Assembly: GCA_022813865.1 (NCBI GenBank)
Contig: JALDZX010000036.1
Location: 124,001 to 188,000, forward strand
Length of the DNA: 64,000 bases
Direction: 5' to 3'
Origin: Xylographa opegraphella
Taxonomy: Eukaryota
This document shows, in pieces, positions 1-64,000 of this stretch. A model generated the notes under the pieces. That model made no database searches. It worked only from the letters and a program-made list of their open reading frames with translations, and was not told the DNA's origin. Each line of letters starts with the position of its first letter. Positions within the stretch are counted from its first letter, which is position 1. Both the position numbers and the translations under genes were made by a program.

Positions 1-956
1 TGAGTGCATCGACGACGGAATAGGTGATGTCCGCATAGGATACGCTGACAAGGGTGATGAGGCGGACGATACTAATGATACATATGCTAGACATGATGTC
101 AGCAAATCTCTTAGTACGCATGAAGATATCCTACTGACGTGAAGCCAATACCGAACATTCCGAACAATGCTATCTTGTTCTTCCTCGGGACATGGAGGTT
201 CCAGACCATTGGCATGGGAAGGCACAAGACCATGAAATCGGTAAGGATGTTGAAGGCTCCGGTAATGATATAGGACAGAATCTGGTTTCCGCACGAGCCC
301 CCAGGGATCGTCTGATCCCAATTGAATGCGAACGGCCTGCACAGAAGAAAGGCGCAAAGAACCACACTTGCACCCCAGAGAAGGACGACAACCATAAGGA
401 CCTTTGCGACGAGCTTAAATAAAGGCACATTGAAGATTCGTACATAAAACACGAGGAGGGACAACTTTATGAAGACGAGAGAAGTGGCCCAAAGGATTTG
501 AATGGCAACCAAATCCTGAAGGAAGGTGGTGAGTGAGGGTAGAAAACGTTCAACGAGTGCGGGTATTTACCTTGAGAAAGATCACAACTCCGGCTGGTCC
601 ATCGGTCTCCATTACTTCGGTCACATGTCGACCAACACCACCAATGATAATGCCTTGAGATATATTAGGGTGGCAGAACTCATAATCGATGGGCAATCTT
701 ACCGACAAAGTCGCATGCTTGTAATGCCCAAGTGCAGATCTAATGATGATTAGGATCTATAGCGAAATTGTATTTCTTCTCGACTACGTACCAAGGCAGC
801 AAAGATCAGGTAGTCACTTGCATCGATACTCGTCTTCTTGAGCCTCTTGGACACAATACGCAGCGCGACGGCCATACCTGAAACGACAGCAAAGACGGCG
901 GAAACGATCAACGGGGCCGTTTGCCTTTGAGAGGTGATGGGAGCTGGCGTGGCCAT
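1..956 (-). CDS. PTH11-like / fungal rhodopsin-domain integral membrane protein (multi-exon, 3' end runs off window start)
   Basis: ATG at 956 (MATPAPITSQRQTAPLIV...VALRIVSKRLKKTSIDASDYLIFAAL). Downstream exon carries family motifs KLSLLVFYVRIF, CRPFAFNWDQTIPGGSC, NILTDFMVLCLPMPMVWNLHVPRKNK. GT-AG introns. Confidence 0.88.
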
Positions 957-2959
957 TTTGATATGGCTAGAATTGAAGCCTATAGATTGCACGGCAGTCG
1001 AAGTGGAACTGTAGAGCAAGGAAACGAAAGAAACTTGAGTCGAGTGGAAGAGTTCTCAAAGACCCTGTGAAAGGAGCGACGTCGTTGTGGATATAAAAGC
1101 CGCTGTCAAAAGCTTGGGCACTCTGTCGAGGACAAGGGGGAAACGCCCAGTACCGTCACAGTCTCCTGGAAAAGCGTTGGATCGCTGCACTGGCCCAATC
1201 AGTTCGACTATTCAAGGACCTTCAGGTACTCTGTGGGCTTTTTACAGTTCTGTTCCCTATCCGAAGTCTTGGAATGCTGCGTTGCTTTTTAACGGCGTCT
1301 AGCATTAGACCCTGCTTAGACTCTTCAAGGCGGAGCCTAGCGGTCTCTTAGGAGTCGGCCACCACCCCGGATGGCTGACAGAACCCGATGTGCTAGAGGA
1401 TGCCCGAAGCACGGAGTAAAAGGTTAGGTGAAGATAGTTGACCGGCGGCGTGAGAATTTTCTCTTTAGAGGCAACCGGTTCAATGAGTAGCGATGAGCCC
1501 CCGATCGAGACGAATCAATTCGAACGATGCGGCGAACGATTGAGTTGCGATCCGATTGCCAGTGATTGGTCGTCCTCGCTTTCCTGCTCGACGTAGAATA
1601 GTAGTCAGTGGTCAAGCAAAAGAGCTGGTATGCTGACGAGCTGCAGCAAACATTGGCCCTGAACAACGAAAGGTTCTACCGCGAGAGCCAATCCCCACTG
1701 ATCTGCTCAAACGTCGCGTAGAGTAGGAATGTCTCAGCGACAGCTTGACTTTGTTACAAATGGCTTAGTCGTAGCCTTTAGCGGCAGAGTGGTAGCTGGC
1801 AAGTACGAGAAGTGCTGAGGTCTGAAAGGCTCATCCCCTGCAGGTGAGGATCATTGCAAGTGGTGAGCGAGTGTCGGGAAATGGCCCCCACATACTCCGT
1901 ATCGTCCCGCGTCTTGGCTTGTGCTCAAGCCTGTATTCCAGGTCCATTGTTCATTTCTTTCCTGAGTGGCCCGTGACGATCACTCCTACGAGACCGCACT
2001 TTCGTCCCTGGTGGACCCCCAGTTCAGGAGGACGGCAGTCATCACCGTTGACATGGTCGTTTCACAGGGGCATGAATATCCATGGTTGAGGGTACTTTGT
2101 AGTATGTTCTTACTGAAAGGAGATAAGAGAAGCTATGAACAGTACTAGCAGGTATCACTAGTCGGTAAGCTAAAGGACGTGCTATTTTAGTGGGGCCCGG
2201 TAAAGGGTTCGGGCTGCGCTAAGATATGCAGGCACTGCGGGAACTAGCCCGAATGGGAGCTGGGAGAACACCGATGGCTCTCGCCCAGACTGTTCTGTTT
2301 GCTGATGGAGAGAAATTACCTAAGGGATCTATCAACCAATCTACACCTCAGATATCTTACCGGATCTTTCCTAGAACCACTCAGCCAAAGGCAGCAAAAC
2401 AAATTCCGACACATCATCACATTCGCCTTCCAAATTAACATCTTAAACTGGCCAGGGCTCCCTGTACTTGTAGGTAGCTCTGTCACAGATGCCGGACGAA
2501 GCAGCGACCCCGACTCTAGTGCTCCTGAGGCCCTCCCGTACTACTTCTAGCAATTGCCGACGGCGTCCTTAGGGAGTTGGAGCTGCGGCTTTTGCTTTTA
2601 TGACCCTCCCTCACTTTAGCCAAGAAGGGCACGGAGGGAGGCCGCTAATGAAGGCCACGCCTTGTTCCCCGCTGCAGGTTCCACGCTGCACTCCACACTA
2701 CGAAGTAAGGTGCAGGAACAAGTTACATACCACTCGAACACGATAACGCTGGGCATGAGTGGGATAGGGGCGTCGGGAGAGGCAACGGGAGTCCCGCTGT
2801 CGCCTCCTCCGCTCTAAACTTCCTCGCCTCTCGGTGCAGGACCCAGCTGCTTGCTGCATTTGTATTTCCCGTCGCGCCTGTGTTGTTCCGTCTACAATCA
2901 TTAGTCAGCCTAGAGCGTCAGAGAGTCCCCGGGAAAAGGAAACTGAGTAGGCCAAAATC

Positions 2960-4783
2960 ATGTCGCAAGCAGATCACACGGGACTCAGCTATGCGGTCCC
3001 TGCTATCGTGTCTTTGGGGTTCGCCTCGTTGTTAGCATTGGCGATTCAGCGTCGGTATCTGTCCAGTATCAGCGACATTCCGGGACCATTTTGGGCCTCC
3101 TTCAGCACATTATGGCAAGTATGGCATCTCATCAAGGGCCGTATTCAGGAAGACTCCCTTCGTCTACATCACAGATACGGTGAGTCGAGCTTTCCCTAGG
3201 AAACATTGACTGGAGCTCTGACAACTACGGCCAGGCCACTTTGTGCGGATTAGCAACAAGGAAGTCAGTGTCAACCATCCGGATGCCATTCGAGCGCTCC
3301 TGCTCGCCCCGCTACCCAAGGTCAGTGGAGAGTTCACGCAGACTTCCCATTCGTCAGCTGCGACCTCCAGCTTCCAAGTCCAGTCGTCCCCCGGAAGTGA
3401 CTAATGCAGAATGACAGAGCAATTGGTACAAGATCTTCTGTCTCCCTAATTACAACCATCAGACTCCCATGTCGGAGACCGACCCCAAGCGCCGCGTCGA
3501 GAGAGCAAGAACCGTCGCATCCGCGTATGCACTGTCAAATATCATCAAATCCGAACCCTACATCGACAATGCGATCGGCTTGCTCGAGACGCGGTTGGAC
3601 GAACTTGCCGCTTCCGGGAAGCCTGTCGAGTTTGAAAATTGGTTCAACTACATGGCCTTTGATATCGTTGGCGAAGTGGCTTTCTCCCACACCTTTGGCT
3701 TCCTGGAGCAAGGCAAGGACGTTGGGGGCGCCATCGCCAACAGCCGCGTACTGACGGTCTACATCGCTGTGATGGGCTACTTCCAATGGCTGCACCGCTT
3801 GACGCTCGGCAACCCGCTGGTTGAGAAGTGGGGCCTCACGCCATCTCAGCACATCTTCGATACTAGCAAACGTGCAGTGCTGAGTCGTCAGAAGAACCCC
3901 GACGTCCGGTTCGACATGATGGAGCAATGGCTCCAAACACGGAAACTTTACCCTGAACGGCTCAGCGAGAATGAAATGTATGGCGTCGTCAATGCCACCA
4001 TCGGTGCCGGAGCCGACACCATCAGCACGACGATGCAGGCCTTCTGGTATCATCTCCTCCGCCACCCGCAACACCTCGCCAAACTCCGCGCCGAGATCGA
4101 TGCCGCCGCGGCCGACGGGAAACTGTCGCATATCGTCAGCTTTGCCGAAGCCCAGCAGCTGCCATTCCTCCAAGCCTGCGTAAGTGATTCTCGGTGGCGT
4201 AACGGGAAAAGCTTTTCGCTAAGTGCAAAAACTTGCAGATCAAAGAAACATTCCGGTACCACCCAGCGGTGATGTTCGGCCTTCCTCGCGTCGTGCCCAA
4301 GGGCGGTCTGACCATCGGAGGCCGTCATTTCGCCGAAGGGGTACGACATCCCCTTCTCTGGCGACGGACACACAGTGCTAACCATCACTGCAGATCGAAC
4401 TCAGCGTCAACCCCTGGGTAATCCACCGCAGCACCGAGTTCTTCGGGCCCGACGCGGCCCTCTTCAATCCCGAGCGCTGGCTTCGCAGCGAGAACCAGGC
4501 CCAGGAAAAGAACCTGATCCACGTACGTTTTCAATCCCTAATCCCCCCTTTCCCTCCAACCGCCGACTGACTCCACGCTTCCCAGTTCGGCGCCGGCTAT
4601 AACTCGTGCCCGGGCCGCAACCTGGCGCAGCTGGAGGTGTCCAAGGTCACGGCGACCATGGTGCGCGATTACGATGTGCGGCAGATCGATCCCAGCAAGG
4701 ACTGGAGCTACGAGGCGCATTTCACGGCCGTGCCGTACGGCTGGCCGTGCACGGTGACGCGCCGCGATGCTGGCAAGGCGTGA
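2960..4783 (+). CDS. Cytochrome P450 monooxygenase (multi-exon)
   Basis: N-terminal TM anchor plus IPGPFWAS; I-helix AGADT; ExxR (KETFR); PERW (FNPERWL); heme motif FGAGYNSCPGRNLA in the last exon; stop TGA 4781-4783. Confidence 0.95.
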
Positions 4784-5286
4784 ATGTAATCTTCGTCTGT
4801 CGATAGAGGGTGAGCCCTACGTGTAGCATAGGTATATCGCCTCGTTTAAACCGTAGTCCGGATACCACTAATAGAGGGGTTGACGGGATTCTTGTGGACA
4901 ATGGTAGAAGGCCAGCTCGGGACGGTGGATAGCGGCACGAGTGCTGAGCGAGGAGCAGACACCGTAAGGTAGCCTTGAGGCCGATGGTCTGCATACCGGA
5001 CACGAAATGATCATAGTGTAGAACGTCAGATCCCGCAATAATCTTGCTAGAAAATCGCATGAAAGACCTTAGATCTTAACCTCACTTACCTCAACTGCTC
5101 CAAAACCCCCTCCATTCCCTACCTACACACTCAGCTTCCAAAACGCCCCCCCCCTTCGCTTACATCCCCCACCCACAAAGCCCCCGACATCGCACACCCC
5201 CATCCGCCCCTCCCAAAAAAACAAAACCAACCCCCACCACAACAACAAAAAAAACCAAAACAATATTAATCCTCCAGTGATGTTTA

Positions 5287-5368
5287 TGCCGCCACCCAGA
5301 ATTGAACTAGGGATCTTCGCATCTCGCGGTGGTACAAGTGCGACGCGTTACCACTGCGCCATGGCGGC
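5287..5368 (-). tRNA. tRNA-Thr(TGT) with 10-nt intron
   Basis: Minus strand reads GCCGCCA..TGGCGGC acceptor stem, D-arm GCGCAGTGGTAACGC, anticodon stem TCGCA/TGCGA with loop CT-TGT-A, intron CCACCGCGAG (5323-5332) after position 37, T-arm CCTAG-TTCAATT-CTGGG. Confidence 0.95.
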
Positions 5369-5841
5369 CCAGTCGTTTCCGAAACGGAGCCGGGAAGCCG
5401 GTGGAGAATTAGCGGTGAGTTTTCTTGGTTAAGTATATATTGTTATTTGTCTGTGGCATTTGGTGATCGAGGGTGCGTAACGGGTGTGGGTGGGTCGTGG
5501 ATGGGTTTTATGGTGGGTGCTGAGATGGGTTGGGTTGTTTACTTACTTTATAGCGGTGTGAGGTGTAGGGGTGTGGTGTGCGAGGAGGATGCATTGGTAA
5601 TTTTACGAGTTCGTGTTGTGGAATGAGTCCGTGAGAGGTGTTGTATGTTCAAGCGCCGGCTATGAAAAATTGCTAGGTGCCCAACGAAGCTATTTGATCG
5701 TGGAGAAATACAGCCGACAAAGTCAATCCCTTCCCCTCCAACAGCTCCGATACAACATCATCCACACAAGCCGAATCCAAAACTCTCAATTCCCCCCAGA
5801 AGATGTCCTGCAACGCTCGCTCTGCCTACCGCGCCCGCTAC

Positions 5842-6374
5842 CTACACCGACTTGACCTTGTATCCTAGCCTGTACGCATTGCCGAACGTCCACAGCCCGA
5901 AGAGCGCCAGCATGCTCAGGCCGGCGGGGAGGGGCTTCTGGGACCGGATGGCGCGCGGGATGGAGCTCCCGGCGAGGATGACGGAGGCGAGGAGCGCGAG
6001 CTCGACGCCGTAGGATTGGCGTTGCTGGATGCGGTAGCCGCCGAGGCCGTACTGGGGGAGAGACGTGTTAGCGAAGTGTGAGAGGTGAGAGGTGGAGAGG
6101 GATTGTGGAGGAATGTGCGAGAGACGCGGGATTTTGGCGATAGTATCGCAGGCGTAACAGTCGAGGACACGTGAAGGTGATATGGGGATACCTACCAATG
6201 CTCCAACGGTGCACCCAGCTGCTATGGACGGGATGGAGCCCGTGCGGATATATCCGGTGATGCCTCCGCCAGCGGTGAGGGCGGCGAGGATGTAGGCGGG
6301 GGTGTCTTGTCCCTGGGGGAACGTTAGCCCATTGCCATATTTCAGAAATACAGCCTTGTTCAGAGCCTTACCAT
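5842..6374 (-). CDS. TMEM14-family small membrane protein (3 exons)
   Basis: ATG-G micro-exon at 6374 followed by a GTAAGG donor; spliced MGQDTPAYILAALTAGGGITGYIRTGSIPSIAAGCTVGAL|YGLGGYRIQQRQSYGVELALLASVILAGSSIPRAIRSQKPLP. Confidence 0.9.
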
Positions 6375-6571
6375 GTTGTGAAAATGATTGAGTTCTCAGG
6401 GTTCGTTATCAGATATATCTGCCGTGAGTTCAGGAGCTCGGTGAGACAAAATACGGAGCAGTCTCGTGAGGAGGTCGCTTCGGACATTTCGGCCTTGCGC
6501 CTCGTCTGGGAGGACTCGGCACTCGGCTAGGATAGGATAGCTACGGGCGAAGGTGGCTTGGAAGCCACTTT

Positions 6572-6603
6572 ACGCGCGAGAGTCGCGTCACCTTTTGACG
6601 CGT
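6572..6603. promoter_or_regulatory. Cluster of MCB-like (CGCG-core) elements in the TMEM14 / RNR-inhibitor divergent promoter
   Basis: ACGCGC (6572), TCGCGT (6583) and a perfect MluI box ACGCGT (6598-6603) within 32 bp. Confidence 0.5.
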
Positions 6604-7025
6604 GGGAGCAATCGGCCCCACTATTGTCCAACCGGTTGTTGGCGGCTGCTATTGTCACGATTGTACACTACCGATTGTACAGCCTCACCTATTGAGTACA
6701 TCTGTAACAGATCTAGAGCCAGCTGACTCCGATCTCCCCGCTCTTCAACCCACGACTTGGTTTCTGTGTTCTTTCTTCCTGCACCTTCTCGAACATTGAC
6801 TGCATTGCACCTATCTAGCCTTTAACAGCAGCTGTTGAGGATAGGATCAAGATTCATTCACCCTTTTGATCAGAAACTGAGCACCACCACCAGAACTCCA
6901 CGCCATCACAAAATCAACACGCTCTCCAGACTCTCCGAAACCGTCTCTAGAACTCCCATCATTATCACGCTTTCCACGCCAAATATAAGATCCTCACTGT
7001 CGTCAACCAGGTATCATCCATCACG

Positions 7026-7715
7026 ATGCAGCCTTCAACCACAGCCACCTCCAAACGGCGCCGCTTCGCCCAACCCACCACGATCAACAACTACTTCTTC
7101 CCCTCCACCCACCACCCCTCGGCCCCCACAGACGCCATCTCACCCTCCGGCCTCCTCAGCCCCTCCCTCCCAGCGGACGTACAAGCCTCGCTCCTCCAAG
7201 TCGGCATGCGAGTGCGAAAATCCATCCCCGAAGGCTACAAAACCATAGCCCCCACAAACCCCACCGCCACCAAGGCCTCGCCCACGCAAGCCACACCCAG
7301 TAAACCGACAACCAGCGAACTGACCCCCTTCTGCGGCATCCACAAAGTGGGTGGCTACGGCTACCAACTCCACGCCGCCGACGACGACAACGACGCAGAG
7401 TCCATCTTCCCTTCCTCGCAAGAATCCTCCACCTCGTCCATGGCGCCGCCCGCCTCACCACCCACCACCAAGAAACGCGGCTGGTCCGTTGGCTCGGACG
7501 ACCTGGTGGAGAATATTAACGCCTTTCGCGGGTCCATGTCCCCCCCGCCCCTGCGGCCCCTCGCGCAGCCGAAGACGAGGGTCCGCCGCTCGCCGCGGAG
7601 TAATGCGTGGGGCGGCTGCGAGCACGATGTGATGGAGTGGGACGATTTCGAGGAGGCGCATTTCCTGCAGCCGCTGGAGAAGTGGGGGCCCGGGACGTGT
7701 GTGCCGTTTGGGTGA
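7026..7715 (+). CDS. Ribonucleotide reductase inhibitor family protein (Spd1/Dif1/Sml1-like)
   Basis: Hallmark segment DVQASLLQVGMRVRKSIPEGYKT, plus ELTPFCGIHKVGG and C-terminal DDFEEAHFL; otherwise low complexity. Confidence 0.85.
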   Translation: MQPSTTATSKRRRFAQPTTINNYFFPSTHHPSAPTDAISPSGLLSPSLPADVQASLLQVGMRVRKSIPEGYKTIAPTNPTATKASPTQATPSKPTTSELTPFCGIHKVGGYGYQLHAADDDNDAESIFPSSQESSTSSMAPPASPPTTKKRGWSVGSDDLVENINAFRGSMSPPPLRPLAQPKTRVRRSPRSNAWGGCEHDVMEWDDFEEAHFLQPLEKWGPGTCVPFG

Positions 7716-8568
7716 CGGGGAGGGATATACTTGTGGAGCGGGTGGGAGGCGGAGTGGAGGATGATATCCGGTGCGATTGACTCGGGCGGGCTTTGGTTGG
7801 GGGAGTTTGGGGGATGGGGAGGATGCTGTATATATATTTCTTGCATTGGTCATGATGCACAGACTTGACGCGATTGATGTTACGGTTCGCCTTTGCGTAC
7901 CTAGCTGTATAGTCTTGCGAGTTGCCCTTGTACCTAGGTACTCTGACAGGAATTTTACATCAGAACTGCCTTGGCTTCGTGTGTCTCTTTTACGCTGTGA
8001 GTGATATTTTCTGATCAGCCAGTATTGGCTCTTATGTGCAGCACTCTATCAACTTGTTATACCAATATTCCATCAATCAATGCCGGCATCATACCCTGTG
8101 GTACGCAGCTGACAGTGCGTTCGAGATATCGAATATGAGCGATGGTCTAGGAAGAGGTATCACCCAAGCGAGGACACGGACTGTTGCTGATCATGGGGGA
8201 TTTGATCTCTTTTGTCGATATCCAAGGGTACGAAGGACAGGATCGGATGATCCAGACTCATCCCGAGCATTAACCTGACACGCAATATGACGATGCCATG
8301 GCATAGGGGAGTTTCTGGCTTCGTGTCACTTCTCGTACTGCTGTGAGATGCGTCAGTCATGCTTGATGTATACCGTGTCCGCAGTCGAAGGACGTACTTA
8401 CTGTGTCGTCAGAAAAACAAAGCTTCCAGTGCGTCGAGTGTAATCGGTTCCGCGTCACCATTGGTGCTGCACTGAAGTATGAGACTGTTTCGCCTTACTG
8501 ATATCTTCGGAGGAGCAGAGCTCATACTTCAAAAGGTGACCTTCATTTGTAGACACTTTCCGCACATA

Positions 8569-10414
8569 TCATATCTGAAGCTCGCGTAATTCATCACCGA
8601 GCTTCGCCAGCTCTTTGACCACATCGTGGTGGAAGCCCGCTTGAAGTTCTGGGTCGCTCAAGTCGTCCCCACACCCAAAGTCGCACTGCAGACATTTCTT
8701 GACGATCTTGCCATAAGCACTTCCCATCTCCCTCCCTATCGAAGAAGCAAGGCGTTTGGCAACGAAGAACTCCGTGTATTTATTCTCTCCTTGCTCGATA
8801 TCAGAGGGTCTTTGTAAGCTAGGTAGAGTCGCCGTAAAGCCTATTTCAAGAAGCAGAACACCAAGGCCGAAGAGCAAAGGATTGGGTGCGAAGGCTCTTG
8901 GTGGAAACGTCGAAGCACGAGCTAGTGCATTGGGGCCTTTGACACTCACACTTAAATGTGGTGGTGAAAGCTCTGGTGGTCGTTCTTGTAGTGTATTTTC
9001 ATCGAACCCAAAGAAGTATATGTCTTCGCTACGCCAAGAGCCCTTGAGCCAAGGAGTAGCATGATATTGTAGCACCGCGACCGCTAGAGAATGTGCAAGT
9101 TGAAGTCTTTCGTACTGAGAGAGCCGAGCCAGCGGACCTTGCTTAGACACAGCCGAGATAACCTGCTCCAGTGAGGTTGCTGGCCGATGGCTGTACCTTG
9201 GAGAAGGCAGTGGGAAATAGATGAGATGCTTATAGCAATCAGTATCGTCAAGCGTTCCGAGACACCGATGTGTCTCTGGGGAGTGTTTGATGCAACTACG
9301 CAGCTGATCACAAAAGTTCTTGCGCATGCACAAGTTCTGGAGTGGCTCATTTACCTTGGCCAGCAAGGTCGGACAGGAGATTGGCGGCGGTAGTGCTGCA
9401 TCGAAACGAACGCTTTTCTTGATCTTCTTAGCAGGAATAGTTTCAGATTGCTCGCCGGATCGCTTGAGGGTTTGGACAAGACTGAAGGAATCCTTTCCCA
9501 ACTGAACAGGATTGCTCTGAGAATGACCAAGTATGGATTCTATCAAGAACCAGATTGGATCACCACTCGAGGCTGAGCCTTGCAGGGTTAGATGTGTGAA
9601 TGCTAGCTTAAACCGTACTTGAGGAGCTCCTTCGTTCTCGATTGCGACTGCATCGAGACAGAAGTGGGTGAGATGCTCGGTGTGCTTGGTACAAGATTTC
9701 CCTAAGGCCTCGTAGACCTTCTGGCTGGCTTTCTGGATCAAGCGGAACCTCTCCACCTCACGATCCAGCTTCCGCGTCGTGAGCTGGGATCGTTCCATGC
9801 GGCGACCCTCCAATTTCGATGTCTGCGCCGACAGAGTTCGAAAATCATCGTTGAGGGACTTGAGATCAATCAAGCTTTCCGAGAGCTTTGATCGTGAGAA
9901 GCTGAATTTGAGCTTCTTGCCAATACGATGTCGCCAGGCTCTATCGCCGATACTACCCTAGAGAGTTCTCTCAGCTACGACAAAAGCCCACACCGACTTC
10001 ACAAAGTATGCTCACAGATTCGCTCTCGATGATGGCCGTCTCAAAATCCGCACTTTCCATCTCCACTTCCTTCAGGTGCTCCTCAATCTCACTTATTATT
10101 GTGATACAAGCGTCCTTGGACGAATCCAGCTGCTGAACGAGCTTATGCTCGAGTCCTTGGTCGTACCAGGACTCGTGATGTTTGTCATCCAGCATTCGCA
10201 CAGCAACCTCATGCTCCACACTCGATTCGAGCAAGATACGACACTCATTGCGGAACACGGTCCTCTGAATCTTCAGCCTTTGTTGAAAGCGATCTAATTT
10301 CGTGGCGAAGTGCCGATAGCGCACGAATGGTTGTAAGCAGTCTTCATAGTGTTCGCACGCCGAGATTAAGAGAGGAAGCACGCCAAGCACAATGCCAACG
10401 GCTTCCGCCATCAT
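8569..10414 (-). CDS. HeLo-like N-terminal domain + degenerate kinase-like C-terminal domain (DUF7580-type), ~595 aa, 2 exons
   Basis: Exon 1 10414-10016 (MAEAVGIVLGVLPLLISACEHY...). Intron 9958-10015 (GTGAGC...GCTGAG...TAG) joins in frame to GSIGDRAWRHRIGKKLKFSFSRSKL. C-terminus has RLQLAHSLAVAVLQYHATPWL..WRSEDIYFF, LFGLGVLLLEIG, MGSAYGKIVKKCLQCDFG. Confidence 0.8.
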
Positions 10415-10767
10415 TCGTTTTATGCTTCTCTACTCGGTGCTCATTTCACGAGGAGCTGGACTCCAGGAACGGACAGAGGTTCTGGACTTTGGAAGTGTTG
10501 CAAGCGGTTGCCCTGGCTGGTTTGCTCGCCGCGTGGCAAAATGCGAGCTTCTATCTGATGATTGGACGAAACGATGGGGTCCCATTTGAAAAACCGGTCT
10601 AGACCAGCAAGGCGCAGCCTCATCGAACTTCCTGGTCACTTCAGCAATACTGGATGCATTGTTTTGATAGAAGGACTTCCAATACTGCAGAGCCCATTTA
10701 GCATGCAAAGCAATAAATATGCATACTATGCCAGAAAGCGTAGTCGCATGTTGAATCTCATATCAAA

Positions 10768-13700
10768 ATGGCGTTGTCAACGAGCCTCGGTCGGTTGATA
10801 ACCAGCGAGTGGATCGACGGCAACAGTTTCAAACGGTCGCAGCCAACAGCATCTGGTGGAGATTTAGTCAATTTGGACTTTGCGGAAGAGCTCTATGAAA
10901 CCATTCTCTCGGTGTTTGCTCAAGTTTGTCGGACATATTCAAAGCCTATCCTACTTTGGAAGCAGCGCCAGTGTAAGGAAGCACTCGGAAGAGTGCATTT
11001 GTGGGGAAGAGATTTCCAAGATGGCAGACTAGCACGCGTACTCGCCCAGTCCGATGATTTAAGGAATACAGTAATCGAGCTTCTTGGGCAGATTGGTAAA
11101 GGGGTCCTTGGTATGTTCCTTGCTCAAGATAGCTCAGGAGTTGCAGACTTATGCCGTTCGTGTATAGATCTCGCAAACCTCGACGATTGCGATAAGAATT
11201 TCGCAGAGCTAGTTCGGGGCCTCAGAAATCTGATCTCTCGGGCCAGAATAATTATTGCTGCCTCTGATCCTTCAGACAGCGATGCCGATGTTGATCTCGT
11301 ATCAGCGCTTCATTTCGGTACCAAGCGGAGAGATCTAGCAAGAGAGAACCGTAGTCCCCGCCGGAAAAGCCTTTCCAGAGGTGTAGAAGGAAAGGAAGAT
11401 CTGCAATATAGCTTCGGTATTTGCTACCATGAAGGCTCTTCATAGATTATTTGCTGACTGGCTATAATCACACCACAAAGAACAGCTAGAGTCAGATATC
11501 GAGCCTGAGACTCGTAGCAGACCTTCTACAGTGAGAGGAGATCAGAGTCCTATGTACACGCCTGAGACTTCCGAGGACGAGGACGAAAGTTCGGATAGTG
11601 GAACACTACTCGAGTGCTCTATCGACTGTTTAATGGATCTAATACCGACTATGGAACAGAGCCTTGCCCATATACAATCCCGAGGAATCCAGACAAAGAC
11701 CTCCTCCCGGGTACCATTCTCGGTTTCCGAACTCGCACTTCCATGGGTGCGAAACGTATCCGATAAGTTTACAAGTGCGGACACTGCACTTGTCGAACGG
11801 CTTGGCGAGGCAAATTGGCAGCGCTATATGACACTTCGTGCTCGAACGGAGCAGAGAATTCAGTCCTTGGACATCAGAAATGTTGCAACTGATAATATCC
11901 CGATGGTTCAAATCTTTCCAACAGCTCCTCAATCAACCTTCAAGCCGCTCTCGCTGTTCCATGATAGTGGTCTGGGCTCTTCGGTACCCACACTTCCTCG
12001 GTACACAATGTCGACAGCCTCGCACACCTCTTTCCTCTCCAGCGTTGCCGGTGATAGTGCCTTAGCACTACGGGTACCTCCGACCCCAGTGGAAGTTGCC
12101 TTAGGCAATCCCTTTGAATGCGATATATGTGGTCACCTGTTATCCAACATCAAAAACCGGGTCGATTGGAAGTGAGTAGAGTCAAATGCCATTTAGACAT
12201 CACAATGCTGATGATCTCACAGAATACATGTCTTTGCAGACCTTCAGCCATATATTTGTACTTTTGACTCTTGCGCTAAAGATTTTATCACTTTTCCTAC
12301 TAGAAGTCTATGGGGATCGCATGAATTTGACGAACACCGGGTCACACGATGCTGGAAATGTCCGGAGTGTGCTCATACCGGGTCAACTGCGCAGATGATG
12401 GAGGAGCATCTTCGGAAACGCCATGGCGAATCCATTACATTGGCACAGCTTCCCCTTATAATTTCAGCTGCCGAAACCAAAAGTCCACTGCCAATTGAAG
12501 ACCAAAGGTGTCCCCTTTGCAAGTGCATTCCAGGAAAATCACAAAGAAACTTTGTGAAACATGTTGGACGACATATGGAATCTTTGGCATTGGCAGTCCT
12601 CCCAAGGGACACTGCTGAAGCCTCGGATCGGAGCTCGAACGGATCAATAGTTCCCCAGGACGAACTACCGAATGAAATATTCTCCATGGATTTGTTGGAA
12701 GGTATATTTTTTGTTCCACCAGATTTCCATCTGCATACCAATCTTAAGGGAAGAGATCAAGAGCTTCAATTACTTGACGAAGGGTTGTTCTCGGCGAAAA
12801 AGGAACACGGCACAGCCGCTGTGCTACTCCACGGTCATACTATTTCCTGCAAACTCCGGCTGGTTCAACATTACATAAACCTAAATCGTAGCAAATTCCC
12901 TGGAGGAATTTTCTGGATTAACAGCAAGTCAAATAAAGAAATTGATGCCTCACTTCTTGTAATTGCTCGCAAATACATTTGGAGTACTGACAAGTCGGAG
13001 ATGCATCCGGATCGTATCGCAAGTAATGTGACAGCTTGGTTTGCGAGCAGAAGCCAGTGGCTAATTGTACTGAACGACGTCAAACCATCATGGTTGAAAC
13101 CAGCAGAAGAGGTAATTGAACGACGATGGCCAACTCCGAATAGTCGACATTCCAGCTTGATCTATATCTCAGGACAGAACAATAGCACCAGTTTCTCTGT
13201 TCCTCTTGATCCAATACCACTTGAGATAAAGCCCTTGCGCAGCACGCGGCCACGGGCATCAGAGCAAAACGAGGTGACGGATATTAGCTCTGCTGACGAG
13301 GGGTTTTCCTTCAGACCAGATTTCGTTCGACAGCCCTCGACGACATTAGAAAAATCAATGATCGACCACGGTTATCAAAATGATGGGCCAGGATCGAGTG
13401 ATGAAAAACAAGTGCACAATCCTACGATTGGAAAACATATCAATAATGGTATGCCAATATTGAAGTATGCCCTTGCACCAGAAGACCATGACGCTCCACG
13501 GTCAACAAACACAGTCCACAGTTCAATAACGGAGTACAGTCATGAGCAACATGAGCCGTCGCCTGATCACGAATCCCTGGCTCCCGGTTTATTCAGTGCC
13601 GAACCTAAGCTTACGCACACTCCTTATGACCATACACCTCGATTACTTGGAAAATTGCCTAATCACTTATCTAACCAATCCACGTTAACTGGCCTCGGCA

Positions 13701-15254
13701 TTTCAGATAAAAATAAACTCCTGGACGTTTCGCGTTCTGAAGGCCCCAAAATCCTGAGCTTCCATGTTCCAGAGTGCTCCGTTAGCTTGGGGAACCTTCT
13801 GGACCACATGTAGGTTGCTTCCGTAATTTGTGAAAGTGTATTAGACTAATCTCGATAATCACAGTGAGCATTGTGAAGAAAGTCATGGCAAAATACCAAA
13901 TAATATATCGAAGCATCTCAACGATCGCAACGGAGAAACAGTGACCCTCCAGGGCCCTCTCCTTTTAGAGCAACCAGTCATGATCACTCCAGAAGTTCCA
14001 CAGCCGAAGCTAGTAAGGCAGAATCTAGGTGTAGACCTATTCCATAAAATCCAAGCACCTACCAGTGGCGATATCTCTCCTTCGGTCACTAAACCTCTTC
14101 GTCAAGATTATCTTTCGTCAGAGCTGGTAAACGGCAACTCCATCCCTGCTACGGATATAGAGAACCAACAAAACCAAGCAGAAGCTCCACAAAAGAAGCA
14201 TAAATGTCCTTATTGCTCAACGATGTTCACGCGGCATCATAACCTGAAGAGCCATCTGCTTACGCACAGCCAGGATAAGCCATGGGTATGTGACAAATGC
14301 GGTACACGATTCAGGCGACTTCATGATCTGAAGCGACATAGAAAGTTACACAGAGATGAGAGGGCCTATGCTTGCTCAGTGTGTAATCGTACCTTTGCCC
14401 GCCTGGATGCTTTGGAGAGGCATTTGAAAACCTCTGGCAGTTGTACGAGCCAAGGTGTTGCTCCCAATAGTCGAGAAAATAATGATGAAAACGTGCAAGA
14501 GAATTGGATAGACAAGATAACGACTTTAGAGGCAAACGAATTCAAGGTAGAAATGTCTTTCGAGATGCACAAGCTCACTACTAATGATTCGCTTCAAGGA
14601 CGTAATAACCGCAGCACTAAATCCCAAAAACGCTACCGAGAAAGACATGATCAGATGCGTCTGTGGACAGAAAGAGTATCCAGGTTTACCTAAGTCAGCC
14701 CGGGATGCCTTTGAGTCGGGCACATATCATAATCGCACGAGAACCTCAGTCCTTACTGTCGATCCGGCGCATCTGGGAAGCTTATTTATCCAATGCGATG
14801 TCTGTAAGGTCTGGCAGCACGGTAATTGCGTCGGCATCTGCAATGCTGCTATGTGCCCTGATACGTATTTCTGCGAGCAATGCGCACCGGCGGATCACAC
14901 CATGAAGTTAGACCCGTCTACTGGGTAAGGCCACGCCAAAGAAACCGAGTCTCTCTTGTTGACCAGAAACACAGATTGATTTTCTCCGACTACTTTCCTG
15001 GTCCCGACTCTCGTCATCGGAGGAGCATACCCTCACAGCCAGACGACAACTCATCTATCCCTCACCCACCTGCGGAGTGGTCGATAACGCCGAGTCGCTC
15101 GCAAACCCGGGCTTCCCAAACATACCCGCCGTCTCACAACGAGTTCCTCGCACGGGCAACGCGCACGCGTAGGTACTCGGGCACCTTGTGGCCAAGATAC
15201 TCGGCGTCCGACGATGAAGCCATGCTCTCCAACAAGGAAGCCGGAGACGCTTGA
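10768..15254 (+). CDS. Multidomain mosaic protein (~1385 aa, 7 exons): helical N-terminus, C2H2-like zinc fingers, degenerate NB-ARC fragment, C2H2 triplet, PHD finger
   Basis: GT-AG introns 11111-11167, 11417-11480, 12172-12222, 13810-13864, 14547-14598 and 14925-14974 all preserve phase and join the successive ORFs into one frame of 4158 nt, with stop TGA at 15254. Confidence 0.7.
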
Positions 15255-15365
15255 GGCACCCGACTCGAAACTCGAACGGGACTTTCCAACATAGCGTCGG
15301 CGGCAACACGAAATCAGTAAAGTAAACACGTCAATACAGAGAGCTGTCAACACCGAAAGTCGTTA

Positions 15366-15532
15366 CCGTCAACACAACCCGTCAACACAACCCGTCAACA
15401 CAACCCGTCAACACAACCCGTCAACACAACCCGTCAACACAACCCGTCAACACAACCCGTCAACACAACCCGTCAACACAACCCGTCAACACAACCCGTC
15501 AACACAACCCGTCAACACAACCCGTCAACACA
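15366..15532. repeat. Perfect 13-bp minisatellite (CCGTCAACACAAC), ~12.8 copies
   Basis: Direct read: 12 identical units plus an 11-bp partial; degenerate GTCAA(T/C)AC precursors just upstream. Confidence 0.97.
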
Positions 15533-15672
15533 TTTCCCTATTAATTCAAATCTGTATATAAACTCCTATCAACACCCCCTTTTAATACTACCCTTCAATA
15601 CGTCTCCTTATCAATTCAAACCTATAAACAAACTCCCATCAACACATCCCCCATCAACCCAAACCCCTCAAC

Positions 15673-15771
15673 NNNNNNNNNNNNNNNNNNNNNNNNNNNN
15701 NNNNNNNNNNNNNNNNNNNNNNNNNNNNNNNNNNNNNNNNNNNNNNNNNNNNNNNNNNNNNNNNNNNNNNN
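15673..15771. other. Assembly gap (99 N)
   Basis: Run of N flanked by C-rich low-complexity sequence. Confidence 1.
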
Positions 15772-16013
15772 CTCCCCCTCCCTCCCCCTCAACATTCCCA
15801 TCCACACGAACGAAACCGCCCCACCGGCCAGCGCCCCGTCCCGCTCCGTCCCGTCCCTCACCCCCTCGGCTCCCTAGCTGTATTCGACTTCAAATTCCAA
15901 TCCAAAAAATCGAGCTGCAGGTTTGCAGATATACCAAACAATACCTCCACAGCACCCTTATCATATTCTATCTCCCCACCGCGGAGAGGACAAATGAGAT
16001 AGAGTGGTTCAGG

Positions 16014-16032
16014 CGCACACACACACACACAC
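16014..16032. repeat. (CA)n microsatellite
   Basis: About 9 CA units. Confidence 0.9.
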
Positions 16033-17207
16033 GGATACGAAGGGAGGGAGAGAAGCAGCCCATTAACAAAGCGACGCGGGATACGCGCACGCACGGACGT
16101 AACAAGCCGAAAAGGGGATGGGGATAGGGATGGGGAGGCTCGAGATGGGATAAGTTTCCTTTCAGCTGGGGCGGGGGGGAGTCTACCTACCTTACCTATT
16201 CACCGGGGAAGACGATGACATGATGGATGTGTTGATACCGTACCACTTCGTCGAGACAAGGCGTAGGCGTTTGCGTCGCGTTGGCGCTAGGGTTTGAACA
16301 CGAATGTAGAATCATTCACATACCTACTTTCCTTTAAGCGATTACCTTCGTACCTCGAAGAGCGATAGCGCGGCCAGACCGTAGCATTTACCGTCGATAT
16401 CGAGACACCACACCACTACTTTTTATCTTTGCAAAACAAATCACAGCACAGCATAGCATCACCGAAAATCATCACCGTAACCGAACATGCAAGTAATTTG
16501 CCCAGCCCCAAATCGTTCCATTAATCCCTCCCCCACCCCCCCTCACTCTTTCATGATACACGGGAGAGAGGGGGTTGTGTGCAGAATGAAAAGAAAAAAG
16601 TCCCCGTGCCCGTCACTGTGGAACATCAAACGATTCAAGGGGCGCGCTAAACCCACGCTGCGCAAACCATGAACGCAGTAGAGGTTGCTGTGTGAAAAAA
16701 AGGAGGACCAACAGCGGGAGATACAGAGAGGTAACGCCGTCCGTAGCAATGCGGCCGGCCCCTATACCCGCTGGAGACAAGAGAGCAAGCAGAGCGAAGG
16801 AGATGACGTGAGCCGTCAGGACCAACAGCCACAGAAATGCAAATCGAGCTTTTGATTATGAATCCGCCACCCGTCAATCTATGTGTACATGAAACCTGGG
16901 AGATCTGCAGGGTCTGGTAGCCATCATCCAGTGGGGTGCGGAAATGGACGTGATAATGCCGAAATAGAAGGAGTCGAAGGTTTGAGCGATAAGTCGGAGC
17001 TGTATAGCTCCCTGTTTCGCAACAAACGACTCAAAGGATGTATTGGATGTTTCGTAGGATGCAAGATGGTCGATGTTGCTCTCTGCTGGTACAGATGCTG
17101 TGATATGTCCTAACAAAAAAGAGAGTCGTAATTCCGAGCATTCATAACATTTAACGTATTTGTGTGTTTGAGACCAAAGAGGACCTTTTGAGGTAGGCCA
17201 TGCGCTC

Positions 17208-19918
17208 TCAGAAGAAGTGGGTGTTGAGTTTGGATTCCTCGTGAACTTCCATTTCCTACAGCTTGGTTCAGTAAAGATGAACACACGGACATCCTCGTAC
17301 GACTCACCATTTTGAAGCTGTTGAGCTCCTCTTTGATCTGCTGGGCCAGCATAGGAGTGAGCCGATTGCAAGTAGCGATCTCGCCTCGCCTATCGTACTC
17401 CCCACTGGGCCATGTATCGTGGAACTGGATCCGAGGACTGAAGCTGATATTACGCGATGCCAGGCTCCGTGGTGTGCCCGGTATACTCTTGGAACCGGAG
17501 TCCGCAAACCTTGCAACAGACATGAAATAATCTTCACCTTCAATGGTGACGGAGTCAGTCCGTCGATGACCAGCGCGAGATGCACGATCATCTCCGGGAG
17601 TACTGGGTGCACTCGAATTGGGCGAGTCGGACATACGAGGGATTTGGGGAAGGACAAAGTCGGTATATTTTGTGTCCACTGGTCGGCTTAATGGAGAGGA
17701 GCCGCCAGACTCATTCCCTAGGATGGTTAGCAGGTAGTCTTGGATTGTGAAACTCCACGAACTTTTCAGAATGCCCTTCTTCACGGCAGCCAAGACTTCT
17801 GCCCGCTCTTTCTCGCCGCCTACAATGCTTCGGCGTGGATTGGTGTGGTCACTGCTTCGGTCGCTGAACGACAGCGATGGCTCTACGGCTGCAACACTCA
17901 CAGCGTCGAGAGAATTTCGCTCCAGTCTCGGGAAGCCGGTCCCACCACCGGCTTGGTCGTGGGGATCAGCATTGACATTGACCTTTTCTCGCTCGGCTTC
18001 GACTGTTACCATCGAGACCTGAGCTAGGCTCGGACCGGGAACCGCTGCATCTGCAGCTGGTACACCAATGACCGATTTGGGCCGGAAAAGTCCAACCAAC
18101 GAACGGGTCGACTTCTTCACACCTTTCCCCATTTTCCGGAGCATCACGGATGCAGAGGACGCAGTGGAAGAGATGGAGAGGTTGTCGGTAGAGCCGGTGA
18201 AGAATTGACCTTGTCCGGAGTATATGCCCTCTCCGAGCCCGCTTGCTTCCTGCTTCTGGATAATGGCGGCCTGAGCAGCATCCTGCTCATCCTGCAAGCG
18301 ATCTTTCCGCAGCTTCGCCCGTTCCGTCGAGACATTGATGTTATGACTGTTTTCGGCAGAAGCCTTTCGAAGCTCAGCTGCACTACCAAACGAGAACGCT
18401 CGTCGCAATCTCGACGATTTGCCCTCTTTCTTTCCCTCCTTCTTGTTAAGGGCCGCGAGATGTTGGGCGGCAGGACTCTCCGGAATGTTGGCTGTGGCAT
18501 TGGCGGAGGGGAACGACTTGGGTTGCAGCGCTTCCGGCGGCTGCTGGACGGAGGGGGCCGTCTTGGGGAGGGAGGATCCATGATCCAAAGCCATCGGCTT
18601 CGACAGAGGTGATGGCGATGCGAACCGTTTATTTGCATCTGAGGACCCACGAGGAGGGATGTTGACCAGTTTTGCTTCGTGTTTAGCAATAGCGGTGCCA
18701 TGCATGACAGTGGGGTGGGAAGGAGCTACTCCAACCGTATCTCGCTTGGACTAGAGGCTTGTGGTTAGCGCCACCCCATCAAGGAGGAGGAAGATAACAA
18801 ATTCGTACCGACGACGGTCGTGCAATCGAGTTGAGCGAGCTGGCGCTCTCGTCGCTACCGGTACGAGCATGAGAAACGGGTCGAATGGTGGTTTCGTTCG
18901 CGTTGGCTGGACGGACCAATTGCTTTTCCGGGGCGTACTGAGCTGACGTCACCGATGCATGTGTTTTCCGCTGTTCACCAGCTGCGTGCTCCTTAGGATC
19001 CAGTCTACTGGTGTATTCCCCAACCTCCAGACCGCCAACACTGCGTCGGCGATATCGCTTGGCCTGCTCTGACGACGATTGACGGTTAAGGACCATGTCA
19101 TCTTTACTGGCCATTCGGGACGAGGGTGCAAATGAAGATGATCCGTCTAGGTTTGGTAGGATGGGCATGCCACGATACATCTGCGGCTGCTGAACTGGTG
19201 GAGAGGTAAACTGCATTGGTTGATTGTACAAATGCCCAACAGTTGCCATGCCCGAGCCTGAGGGCAAAGCGGATCCTCCAGATTGTGGGGCCACATACGT
19301 TGCTTGCACGGCATCTACCCGACGCTGCGGACGCCGATAACGATCCGGAGATGGTTTGACGGTCGTTCCCAAGGCGGAGATCTTGGCGTCCGAGAGGTTC
19401 AGTTCCATCGCAGACATCGGCCTCGGGGTGGTGGTCCTGGGGGTCACGATGGCAGAGTCATCTCGTGTTCCAAACGTGAAAGTGGTGGAGAGCGAGTTGG
19501 GACCGTCCTGTACTGGTACGATTGTGGGGGACGATCCCACTTGTCGTTGCCGGGTTTGATTTGTAGAGCCACCCAGGAAGTTCTGTTGAGATAAGGTCAG
19601 AACCGGGTCTGACAACGTACGATCTTCTTGCCGTAGATATGGTGCTGTGGGATTTTGACGAAGAGGATTGACGGCTTGGGGAGCGACGAGTGTGGTTCCC
19701 AAAGCGTATGGAGCCATTGCCGGGACTGACGTTTGGCCTCGATACGTTGTAACCCCATTATTGACACCATAGATTCCTCTTGCCAGCTGCGAGCTACGTA
19801 GCTGCTGCTGACTCTCCCTGCTGGTCAGGAAGGGAGCGGGAGAGGTTGCATCATGACGTGTCTGTAACATCGTGATCGTCGACGATTGCTGTGGGAACGA
19901 TTGAACAAGAGCAGCCAT
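17208..19918 (-). CDS. BNI4: Bni4-like bud-neck/septal PP1-targeting protein (multi-exon)
   Basis: Starts MAALVQSFPQQSSTITMLQTR. Conserved C-terminus ISFSPRIQFHDTWPSGEYDRRGEIATCNRLTPMLAQQIKEELNSFKM|EMEVHEESKLNTHFF*, with stop at 17208-17210. Confidence 0.88.
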
Positions 19919-22900
19919 TTTATTTTTTTATGGTTCGGATATCTGGCAGAAAACAACACACTTCACAAGGTCGTGTTTGTCTCTGAGGATAGGAAAATGA
20001 TGTGGCTTAGACAGTTGCTGAATCGAAGTCCTAAGTTACAAGGTCAAATTCTGAAAGCCATCAGCATACATCTCAACGATCAAGGTGGTAAGAATGCAGA
20101 GCACTTGATGGATCGTGAAATCCAAGAAGCTGTACGGTCAACATAGAATGTAGGAGATTGTGTACCAAGGAAGGTCAAGGAGACAACACGTACAAACTGG
20201 ATGTCCGAATGGAAGCAAGAGCTCGAAGCCGTCAAGGAATGATCTACGAGAAAGTTCGTGACGCTTGTCGAAGGGAACCGATCCGGTCCAGTCAAAGAGC
20301 GGACGAGGTCGACTGTACGTGTACTTCAGCCGCCAGGGTGAGCATGTAAAGCGTCCAAGATCCACAGAGGAAGTCGACGAGAGGATGCACGGGATCACAG
20401 AGGTCCAGGAGCAGGATGTCTAGCAGGTAGACATGATCCTCGACGGACACTTAAGAGTGAGGGGGAAATCTCGACGTTGAGAAGCCTCCTGAAACAGAAG
20501 CGAACGTTCCACCCGGACGGCCGGGATGGGTGGTCAGGAATGGAAAAAAAGAAGAGAGAAAAACAGGAGGACTACGACGGTCCGGAGAGCAGTGAAGGCC
20601 CACGAGCTCTCTACTGCCGACCAAGAAGGGAAAGGGAAGAGGCGATTGGGGGAGTGGGGGAGGGAGGATGGGAGGGAGGAAGTGAGATTGGGTTTGAAGC
20701 AAGAAGAGTCGAGTGACGAGTAAGGTAGATTTCCCTTAGTGTATTGTAGAGTAAGAATTGGAGCGTGCCGGACCGGGGATGGGGGATGGTGGAAGATGAT
20801 TTTGGGGGGTTTTTTTTGACTGCGAGACGAGCTCGAGACAGCGAATCTCCTTTAGCCCACATGAGAGTAACACGCCAAGATTCACGCTCTCGGGGGAGGC
20901 CAGGGGGGGGTTGTTAGGGGGGTTAGGGAGGGTTCTCTTCACTGGACAGTGGACACCTCACTTGAACACGCACAAGCCTTTTTGCCTCTTCAACCCTAGC
21001 TGGGAACCCCCCCCTAGACGGGAATGGTCTGGCGTGCAGCACAGGGGTGTTTCCCGGCGAAGGAGGCCGCTAATTCGCTGCTACACCCGCCCCAGCACAG
21101 TCCAAAAGGGCGTCATCCGGCCGACGGGCTTCCGGCTACGACGCGTTCCACACGGTTTTGATTGCGAAAAGAATGATTGCTGCTGTATCTACTTCGTACT
21201 CCGTATATCCCCCCTCCTCCGCCAAGAAGTGAGCAAGACGTGGATGAGATGTGCGATGAAGTACCCAAGGAGTCAAGAGTCAGAGTCAGCAGGATGGCTC
21301 CCTTGCTCTCACGTGCCCGTGAGGCAGTCCACGGTGTCATAGTTGTCTCCTGTCCTGCCGCGAATACCAACTCACCCAGTCAGCCCAACGATGTGTTAAA
21401 AGGGAAAGATCCAGCGGAGGGGGGAGCACGGTCGAGAAGTAATAATCGTGAATCGCACCACCTTCGACCGTGCTAGCCGTCAGCACAGCCGCCTGAGCCA
21501 GCGAGTCGCGACGGGCGAATGAGAGGTGTGATTCAATACGAAACGCCGCCTAGGGAAAGGGTGAAGGGGGGGGGAATAAAAAATGCGCCTATCGCGACCC
21601 GGTTGGCCCGTGTGCCGGTCCTCACTGTGATTGTTATTACTATTATTCTGGAAATTGGTGAACAATCAATCATGCAAACGGAGGACGCGTCCTGACAATT
21701 TGACAATTAATGGGCTGCTTCTCCTGCGTGTACATCTCCTTGGACTGCTGCACTGCTGCTTCGCCGGATTTAAGACACGAGCCCTCTCGGTATCGCCGCC
21801 GCCGTGGTCATGCTTGGCATCGGCCCGAAAAAGCCCTCGAACTGGGTCAAGATCTCTACGCAGTACAGCGTGGCCAGTACCTTTCAAGTCCATCATTGCG
21901 CTGAGCTGGTGCCATCCCACCGCCGTCGATGCTGGCCAACACCTCAAACCCAAAAGCCAAAAGGCCGCCACACTGCCGGAACGCATGCTGGCCTCTCTCT
22001 CCTCATCTCCCACCGAGCATCTACGGATCCCGGCGGCACGAAAACAGCACCAGAGACACCGACGACGACCTGCAGACGCACTCCCTCCCTCGTAGCTACC
22101 GTACCTTATGTAAACCACCACCCAATGACCATCCGCCCCCCCCTTCCCCCCAACCCACTGCCCTTTTCGCCTATCTGCACTCCGGCCCCAGCGATCCATT
22201 CTCCACCCCATCTTCCATTCGCCCTGCTCTCGCCCCGCACGCTGCACGCGCCTCCCACACCGCATTGGAGCGGTACGACGGCGGGGACCGCGTCAACGGT
22301 CGTGAACCGGACCCCCACTCCATCCGGGCCCCCTGGGTTACGCCTGCGAAAAACCAGGTGTTGCTCTATTCAAGAAGTCGGCGCGACTCCCGGAAGCCAT
22401 GCAAGCTGTGGACGTTGTAGAAAGGATGGATAGATGATGGGTCATGATGACAACTCGAGAATGGGGGCCGAGATGGCGCCTCAGATCTCTCCCATTTAGG
22501 TAGGTACTAGATAGGTAAGGTAGGTCAGCAGCGAATAGAGAGACGGACCTCAGCAGTGGGCCACGACAACACTCGGTCACTAGTGCCGCCCGGTGGTGGT
22601 TTGAGTGGCAGAATGGGAACGCTCGGCTGCATAGCGCCAACATTAAAGCTGCGGGCTCCGTATATATTTCATCATTACGGTGTGGTGTGGTGCCTCGTGA
22701 AATATCCCGTCAAGCACCAAGAGAGCTCGCGGAGAGATTGTGATCATCAATGCTTACCTCACCTTGGGCACTGGGAGTGGGGGGAAGGTGATGGTTGTGT
22801 GGAATAGGCAATGTAGACGGAGACTTCGATGATGATTTCGTTCCTGGGGAAACAGATGTGTATGTAGTCCCGAGTCATTGCCCATGATATGTAGCATATC

Positions 22901-23104
22901 CTTCTGCATATTGCACCCATCCTCCCGAGACCAGCGTGGAGAAGGGCCGTGCCTACCTGCGGTACTGCTCCGTCTGGTACCATGTCCGTACGACCTATGA
23001 AAAGATCCTTCTCTGGTAAGTGTTCTGAAACAATCCTGAGCATGCTGCCCATCCGTTGCGCCCACACGCCATCCTGCGACTCCTCATCTCACGCAGTTGA
23101 AACC

Positions 23105-23236
23105 CTACTCCCCCATGACATCCCCTTCTCCCGAGCCCATGGCTTGCACCACGCCTTTCCGACCCTGTACCTACCCCTCCATCACGTCCTCTCCTCCCGA
23201 GCCCATAGCCTGCACCACGCCCTCCAGATCCCGCAC
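23105..23236. repeat. 66-bp tandem duplication spanning the MIS12 C-terminus and stop codon
   Basis: 23171-23236 (VRDLEGVVQAMGSGGEDVMEG*) is followed on the minus strand by 23105-23170 (VQGRKGVVQAMGSGEGDVMGE*). Confidence 0.9.
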
Positions 23237-24267
23237 CTCCTCCCCAGCAACCGTCCTCCCAAGGTCCCTCTCTCCGCTCTCCTCTCCCACCCCGTTCTCA
23301 CTGACGACGCGTCGGACCACCCCGTCGATATACTCCCGCCTCTGCTCTTTCCCGCTGTCCCAATCCACCCTTTCGGCCGCCGACGGAAGCGAGGTAAGTT
23401 TCGGCCTCAACTCGGCCACGAGGGTGCGCAGAGCTGGGAGCTGAGAGGCGGTGAATTGCGCAGACGTGGACAATGGTTGAGACGGTGCGCCGGCCATGTG
23501 GGGAGCGAGGAAGGACAGCGGCGCAGGGTCTGGAGGAGAGGACTTGGCCTCATCTTCACCCTTGGCTTTGCTGGGGTGGCCGATCAGAGCATGTAGTTCC
23601 GAGAGGAGAGCGGTGTTGCAGGCGTGTTCGTGCTCGAGGGCGAGGTTGAGTTTGTTGGTTTCTTGGAGTTTGCGGCGGAGCGCGAGGACGGAGGCGGGAG
23701 TTGGAGCTGATGCAGGGAGGGGCAGTGTTAGGTCCTGTCGAACAATGCACGTTCGTCAGTACCTGATCCGTAACTCGAGAGCATATCTGCAATGCCAACA
23801 ACGGTGAGGAAATCAACATACACCGTAATGCGCCAGCCGCACCCAGGGCGTCAAGTCGTCCGGCACCGTCAGGATATTCCGCAATGTGTAGATCTCAAAC
23901 TTGTCGAACAATTTATCTACTGTCGCTTCCAATAATGTTTCGAGTTGGTGCACACCGTTCTCGATCTCGGCGCGCGCTTCCGGGAAATCGACATTCCTCT
24001 CACCGTCTGCGTCAGGAATTGAGATGTCGGGAGAAGGATCGTCGGCGAACCCGAGGGCTTGGGGAGGGGTCGATAGGAGGCCATTCTCGATGGCTTCGAC
24101 GGCACGGTATATGATCGCGTTGACCGTATTGATAATGTCGTCGATAAGGGACTTGACAAACGGATTAGCGGGTTGTACAGAAAGACGGCCTAGAGTTCTC
24201 ATACAAGAGGAGTGTAGCGGAAATGCTCCGTCAAAAGCGCATCAATCGAAGCCCGAGAGTCTGCCAT
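23171..24267 (-). CDS. MIS12: Kinetochore protein Mis12/Mtw1 (3 exons)
   Basis: MADSRASIDALLTEHFRYTPL|SLIDDIINTVN...EIENGVHQLETLLEATVDKLFDKFEIYTLRNILTVP is the Mis12 domain; the C-terminal exon ends at TAG 23171. Confidence 0.93.
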
Positions 24268-24835
24268 CGAAGGCAAGTAGACTTGGAGTGTGAGAAGCTG
24301 CACCCGACTCCGCGCATAGTTTCATCTAATACTCTCCACAGCCCGGGAGACGCGGTGTTTACAGTCGGGCAACGCACAATATTTTAGCCGGACCAAGGCC
24401 TGGACCTAGCCCTAGCGAAGCTCGGTTACAAGGTGCGAACGACAGCGTGCGGTCATCGTCCACAAATCAGAGAGCTGCCAGTCTTTGGCTTGTCTCAAGC
24501 CATGTGCTAGAGCTTCATTCGTGCAACAACTGCCGTTTGCTGCGATACGACAAAACTCAATCCACGGGTTTTACATGCTCCCGATGGAAGGTTCTCTGAT
24601 GCTTGTTTCTGGACCCCTGCGGTCCAGACAATACCTTGTGCCTAATCCAGTAATCATGTTATCCGGCTACAATCGTTGCCCTCAATTGCCGCGCTTTCCT
24701 CCAATTGCTCGGCGTCGTGTCGTCACAGCCAAAATATGACCGGAAGTCAACTTCTTGTGACCTTGATTCATTCGCAACTTGCACATATTGACCCGGGGAG
24801 CTCGGTTGAGGCTGCTCTTTACCTGGACACGCACA

Positions 24836-26780
24836 ATGCCTACTCTTGTAGACCACAGAGATATGCACGATGCCAAGTTCGAGGACAAGAAAGATAAGAC
24901 GGATATACCGCTCCAAGAATCAAATCATCCCGACGCTTATTTTGCTGAAGAAGTCAAGGGCTGGCACGGCTATGTAGAGTGGGAGAAATACCCCGAAAAG
25001 AAAAAGAAGGCTGCCGAGATCCTGACCAAGTATAAATTCGCTGAAGTACGCCCAATATCATTCTCCTGCCGCTTGAATTGCATCTGACTCTGTTCCTCAG
25101 GAGCCGGAGTTCCAGCTGAAGCCACTCCCGGACACGAACCCAAGACTAGAAGGCGTCCGGTGGAAGCAGTACCATGCGGCTCTTGGCCCTACACTGAAGG
25201 ATATCCCAGCAGAAAGCTGGGATATTGTGAAGGAGGAAAAGGCGGAAGATATGATACACGTTCTCGATTTTCCGTACAACGGAGAGCCTCCTAGGGTATA
25301 TACCGATGACGTCCCCACGGAAAGACAATCTAATTGGATAGGACCGACTCGTGGAAACTACGATCACTCGCAACGAAGACCATTTTGTTCGTAATCATGG
25401 CGGAATCCCAACATGCAGCGAGGAAGACTACTTCTTGGAAATTGGTGGCATGGTAAACAGCCCCAAGAGACTGACAATGAAGGATCTAAAGAACGAGAAT
25501 TTGTTTCCTCGCCAATCGAACATTGTGACAATTCAGTGTGCAGGGACACGGAGAATAGAACAAATCAATGAGTACCCTGGAGACGGAGATGAGCTGATCA
25601 ATGCTCCCGTGCGTAAGAATATGTCGGATTCGTTTTTCAGAACTAATTTTTGCTGCAGTGGGCCGAGGGTGCTATTGGAACAGCGAAATGGACGGGAGTC
25701 AGTTTGAAGAAAGTCATCAAATACTGCGGTGGTCTCAAGGAAGGCGCCAAGCATATAGAATTTATGGGGGTGGACACATACTTCAAGAAAGGTCATCTCT
25801 ACAACTACGTAGTGAGTGTACCTTGGCGGAAAGTCCAATGCCACGAAGTGATTCTGGCATGGGAGATGAACGGGAAGCCGCTTCCGAAGATTCATGGACA
25901 TCCTTTGCGAGCCGTAGTTTTCGGTTACATCGGAGCTAGGTGTGACTTACGACCTTCCATCATGTGTTTCAAGAGCCATTACTGAATACCCGCTGTTTAG
26001 ATCCGTCAAATGGCTCGGCCGTATCGACGCCATCGCGGATCCTTCCAACGCTCCTGTACAGAAAAAGGAATATCTCTACTACACACCGCAGACGGGCAAG
26101 CACAACGCCACATACTCCTCAGGCTTCAGTATCCAAGACATGCCAGTTTCGTCAGCCATCATGGGTCCCGTGGAGAAGTCTGTCATTGTTCACGATGGCT
26201 CCATCAAAATGAATGGCTGGGCCTACTCCGGTGGCGGACACTGGCCCGAACGTGTGGAGGTCAGCGTCGACGGAGGGAACATATGGTACGAAACGCCGTA
26301 CGAGCAGCTTAGTGAGAAATACTTCTACGCGTGGCGGACCTGGGCGATAGACGTCCCCTGCGATGCGGAAGGCTGGATCGAGTTGGTTTGCCGCTGCTGG
26401 GATGTAAGTCCGCAGAAACCACCATTACACACTGTCCTAATTCGCTAATCAAAACCCCATCACCCAGAACGCACTCAACACACAACCTACATTCATCCGA
26501 TCAGCCTGGAACTGGTACTCCAGACCTTCCCCCATAAAACATAAAAATCCCCAGTCACTAACACCGCACCAGGGATCTGCACGTCACCTCCTCCTGCCAC
26601 CGCGTCAAAGTGTACAGCGTCAACAAAACCAAGCCCGCCACCATGAAGCGCCTCAAGGCCCTCGAGGAAAAGGGCCTCAGCCTCCTCCCCATCACGAAGC
26701 CGCTGCCCATCGACCTCGAAGGCGACGACGACTACGATCTCGAAATCCAGCGCCGGCACGGCAGAGATCCCGTGGAGTGA
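24836..26780 (+). CDS. Sulfite oxidase-family molybdopterin oxidoreductase (no obvious cytochrome b5 domain; multi-exon)
   Basis: HFVRNHGGIP; Mo-ligand QCAGTRR; EMNGKPLPKIHGHPLRAVVFGYIGAR|SVKWL; dimerization-domain GWAYSGGGHWPERVEVSVDGG, CRCWD|NALNTQP. Confidence 0.93.
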
Positions 26781-27455
26781 TCGACGGAAGGTGCCGCTGA
26801 TGGACTTACGGGCCCTTTCTCGGGTGATTGCGCCGCACCCACGGCCGGCATGCAAGGCGAAGTAGGGGAAGGGGAATATCAAAGCGACTTAGCACGTGAA
26901 CATGAACGCGTACCCGTCTCCTGCATGGTAGCGTATATACTCTCGACGTATAATCTCCTCCACCGTCACCCGATGTGCTGTAACTAGTCTAAAGCCCAGT
27001 CCCGTTGAAAAGTCCTGCTTCCTAGCCCAGAGCCCAACCGCATCGTCCTCCCAACCCCGACCAAGCGATCAGCCTCGCACAAAAACAAAGCGTAGAATCC
27101 GGAAAAAGGGACAAAGAAAGGATGTATAGTCTAGAATACATTCGAGCCTGATGTCGCATGTAGTCCCCAATCTCTGCTCGTGCCCCGACACACAGGTAGC
27201 AGGCTCACGTAGCATGCATGGGTCAAGATAATCCATCCACGTAGCCAGATGAGAGAAGAAGTACGCGGGCGAAGCATGGGAACATGAATCATCTACAGAG
27301 GCTCGTCGTATCTGTTAGGTATGATTCCATGCACAGGTCACAGCAACAGTGCAGAGCAGCGACCTTTCAAAAGGGGAGATGATTCAAATTCGACCTATCA
27401 ATCTAATCTACAGTACATGTTGGCCGTTCCGCCATGCTCGTCGCCGTTCTGGGCG

Positions 27456-28888
27456 CTACGCATCGCCGCGCTTCCCCTTCATCCATGCCTTGAACCGGCA
27501 CCAACGGCCGTGCTTTTTGGCCCCGAAGGGCGGAGGAGGGGGCGGGGGAGGAGGTGGGGGAGGGGTGGGAGCGGAGGGTGCCGGTAGAAGCGTAGCCGCC
27601 AACAAGCCATACTCGACGAGGTTGAGCCTTAGAACCTCAGCAGCCTCATCGGAGCCGACCGACGCCATCGTGCTTGTATGCAGTTGACTTCTGGCACGAG
27701 CGATACGAAGAGGTGCGGCGACTGCGATCTTGGAGCTCCGGCCTGTGGACTTTCGACGAACGATGCTTGTGCCCACGAGATTTGATTCGGCCACTTGATT
27801 GCTGATGAATCGGGTGCTGAGGGCCGTTTTGCCGTGTTCTGTGATGCGTGGCAGGGATGTCGCTCGGCGAGGAAGGTATGCTGCGCGGAGGGCTGGCAGC
27901 TCGAGCGAGACTGATCGTCCAAGGGTCGAGACTGTCGGCGACTCGCGATTGCCGAGGTAGCGGGGAAGGCGTGGCGGGAGGGAGGTGGAGCGGGAGGACG
28001 AGACGGAGAGGCTGCTGAGTCTTCTCGTGATTTGAATGGAGCCACTCGATGCGATGGACCGTAGGGACGGCCGTCGATATGCGCTCGACGCTTCAGGAGA
28101 AGAGGTTGGCTACAGAGGAGAACATTAGCAAAAGAGCGAATCAGCTGGATGAAATCTCTGCATACCAACTGCACTTGATGCGGAAGACTTAGACGATGGT
28201 CGAAAGCGAAGTCTCTGATCTTGATAGCCTATACAATTTAGTAGAGTTGAGACTGCGGCAGTGGTATGCTTACGCTATGTTGAGAAGAAGTCTGCGGTAG
28301 TACCAGCTTTACAGGATGTTCATTTATATCAAAAAGCTGAGATTCTCCACGGTCTTCAGATATAGAATTGAAAGATTCGATCGATGACGGCTTAGGCAAC
28401 CCGTCCGTTGTATTCTTGAGAACGGGATCAGACTGGACTAAGCTGCTCAAAGACGGCTTAGATGATAAGTTGGTTGTATTTGTGAGACGAGGATCAGACT
28501 GGACAAAGGTGCTAGAAGGCGGCTTGGATAACAAATCGGTTGTAATGGTGGGAAGAGAATCAGTCTGGTTGATGTTGCTCAGAGATGGATTAAACAGAGA
28601 GTCCGGTGTGTTCGTGAGAATAGGTTCAGACTGGACCAGATCACTTGTAGATGGCTTGGACAACGAGACCGGTGTGATCGTTAGACGAGAATCAGCGTGG
28701 ACTAAGACGCTGGAAGCCGGCTTAGACAACAAGTTTCGTGTATTCGTGGAAAATGGTTCAGATTGGACCAGGTTGCTCGAAGAGTCAGGCGACTGTTCCA
28801 AAAGAGATGCACCGTGACTCCTTGCAGACTGTCTTATGGATAACGTCGGAAGCGGTGACTCGTTCTCATATTTCTGCGTGAATTCCAT
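27456..28888 (-). CDS. Hypothetical Ser/Pro-rich protein (~443 aa, 3 exons) with six 22-aa tandem repeats and a poly-Pro/basic C-terminus
   Basis: Exons 28888-28274, 28228-28166 (AIKIRDFAFDHRLSLPHQVQL) and 28109-27456 are joined by phase-0 introns GTAAGC..TAG and GTATGC..GCTAAT..TAG. No family recognised; the start is uncertain. Confidence 0.55.
28385..28785 (-). repeat. Diverged 66-bp coding tandem repeat (~6 copies)
   Basis: Units such as SSNLVQSEPFSTNTRNLLSKPA / TSDLVQSEPILTNTPDSLFNPS / SSTFVQSDPRLTNTTNLSSKPS / LSSLVQSDPVLKNTTDGLPKPS; recurring TCAGACTGGAC on the + strand. Confidence 0.85.
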
Positions 28889-31130
28889 TGCTGGGTAATC
28901 GAGCGTGATTACCGCAACGGGACGCAGCAAACGACAGAGCTAGCACATTCACAGATCAGGAGTTCCGGACCCTTCTATCTGAGGAACGTGACGGCTACTC
29001 AACTGGCGGGAAAGGCTCTGATGACCACTACCAGCAATCTCACAACGTGATAGCAAAGTAAAGGTCAAAAATCGCATCCGTTATCCACTGGCTGTCTCCG
29101 GAACAAATATTGACACTGTGTATCCAAGTTATGGTCAAGAGTCTCAGACTTTGTTCGCTGGATGTCTTTCGAACAAGTGGTCGGTATCGTTTTTGGCTAG
29201 AACTGAGTGCCAGCAAAGAAGAGGTAGGGAAGTGAGATACTGGAATGAAGGCGAATTCTATGGCAGATAGTTACGAATTTCAAGCAGCTTGGATCCTCGA
29301 ATCAAAGTCCGTTATGTTTTGTCTCTGGCGTAGAAGGTGGTCTGACGAGCTGATAACAGAATAGACTTCCCTCGATCCGTTGCACTGTTTGAAACTTAGA
29401 GAGCACTTCGAAGGCCTTCAACTACGCCAATATGAAGCCAATGTGTATCTCGCTTTGATGAATTCAAGCAGAGTCTGATAAGTTCGGTCCAGAGATCTAT
29501 CGAAAGCAAGAATAGATGTGAAGTTGAAGCTTCGGACCGCAGCACTGAGGTCTTATCTGAATATGAAAGATCGAGTTGTTTGTGAACCTTCAAGGTTGTG
29601 CAAAGTGGCTAACGGTTTGGCCTTCGGCGTTTGTGACCGACATGAATCAATTTTCAGTTCGAATTCGAAAGTAAGAGCAGATAGCTAACTCGACTCCGCA
29701 GACTATCAATCCTTATTCTTCTTGATAGAACTATCCAACTGTTAGCGGAGGCCATGCACACAATGAGTAGAAGGTGGACCGTGCGTACTTGCAAGAAAGC
29801 ACCACTGGGGCTAACTGATGGATATATAGCCTAAGGAAATAAGGATGTTCCCTCTTAGGGCCCGAGCATTGGGCCTTTTGGAAGAATGGTAAGATATGTA
29901 GGACTCTCGCCAAGATAAGACAACCCAAAAGTCAGAAAAAGCGGGATTTTTGTCCTTTCAGCGGTCGACCATGGAAGACGTTGGCAGCGAGAGAGACGTG
30001 ACATTCAAAGACAGCTGAGGAATTGCCGGAATGAAGCACAACAAAGCGGATGAAGCAGACTCACGGGAAGAAAGTCATGGAAAAGTGCCGTTTATGAAGA
30101 ATAAGAAGAGAGAGCCACGTCGGCGGAAGTGAATAAGTAGTGCGGACACCCATGCAAAGAGGAAGGAACGAAACACCAATACGTGACATCAGAGAGAGAT
30201 TCACAAACTGCAGCCGCTACCACGGAGGAGTCATGAGGGACCGGTAGCCATGGCTAAGAGAGATAACAAAGGCATAAAACCAACTTCAGCTGGAGCGGCC
30301 TGAAGTTGACGGCCTCTCTGAGTTTTCTGTACAATCCATATCGCCCGTTCGTCCTCCTTGAAACTCTGCGCTGATTCAGTGAGGTATGCCGAATCTAAGC
30401 TAACAGCAACCCAGATCTCCATACCACACTCGACCCAGACCTATTTGAGATAAAAGACTTGAAATGAAAAGATTGTGTGCTTAACGACTACGTAGTTCTT
30501 CTCTGAATAGTCCCCTCATAGCTTCAATCTAGCGAATCTCTGCCCACTTCGTGAGCAGGCGGGGGAAGACGTCAATTCCCAAGTCGTCAAGTTGCCGAAC
30601 AGTTCTAAGCAGGATTCGAAATTATTCCGTGATATATCGAGGTTTTTGATGAATACTATAGCTCAGAACAGACCTTAATAACGTCGTGCCGTGCATCAGG
30701 TACTAATAAGTGAACAGCGCTGCGAGAGAAGACAACAAAGTCGGACTACTGTTGATAAGTCCATCGTTTCAGTGAGATGCAAACTTTAGCATGGAGAAGT
30801 TGAGATTATGGACAAGATACTGGAGGTTCAGCCTTAACCGCACCTGGTGTGACGATGGTGGTACGTGCTCGAGTTTGCTTCTTGGGAAGTAGCTGGCATC
30901 ACGAATTCACAGTCTATGGAATCTTCCATCGTGAGTGTTGATCGTCACAGTCTAACTCTACGATCGTCATGAGTGCTGCATCAGATCGTGAGTCGGAAGG
31001 CTCTTTACTGTGTATATCTTGAGCTATATGTGGCAATCCACGCACTTAGTGAACAACAGCTAGGAATATCGAACTATTACAAGGCGATTTTAATTCTATT
31101 GCACTGCCTACCTCATAAATAGTCATAATC

Positions 31131-32367
31131 ATGTCTGAACCATTAGATCGAGGCATGGCGGAGGATGAAGAAGCCTACGTCTCCTCCGAAGACGAGGACT
31201 TCGATCCATCTGCCGTGCACGCTGATGAGAATGTGTCAAGCTCGTCTGAAGACGAGGCAGCAGATATTCCGACCTTCCCCAAGCCCGATTACAAACGTCC
31301 AACGAAGCACAAACGAAGGAAGAAGGGGGAGGAAGCTGAAGATCTAGGGTTCGAAAACTCAGGTGATGAGGCAACCATTAAGAAGGGATCGAAGAGGAAG
31401 CGGAAAGGTGAGCTTGGGGATGATGATAGCGGAGGGGAAGGAGGGTTTGTCAAGACACGGAGCATGAGGGCTATTGTGTGAGTGAGTTCTTGCATTTATT
31501 TGGCAGGGACTATACCAGAATCTGGACCGGTTATGGTTAGCTGATTGGGGACACAGCGAGCAGGAGAAGAAGAAACCACTCGCTCATGCCGAAGGAGCTA
31601 CGATAGACGTCGAGGCTTTGTGGAAGAGCATGAATCTTGGGGAAACGCTTCCTTTCATAGTCCCTCCTGAGTCCGATATACCTATACCAAAATCTCCCGC
31701 GACTATCGCGGCCGTCATGCCGGGGGGTACCGATGAAGCAGCTACTAGACCTGGCGGAGAAATTTCTGTGGCGGAGAACCAGCATAAAGATCTCATTACC
31801 ATTCCATATCCTCGTATGGTCGGAGGTACCCTTACGCAAGTGTTCAAAACAGTCCCAAGAACTTCGGAAGAAGCAATAGTATACCTTCAAAGATACTCGA
31901 ATGCCGCTCCTGTTCCACGCTCTGTTCCCCACCGGCGTGTTTCGAAGTGGGATCCCAATCCCAATGGCACCATCCGTGGTCTCCCCTCTGATGTTGTCCA
32001 GACTGGGGAAAAGCTCATTCTTCTCGACGTGCACCAGGGAGAACGCCTCAAGTCAATCAATAAATCACATCTTTCTGACTGGCCTGCGCCCGTCGATGTA
32101 CCCACAACAAGGGAATACAATTGGCGCAAGCCGCAAGTCGTCAGTGGGACAGTGAAGAAGTGGAAAGTGGTGGTACCGAAGGAACAGAAGATGAATGTGG
32201 TGAACAAGTCGAAATTGGACTGGGAAGCTCATGTGGAGCAGGAGGGAGATCGGGAAGAGTTGGTGCAGGCAGCGAAGGCGAAGGGAGCATACCTGGATAG
32301 GGTTGACTTCTTGGGAAGAACCGAGATCAACCGGGAGGAAGAACTAAGAATCGCAAGGATGAAGTGA
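31131..32367 (+). CDS. SWC5: SWR1-complex subunit Swc5 (BCNT domain), 2 exons
   Basis: Acidic N-terminus YVSSEDEDFDP, DLGFENSGDEATI, GGEGGFVKTRSMR; C-terminal BCNT KMNVVNKSKLDWEAHVEQEGDREEL..AKAKGAYLDRVDFLGR. Confidence 0.92.
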
Positions 32368-33587
32368 CATGACGGCGTTGGACAGTGATCGTGTGATTGT
32401 CGGGCGATACCCAATCGTGTGGCGGAGGTCCTCAGGGTATCTCACACTGATCGTTTGTCCTTCGTATACGGATAGCAGACCTGGCCTGTTGAGGCAGTGC
32501 AAGCAGTCTCATCTGAATTGCATGCTGATACAATCATTCGAGAAAGCCGGCGGCCACTGGGAGGACTCCGGGAATCGGCATTGGGTATCCAATAGAACTC
32601 ATCCCAGCCGTTCAACATCGCGAAGTTCCGAGTTGCATCATCAACCAATCACATAATCCTCAACTCTCAGATACAACAATCACAGTTAGCTAGAGCTCAA
32701 GTGGTCAACCTTGGACTCTCGTATTGGTAATTCCACACTTCTGCCAACGGAAGCTTGTGGAAGGCGCCGCATAGTGATTACAGCGCCTAACCACTTGAGT
32801 CAAAGAGGCGGGTGTCAAAGACTAGTAGAGACTTTCTGGAAGAGTCTGACAGCAATGGATGACCAGGCAGCCAGCCTCTCAGTTAAATGGGGGTGACTGT
32901 CTTTCCTCAGCTGGCTTCGAACAGCGTGGAAATCATAGGGAGGCATATCGACGTCTTGGCAATAATACGCCCCACGCTACTGGCTGGCGAGGCGCTTCGA
33001 CCGAAGACGGTTAGTAGCGGCATGGCGCAGCCGCAACGTTGACGTCTGTGGAACGTGAAGGAGGCACACGAAAGGTCTCTGTCCCTCCACCGCAGCTGTC
33101 TCCAATTACAGCATGTATTGATTGATGCGATCACAGTGCAGACTAGCCCCGTTAAAGCCCATCCACCGCCATCTGCGGACATTGAGTCATCAAGGCGCCG
33201 GCTCGAGGAGAGCTTCCCCGGTCCGCCGCTTGAGACGCCAAATGCTACGCGAGGCTCAGCGCCGAACATTCTGCCTCCCTTCTACGCCAGGCCAGACACC
33301 GCCTCAAACTCCATCACTACTGGTGTCATGAGCAATTTTGCAGAGGGGGATGGCCCAAGATGCGGCCAGGCTCCTCAGGTTCGATATATACGTCGAGTAT
33401 GCCTCCTGTTGTGCGATTCGATCGGAATAACCGATTCAGTCTCTCTGTAAACTCTTCCCGTTCTCCACAATACACGCAATCAGACTTACCTTCAGCCTTG
33501 TACGCCTATCGATCGTTGCCATCGCGACCCTAGGTTTCTTTAGGTAATATCCGCGAAGCCTCCTCGGAGTTGGGAGGTCTCTCCGCT

Positions 33588-35432
33588 ATGGCTGCGACGG
33601 ACGCTATGATTGTTGCTCCCCACGCTGCAGCGGAAGACTATCCTGCCGTTCAAGACGATACTGTTCACGATCTTGTCTACCATGGCAGCTGCAGACGTTG
33701 CAACCATCTACATCAAGCACGAGTCATCCACGTGCCTAGGAACGCGGAAATTTATACCTCTTACGCTTGCGATGCATGCGGCTTATCGATATTCGGTTTC
33801 GGGCGAACCTCTCCTCGAGAGTCTTTAGTCTCACTGATGACAACTTCAAGCTGGCAGTCACGCAGAGACAGTGATCAGGATCTAGCGAGACTCCATCCTT
33901 GCACCGACGATCCAGCGCAAATTGGCCCTTCAGAGAGGCTAGTGGATCCCCCAATCGATCCAAGCAGAGTTACTCGGCACGGGCGTGGCCAAGGCCCGAG
34001 TGTAGCTTCCTCGAGCCGAACGAGACTTTCAGCAAGTGAGACACAGCCGTCTCGCAACCTCGCTACGGTCGATCTCCTACCCGTCCCAGCACCATCACTC
34101 CCGACGCACGCTGTATCACAAGCTCCAACATTAACAAGCGACCCTGAAGGCTCTTACGAGCACGACTCTTCCATCCGGGATCTCTCGCAACCTGGGCCAA
34201 CTTCTCCGGTGAGGAAAATGATCAATCATTTTCGCGATGTCCGGCGAAGAATCCCGTGGCGTAGTTTAAGATCTCGTGAACGAAGTCACCGCGGAACGAA
34301 CCAGCCGGCTATAGGACGCTTGGTCAGGCATGTTGGTACCATGACTGATGAGGTACTTTTTTCTGACCGTCCTGCGGAGGCTATCGCGGTTCCTCATGGC
34401 ATTGACGAATCTGTGGCACCTCAGTCGGCTGTGATTGATGCTCAGTCTGGAACCCCTGGTGTAGTAGAGCATACGCAACCCGATGAGGTTATAGAAGAAC
34501 ACGCAGACCAACATGCTTCAAAACGAGAAAGACTGGATGTGAAACGACGGCAGACAACGCTACACCGGAAGGCGCTTCAACAGCCGCGCTGCCTATGCGG
34601 TGACGGGTGCCAGTGTATGGGGTCGAAGAGGACCACTGTTGCAGGGTCTCTGACATCAAGACGTAGATCTATTGTGCCTACGCATCCGTTCGAACATCTA
34701 CTGTTCCACGAATCTGAAACATCCTCCTCCTCAATACAAGAGGCCCCTCCGCATCAACATAGCCAGGAGAGACATGTGGCTTTCACGGGAGCTGGTCTGG
34801 ACAATACCCATCCAACAGGCCAAGGCCCAGCTGTTGAGAGGCTGTTGGGCGAAGAGTTCCGCTTCAGCCGCCAGAGCACATCGACCAGTGCAACTCATGA
34901 CAGCCAAGCCACGACGGCTATCAACAGCAGCAGCTCTGGAGATCGAAGCAGTCGGCAGTACAGTACTCGAGCCAACAGTCTGCCCTTGCAACCATTCGTC
35001 GAGTTGCTCAATCAATACCTCGAACAATCTCGACCGGAAGTGGTGGCGGCCCTCCGTAACTTTCATGCGGTACATCCACCAGAACGCGTCTTGGCATTAT
35101 CGGAGACGGCTTCGGTCCGAGACGGTCACAGTCGTACGGCCAGCCCCTCGGGAGGCCTGGTTGATCGTCCGTCGACTCCACAACGCGCCAGCACGATCAG
35201 CCTGTCGCATCTACCGGATCCGAGTGACGAGCAGGAAGGTCGTGCGTCCGAAGACAATAGTGCTCAGACCTCTGGTGCTCCGACGATCATACGTGCAGGT
35301 GAGAGCTCGCAGATGACACCAACGGCACAAAACCATGATCAAGGTCCGCCAGCACCTCCGGAGCAGCAAGTGAGCCCGGATGCGTTGGCTAGTGAAATCG
35401 AACGGCTGGCATCGTCGTCTACGGAAACGTGA
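33588..35432 (+). CDS. Hypothetical, largely disordered protein with an N-terminal CxxC..CxxC Zn-ribbon-like motif and an internal CxCxxxCxC motif
   Basis: 614-codon intronless ORF from the first ATG; GSCRRCNHLH...YACDACGLSIFGFGRTS; CLCGDGCQC. Confidence 0.7.
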   Translation: MAATDAMIVAPHAAAEDYPAVQDDTVHDLVYHGSCRRCNHLHQARVIHVPRNAEIYTSYACDACGLSIFGFGRTSPRESLVSLMTTSSWQSRRDSDQDLARLHPCTDDPAQIGPSERLVDPPIDPSRVTRHGRGQGPSVASSSRTRLSASETQPSRNLATVDLLPVPAPSLPTHAVSQAPTLTSDPEGSYEHDSSIRDLSQPGPTSPVRKMINHFRDVRRRIPWRSLRSRERSHRGTNQPAIGRLVRHVGTMTDEVLFSDRPAEAIAVPHGIDESVAPQSAVIDAQSGTPGVVEHTQPDEVIEEHADQHASKRERLDVKRRQTTLHRKALQQPRCLCGDGCQCMGSKRTTVAGSLTSRRRSIVPTHPFEHLLFHESETSSSSIQEAPPHQHSQERHVAFTGAGLDNTHPTGQGPAVERLLGEEFRFSRQSTSTSATHDSQATTAINSSSSGDRSSRQYSTRANSLPLQPFVELLNQYLEQSRPEVVAALRNFHAVHPPERVLALSETASVRDGHSRTASPSGGLVDRPSTPQRASTISLSHLPDPSDEQEGRASEDNSAQTSGAPTIIRAGESSQMTPTAQNHDQGPPAPPEQQVSPDALASEIERLASSSTET

Positions 35433-36969
35433 ATGTGGAGGCGAGCTTGGTGCTTTACAGGGAGTGGTATAGTCTTGTGATTTTTGATTTTTTGGAAGTA
35501 CGAGGCGTGGAACAAGGCCATATTTCTCCAATGTCTCATCTGCATACATGGTCCGGAGGTTCGGTCGAACATTCCGCTTGGAGTCTGGCGGTCCTGTGGC
35601 ATTTAATATACCCCCCTGCATTTGGGCATAGCGGTCGGTTTTGGTCCTGTATTTGCGAAGCATGGCGCACCTTGGTTTTGATTCCTTATAGCATAGAGAC
35701 CGATCTTCGTTTATCACGGTACACATTAGTCGAAAAGGCAGAAACACAGCGATTCGATCTCCATAGTAAGAGGCCGAGTCTTGAATATGCGCGCTTCTCT
35801 GCTACAAGGCTCCGTGAAGCCGCAAAATCCTCAGCCTCTAGACGAGGGGACTTACGGCCAGGTATTTCTTACTTTTAAGGTAGCCAGTGCTAGGATGCAG
35901 AAGGATGGATTCTAACTTTACTAAAGCAAAGTGCGAAGAACCGTGCCTGTATACGACAACCCCACTAAGCCAGCCACGCTAGCCCTTTTGAGATAAATCC
36001 CATCACTCCTCTCTCAAACCCTACGAAACCCGCACGGCCGAGCCTCAGGAGAGTAATGAGCAAACAGCGTTGACTACTCCGCGCCCCAGCCCCTTCAGCG
36101 CGCAGTCTCTCTGTTCCTCCGCACCCTCAGGGGAGGAGGAGTGGGCGGGTTGTCTATTTCTCAAGCGTCTGTCGCGTTCCTGTTTTTTGTTCTGGAGTGC
36201 TGTTGCGGCTTTGGGGGGTCGGGAGGTATGAATGGAGGTTTGTCGGAGGAGGCGGGAGGCGGGGAAAGGGACGGGTGGATACCCGTATAGGTACCTATCC
36301 GAAACGTGAGCAACACTGCGCGTGGCCCGTCTTGGAGCGGCGGGGTTCCTAGGCGAGGGAATCCAGATCGCGTGGTTGCTCAGAAAGGAGGTGGGGGTGA
36401 TCAGGTCTTGGGTGACGGGTCTGGTCGATGGGAATGGTGGGAAAGGAGAGGGAGGAAGAAGTAGATATGCTGGAGGTTTGGCGAGCTTGTGGTTGTTGGG
36501 ATAACTTCAATAGAGTATTACTTGAAGCCGATGGTGTAAGGGCAGGAACGAAATCACAGTCACATTTATACGCATTTCTCACCTTACTTCACCAGGACGA
36601 TACGGAAGGAACTCATGATTGCTAAACAAACCACCCAACCCCATCGCTACGACTAGAGCTACCTACTCTACAGCGCACACATCCCGGCCCTTCAAATCGC
36701 CAAACACAATGGTATCCATCTCTCGCAAAGGACAAGCAGTCCCACACCCACAACCGCAGCTTGTGTTTCCCGGAAGCCAAGTAGTCCCCGTCCATTAGAT
36801 TCCTAGCTCGCCACGCGCTCTCCCGCTGCAATGACATGGACAGCCAAAGATGCACGGCTGGAGAAGTCCATTGCACCGCCACTAGCCCGAGATTTTCCAC
36901 CCTTCCACATCGGTAGCCATCCCTCCCTCCAGACCGTAAGAGGTAAAGGAATCATCGCAGAGCATGAGA

Positions 36970-39408
36970 TCACGACCCGTTCGGCTGAAATACGTTTTCG
37001 GCCTCCTTTTCCTCCTTGCTCTCCACCTCGTCGAAGTCGACCTCGTACGCCGATGGGTCGCCATCCAGAAGCGTGCTCTTCGATGTCGGCTCTGCCTCGT
37101 TCGCGGCTTCCCCAATGCTGTCGCTCTTGGGTTTGCTGGACTTGGCTTCCTCGCCAGCTTTTTCGCCCTCTTGCTTGATATTCTCCTTTCCCTCTGTAGC
37201 TTTGTTGCCAGCTGTCTCAGCGTCTTCGGCCACCTTGCCGGCTCCTGCTTTCGACTTCTCGCCCGCTTGCTTGGCTGCTTGCTTCGCGTTTTTGCTGACT
37301 TTATCGGCGACTTCGGGCGCTTTCTCCGTGGCGACCTCTGCACCCTCCTTTGCTTTTTGAGCATAAGTCTGCGCACCCTCCTTCGCGCTATCTATCACCT
37401 CGGGGGCTTTGTTTTTGGCAGCAGCTGCACTCTCCTTTGCTTTCTGAGCATAGGTCTGCGCACCGTCCTTCGCATTGTCCATTACTTCGGGTGCTTTGTC
37501 CTTTGCTTGAACAGCAGCCTCCTTGGCCTTAGCGCCTGCATTGCTGGCTACTTCGTCAATTTTATTTCCGGCAGCTTTGGCAGTGGGCGTTGCCATGTCA
37601 ATTCCCTCCCTGGCCTTGTCTCCTACATATTTTCCAAACTCTTTGGCTTTCTCTCCTCCTTGCGCCACTAACTCGGATGTCTCTTTCTTGAACTCTTCAT
37701 ATTTGGGACCGGCCTCTTCCCTGACAGTCTTGATACCCTGCTTGGTTGCGATCGTAGCATTCTGAGCACCTTTTTGAGCCGTAGTCTTAATGTTCTTCCC
37801 AGTTTTTTTGAGGTTGGCTTTTATTTCCGGGTCCAAATCGTTCACCTCGCTGAGCGCGGCTTCGTAGATTTCGCGCTCGACCCCTTTTATGGCATCATGG
37901 CCGGACTTCTGCAAAACATGGTCGTGAGTGGGGTGCTTGGTAGACAACGAGGTACGGCGCGAGTAAGAGCGGATAAAAAAGTCGACGAATAGATAGCTAT
38001 GGTTCACAGTCAGTTCTGCAGTAGCCTATTTCATCAAGAATGGCAAAATCTGGGAACATCTGATGGGCTGTTTGAATAACAAGGAGTAACTCACGTGAGA
38101 GGAGCTAGGTACATGACATTCAGCATAATTGCGAATGCTTGCCCAGATGTATCGATACAGTTGACAGTCGGATACTCGAGTTTGTACCTTATCTCATCCC
38201 TGGTAGTCTCGGCCTTTTCATAATTGGTTTCATCGATTCCAAAGCGCAAGCCCTCGTCATTGCGCACGTTTTGCGCCAATCCTTCCTGGCCTGCTGCTCT
38301 TAATATAATCTTTTTCAGCAAATTACTAACACCTGCCGAAGCGGTGACAGAAGCTATGGCCGAAGAAACCGAAGATGTCATGGCCGGAATCGCGGTCGAG
38401 ATGCTATGAGTGAAGAGATAGGGCGTGTTCACTGGAGTAGAGTAGGATATGAAGAGGTGCGCGAACGCGTATGAGGCCCCAAAAACAAATTGGGCAATTT
38501 GTAGGCTTGTGAGAGTCCGTTTAAATAGCATTGGAGCCTGCATACCTAAGGCAGCAAAGGTGTAGTACGAGTACTGCAGTAATGGTCAGTGTTGCTCATG
38601 TTTTGCGTAATAAAGCATAACTTACCATAAGCGCATGGATGAACGAGTTGACAAGCACAAACATCCAGATTGGAGGTGACATGTATCGCATACCGGCCCA
38701 CATACACATCATAGCGCCTGCATGATGATACGTCTGAAGAAAGGAACTTTTCTTGCCCTTGGCCAGTATGATCATTGTGTCCAAGAGTTCGTAGAATTTT
38801 GAAACGTAAAACAGCCAGCCGTAGTATGCGAGCCCTTCGTTCCAGATCCGGCCAACGTCGGTATTGTCAGGTTCTCCACCTGCAAGCTTGATGAGTTCGT
38901 TGGTGACGCCCCAGGAGCTAGTTGTTGAATTGTACGTAGCTGCGCTGCCCAACCCACGAGGGCCATTGATTTTGCACAGCGCGTCCACTACGCCGGCAAA
39001 ACCATGATCATCGTGCCAACTTGGCCACGAATTGGCGACCGCATTGATCATCCCTACAAAAGTCCAGGCTGAGTATACTGCAAGGAATACGTTGTGTGTG
39101 ATAACGAACGCGAAGAAAGCGCTCGTCTTGCTGAATGACCATGGTTTGTGATCGCGCTGAGCGTTGTATCGATTTATGAGGAACACCGAGGTAGCGTAGA
39201 CAATGGCAATGGTTATTGGATAGTTCACACTGAGAAGGTTATTGTAGAGTTCTGGATTGATATCGAATGGGCGAGCTAGAGAACCATCCGCGAGTGGTGG
39301 AGCCAGGACAGTGGGGAGGTTTGCTGGTGGAAATTTCAGGATAGCGGAGGGCGGCCATGTGATATGCACCGCTGGTGCGGCCGTGGTGCCAGAGGGCACG
39401 AGAAGCAT
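36970..39408 (-). CDS. GNS1/SUR4 (ELO) fatty acid elongase, Gig30-type, with a long hydrophilic repeat tail (3 exons)
   Basis: GLAYYGWLFYVSKFYELLDT, FLQTYHH, NSFIHALM|YSYY, TSLQIAQF, NVMYLAPL|TYLFVDFFIRSY; introns 38574-38625 and 37997-38094. Confidence 0.9.
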
Positions 39409-40260
39409 CGTGGATACTGCAGCGTTGTGATTAGCAGGCAAGATCAACGTGTTGCGAGGCTATCAGAGTGGAGGCCTTGTCACGCGACTTTTGGGATCAA
39501 AAAATAAAGCAGTTGACAAAGATCTGAATTTGAAGTCTGCCGGCTGGAATGAGTGACAGGTATTCGAAAGGGCAGACGAGAGAAATTTTAAAGGCGTACC
39601 AGACAGAGCCGCTTTCGGGCGAAACGCGTTTTGACCGCGGGACAATAGTTGTTGTACCCAAAACAGAACGCACGGGCAGCCTGAATCCAACGCAAGGTTC
39701 CTCACTCACCTCAGGACAAATTGATGCGGAGGGGGAAAATGTTGAGGTGATCCTGCGTGCGAGATGAAGCTCTGTAAGGAAGAGTTTGGAGCTTCTCTCA
39801 AGTTTGTTGCTTTGCACGCGAAAGTTGGACAAAGAGCCGAAGACGTCATAGGATCTAAAGAGCGTCCAGCCACATACGCCACACGTCACTCCTTGCACTC
39901 ACTTGGCGCGAACAAGGCTTCATTGTCATGGGGAGATATAGCATGGTACGTAAGGGCTTCATCAACGATTGAACAGGTTAGTAGCGACATGATAGCGTAA
40001 TGCGAAGTCACAGGACTGTGACCAGGAACATTATGTTTCAAGACTTCGTTGGTGTTTGTATGTTAATTTCAAGCACATGGGCGATATAGGAATATCCATT
40101 CTGCCTATTCTAAGTAGTCCTCATGAGATGGATGCTTCTTCCCAACCTCTGTATTGTCATGTCCGAAATACTTTGCCACATCCGGAACGCCAAATAACCG
40201 GTCACCATACCATGTGCAACACCCTCCCAATTTCCCATCGGCCAGCCCACAGGTTTGTTC

Positions 40261-41151
40261 CTACTCAATGTCCACCTTCTTGACCTCCACAAATTCCTCC
40301 ACCTTCGGGACCTTCACCACGAGCACACCATCCTCCATGCGTGCGCTGATCGCGTCCACTTCCACAGCGGCCGGGTTCGCACGGCTTCCGAGCCTGACTT
40401 TCCGCTCGAAAACACCCACTTGTCTTTCATCCATGGCTAGAGTCTTGAGCATCTCTTCGTCTCCGATCCTGTAGATCACGCCCCCAACACTGAGTTCCGA
40501 CTTGTCAGCGTCCCAGTTGACACCGACGTCTTCCTTCTTGGCGCCCGGGAGCGAGAAGTGCACCATGTACGCTTCGGGGGTATCGAAGACGTCGCAAGGC
40601 GGCGTGAAGTCCTTGTCGGTGGCAGCCTTGTCCTTTGTTTCCGTCTCGGTGTTGCCCTCTGTCCCGTTAGAGGTGTCGAAACCGAATCGCTGGGACAAAA
40701 ACTGTGCAAGAGCGTTCATGTCGAATGGCTGATTGCCGCCTTCAAATCCACCACGGCCTCCCCAGCCTCGAGAGCCTCCACCGAAGGGGAAGTTACCACC
40801 AAATCCGCCGAAGCCACCGCGGCCACCGAAGCCGCCACGTCGCATTCCGCCGCGGCGATGACGTCCACCACACCCTTGGGGTCCTTCGTGATGCTGATGT
40901 GGGCCACCTTGGTGATGAGCCTCTGGCGGAGGGCAAGGTCCGCTGGGCTGCTGCAAGGGTTCTGAGCCATCATACTCTGGAGGAGGTGGTCCCTGGTGTT
41001 CCCCGTGAGAAGGGCCCTGGTTACCACCACCCCGGGCTGCTTCTTGAGGTGCATATGCGCTGAAGAAAGGGTGCTCGCCAGCAGCAGATTCCATGCCGGC
41101 GACCCAGTCCCAAAAGGGAGCTGTCTGGTTGTAGTATCTGATGGAAGGCAT
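40261..41151 (-). CDS. Small heat-shock protein (HSP20/alpha-crystallin) with a long Gly-rich N-terminus
   Basis: [60 protein letters not shown] and a C-terminal VxI motif (KKVDIE). Confidence 0.93.
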
Positions 41152-41368
41152 GTCGTTGTGTATGTGCTAGTAAGTATTATATATTGTAATATTCTAGAGA
41201 AATCAAAATAGATAGGATGTATGAGATTTTTATCGGGTAGATGATGAAGAGAAATGCTTGAACTGGAAAGCATCAACTATATACTGTAAAACATCAAGGC
41301 AGCACAGGGAGGCGTACACCCCCTCCTTTCGTGACGACTGAGCTCACGCAAGCAAGCTTATGACCGTC

Positions 41369-41413
41369 AGAAAGAACGGGAATGCGCTAGAAGAAGAAGG
41401 TAATGTTTCGAAG
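41369..41413. promoter_or_regulatory. Putative step-type heat shock element upstream of HSP20 (plus STRE CCCCT ~41320 and TATATA 41278-41283)
   Basis: GAA at 41370, 41380, 41390 and 41410 (GTA at 41400), an exact 10-bp phasing, 220-260 bp upstream of the ATG. Confidence 0.55.
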
Positions 41414-42419
41414 GATTATCATAGGTAGGCTCCATGGCCGCGTAACGTAGTCGAGTTGTACACCCACACGACTACGGACCGTTAACACAGGCAGTCGCTC
41501 TTTGCACTGTCCCCGACACATCGTCGCCAAGTGGAGACCCTTTCAAGAAAGCTCTTTGGTGTGGTTGCCTTTCCTATGGGGCTCTTCGTCGCTCACGTCG
41601 ACTCCGTCAAGCCCCCAGATCGTATCAATAATGAAAACCGCGATGCCTCTGCAGGCCGGGGCCAGCAGTGACCACCGCCACAGAAGCCTCAAACCTGTGT
41701 GGCAGACATCATTCCAGTGCCGAGATCTTTGATCCAATCATCTCCCGAGCCTGTTCAGCCACGGGGCCGAGAACACGCCGATCATTATTCATGGTGTAGT
41801 TGCCTAAAGAAGGTCGAGGAAGAATGTTGGAGGCAAGCAATTAGCCGGGACACAAGATCCACAGTGACTACGTAGTATCCAGACCACAGCCATTTAACGG
41901 CCAAAACGATAGCGATTATTCCTTTAAGGGCGAATCGATCTGGGTGTTATAATCTGTCAGCGATACACTAACAGCAATATACGGTACGTGCTTGTTTTAC
42001 ATGGATAGTTCAATTAAGATACATGAACACTGCAGCTATAAAGATTCCCCGGTCGAAGACACCCCAAGTATACCTGTAGAAGAACTTTGACCATATAGTT
42101 CTACAACTATAGAGACCGCCCTTGGTCGAACATGGCTATCAAGAGGCCCCTATCAGAGCTTAGTCTTGGCAATCACGAAACTCCTGGCCAAGCTCTTGGG
42201 ATGGTATCGATTGCACGTGCCCTCCCTCCATGCAGCGCGTGATCTAAGTATAACAGACATCGCTACCACCCTGGTATCTAAAGCAACAAATATGCACCGA
42301 TGAAAGACATAACCTCATAAATATCATACATATCAAAGGACACTTCAAGTTGCGAAGCATCGGATCTCACCCACCAGAGTACGATGAGGACTCCCGATGA
42401 CAGAGACCAAGAATGCACC

Positions 42420-44099
42420 TCATCCCATATTGGCACTGTACTTGCCACGCGATCGAATCTTCGGGCCGTAGATGTAGAACAGGTACGGAATGGGGATGAG
42501 TAATATTGCGAAGAACCCAAAGACGCTGGTGGCCCACGGTATCCCCAACTTGGAATACATGGGATCGACGAACAAGGGAAATGCCAAGGCGCACACGCTT
42601 CGTAGGAAGGTGTTGGCTGCGATCGCGCTTGCGGCGTATCGTTGAAATGTATCGATGAGGTAGTTGAGCGCGCTCTGGAAGATGGTGAAGAAGCCAAATC
42701 CGAGCAAGACTGCACCGATGACGGGGGCAATCCAAGGGGTATCTCGTCCGGATGTCCAGCCGAACAGGAAGAGCCCTACCGCGAAGAACACGGACCCGAT
42801 CATCATCGGTGGGAGGCGCGCTTCCGGCACTGGCCGGTCACCATTCGCATGGAATCGCTTGGTGTAGAAGCTTGCGTTAAGGATGTTTGCTATTCCTCCG
42901 ATGATGATACCTATCAGTAGCGCCAAAAATGGCAAGGTGCCCACGAATTGATTCCAGCCTCGCTCTCCCTCGAACTCCAAAGGCCACGCTGCTAAGTTAC
43001 CGTAAAGTATGCCATAGACGAACGAGGCATACAGAGCGATAAGAAAACAGATAGGGGTCATGAGCATCTGGAATGGTCGGAGACCAAATTTCTCAATCAT
43101 CTCCTTCACAGATACGTCCCATTCTTCGTGCTCGGCGTGAAGGGCCCAGTTGCCGGTCTGAATCCGAAGACGGCGGGCCTTGTAGACCAAAAGGACTGGA
43201 GCATAACTCTCATCAAGAATGATGATATCAAACACCCAGATGAACAGCATCAGCATTGCCGTGAGATACTCGGCCCACCTCCAGCTGACACCACTTTCAA
43301 TGAAGGCACCGCCAATGATTGGCCCTAGAACGGGTCCTCCCACTACAGCGAAAGCGTAAAAGACAATGGCAGTAGCTCGTTGTGTTGCAGGCCATATATC
43401 GGACAGGACCCCACCTGTATTTGTAATAGGGGCTGCGGAGAAGAAGCCAGTGAAGAACCGTGTGATCAGGATTGTTTGTATGTCCTTTCCTGCTCCTGTA
43501 CCGAAAGAAAACATCGAAGCAACAAAATATGGCAAAAGCACAGCGTATTTTCGACCATATATCTCCGAGAGTGGTGCCCAACATATCGGTCCTAATCCAA
43601 ACCCCGCAAGAAGGAAACTCAATCCGAGTAATGAAACTTCTGTGCCAACACCATAGTCTGCCGATATCACGTCGACTGTCGGGCTGTAGACACTGCTTGC
43701 AAAGGTTGCACCCATTGTTGTAAAACCGTAAAGCACTGTGGTAACGACCTTCTTCCGCATTGGCCAGTTCAGAGGACGATATGGATCATCCGGTCCTTCG
43801 AACTTAACAAGGACATCGGGCCCAGTCTTCGAATGCGAAAGCGGGTGACTAAAGACACCATCGCGCGTCTTCCGACGCGTTATGCTTTGTATTCTTGATA
43901 TGCGACGGTTACCAGTGGCAGCACCCTGCGTATCCTCAACTGTATCCGCTTTTTCGAGGTCTGCAAAATCATTGGAAGTGTGGCCGAGTGAAGCGTCATG
44001 GCTAACGTTGGAGTGTGATGACTGTGGCTCGGCGTCGTCTTGCCTTCGAGCCATGGAACTCCGGGGAGTAGTTGATTGAGAGATGTCAGAGGTGGCCAT
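42420..44099 (-). CDS. MFS multidrug/polyamine transporter, DHA1 family (intronless)
   Basis: FEGPDDPYRPLNWP, WAPLSEIYGRK, RFFTGFF, GPVLGPIIGG, WRW, PEARLPP, NYLID, ASAIAANTFLRS; about 12 TM segments. Confidence 0.95.
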   Translation of the reverse strand: MATSDISQSTTPRSSMARRQDDAEPQSSHSNVSHDASLGHTSNDFADLEKADTVEDTQGAATGNRRISRIQSITRRKTRDGVFSHPLSHSKTGPDVLVKFEGPDDPYRPLNWPMRKKVVTTVLYGFTTMGATFASSVYSPTVDVISADYGVGTEVSLLGLSFLLAGFGLGPICWAPLSEIYGRKYAVLLPYFVASMFSFGTGAGKDIQTILITRFFTGFFSAAPITNTGGVLSDIWPATQRATAIVFYAFAVVGGPVLGPIIGGAFIESGVSWRWAEYLTAMLMLFIWVFDIIILDESYAPVLLVYKARRLRIQTGNWALHAEHEEWDVSVKEMIEKFGLRPFQMLMTPICFLIALYASFVYGILYGNLAAWPLEFEGERGWNQFVGTLPFLALLIGIIIGGIANILNASFYTKRFHANGDRPVPEARLPPMMIGSVFFAVGLFLFGWTSGRDTPWIAPVIGAVLLGFGFFTIFQSALNYLIDTFQRYAASAIAANTFLRSVCALAFPLFVDPMYSKLGIPWATSVFGFFAILLIPIPYLFYIYGPKIRSRGKYSANMG

Positions 44100-44596
44100 A
44101 TTGACTGAAGCCTAGCAAGACGTAGGACGAGCTGGAGATAGTGGCTACTCAATTAGCTATGAAATAGAGTGACAGAGTGCGAAACATTGGTCACACGCAA
44201 AACAGTGGGAGGTGCTAACAGATGAGAGCCTTTGCAGAGAAAACGCTTATCAGAAGACGCATTGTAGGGGAAGACAACGGCCATCACGGGCTTCACACCA
44301 ACATATACTCTTCTGGCACTATCTCAGATCTTCATCGCAGAATGACGCCAAGCTTCTGGACAGGATGAACCGTCATCGGAGCCGATTACTCGACTATGAC
44401 GCACGAAGACCAAGAACAGACTAGGGTCGGGACGGCACGAGGAGCCGCATCTTGTCCGTTGCCGACATAGCCGACTCTTCGACTGCAGACTGTAGCGGTG
44501 ATTGGGTTGACCGAAAGAATTGGTCTGGCGCGACTACCAATCTCGTGCTCAACTTCAAGGACTTAGCAAGTGGTGAGAAGAAGGTCTGATATCAAC

Positions 44597-45812
44597 ATGA
44601 AGCTCTCAGTGTCTAAAGTCCCAACTTCTCTCCTGCAGAAGTCGTGCCTGGGCCCAAGAGCACTCAACTATACACCTCTGGTTTACAATTTTCATACCGG
44701 AACCCCGAGAGCCGCCACTCCACTGCCTCTACCAACAGCCGCTGGTCCTCCCCCTGCAGCGCCTCTCCCGGCAGTGTCGCAGTATGGTGAGCGAGTTGAC
44801 CGCCGAAGGCGGCAGGCCGAGCTCCTAAAACGGGGTCAGGACCTGCGTGCTTCCCACATGAAACCGGGGAGTGCTTTAAAGAAGCGATTCTGGAAAGAGG
44901 TTCATGTCAAAACTACTCCTGGTAAGCTATACGAAAAATAGAAATCCACATATTCCTTGACCAAATGGCTGATGACTGATTCTTCGTGTCGAAGAGGGAC
45001 ATCATACTGTCCACCTCGACGGACGACCAGTCCGTGCTCCAACCACAAAATCTGTCCTGCCGATTCCGCCCTCGAAGCCTCATCTCGCGTCCGCCATCGC
45101 GCTGGAATGGGATCTCCTCGTATCTGCACAACAAGCACTGAAACAACATCATTTACCTCTCACTTCGATAGCGAGTCGTGCGTACGACATTGCCCTCCAA
45201 GATGAGGGTCAAGCGCCAGGAGATGCACGGCAAGAGATGGTCACGATGCTTATGCGGTACTTGGACACTGATACCCTACTATGTTGGGCGCCCGCCAGAA
45301 GTCAGCACGATGCTATGCAATTGGAAGAGAGTGCAGATAGAGCCAACAAAAGCTTGCGCGAAATTCAGATTCGTGTCGCGCGGCCGATAATATCTTACTT
45401 GACAAGAGATATATGGCCCGGTATTGAGATAAAACCTGTCCTAGATGATGGCTTTATTGTTCCCGCAAGTCAGCCGCAAGAAACTAAAGATGTCATCAGA
45501 GGTTGGATAAGCGGACTAGGACCATGGGAATTGGCAGCATTGGAACGAGCTGTGCTGGCAGGGAAGAGCCTGTGTGTTGCCGCCCGATTAGTCGTGGAAT
45601 GGAGCGAGAACTTCCGATCTGTTGGCGCCTCTACCGGGGGAGCTTCGGGATCCCCGAAGTTTGGTATCGAAGAAGCTGCCGAAGCCTGCAGCTTAGAGGT
45701 TAACTGGCAGACGGGCATGTGGGGAGAGGTCGAAGACAGCCATGATGTGGAGAAGGAAGACTTAAGAAGGCAATTTGGTAGTGTGATACTGATTGTTAGT
45801 GGAACATCATGA
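44597..45812 (+). CDS. ATP12: Mitochondrial F1-ATPase assembly chaperone Atp12 (2 exons)
   Basis: LKKRFWKEVHV, HLDGRPVR, LASAIALEWD, RYLDTDTLLC, LAALERAVLAGKS, LEVNWQTGMWGEVEDSHDVEKEDLRRQFGS. Confidence 0.95.
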
Positions 45813-46248
45813 ATAGACTTCTTGAAGAACACGTATCGAAATTCATGAAAGCTGCTTCAGTGACGAGAAGGCGCCTTCCAACACCGTTCAATTTTGTACT
45901 TGAAACCATATTATGGCAAGAATGGCCTTCATGAATGTGACTAGGTAACGACGCTGTGAACTATTGACTACAGCGATAATATATAAGGGTCCTCCGCAGT
46001 CCATCATTATGACCTCTCCAAACCTCCCTCATCAAATATTTTATCGCGACTCGATCGTCACCAACAATTTGGATATGATGACGGTATTTTTCTACATCAT
46101 CACTGTCACAACCTGATACAACTGCTTCGCTTATACCTGCTTCTCAACAACTGTTCGCAACCAGAGGCAGAAGCTTCCTCGATCCTCAATTCGAGAGGGT
46201 TTTGCAGCGTTCCTCTATAGGCACTTATCTGTCACTAAGAAGAGATAG

Positions 46249-47216
46249 AATGCCTTCCCGCAAACCTAGTGAAGTTTCTCTCTCCTCGCGTGGGTGGATT
46301 CGCAAACGTATACAATCTCAATCTCCGGCACTTGAACAACCGCCGTCACAACACGGGTACTCTTCGCCAATGGCATTTAGGGTTGTACCTATGTTCATTG
46401 ACGACGCCTTCATCTGGTATATTGGTAGGAGTTACTTCTACCCCGACCGCCTGCAGTTCATACATCTATGGAACATCTACATGGCTGCTAAAGAGCTGCC
46501 GACCATGACTGAACGTTCTCAATGGTTCGATGAAAAGGCTAAGGCGCCCTCATGTAAGATGGTGCTCTACGAGCGTTACCGACACCTTTTCCTGGATATG
46601 TTCGAGATGCTACAACTCCGTCCAGAATGGGCTATGAAAGATCGCGCGGCAGTCTCTTGTGCTGCAGTTGCCATGTTAGATAGGGCTTGCAAGATGTCCT
46701 GTATGGGCGTTACATATTATCCCTGGACTGATCCAGTCAGAGTACAACACGACTGGGTTAGGATTTTCGGGACAAGAACTTTTGAGAACAGATACTCCCC
46801 GTTCGGGTTCTTGCTGGAGCTTCCCAGCTGCGGTAGACGGAAGGAAAGACTTCATAATATGGTATTATGGGCATAATGACCAATGCGTTAGCGGGCTTGT
46901 CTTTGCCCTCGACGATGCATACAGATACGGGTGCTATGGAGTCTCGATCCGGGAGGGCCATGACGACCGGTTTTCATGGACATCTCCAAAGCAGGTCGTA
47001 AAGGACTTGTCGCATGAGGAGAAGATGAAGCATCTTAAGTATACCGAGTGGAGCGGACAAACTCGTATGGTTGATGTTCTTTTTGGGCGTCGGGGTTCGA
47101 AAGACTTGGATGGGCGACACAGTAGCTGCCGTACCCTCGATAGAGAATTGAATCCCGGTGTGGACTTCACCACCAGCTTGACTAATGGCATACGATGGTC
47201 GAGGGGTCCTAGTTGA
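46249..47216 (+). CDS. Hypothetical protein in two overlapping frames (intron or frameshift near 46700-46800)
   Basis: ORFs 46202-46876 and 46782-47216 both have globular-looking composition. A GTATGG(46701)..ACAG(46791) intron would join them in frame, but the branch site is weak. Confidence 0.35.
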
Positions 47217-47534
47217 TATCTCGGGAGAAGCACTAGAAGACTTGCCCTCAAAGCTTACAGGCGTGCATGTTGCAGATTTTGGCTCTCTTCCATTTGCATG
47301 CTACATGTGATTTCTTTTTGATTCTATCTTACACTACAGCTTGCATTGTTTCAACCCTAGCTTTATAGTACTCAGATTCTATCATAACCAATACAAGCAT
47401 GAAAAGATTTATCTCTACTACTCTATCTATCTACTGAATCATTCTCTCACTTTGTTTTCTTCCCTATTCCTCCTGTTCCTCCACTTTGTCCCCGTAAAAG
47501 TCTCACTCTGGACTGACCACTGGATTATGCCTAC

Positions 47535-50445
47535 TTACAAGGCCCTCCTCCCCACTTTGGCCAGATCTGCATATGCACTTTCCACCGCTCTCTTCATCTC
47601 TTTGAAGCTGACCACAATACACACTTGATCATCCCTCGTTGTGAGAACGATCTTCTCCTCGGAGCCTGCGTCTAGCTTGTTCAGACATCCTATCACGTGT
47701 CCCAGATCAAGTGTAGGACTTCCTTGTGCGTCCACCTGGTGGAACACGTAGTCTCTGAAGAGTTTGATGGGCCAGCGTTCTCCAGTCTCTGCCCACTGAT
47801 GGCTGTATTCTGGGCGTTCGAGGATGAAGTTGAACTTTGTCATCAGACGCACAAGGCGAGAATTCTCGAGCTCACGGTTGAGGGTAGAGGTGAGCTCATC
47901 ATCGTGATGAAGGGCAAAGTCGAACGTAGACATAAGTTGAGATTCTAGGCCTACAAGGAAATTATCGATGCTGTCGATCTTCCCAGCGCCCAACCCCAGA
48001 AGGCCTAGGATCTTCTCTTTCAGCTGTGTACTATATGAGCGGGTAAACTGGTCAATGGCTTTGGAAAGACTATGGTTAACGGTTGAGTTATTGGTGCCAA
48101 TAGCGAGAAGGAGGCGCCCGAATTGGACAAGGTCTTCACGTTGAAGCTCAACCACGCTTCGATTGCTGTCATGCTGGACAACATCAAGAATTGCGCATGC
48201 ATTTAGGCGGATTCGATTCTTGCTTGTGACCAAGATCTTAGTAGCATCAATAACTCTGGCAGCTAAGCCAGCGCTATGAATGGTCTTTAAAGCATTCGCA
48301 ACCTGAATAGTGTAGCCCCACAAGACCTGCTCATTGACACGTACATCTTGAACGCGATTATTGAATCGGGCAGATGAGTTAAAGTGGGTTTCAGCGAGAG
48401 TTTTGGAGCAGGGGTGGTAATCAGTGATAAATATCAATGAACTGTCACCAAAACTCCGGTTGGTGAAAGCATCAATCACGGTTACAACGTTGCCGCTGAT
48501 TACACGTTTCCAACTCTGCACTGAGCGGATCGCTTTCTCGTTCGTGAGACGATAACCTGAAGCAGCGTTAATTGTAAGCAGGTATACAACAATTATATAC
48601 GCCAAGCATTACCTTCCAGTCTCCGTAGAGCGTAAGTATTTCCATCCTTGCTGGAGACAGCCTTGTAGATCCAACTTGGATATCCAAAAATAGTCGCATT
48701 TTTCTGGCTATTGGTATCTAGAGGCACCAAGGAATGAAAGTGGTCAATTTGTGGAGGTAAGGTAGAGTCTAAACACAGTCCGTCAGTCTCACCAACAGCT
48801 TCAAAATCATAGGATGAATTCACATACTTGGTAAAGTTTGTAAAGTGGTTGCAGACTTGCGCTGCAGCTCCTCTCGGAGAGCATCCGGAATGAAGAAATC
48901 GTGTGCGGCCTTTTGATATGGTAGTAGCGCTTCACGATGCGGACCAAGTGAAGTGTAAAGATGATATTGAACTGGTTGCGCGAAAGAGGAAGCCTGATAG
49001 TAGGATGTACTGCCGTTTGGATTAGAATCCTGAGTATACGGATTCAATTGTGATGTTTGAGCTGGAGTGGCCATAGAGGATGGTGGCGTTACATATGGAT
49101 CATACAATGGCTGACTGAGGCCACCTGTGGTTTCTACCTGTATTGACAATTGAGCTGGGTTCAATTGAGTAGAAGTATGTCTGGAAGAAAATTGATGTGA
49201 ACGGATTTTCTTGGCATGCTCAGAAAGATCATGAAATGGAGACAAGGACACTCCCGAATGCTCTGGTGGGTAGTTGTGGTTCACGCGATTATAGAATCCA
49301 TCTGTATCGGGTGGTGAGTACACTGGAATAGCTAAACTCTCCTTGTGAGTGCAACAATGATCGTGGGATGGGACGAATGGCTTGGCATCCATACTCATAG
49401 ACTTCGAGTGCTTCAAAGGTCGAATAGAGGATGCAGGAACCGTTGACTGGTGAAAACCGATTTTGACAACAGCATTGTCAGATAGATTGACCTTTGCGAA
49501 CTTCCTATATCGGGCTGTCCTCGTCCATGGATTGCTTGACTTCGGTGACCATGATCCTGGGGTCGGAGGTCGCGTCGGACGTAGTACTTGAGGCGATATC
49601 CGGTTTTGGGCATTTGACAGGGCCTTGGTCTCCATATGTGGAAAGTATGAAGTGAGATAGTAATATAAACTGAGATGTGCAACATGACGGTATGAACGAA
49701 AAGAGAGATTCCAGCACTTACCATGGTGGATTGCACTGTTTGCGAATGAGGAAGGAACTCCTGAACGTCCTGGGAAGCTCCCATCGCCCAGTCAGGTGCA
49801 GTTGGGTTGTACTGTTTCTTTTGCAAGAAGGAAGAATCAGAGTCTGAAAGTTGATCAATCAGCTTAATTAAGAACCGTCATATAGGTCGCTTCACTTGAG
49901 TTCAGTCCCTTGGGCTGAAAGGGGGCGGCGTTTGCCGCCTTAGGTGATAATCCAGTGATCTTTGTGGAGCCATTAATGGAAAGAGATGTAGCGTTGAGTG
50001 AGGCCGGTGTAAAACTGGGAGAATCTACATTCAATCTCTTCTTCGTACTGGAAATGCAGGAGAACAGTAAGCTGCGTTCCACATCATAGACTACCGCGTT
50101 ATTCAACCAGACCTTTCTGCCGGCGGTCCTTGCAGCTTCACAGGCTCATGGTTAAACGCACAGCCTTCATACGCCCATTAGCTTCCATTTATGGAGCTCC
50201 AGCGTCGCATGTTACCTTTGTCCTCATACCGGCAATGGCCATAGATGGTCACATTTCTGCAAAGTGTGTCTTTCGCGTTTTCTGTTCACGGGTATAGCAT
50301 GAGCCTCCATGCAGCATTTCGGAGACGGTGAAGCTGTAACTGCCCGTCCCATCTGGTCCATTTTAGACATACCACGGCCCTTGGGCCTAGGTGATAGAGC
50401 GGCCCGCCGCGCATCATCTGTATTTCCCCGTGTAACTGCCGCCAT
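47535..50445 (-). CDS. PAN3: PAN2-PAN3 deadenylase subunit Pan3 (multi-exon)
   Basis: CCCH finger TLCRNVTIYGHCRYEDKGCAFNH; PAM2-like LNVDSPSFTP and AANAAPFQP; pseudokinase; C-terminus ELENSRLVRLMTKFNFILERPEY..WAETGERW..KLFRDYVFHQVD..CLNKLDAG. Confidence 0.96.
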
Positions 50446-50874
50446 TGCAAGGTGGTCATATCATGTGATAGCCATTGGGCAACAGGTTGAAGGCGAATGT
50501 ACTATTGCAGTGAGACCGTGGCCCGAGCAGTTGTGGACCGGAGACTTACGGTGGACTCGAGTTTGAATCAGATCATGGTTTCTGCTCAGCAACCCACCGA
50601 AGAGTATCAATACGAACACCAAAATTTGAGCCAATCATGCAATTTCTCCTCGAAATGAAACCAGGCTGAAGACTTTGACAACCAGGAAAAGGCGCGACAC
50701 AAGTAACGAAAGGTAGGTGGTGGGAAATTATGATTTCTGTGCGGAGGTCGCTTTGCCCGCGTCGCTGACCCACAGCCCACATGCTCAAATACTTTAACTT
50801 GAAGTTTATGAGCACACCACCCAAATCCTACCTTTGATGGAGCAAGATCAACCAGACTTACTCATTTTCACTCG

Positions 50875-52458
50875 ATGGCAAGTTTAGATTTTGATCTTGG
50901 GCAGCTCGACGACGCTCAGAGGGCGGCGCTACAAAGTTTTACGTCCGTCACCGATCAGGAGCTCTCCGCAGCTGTTCCACTTCTACAGAGGTCACAGTGG
51001 AACGTCCAGGTCAGTTCGTAATAGAGAAATACTCAAATATCACGCTGATATCATCTCTAGATAGCTATAGCGAAATTCTTTGATGGCGAGCTTCCTGATC
51101 CCGTAGAAGAAGCTCGAGCTGCTCTAGCTTCAAGTCCGCCTCCGCAACCAGTTGACCGTCGAGAGACTCTTCTCAATGGCTCATCGTCTTTCCCACGCTC
51201 ATCGACATCCTTAACACGCGAGCCTGCTCCTCGCATAGTCCCGCAGCCTGAAAACAGAAATCTATACCAGCCACCTGTACTACTTGCAATCCTCGTCACG
51301 CCATTCAGCTTGTTATATCAAATAATATCTGGCTCTCTCGGTCTATTCGGGTATCTGTTCCCGTTTCTACCACGGATAATATCGAGCTTAGCAAGGAGAA
51401 GTCCAGCTCGGAATTCTCGAAGAAACACAACAGGGAGGCGCCCCTTGAACCCCCGGGATACGGCTGCAAGGTTCATTAGGGAATTCGAAGAAGAATATGG
51501 TACTAACGAGCTACGTTTTTTCGAAGACGGATATACGCAGGCTTACGATTTGGCGAAAAAAGACTTGAAGTTTCTTTTGGTCGTCCTCATCTCGCCCGAA
51601 CATGATGACAACGCAACGTTCGTACGAGAGATACTTCTCTCTCCAGAAGTCCGAGCATTCCTCAATGATCCACAAAACAACATCATGCTCTGGGCAGGTT
51701 CTGTGCAAGATTCGGAAGCATACCAAGTGTCCACTGCCTTGAACTGCACCAAATTTCCCTTCGCCGCTTTGATTGTACATACGCCCCAGGACTCTTCCAC
51801 ATCAATGTCCACAGTATCAAGAATCTCTGGCCTCGTTTCTCCTCCTGCATTTATTGCAAAGCTACGAACTTCGATAACACAACAGAAGCCTGCTCTAGAC
51901 AGGGTACGAGCAACAAGAGCTGAGCAACAAGCGACCCGGAATTTGCGTCAAGAACAGGAATCGGCATATGAGAGATCACTGGCCCAAGACCGGGAGCGCA
52001 CCAGACGGCGACGGGAAGCTGAGGCAGCTAAAGTGAGGGCGGAGCAGGAGGCAAGGTCAAAGGCAGAAGAAGCCAGACGAGAGGCGCAGAAGCTCGAGGA
52101 GTGGAAGATGTGGAGATTACAGCAAATAGCTCCTGAGCCAGGTACAGACGTGAAAGACGTAACACGTATCAGTATTCGGATGCCTTCTGGAGATCGCATA
52201 GTCCGCAGATTCCCGTCTGATACAAGTCTCGAGGACCTCTATGCGTTTGTCGAATGTTATGATCTTTCGCAGAGCAATATACCAATACCCACTCTTCCCA
52301 AACCAACAGACTACAGCCACCACTACAAATTCAACATGGTCTCCCCAATGCCTAGGATGGTCTATGATCTCGACTCAGGGGGAATTGTTGGAGAGAGGAT
52401 AGGGAAGAGCGGTAACTTGATAGTTGAGCCCATCGTTGAAGAGGAGGATGAAGACTGA
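50875..52458 (+). CDS. UBA-UAS-UBX domain protein (Ubx2/FAF-like Cdc48 adaptor), 2 exons
   Basis: UBA-like AVPLLQRSQWNVQ|IAIAKFFDG, hydrophobic hairpin, UAS (FFEDGYTQAYDLAKKDLKFLLV), coiled coil (RQEQESAYERSLAQD), UBX (ISIRMPSGDRIVRRF..SPMPR). Confidence 0.92.
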
Positions 52459-53216
52459 GATCAATCGCCTTAAAGTACAGGTTGACTGCTGGGTTGAGGA
52501 TGTTGTCGGCATGAAAGGAGATGTCATGTCGACAATACCACAGGATATTGCTACGCAGTACTTTCATGTCAGATAGTGCGCGTAGAGTGAGCGGTGTTCG
52601 GTGTTGCACGATACCCTCGGCGGGGCTGCTTCTCTGTTGTAGGACTAGGGGTAATAATGAACTTCATCTCCATCAGACATGCATTGCTTTAAATCGTTCT
52701 GTAGGAAGTTGTGCCATTTCAGGAATGGTTTTTAATGGGTAGACTAGGACTAACTCCAGGCAGCCGCCCCTTGCATGACTACCTCCTGTATGTTTGTCAA
52801 ATGGCAGATGCGTCGCACTGAGTTGTATAAGGTATCTATATATATATACACAATTGCCGTGTTTCCTGTCTCGTTTTATTTGTGGCTATCCTTGAGAAGT
52901 AGAGCATCTCCACTCTCGTTTGCGCTCATACTGTGGCAATTGGTTTTCATTCTCGTCGTCTGTTTTCGAGGACTATTTACTATTATCTCCTACTAGATCT
53001 ATATATTTTATATTACACACTGTGCAGCTACTGCCTGGATTGCTGTGACGTTCGGGTCATTTGGGACAGACTAGCCAATGGAAAGACAACTTTGAACGAT
53101 CACCAATATCAGGGTTATGAATTCGGCTATAAACAACTTTCACCCTCTGAGTTGTTCTATCACTTTCTGAACACGGTGGTCCCATCCGGGTTTCGGCATC
53201 CTTAAATTCCTTTAGC

Positions 53217-55242
53217 ATGGCCGGTCTCGCTGCCTCGCATGAGACAGCAAGCACGACTTCAACAATAGCGAGACTGGTCCGAGACATGACAGCTCTTTCT
53301 GTTCAACGAGAGCATGCTTGCAAGAAGAGTATCCACCGACTCGATCTGCTTCCAAAAGAGATTCTCCACCCGATACTTGATCTGGTGTACCAAGATATCA
53401 CAGCCTCTCCATGCTCGTGTTCCCGATGTTTAACCCAAGATCGATCAGGAGCAACGAGAACGATTTTTTTCGATCATCGAATCATAGACACGAGAACACT
53501 TCGAAGCACATGTATCGCTTTCCATGAGTGGGCTTTGTACCGCATCACACATCCAGCTGGACATGAGCGACTGGAAATCGACTTCTCCGATCTTACAGGT
53601 CTTTGTGTACGGATAAATTGTTCGGCCAAATGCCTTTTAGGGAGACTGGTCACCGATTTTTCATTACTCGGCCCATCGTACCTGGTGCTTTACCTTGGTA
53701 ATCCTGGCAACGTTGAAAATATTCGGATGGTGAACAAAATGCTGCGAACGGCACCGCCCAATAGTGTGGAGCGAGCGTTGGTCGGAGGCCTCTCCTTCTG
53801 GAAGTCTGACACCTCCAGCAGGACTTCCAAGAGTGCTGTCTCGAAGCTTACACTAAATACCTCTTACCGACCGGTTTACCAAGATGAAAATGATGAGGAA
53901 GGTCGGCCTATGTATGTATGACACCAAAACTCTGACCGAAATTGAAGATTGTTGGACTCGAGAGCGCAACGCAGAGCTGCACATCATCGTTGATCTTTAT
54001 AGCACAATCGTCGAAGGTCTGACATCGTCTACCTATAAACAGATTCCGCTTGCGATACTGAAGGCCCACCACCCACATGCACGACCTTCGTTTGAGGTTT
54101 TCCGGCGGAAGTGTCAGCAAGTCGTTCTCCGCGAGTTCAGGGGCCTTGATGAAGGATTTGCAGCCGACTATATGCAACAGTTATACGATAGGGCAGAAGT
54201 GGAAGGGCTCTCGCATCAGCGAAAACTACTCCTTCAGCCCGTCATCACTAACATGATGTGGTCGCTCAACAAAAGACTATGGCCGACTGAGTGGAAAACA
54301 TGGCACCATAACCTTGAAAGCCTTGAAAGTCCACCAGCCAACAAAGATGTTGGTGGTCAGCACATACATTTGAGCTTGAAATCCCAGCATGAAACTGTCT
54401 ATGGCCACCGGGTTTGGCGCTTGTTGGATGACAGCGTCCTACTGACTGCTTCTACCTGCTTCTTTGCACACGTATCATCATTGACGCTAACCGGCGGCGT
54501 GGCAGATAATGTGACTCTGTTCGGGTTGCTCATTGCCTTGTCTGCTACTCCGGACAACTTGCAATCACTGACGTACTTACCTGAGATACAGGAAACCAAG
54601 ACAACTATGTCCAAGCACTCATGCTCACTGTTCAGTCATTTCAAATCACTCGTCAATGTACATTTGGGCTATTCTTTCTGTCCTGAAGCACTACAGGCCT
54701 CACGCAGCGTAGCTACCGTTACCAAATGCAAGAAGCGGTTGCTGGTTGATTGGCCAACGGTGATGCCCTGTTTGTTCTGGCGCGAACGGATGGAAAGGGA
54801 AAAGCAAATAACGAGGACCGAGATCCCAGGTAAGATTCTTGCAGTCTTGCTTGAAGGGTGTCGTTCTGCCATGTATGCCATAGACGGCCACAATTCGAAA
54901 AATATTTGATTCATGTGGGAAATATGACAACTCGCTATGGCATCTTGAGCTCGGTGTGCGGAGAGACATCCCAGTGATAAGAAGAAGCGCAACAATGAGG
55001 GGTATGATGATATGACTTTCAGACCGGGGTTGATGTTGATCTCATACACAGGCAACCTTGCTTATGAATTCATCTTCATACCTTTTTCACATCCGCCTCA
55101 GGCGTCATTTGAGGTGAAGGAGACTGGCACAAAAGTGTGGATGGTCGAGGATGACATGTTAGGGCAGTGGAAGAATGGCAAAGGCCGGCGCCTAGGTCAC
55201 TCCCTGGACGATCTTGAAGTCAGTTGGGACATTGGGCATTAG
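53217..55242 (+). CDS. Hypothetical protein with F-box-like N-terminal motif and possible LRR-like C-terminal region (multi-exon; structure uncertain)
   Basis: RLDLLPKEILHPILDLV resembles an F-box start; later VSSLTL, NLQSLTY, FKSLVNVHL. ORFs 53217-53921 and 53884-54909 can be joined by a 46-bp intron 53902-53947; the 3' exon is tentative. Confidence 0.45.
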
Positions 55243-55375
55243 AAAAGCAGAGTAATGGATTCACGAAGAAACGAGGTAACGACTGTTTCGGATAGCATCT
55301 GGTAGATACCCCTCTCGGCATTTGAGCAATAGACTTCGTGAACTAAGGTTCTGGGAGACAAAATTCTTTCAGCTG

Positions 55376-56143
55376 CTATGAGTTCACGGATCCGTCAAAA
55401 CACAATTCCTGCACAAAGACCGTCTTCTTCTCTATCGCGAGGATGTCCAATTCCATTTCCTTCACATATTCATCGTCGGCGTCTCCTTGAGCGTTCTTAC
55501 AAGCTCTCCCGCATGCGTCTGGATTGCCTCTGTGGAAAGTGATGCGGCGTGGACAAACATAGACCCTTTTCGTTGTCCAGGCAGGATGGTACTCAACTTC
55601 CACATCACTTCTAAGCCGATCCTTGACCGAATAAACGCTATCCAGCTGTCGTGCATGATACTCCGTTCTCACCACTTCGAGATAGCTCTTGTTCTTGAGC
55701 CATTTCTCCAGGTTCTCAACTCCAAAGAATCTTGCCTGTTCCAGTAGTGCGGCATAGAAACCGAAGTCGTGACCCTTCACACGATCATAGTGAATCGGGA
55801 AGACGTTGTGACGCAAATATTGCAAGACATATTTGAACAGGGAACCGTCGGCATCCACGAAGTACGAGCCATCCTCTTGCGCTTCGCGAGGCCACCGACC
55901 ACTGAGCATCTTTTCAAAATAGTGACTACCGCGTGTGAGAGTATCTGCGGTTGTTGTGAAGCGTTGCTCGCCGACTTGCAGAGTGACTTGCTGATCTGGT
56001 TGGTACACTGGCGAAGACGGATTCACACTGGAAGGAAAGCTCTCCTCGTGCGCAGAGCCTTTCTGTGAAGCTGGAGGATCTTCTAAACGGAGAAGATCGT
56101 GCGATTGTGAAAGTCCTTGGGCTTTGCGAACGTTTGAATACAT
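55376..56143 (-). CDS. BTB/POZ (KCTD/T1-type) domain protein
   Basis: VTLQVGEQRFTTTADTL..YFEKMLSGRW..DGSYFVDADGSLFKYVLQYLR..LLEQARFFGVENLEKWL; C-terminal CPRRITFH..CGRAC. Confidence 0.9.
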   Translation of the reverse strand: MYSNVRKAQGLSQSHDLLRLEDPPASQKGSAHEESFPSSVNPSSPVYQPDQQVTLQVGEQRFTTTADTLTRGSHYFEKMLSGRWPREAQEDGSYFVDADGSLFKYVLQYLRHNVFPIHYDRVKGHDFGFYAALLEQARFFGVENLEKWLKNKSYLEVVRTEYHARQLDSVYSVKDRLRSDVEVEYHPAWTTKRVYVCPRRITFHRGNPDACGRACKNAQGDADDEYVKEMELDILAIEKKTVFVQELCFDGSVNS

Positions 56144-57029
56144 AATAGCTTGTTCAGGGCAAGTTTGAGAACTCTCTGAGGAAATTATCCTAGAGATTGT
56201 CGGTCATATTCGGCTTCTCATCTAGACTAAGAGAGACGCATTCAAGAACGTCGACAAGTTGATGAACGTAAGTATTGTGCTTGCCAGTATGAAGTGAGCC
56301 TCGCACTGTTGGGTAAGTTTCAAATAACGGGGAGTGCGTGAGGTTTATAGTGTCATATAAACCTAAAATTATCATACGCACCCTACCTTTGACAAAGAAA
56401 TAGAGACCTGCTCCATGGCAAGCATGGGCAAACGGAGTAGCGGAAGTCTGCAGGAAATGGTTTCTCTTTACTTCCATGCTTCCCGGCCTCTTCTCTGTGC
56501 ACTTCACTTCATGTCTGAATCGAGCCGAGAAAAATCTATTTGATCTATTGCAGCTACCACAAGAAAAGTATAACAAAACAGGATAAGAAAAGAGAACCAT
56601 AGGTAAAGTAGGACAACGGATTTTATGGATGATAGCTATCAGACAAGCAAGAATTGGCACATTCAGAACGAAGCTTGTCCAGAATCAATAGGCGGATCGT
56701 CATGCATTTGGGCGATTACACGAATCCCGAGTGTGGCAGTCCATGTACAGTAAAACCACATCCGGTATGTACCAAAGTAGCTGTGACCTATACAGCACGA
56801 GATGCAATGGGTGGAGAAGAGGCATTTTAGAACTTACGACACTTCTAAAAATATCCCAAACCCAAACGCGTGGCTAGAAGTAAACCGCCTCGGCCCCGGC
56901 CGCGTCTTCGCCCCGCCAGCCGCGACGCCGTGCGCAATAGGGCTGAGAGGATCAAGCTGTCCACACAGGACAGATTGAAAGAATCTCCATTTCTGCACGA
57001 CTGCTGCACCCTGGCTGAAAGGGATCACG

Positions 57030-58619
57030 ATGAAGCGATTGACGGGCCTTTTGAACAGGCAGAAAAGTAAGGCCCCCGGAAGCACGGTGCACTCCCCATC
57101 ACCCAAGGCGCAAAGCTCACTTTCTTTCCAGGTTCGACCGGCGGCGGCATTGCCAATGGCGATTCTCCGGAAGCAAACGTCGTACGAGGAGTGGTCAGTG
57201 GTTATTGTGGTCTATACTCTGTCGCCCGTCGTGCTGATATAGGTCCCAGCGGCTTTTCTGTGAATCCGGAGCTCCAAACAACTCCGTAAGGGCTCTCGCC
57301 CTCCATACACAAAAGGCAAGCAAAGCTTACGATGCCATCAGGAGGAAGAAGTCCTGCACCTCCCGGTGATTGTGGACGCCGCCGAATCAAGTCCTGCTGC
57401 TGCCAAGGAAGCCGCGAACGTGATCCGGAAGTTCTTGTCGAAGGAGAACTTCTCGAGGGCGTATGTACAATACAATGCCATCATGCTTGTTCGCATCCTG
57501 GCCGAGAATCCGGGGAAGACCTTTACGAAGCACTTGGACGGGAAGTTCGTCGTGACCACGAAAGAGCTGCTGAGAGACGGGAGGGATATGAGCGTGCAGC
57601 AAATCCTACGGGAGACCTTGGACGACTTTCAGATCCAGAAAAGCCTGGATGAGACCCTACAACCCCTGATCACGATGTGGCAGAACGAGAAGGCGAAGAT
57701 GGCCAAAAGAGGCGGGTTTCAGAACACGGAGGTAAGCTCAGGACATCCTCACGCTGAACGGGACCGCTTATCAGGACAGCCGATGCCACGACAGATGAAC
57801 GCCCCTCCCTTTAACCCCAACCAGCCATACCCCCCCAACGACTTCAACCCCAACCAAGCCAACTACTTCTCTCGCAACCACAGCCGATCACGAGGCCTGC
57901 CGCCGCCGCACGAACTCGCGTCGCGTATCGAGGAAGCCAAAACATCCAGCAAGCTCCTCCTCCAAGTCGTGCAATCCACGCCGCCGAACGAGATCCTCGG
58001 CAACGAGCTCATCAAAGAGTTCTCGGAGCGGTGCCAATCCGCATCACGGTCGATACAGGGCTACATTAACTCCGACAACCCGGCCCCGGACGAGGACACC
58101 CTGCTCACGCTCATCGAAACCAACGACCAGCTCTCCATGGCCATGTCCAAGCACCAGCGCGCCGTGCTGCAAGCCCGCAAGGTGACCGGCCAGATAACCC
58201 CCGACCCGCCCGCCGTGCCGCCACGGGACGCCCCTCCGCAGAACACATACCCGTTCCCTGCTCAAGACACCTACCTCTCCAGTGCCAGACAAGCTCCAGA
58301 TGCTCCAGCAGTAGCGCCTCCAGGCCCTCCACCCCGAATAGCCGTACCTCAACGCCCGCGGCCCCCTGATAACCCCTTCGACGACAGCAACCACACCCCA
58401 GCGCAGCCCGGCACCAACGGGACATCACTCCCCGCACAACCAACCGGTACCCAGCCGAGCGCCTACAAAGCCTACAACCCTGCATACCAAGCCGCACCGA
58501 ACTACGCCAATAGACAAGGCACCTCTGCGAACAACGTCACGATGCACGGCGCCGCAGCGGAGGACGACGAGGCGGAGAGCCCGGATGAAGTACGCGGACC
58601 GGTGCAGTACCGGTTCTGA
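57030..58619 (+). CDS. VHS-like/GAT domain endosomal sorting protein (Lsb5/TOM1-like), multi-exon
   Basis: EEVLHLPVIVDAAESSPAAAKEAA..QYNAIMLVRILAENPG; GAT LPPPHELASRIEEAKTSSKLLLQ..EFSERCQSASRSIQGYI..DEDTLLTLIETNDQL; NPF motif (DNPFDD). Confidence 0.85.
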
Positions 58620-61600
58620 GACGGATAGATACGAACTGTATGGAAGCACGGAATAGATATGGGATGGCATGGTAGATTTCGGGGTAGTGTAGCTAAGATA
58701 CCATTTTTGCATAGTGTGTTGGCTTGGTGGAGTACGAGATTTGTATAACTGTCTTCTGTTCGGTAGATAGCGAACTCGCAGAATGCGCGTAATTCAGTTG
58801 TGACGAGGCTTCTATGTCTGTTCATTTCTTTCCATATCCACTATCTATGGTCGCGGTCAGACTGATAAAGTTGGGGTCGATCGTGATAAGCGATCAGGTC
58901 TTCTAAACACTATGGCTAGCTATACCTTTCTTATAGTCCATCTTCGTTCGAGGGGCAGTGTTCTGGTTGCATGTCCGAATTTGAGTCCGTCCATTTGGCG
59001 AAATCGGTAAGCCCCTATCGTGTTCTCCAAGAATTGTATCAGTTTCGACTGTAGAAGTGATGGTCAATGCCAGAATTTTCGAGGCTGTACGACGGGGTTA
59101 TCCGATTGCAGTGGGCATTTGGTTGAGGCATATCGGTTCGGATCAACCATCTGTGCAACAACGACCTGTGAGCATTCGGAGATCATGCTGTTTCCACAGT
59201 GGAGTAACGAAGAGGAGCTCGATTTTAGCTCCAGTAACAGGGACCCTATTTCTGGCGACGTCGCTATCCACGACTTGTTGGGCCATCCGAGGTCAGGAAG
59301 GTTCGGTTGATGAGTTTGTCAGTGTTAATGTTATGATGTAAACAACGATTCTGGATCCAGAAATGGATAGGAAACCCTGTCCGAGTAGGTAGTCATGATT
59401 CTGCAACTGTCAGAACAGTCGACACTCTTGCCTTTCATCAGCTTGCTCTTGATACCCCCTGCTGCGATGGTATACCGATGTCTGCATGTTGACCGTTGAT
59501 GAACCGACAAGGCAGACTTCCGAAACACATCATAGTCCGCCACCGACACGTTGACAGGCCAGCTCCAAGATCACTGAGCTGTCTCTTGTCAGGATCAGGA
59601 GAACCAATTTCCACAAACAAGATCCAGTGCCTTGCTCTAAATCCCTCGGGCAAGTCTTCGCCCTGAAGACTGTGGCCTAGGAGGTCATTCCCCGTATAGA
59701 ACGTAGCCGAAACGTGCATCTGTTAAGTTGAAAATTTCTATTGGATACTAGTTTAAATTATTACCGTTACAAGCAGTAAGCATTGGAGAGCTCTCCTGGC
59801 CATCGTATCGAGAGCCCGATACCTTTCGTTCAAAAAATACAACGACGTAGGAGGTAATACTGCAATGATAGACAATCTACACATAAAACAAAACAACAAA
59901 CCCCCTCATAGTCGGTCTTTACAACTTCGTCGCGATACTTGAAACATTCGCAAGAAGCGGTTGAGAGACGTGGATAAGAAGCTGACAACACTATATGAAA
60001 GCATTCTAATTCGATGATGAAAGTCATCACTATTGTACACTGGATTGATAGAGAATGGGTATGGAGCGGGTTTCAAAACGCTCTACGGTACTCAGCATGT
60101 CCTGCTGGATGTTCGCTGATCCAGAAAAGGATTTGGCTTCAGGGGGCGTTGCCACTAAAATTTAGGTGATATAGGTGAGACGAGCCGTTTGTCTTAGTAG
60201 GTAGATTATCTCGCAGCTCGTAAGGGCATGTTAGCACTCCCTAACTTTCTTGAAGCCGAGAACTCTGTTTGGTGTCTGCCCTTGGCCCGGCGTCTGGACA
60301 ACAGCTGCCTATCCCGCCCGATGTGGCCGTTCTCTACAAGTTCAGGAACTCAAATCCAGTGAGTTATTAGTGTGAAAGTTTGGACTACAGGAACGCTACC
60401 ACACTGTTTGACATGTGTAATCAAGTAGACGTAATGCACAACAACCAGGTGAGGGTCGCTGATGTCCGGAACACTTGTGACCTGGTGCTTTTCTTTTTTG
60501 TTGAGCTCACAATCTTGTATTGGGGGCTTGAACCGGGCATACCGTGGCCGTCGTTAGCATGTGGATCTACACTTAAGAAGTCAGCGATGCCTTGAAGTGG
60601 TAATAGACTTCTGGCATGGTGTTCCAGGCCATGCTGCACTGCGAACTACTGCAGGCATGTATGGTAGTACGGTACGCTTAAACGATTGGCAATCCGGCTT
60701 CGTTCATCTCAAATCTGAAATCTCCCGATGCAAGCGTGTCTTTCGGCACGATCTCCAGCTTTGGTTTCCTGGTACTGATCCTCGGCACGTATAGGCCGGA
60801 GCAGCTTCGCTCTTGACTTAGAATACACAGGAAACCTGGGAAAGTTGGTCGGTGGTCACGACGCCCATTATTCATGTTTCTGTTGAAGGGACTTCAACAA
60901 AGATTGTTGAACACACTGAGAACAAATATTCCAGCGGAATGACAGGCGTACTCCGTAGATTACTTGGACACCGACGTGCCGTTCAGTCCCATGTTCCTGC
61001 ATGTGATCAATGTTTGTGGGCTCAGGGCATGCGCACCGGGGCCCCCAGGCAAGTGGCAGTACGCGGCGTCGGGTCGGCAGAGCAGCGGTAAGGATTGATC
61101 GAACCACGAGGATTCAAAGAAACAAAAGCTGCATCGCATCAGCGACTGATGACCGAAAGCGATACGGTCCGTTCGACGGGCGCGCATCTGATAAGGGGAA
61201 TGGGCTTGAACCACGGGTCGCATAGGAAAGTTCTGATCCTGCGACAGAATGCACAGCCGGAGCGCTCTACGGACCGAACGTGTCCAACCACCAGGCTTCC
61301 TTCATCTCTGCTTTAGTAGGCCGCCTCGGTCGGTTGGCGAAAACGACACACTCGGTTCTAGTCCGTCCTCAGCGAGTCGCATGCCATTGCCAGCAGTTCA
61401 CATGAGCCCAGTCTTGCAGCAAACGATGGGGATGAGGTTGCCGAAGCGTGGATGTGTGGAGAAGGTTCATATGCACTTCACGGTGAACCCTGGCTATCGC
61501 CCCTGCAAGCGTGGTAGATCAAACCACTGCAAGGCAGAGGACGAGAGCAGAATCGCGTGGCTTTGCCGCTATCGTAGCTAAACCTCAGCCCATGAAGTCA

Positions 61601-62629
61601 GCAGTTCCCATAATTCACGACTCACGAACAAGTCCGGGGGGAACCGAAGTCCCGCACTTTCCGTACCAGCGCCCTTAATTTCTGGCTCCATACCATTTGG
61701 ATCAAGCGACTGAGCCGGAAGTGCCAATTCATTTGCTGTTTTTTGTCTTCATTCGTGCGATTTCTTAGCATGATCCACGTCCCCACCCCCCTCCAGTTGT
61801 CCTCGTCGTAGTGGCGTTTTGCTTCGAATGTGGAGGTCGGGATGTCCCAGCTGGTCAAAGTCGGATCTGCGTAAGTATGAAGAGCTTCTGCAAGCTGATG
61901 ATGGGTGCTGCCGCTTGCATGTACCTTCGTACGTCGTGGTGGTGTGCCAGAAACGCGTCTATGGATATGCTCGAATTTGAGGACATCCGAGGCTGCTCCT
62001 CTGTGCCGTGCTGAGTTTGCCGACGAATGCATGGAAACAGGCCTACTCTCACGGGAGCGCGCCAGTGTTGGATCCTGGCGAAGGTCAAAGCAGGGCGGTA
62101 GATTTTCTGATTCGCCGGAATGAGTCAAGGTAAACCGCTCCGTCCGGTACCTGTCGTCAAACAGAGTTTATCCTGTCCTGCGATTCAGCGCCATTTCCCC
62201 TGGTTCAGGAATTAGTTAGAGCTTGGCTCACTATGGTAGTTGCAAGTCAAACGTTATACGTCAATAAGATTGAGCTGATCGACGGCCACCTGGGTACGAG
62301 CCGAGCGCTGTACATAAGAGCTCGAATGTCCTCATGACACGCGAGTATGCTGAAGCTCGTCGTCGTTGTTGTCCGCGAATGGTTTTTGAGTTAATCTGTG
62401 TGCCCTAACTAGCGATATTTGTTCCTGGGGTGGTCGAGAAACATTGCCTGACCCCACACCATATCACAAACCGTCAATCGCTACCTTCCCCTTCCACCTT
62501 AACACGATAACTCAGAGTGTTCTGCGTGTCTACCCATCCAAGACTAATCCTACTTAGAATCTCTCACATTCCTTGCAAAGCATTAGACCTCTATTTCTGC
62601 TGCTTACATAGAGAGGTTACATAGCCAAC

Positions 62630-64000
62630 ATGGTTTATTCAATCACCTACCGTCGACCGGTATACATCGATTCCTCTCGTTCGTCTTTCAATGGAAACGA
62701 GAAGCCTGGTTCTATTGGTGGCTCTATCGGCTCAGGAAGTACGACGGTTGCTGCTGGTATTCCTGATGCCTTGTCATTTGACCGTGTTATTTCTGGTGGT
62801 ACTTGCCCAGTACGTACAGGCCTTCATTTCTCTAGCACGAGTCGTCATACCCAAATCTCGGTCCTCTCCACAAGACCTTGAGCATGTGCGTCTGTTTTAT
62901 GCTTCTACCAGAGTATCTTATATGTCCTTTGTCCATGTGCATACGGAGAAATACTGACTTTGCTTGTAGCCCTGCACTACGCGAGACTTCATGAACTATC
63001 TCATCTACATTGAACGTTCTGCCGAAAACCTTCAGTTCTTCCTCTGGTATAGGGACTACTGCCAACGATTTGCCCAACTTCCAGCTAGTGAACGAGCCTT
63101 GTCTCCCGAATGGACCGTCGAGAAGGCCGAAGCTGATGCCTACGCCGCAACTACTACCGCAGGTAACAAGAAGATGAGCCCAGAGGTTACAGAGATCTTG
63201 AAAGGCACAGACTTTGCTCAAACAAAAGCAACTATTTCCGAGTTCAACCACGCTCCAAATCCATTTCATACACCTCCACAAACACCGGATGACCGCAGTG
63301 GCGTGATTTCCTCCGAATCAGGCTGGGGCAATGATGCGTCCACACTACAAGGCTCTCGAAAGACAAATTTCGTCGAGCAAGCTAACGTCGCATATGAAGC
63401 TGCTGATGTGAGGCTCCAGCCATGTAAGTTACATAAATGTCTCGAGCTCAGGCGGGCGCTGATCTGAAGGTGCCTAGTCACCATTCAACCATTTCGCGAG
63501 GAGGTCACACGTATCATTGCAGCTTACATCTCGGAGGATGGAACCCGCCAGCTAAATTTAGCTTCGAAGGAACGAGCTGCTTTGCTACGTGCTTTGGCTT
63601 CTACCACTCATCCGTCAGCTTTTCGCCAAGTCATACACACCATCGAGTTCACTCTACGTCATCAAGCCCACCCGAACTTCATTCGCTGGAGCATTTGCAA
63701 TGGCAATCGACCTCGTGTGATATTCGCACGTGGCCTTGGTATTGGTGGTATTGTGGCCGGTATTATCACCGCTCTCTTGATCACGTTGAGTGGAGCGAGC
63801 CGTGGCTGGAGAGCCATTTCCGCAATAGGCTTCATGATCGGCATCGCAACACTAATCGCTGCGTGGAAGGGCATGTGTGTGGTAAGCAAACTTGACGACT
63901 TGATGCTATGCAGGACAGCCACTGATATGTAACGCATAGGTTCTACATGGCATGCATCATCGTCATCTTCGTCCTTGGGAGCTTTTCGCGGATGAAGACG
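62630..64000 (+). CDS. RGS-domain membrane protein (partial; continues past window end)
   Basis: GIPDALSFDRVISGGTCP|PCTTRDFMNYLIYIERSAENLQFFLWYRDY; QPFREEVTRIIAAYI..RQLNL; QAHPNFIRWSICNGN followed by TM helices. Confidence 0.85.

Follow-up and report, generated by a model that had tools for sequence, protein, structure and literature searches.

Divergent linkage of a putative pseudokinase gene and a zinc-finger gene with lineage-variable domains in Xylographa and other fungi

Results

The window analysed here is a stretch of 64,000 nucleotides from the lichen fungus Xylographa opegraphella (contig JALDZX010000036.1, positions 124,001 to 188,000, forward strand), in which two genes, designated gene A and gene B, lie head-to-head and are read divergently from start codons 353 bp apart (Table 1), much as the original prediction had placed them, with ATGs about 350 bp from each other. 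The DNA between them is a putative bidirectional promoter that holds two copies of a GCACAGCC footprint, each with one mismatch. The surroundings were also as described at the outset, with an RNR inhibitor gene on the left flank (Pfam RNR_inhib, E 2e-22), a GC content of 0.45-0.51 across 8.5-15 kb versus 0.53-0.61 at 6-8 kb, and a minisatellite and an assembly gap bounding the block, both of which are context and lie outside the two-gene module. The open reading frame labelled BNI4 in the original prediction had no Pfam match.

Table 1. Features of the divergent gene pair and its surroundings, in positions of the window
Feature	Position	Strand	Remarks
Left neighbour	7026-7715		RNR_inhib (Pfam)
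Gene A	8569-10414	-	2 exons, 595 aa
Gene A exon 1	10414..10016	-	133 aa; N-terminal helical bundle
Gene A intron	10015..9958	-	58 nt, GTGAGC...CTGAG...TAG; read from the sequence, splice agrees with P0001 and P0137
Gene A exon 2	9957..8569	-	462 codons and stop (8569-8571); brace helices and kinase-like domain
Gene A kinase-like fold	~8572-9732	-	Foldseek, VIA
Gene A DUF7580 match	~8662-9336	-	Pfam
Shared divergent intergenic region	10415..10767	.	putative bidirectional promoter
Footprint copies	10612 and 10687		one mismatch each
Gene B	10768-15254	+	7 exons, 1385 aa; ATG 10768, stop 15252-15254
Gene B exon 1a	10768-11110	+	conserved N-domain (with 1b), LGR.HLWGRDF motif
Gene B in-frame intron	11111-11167	+	57 nt
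Gene B exon 1b	11168-11416	+	conserved N-domain (with 1a)
Gene B exon 2	11481..12171	+	acidic linker, conserved mid block (~11594-12118), first acuF-like finger
Gene B exon 3	12223..13809	+	remaining acuF-like fingers (to ~12680), NB-ARC-type core, disordered and poorly conserved stretch
Truncated NB-ARC-type core	~12698-13309	+	homology to NB-ARC/NACHT proteins
Degenerate Walker A	12833..12856	+	GHTISCKL, aligned to GQAGSGKS of P0127; GVPGSGKT in other relatives
Degenerate Walker B	13061..13078	+	LIVLND; LIVFDG or LLVFDG in relatives
Gene B intron	13810-13864	+	interrupts a conserved C2H2-like motif
Gene B exon 4	13865..14546	+	three C2H2 fingers at ~14199-14435
Gene B exon 5	14599..14924	+	PHD finger at ~14647-14898
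Gene B exon 6 (last)	14975..15254	+	poorly conserved tail, stop
Minisatellite	15366..15532	.	13 bp, 12.8 copies, 100% matches; just beyond gene B
Assembly gap (N)	15673-15771		after the minisatellite
Open reading frame	17110-18705		no Pfam match

The spliced product of gene A is identical to P0137, a protein annotated in X. opegraphella from the second ATG (594 aa), and agrees as well with the orthologue P0001. Its one Pfam domain was DUF7580 (PF24476; 87.7 bits against a gathering cut-off of 27, E 1.4e-24), which was carried by all of the best 120 homologues listed, and a literature search found no paper containing the term. No nucleotide-binding domain was found in gene A, and the two genes are therefore not a plant-type NLR pair. 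The protein was 91% identical within Xylographa, and among its best 120 matches each named species had one well-conserved orthologue, without the look of an expanded, fast-evolving family.

Structural comparison placed the C-terminal part of gene A among the kinases. All of the roughly 40 Foldseek matches listed for the full model, the mean pLDDT of which was only 63, were kinases or pseudokinases (E about 1e-3, probability 0.89-1.0), with MLKL pseudokinase chains and PAN3 among the top matches. The best 50 VIA rows were likewise all kinases (Z 9.5-10.7, 152-199 residues aligned, model residues ~208-594), led by ROS1 (Z 10.7, rmsd 4.8, 199 residues aligned over model residues 219-594). Pfam gave no Pkinase match, and in a PDB profile search neither kinases nor MLKL showed sequence similarity to gene A. 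Model residues 278-345 form a long disordered insert in the domain; after a helix resembling alpha-E it reads PWLKGSWRSEDIYFF, and the DFG position is taken by KGP, with the motifs placed from the secondary structure of the model. As read from this placement, gene A appears to carry a kinase-fold domain without recognisable catalytic motifs, that is, a putative pseudokinase.

In the N-terminus of gene A, hydrophobic and small residues form the stretch AVGIVLGVLPLLISA, modelled as a hydrophobic first helix that is followed by a helical bundle. The bundle model used for comparison was that of the orthologue at locus L001 (46-51% identical to the window protein; pLDDT 83, pTM 0.70). Searched with VIA against 48,161 chains, it returned coiled-coil (CC), MLKL or HeLo entries in 7 of the best 50 rows, and its individual matches included the Rx CC (Z 10.3, rmsd 2.3, 106 residues aligned), MLKL 4btf (Z 8.9, rmsd 2.6, 100 aligned), AtMLKL3 (Z 8.8, rmsd 3.6, 137 aligned), the MLKL N-terminal domain 6ux8 (Z 8.3, rmsd 2.9, 117 aligned), MLA13 (Z 8.1, rmsd 3.4, 117 aligned), the NRG1.1 CC-R (Z 7.6, rmsd 4.0, 108 aligned), and HET-S (Z 6.5, rmsd 3.7, 124 aligned), all below the Z of about 13 that VIA advises for helical bundles, under which a match can be generic. 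Foldseek returned nothing for the bundle at E 0.001 or better. In the ESM Atlas, residues 1-200 neighboured the HeLo (PF14479) cluster with 185 shared features and a score of 0.95, a score that is uncalibrated for parts of proteins. Pfam found no HeLo or HeLo-like match (PF14479, PF17111) in exon 1 of the window's gene A at E up to 5, and across 43 orthologous N-termini it gave HeLo in two (best E 0.18) and PigL_N in one (E 0.0026), none above threshold. The original prediction of a HeLo-like pseudokinase gene thus holds for the kinase fold, seen with both Foldseek and VIA. For its HeLo half, the likeness of the bundle to MLKL, plant CC, and HET-S domains falls below the level of certainty and Pfam gives no qualifying match, and the assignment of the modelled N-terminus to HeLo or four-helix-bundle proteins is suggestive and not secure.

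The exons of gene B reproduce the protein P0121 (1385 aa), with 100% identity across exon 3, and the frames were intact through all seven exons in X. opegraphella and four congeners. Among the congeners the core blocks were 70-85% identical and the added domains 20-72%. The acuF-like C2H2 fingers (PF26082) are a precomputed domain of P0121 and its relatives, which our local copy of Pfam did not report; toward the C-terminus, Pfam recognised the three C2H2 fingers (E 5e-15) and the PHD finger (E 2.5e-5). With a limit of E 0.001, exon 3 matched 3290 library proteins, and the majority of the 150 listed covered query residues 1 to about 140.

Downstream of the acuF-like fingers, window positions 12698-13240 matched the NB-ARC/NACHT proteins P0127, P0128, P0129, and P0131 (E 1e-22 to 1e-8), the strongest being P0127 and P0128 (Pfam NB-ARC, NACHT, AAA_16; E 1e-22, 35-37% identity). 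Pfam itself reported for this core a weak AAA_16 match alone (E 0.013); even at E up to 5 it gave no NB-ARC match, nor did it find WD40, TPR, or ANK repeats in gene B. The NB-ARC relationship claimed in the original prediction is thus real but incomplete, and the aligned Walker A agrees with its claim of a dead P-loop. The congeners read GHTVSSKF, GHTESCKV, GQPWSGKV, and, in X. trunciseda, GPHLSGKS, the only one with the canonical GxxxxGK[ST], and Walker B is LIVLN or LIVLW in all five Xylographa versus LIVFD or LLVFD in P0127 and P0129. The motif is preserved as GEPGSGKT in the relatives P0146 and P0192 and as GPHLSGKS in X. trunciseda, so the core descends from a working NTPase. Similarity to P0127 ends at P0127 residue 206, short of the ARC1 motif region, and the 160 residues that follow the core were only 20-37% identical among congeners. 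No such core was found at E 0.01 or better in the partner gene at any of 48 related loci (see below), nor in the partner gene of Lambiella, and the NB-ARC piece is therefore a lineage-specific addition and not the engine of the sensor. The NLR framing of the original prediction is not supported by these results, the core being truncated, without ARC subdomains or repeats, and missing outside this lineage from all 48 loci and Lambiella.

To survey the linkage of the two genes we used 48 metagenome loci with gene A relatives; clustering at 95% or above gave 22 groups, and four partial loci brought the total to 26. Upstream DNA was too short for the linkage test in nine of the groups; in 15 of the 17 testable ones a gene B homologue, recognised by its N-domain, mid block, or zinc fingers, lay upstream on the opposite strand. 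The linkage persisted where the identity of gene A had fallen to about 29-35%, with the partners at L042 (E 1e-8) and L045 (E 3e-4, weak) found only by a more sensitive search. The two groups that had no partner, L036 and L040, were those where only the DUF7580 part of gene A matched. Besides the pair, the only window genes shared were w17113 and w18782, in the L005 group and L028. Consecutive locus tags on one contig were found for the pair in X. opegraphella (5186/5187), X. soralifera (2660/2659), X. bjoerkii (6521/6520), Lambiella insularis (7780/7781), and Heterodermia aff. obscurata (9577/9578). X. pallens was the one exception among the named genomes, with A and B on different contigs. 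The divergent linkage in relatives that the original prediction proposed to look for is thus present in most testable groups, and five named genomes, X. opegraphella included, have the pair on consecutive locus tags.

Gene B homologues differed by lineage in the domains added to the conserved module, as had been anticipated for the plus-strand partner. The partner at L001 carried Bromodomain, Zn_clus, and C2H2; those at L006 and L028, Myb; at L030, La; at L033, ARID and Zn_clus; at L038, DUF7896 and CRC_subunit; at L018, GATA; and at L024, Zn_clus and GATA. At L018, L024, and L030 a single open reading frame holds both the zinc-finger module and the added domain. Further family members had PHD, PFU, Clr5, tandem PH, Pkinase, or Myb domains, or RRM with SH3. 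CRC_subunit was present in gene B of other Xylographa and missing in X. opegraphella, where the additions are the truncated Walker-dead NB-ARC core, the three C2H2 fingers, and the PHD finger. Most of the additions to gene B are DNA, chromatin, or RNA binders.

Modelling of the pair as a complex, which the original prediction had suggested, gave for full-length A with B residues 1-400 a score of 0.75 versus 0.30 for the best of three controls. Among solved complexes the mark used for this test is attained by 51 of 78, and among mismatched pairs by 2 of 108; on eukaryotes the figures are 39 of 65 solved pairs without a like complex among older structures and 2 of 126 unrelated pairs. The mark was also passed by 7 of 44 neighbouring genes drawn blind. 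Contacts agreed between runs to at least 36%, with a partner pLDDT of at least 52. The predicted interface residues were no more conserved than the others (0.62 versus 0.63 in A and 0.64 versus 0.64 in B).

Discussion

These data indicate that genes A and B are probably a functionally coupled pair whose products interact. The locus is a conserved two-gene module, and the retention of the pairing in many fungi that are only distantly related suggests a sensor-and-killer switch of two genes that has not been described before. We consider it quite possible, if a little short of an even chance, that A is an MLKL-like executioner which B restrains or for which B senses. The conserved N-module of B would bind the pseudokinase C-lobe together with the bundle and brace helices of A and keep A inactive, while the variable domains of B, most of which resemble nuclear proteins, would serve as baits or sensors. 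Perturbation of these bait domains would release A, which could then oligomerise and damage membranes, leading to regulated cell death. What the data show directly is how the two proteins are built, that their linkage is conserved, that the domains of B vary, and that an A-B interface is predicted. We infer the binding of A by B in vivo, the release, the membrane attack, and a role in immunity, and the full sensor-and-executioner reading is one that we hold tentatively, at somewhat less than even confidence.

The most serious alternative is a module unconnected with cell death, in which B is a nuclear or chromatin regulator with working domains, A is a scaffold pseudokinase that controls the localisation or activity of B, and the A N-terminus is a coiled-coil interaction domain and not one for membrane attack. 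Nearly all of the additions to B are indeed nuclear binders (C2H2, PHD, Myb, GATA, Zn_clus, ARID, bromodomain, CRC_subunit), A is conserved and single per named species among its best 120 matches, the matches of its bundle lie within the range of generic helical bundles, and the predicted complex would fit such a regulator equally well. Still, the class of DNA-binding domain swaps between related lineages, which is abnormal for orthologous regulators; there are non-nuclear additions as well (SH3, PFU, tandem PH, kinase, and the dead nucleotide-binding domain); and the bundle has seven CC/MLKL/HeLo entries among its best 50 VIA rows and a HeLo neighbour in the Atlas. On balance we regard this alternative as rather unlikely.

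An allorecognition (het-like) or selfish killer/antidote pair, in which A would kill, B would be its allele-specific inhibitor, and changes in B would come from incompatibility or drive, seems improbable to us. The pair has a stable syntenic position in several lineages, next to the open reading frame at 17110, and it is retained over deep divergence, in which it differs from drive elements. In favour of such a pair, the divergent linkage is tight, binding of the products is predicted, B has changed much faster than A, and fungal cell-death systems often are two- or three-gene clusters according to PMC12881547. More improbable again is the absence of any functional link, with adjacency as inherited synteny and B as a mosaic decaying after fusions. 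The low GC and poor conservation of the distal half of B and the separate contigs in X. pallens would suit that explanation, but the pair persists in 15 of the 17 testable groups, also where its other neighbours do not, the seven-exon frames are intact in X. opegraphella and four congeners, the complex test was passed, and the intergenic footprint is shared. Least probable of all is a plant-type paired NLR system with the P-loop-dead NB-ARC protein as sensor NLR, which the homology of the core to NB-ARC proteins (E 1e-22) and its descent from a working NTPase would favour but which is largely refuted by the absence of the nucleotide-binding domain from most partners (all 48 loci and Lambiella), with Walker A and B lost, similarity to P0127 stopping before ARC1, and neither a Pfam NB-ARC nor repeats.

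Within the preferred reading of B as a sensor or restraint for A, a more specific proposal, possible although we lean against it, is a form of non-NLR surveillance in Pezizomycotina, in which the B platform would display, as baits, duplicated pieces of nuclear, RNA-binding, and signalling proteins of the cell itself and be physically coupled to the executioner A, and tampering with a bait by a mycovirus or by a bacterial or mycoparasite effector would free A. The dead NB-ARC core of Xylographa would then be another captured bait or a relic. If this bait reading is true, the integrated-decoy principle would extend from plant NLRs to a different platform in another kingdom, and decoy-based sensing and MLKL-type killing would be separable from NLRs.

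Most of what is known about regulated cell death in fungi comes from NLR/HeLo amyloid clusters and gasdermin/protease pairs. The pair described here is a defined and widely conserved candidate, with a putative executioner that, as modelled, has the full MLKL layout and a controller that is not an NLR, and the variable domains of the putative controller point to what might be sensed. What activates the diverse fungal sensors is called a major open question in a 2025 review (PMC12881547). With only two genes, a putative promoter of 353 bp, and named residues at its predicted interface, the pair is small enough to be transferred to a model fungus or yeast. In the portions of the literature on fungal MLKL-like proteins, HeLo domains, and integrated decoys that were available, we did not find this pairing described; new here are the conserved divergent pairing, the recognition that the NB-ARC is not its core, the lineage-variable domains of B, and the predicted A-B complex.

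Several known systems share part of this arrangement. Fungal NB-ARC proteins of the P0127/P0129 type have a core homologous to gene B residues ~590-790 (36% identity to P0127, with the FFVPP.F lead-in and GGIFWI), but in gene B Walker A and B are degenerate and unrelated sequence replaces the ARC subdomains and everything downstream. The plant NLR pairs RRS1/RPS4 and RGA5/RGA4, described with integrated decoys in PMC12258605, have in common with our pair the head-to-head orientation, a short shared promoter, one conserved partner, and another with lineage-variable host-type domains; unlike them, neither A nor B is a functional NLR, and the platform is an N-domain with an acuF-like zinc-finger module. 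The same source reports head-to-head NLR pairs as rare in Sordariales (13 of 225 two-NLR clusters). In NWD2/HET-S and PNT1/HELLP, too, a putative membrane-attack helical domain is encoded beside a putative controller in a two-gene arrangement, as PMC12881547 describes for fungal NLR/HeLo clusters. In our pair, by contrast, the controller B is no working NLR, mostly lacks a nucleotide-binding domain, and has no repeats, and the putative executioner A carries a putative pseudokinase in place of a prion-forming tail. According to PMC12881547, some of the HELL domains of fungi belong to proteins that also have a kinase or pseudokinase domain. A likeness in layout also appears, from the models, with MLKL and the plant MLKL-like proteins (AtMLKL1-3, Pm13), in which an N-terminal bundle, connecting helices, and a C-terminal kinase fold follow in the same order as in gene A; gene A is distinguished from the MLKL systems by the lack of detectable similarity in sequence, by the long disordered insert in its kinase-like domain, and by its partner, a zinc-finger protein encoded next door instead of a RIPK3-type kinase.

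Gene models and genomic surroundings

X. opegraphella belongs to the Baeomycetales (Lecanoromycetes) and forms lichens. Our models of its minus-strand DUF7580 (kinase-like) gene, gene A, and of the divergent plus-strand zinc-finger mosaic gene, gene B, reproduced the deposited proteins P0137 and P0121, respectively (Table). Exon 3 of gene B was 100% identical to P0121 (MMC26_005187, an X. opegraphella hypothetical protein of 1385 aa). The intron at 13810-13864 interrupts a C2H2-like motif that is kept in the alignment of four congeners, which argues that the NB-ARC-type and the C2H2/PHD parts of gene B share one transcript.

The original prediction described the surroundings well: the start codons lie head to head with 353 bp between them, the left neighbour is an RNR inhibitor gene, GC is reduced across the block, and the block ends at a minisatellite and an assembly gap. 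The lowest GC (0.45-0.46, window 12000-14500) coincides with gene B exon 3, and the dinucleotide indices (TpA/ApT 0.56-0.76, (CpA+TpG)/(ApC+GpT) 1.15-1.77) carried no RIP signature, so that RIP was rejected as its source. Directly 3' of the gene B stop, C/A-rich degenerate repeats and the minisatellite lead into a gap of 99 Ns, and the real spacing to the next gene is therefore not given by the assembly. The ORF at 17110-18705, previously labelled BNI4, had no match in a Pfam search.

Features of the gene pair and its surroundings (window positions, or residues of the gene B product)
Feature	Position	Strand	Remark
RNR_inhib	7026-7715		Pfam match
Gene A exon 1	10414..10016	minus	sequence reading
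Gene A intron	10015..9958	minus	58 nt; sequence reading
Gene A exon 2	9957..8572 + stop	minus	sequence reading; product 595 aa
Gene B, seven exons	10768-11110, 11168-11416, 11481-12171, 12223-13809, 13865-14546, 14599-14924, 14975-15254	plus	product 1385 aa
Minisatellite	15366-15532		CCGTCAACACAAC x 12.8 copies, perfect, 13-bp unit
N gap	15673-15771		99 N
Gene B N-domain	residues 1-135		70-79% identity among congeners
Gene B acidic linker	residues 136-235		42-55%
Gene B mid block	residues 236-410		74-85%
Gene B acuF-like zinc-finger module	residues 411-580		77-80%; PF26082, precomputed
Gene B NB-ARC-type core	residues 590-790		57-72%
Gene B disordered stretch	residues 791-950		20-37%
Gene B three C2H2 fingers	residues 1066-1150		22-68%
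Gene B PHD finger	residues 1195-1290		44-67%
Gene B tail	residues 1291-1385		14-30%
Block limits are from the alignment of Xylographa orthologues.

Linkage of the two genes across fungi

Searching metagenome contigs with the gene-A alignment yielded 48 loci in 26 groups (22 clusters at at least 95% plus four partial loci), nine of which had too little upstream DNA. In 15 of the remaining 17, scored for linkage, a gene-B homologue recognised by its N-domain, mid block or zinc fingers lay upstream on the opposite strand, the partners in L042 (E 1e-8) and L045 (E 3e-4, weak) being detected by a more sensitive search only. In L036 and L040, the two groups lacking a partner, the gene-A match was confined to the DUF7580 part. 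Among named genomes, consecutive locus tags were found for the two genes in X. opegraphella, X. soralifera, X. bjoerkii, Lambiella insularis and Heterodermia aff. obscurata, with X. pallens, where they are on separate contigs, as the one counter-example. Gene A of the metagenome loci was 29-53% identical to that of the window over the best tblastn segment (identities of 31-64% cover the C-terminal 214 aa only), and an intron after the residues NRVDWK occupied the same position in many loci.

Besides the pair, the only window genes common to other loci were the ORFs w17113 and w18782, found in the L005 group and in L028. The minus-strand ORFs at 17113-18750 and 18782-19927, both without a match in a Pfam search, shared 67-74% identity with ORFs that flank the pair on the corresponding side in L006, L007, L010, L011, L022 and L028. 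This conservation indicates that, in part of the Lecanoromycetes, the pair has kept its place on the chromosome.

Upstream of the gene A ATG, 15 of the 17 intergenic sequences examined (loci L001-L038) contained a footprint, ACAGCC(T)/GCACAGCC, lying 66-330 nt from that ATG in 14 of them and 443 nt from it in L024. The best 7-mer occurred in 10/12 intergenic sequences versus at most 6 in 200 shuffles, a count inflated by related sequences, and the window itself holds one-mismatch copies only, at 10612 and 10687. The footprint may be a cis-element of a shared promoter.

Gene A, the conserved partner

The sole Pfam match of gene A was DUF7580 (E 1e-24), a term present in no paper of the literature searched. 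Its exon 2 had 242 relatives at E ≤ 0.001 among 8000 scored candidates, and PF24476 was carried by all of the best 120 of them; identity was 91% in two other Xylographa species, 75% in Lambiella and 44-49% in Alectoria, Physcia, Lecanora, Sticta and others. Neither Pfam nor a PDB profile search gave any kinase similarity by sequence, the latter returning 16 matches, all at E ≥ 0.14 (RAD52, SNAP-25) and none to a kinase or HeLo protein. An AlphaFold2 model of P0137, built with 25 orthologues, was middling overall (pLDDT 63) and good for most of the C-terminal domain. The approximately 40 Foldseek matches listed for this model, LIMK2, PAN3 and MLKL among them, were without exception protein kinases or pseudokinases (probability 0.89-1.0, E about 1e-3), and VIA structure comparison gave kinases in all 50 matches shown, the best being ROS1 (Z 10.7 and rmsd 4.8 over 199 aligned residues, model residues 219-594). 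With positions placed by inference and not by residue-level alignment, the catalytic loop reads WLKGSWRSEDIYFF and the DFG position KGP, and because of these motifs we regard the domain as a putative pseudokinase.

For the N-terminus we modelled the first 259 residues of the intron-less orthologue L001 (46-51% identical to gene A) with 43 sequences, obtaining long helices packed in a bundle, with two more helices after it (pLDDT 83, pTM 0.70). Foldseek returned nothing at E ≤ 0.001, the best match being a gamma-tubulin complex chain (E 0.05). The 50 VIA matches shown from 48,161 representative chains included the coiled coil (CC) of Rx (Z 10.3, rmsd 2.3, 106 aligned), MLKL 4btf (8.9, 2.6, 100), AtMLKL3 (8.8, 3.6, 137), the MLKL N-terminal domain 6ux8 (8.3, 2.9, 117), MLA13 (8.1, 3.4, 117), the NRG1.1 CC-R (7.6, 4.0, 108) and the HET-S N-terminal domain (6.5, 3.7, 124), although for helical bundles a Z value under about 13 may reflect a generic resemblance, and unrelated bundles scored similarly (IncA 10.5, THATCH 9.9-10.4). 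In the ESM Atlas, residues 1-200 of gene A adjoin a HeLo cluster (score 0.95, 185 shared features), and Pfam HeLo or PigL_N matched faintly in 3/43 N-termini of orthologues. Of the proposed HeLo-like protein with a pseudokinase, the kinase fold was thus upheld by Foldseek and VIA, but membership of the HeLo families was not shown. We consider an MLKL-like layout of gene A likely. Such an architecture would not in itself be new, as passages of a 2025 review place some fungal HELL domains in proteins bearing a kinase or pseudokinase (PMC12881547).

Gene B, the variable partner

The NB-ARC-type core of gene B is homologous to the NB-ARC/NACHT proteins P0127 and P0128 (E 1e-22), the similarity to P0127 stopping at its residue 206, ahead of the ARC1 region, and Pfam found no repeats downstream. 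Walker A reads GHTISCKL in X. opegraphella and GHTVSSKF, GHTESCKV, GQPWSGKV and GPHLSGKS in congeners, only the last being canonical, and the Walker B Asp is substituted in 5/5 Xylographa species (LIVLN or LIVLW). Since GEPGSGKT is retained in the more distant exon fragments P0146 and P0192, the core stems from a functional NTPase and has since decayed. The earlier label of a P-loop-dead NB-ARC mosaic is accurate as a description, but the core cannot act as a STAND switch. Another exon fragment, of the gene B family (P0151, ENA), has tandem NB-ARC-type cores, with a near-canonical first P-loop (GPLGSGKA) and a degenerate second (GPPDCGIS). For the N-domain, the ESM Atlas pointed to condensin/HEAT-type clusters (0.92), which we set aside as the recognition value of 1540 was below the trusted level; a literature search for acuF with zinc finger gave only unrelated acuF (gluconeogenesis) papers.

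NBD-like sequence was found at none of the 48 loci (E ≤ 0.01), and by this survey the NBD is not the core of the gene B family. The domains after the zinc-finger module vary from locus to locus, as the original prediction envisaged for the plus-strand partner: Bromodomain, Zn_clus and C2H2 in L001, Myb in L006 and L028, La in L030, ARID and Zn_clus in L033, DUF7896 and CRC_subunit in L038, GATA in L018, and Zn_clus and GATA in L024. Other members bear PFU, Clr5, tandem PH, Pkinase, Myb or PHD, or else RRM with SH3, and the Lambiella partner of gene A has zinc fingers and a PHD finger only. In L018, L024 and L030 the added domain and the conserved module lie within one open reading frame, so these mosaics are not annotation artefacts.

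A CRC_subunit domain is present in gene B of other Xylographa species and missing from X. opegraphella. We rejected window 33609-33791 as its paralogue, since the tblastn match of P0124 and P0125 there (33-42% identity) falls in a Cys-rich stretch lying beyond the C2H2 fingers, and the window ORFs at this position had no Pfam match. That stretch belongs to the X. bjoerkii and X. trunciseda orthologues (P0124 residues 1489-1552, P0125 residues 1259-1328) and is missing from X. opegraphella gene B; by similarity, 33609-33791 may be a donor or paralogue of another captured gene-B piece.

Predicted complex of the two products

Predicted as a complex with residues 1-400 of gene B, gene A (594 aa) scored 0.75, compared with 0.30 for the best of three controls. 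The mark used was reached by 51/78 solved complexes versus 2/108 mismatched pairs and, for eukaryotes, by 39/65 solved pairs without a like complex among older structures versus 2/126 unrelated pairs; 7/44 neighbouring genes drawn blind also passed. At least 36% of contacts agreed between runs, with a partner pLDDT of at least 52, and confident contacts joined B 47-101 and 239-264 to A 37-75, 165-181, 408-413, 537-547 and 585-594. The modelling supports binding of the two products. An interface coinciding with the best motifs was rejected, contact residues being no more conserved than the rest.

Interpretation

These data best fit a conserved two-gene module with interacting products, in which partner A is conserved and MLKL-like and partner B evolves faster, gaining and losing host-type domains. 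The most economical mechanism would be a guard or decoy switch over a membrane-attack protein. Its main competitor is a nuclear regulatory module, with functional DNA- and chromatin-binding domains in gene B and with gene A as a scaffold. The plant-type NLR pair originally proposed lacks support, given the distribution of the NBD and its unsuitability as a STAND switch.

In the main-text passages of the literature searched, we found no description of this pairing. That literature (PMC12881547, PMC12258605, PMC9815663) offers comparisons with known systems: MLKL-like fungal architectures are mentioned in review (PMC12881547), head-to-head NLR pairs are reported to be rare in Sordariales (PMC12258605), and zinc-finger, SPRY and kinase domains of Sordariales NLRs have been proposed as integrated decoys.
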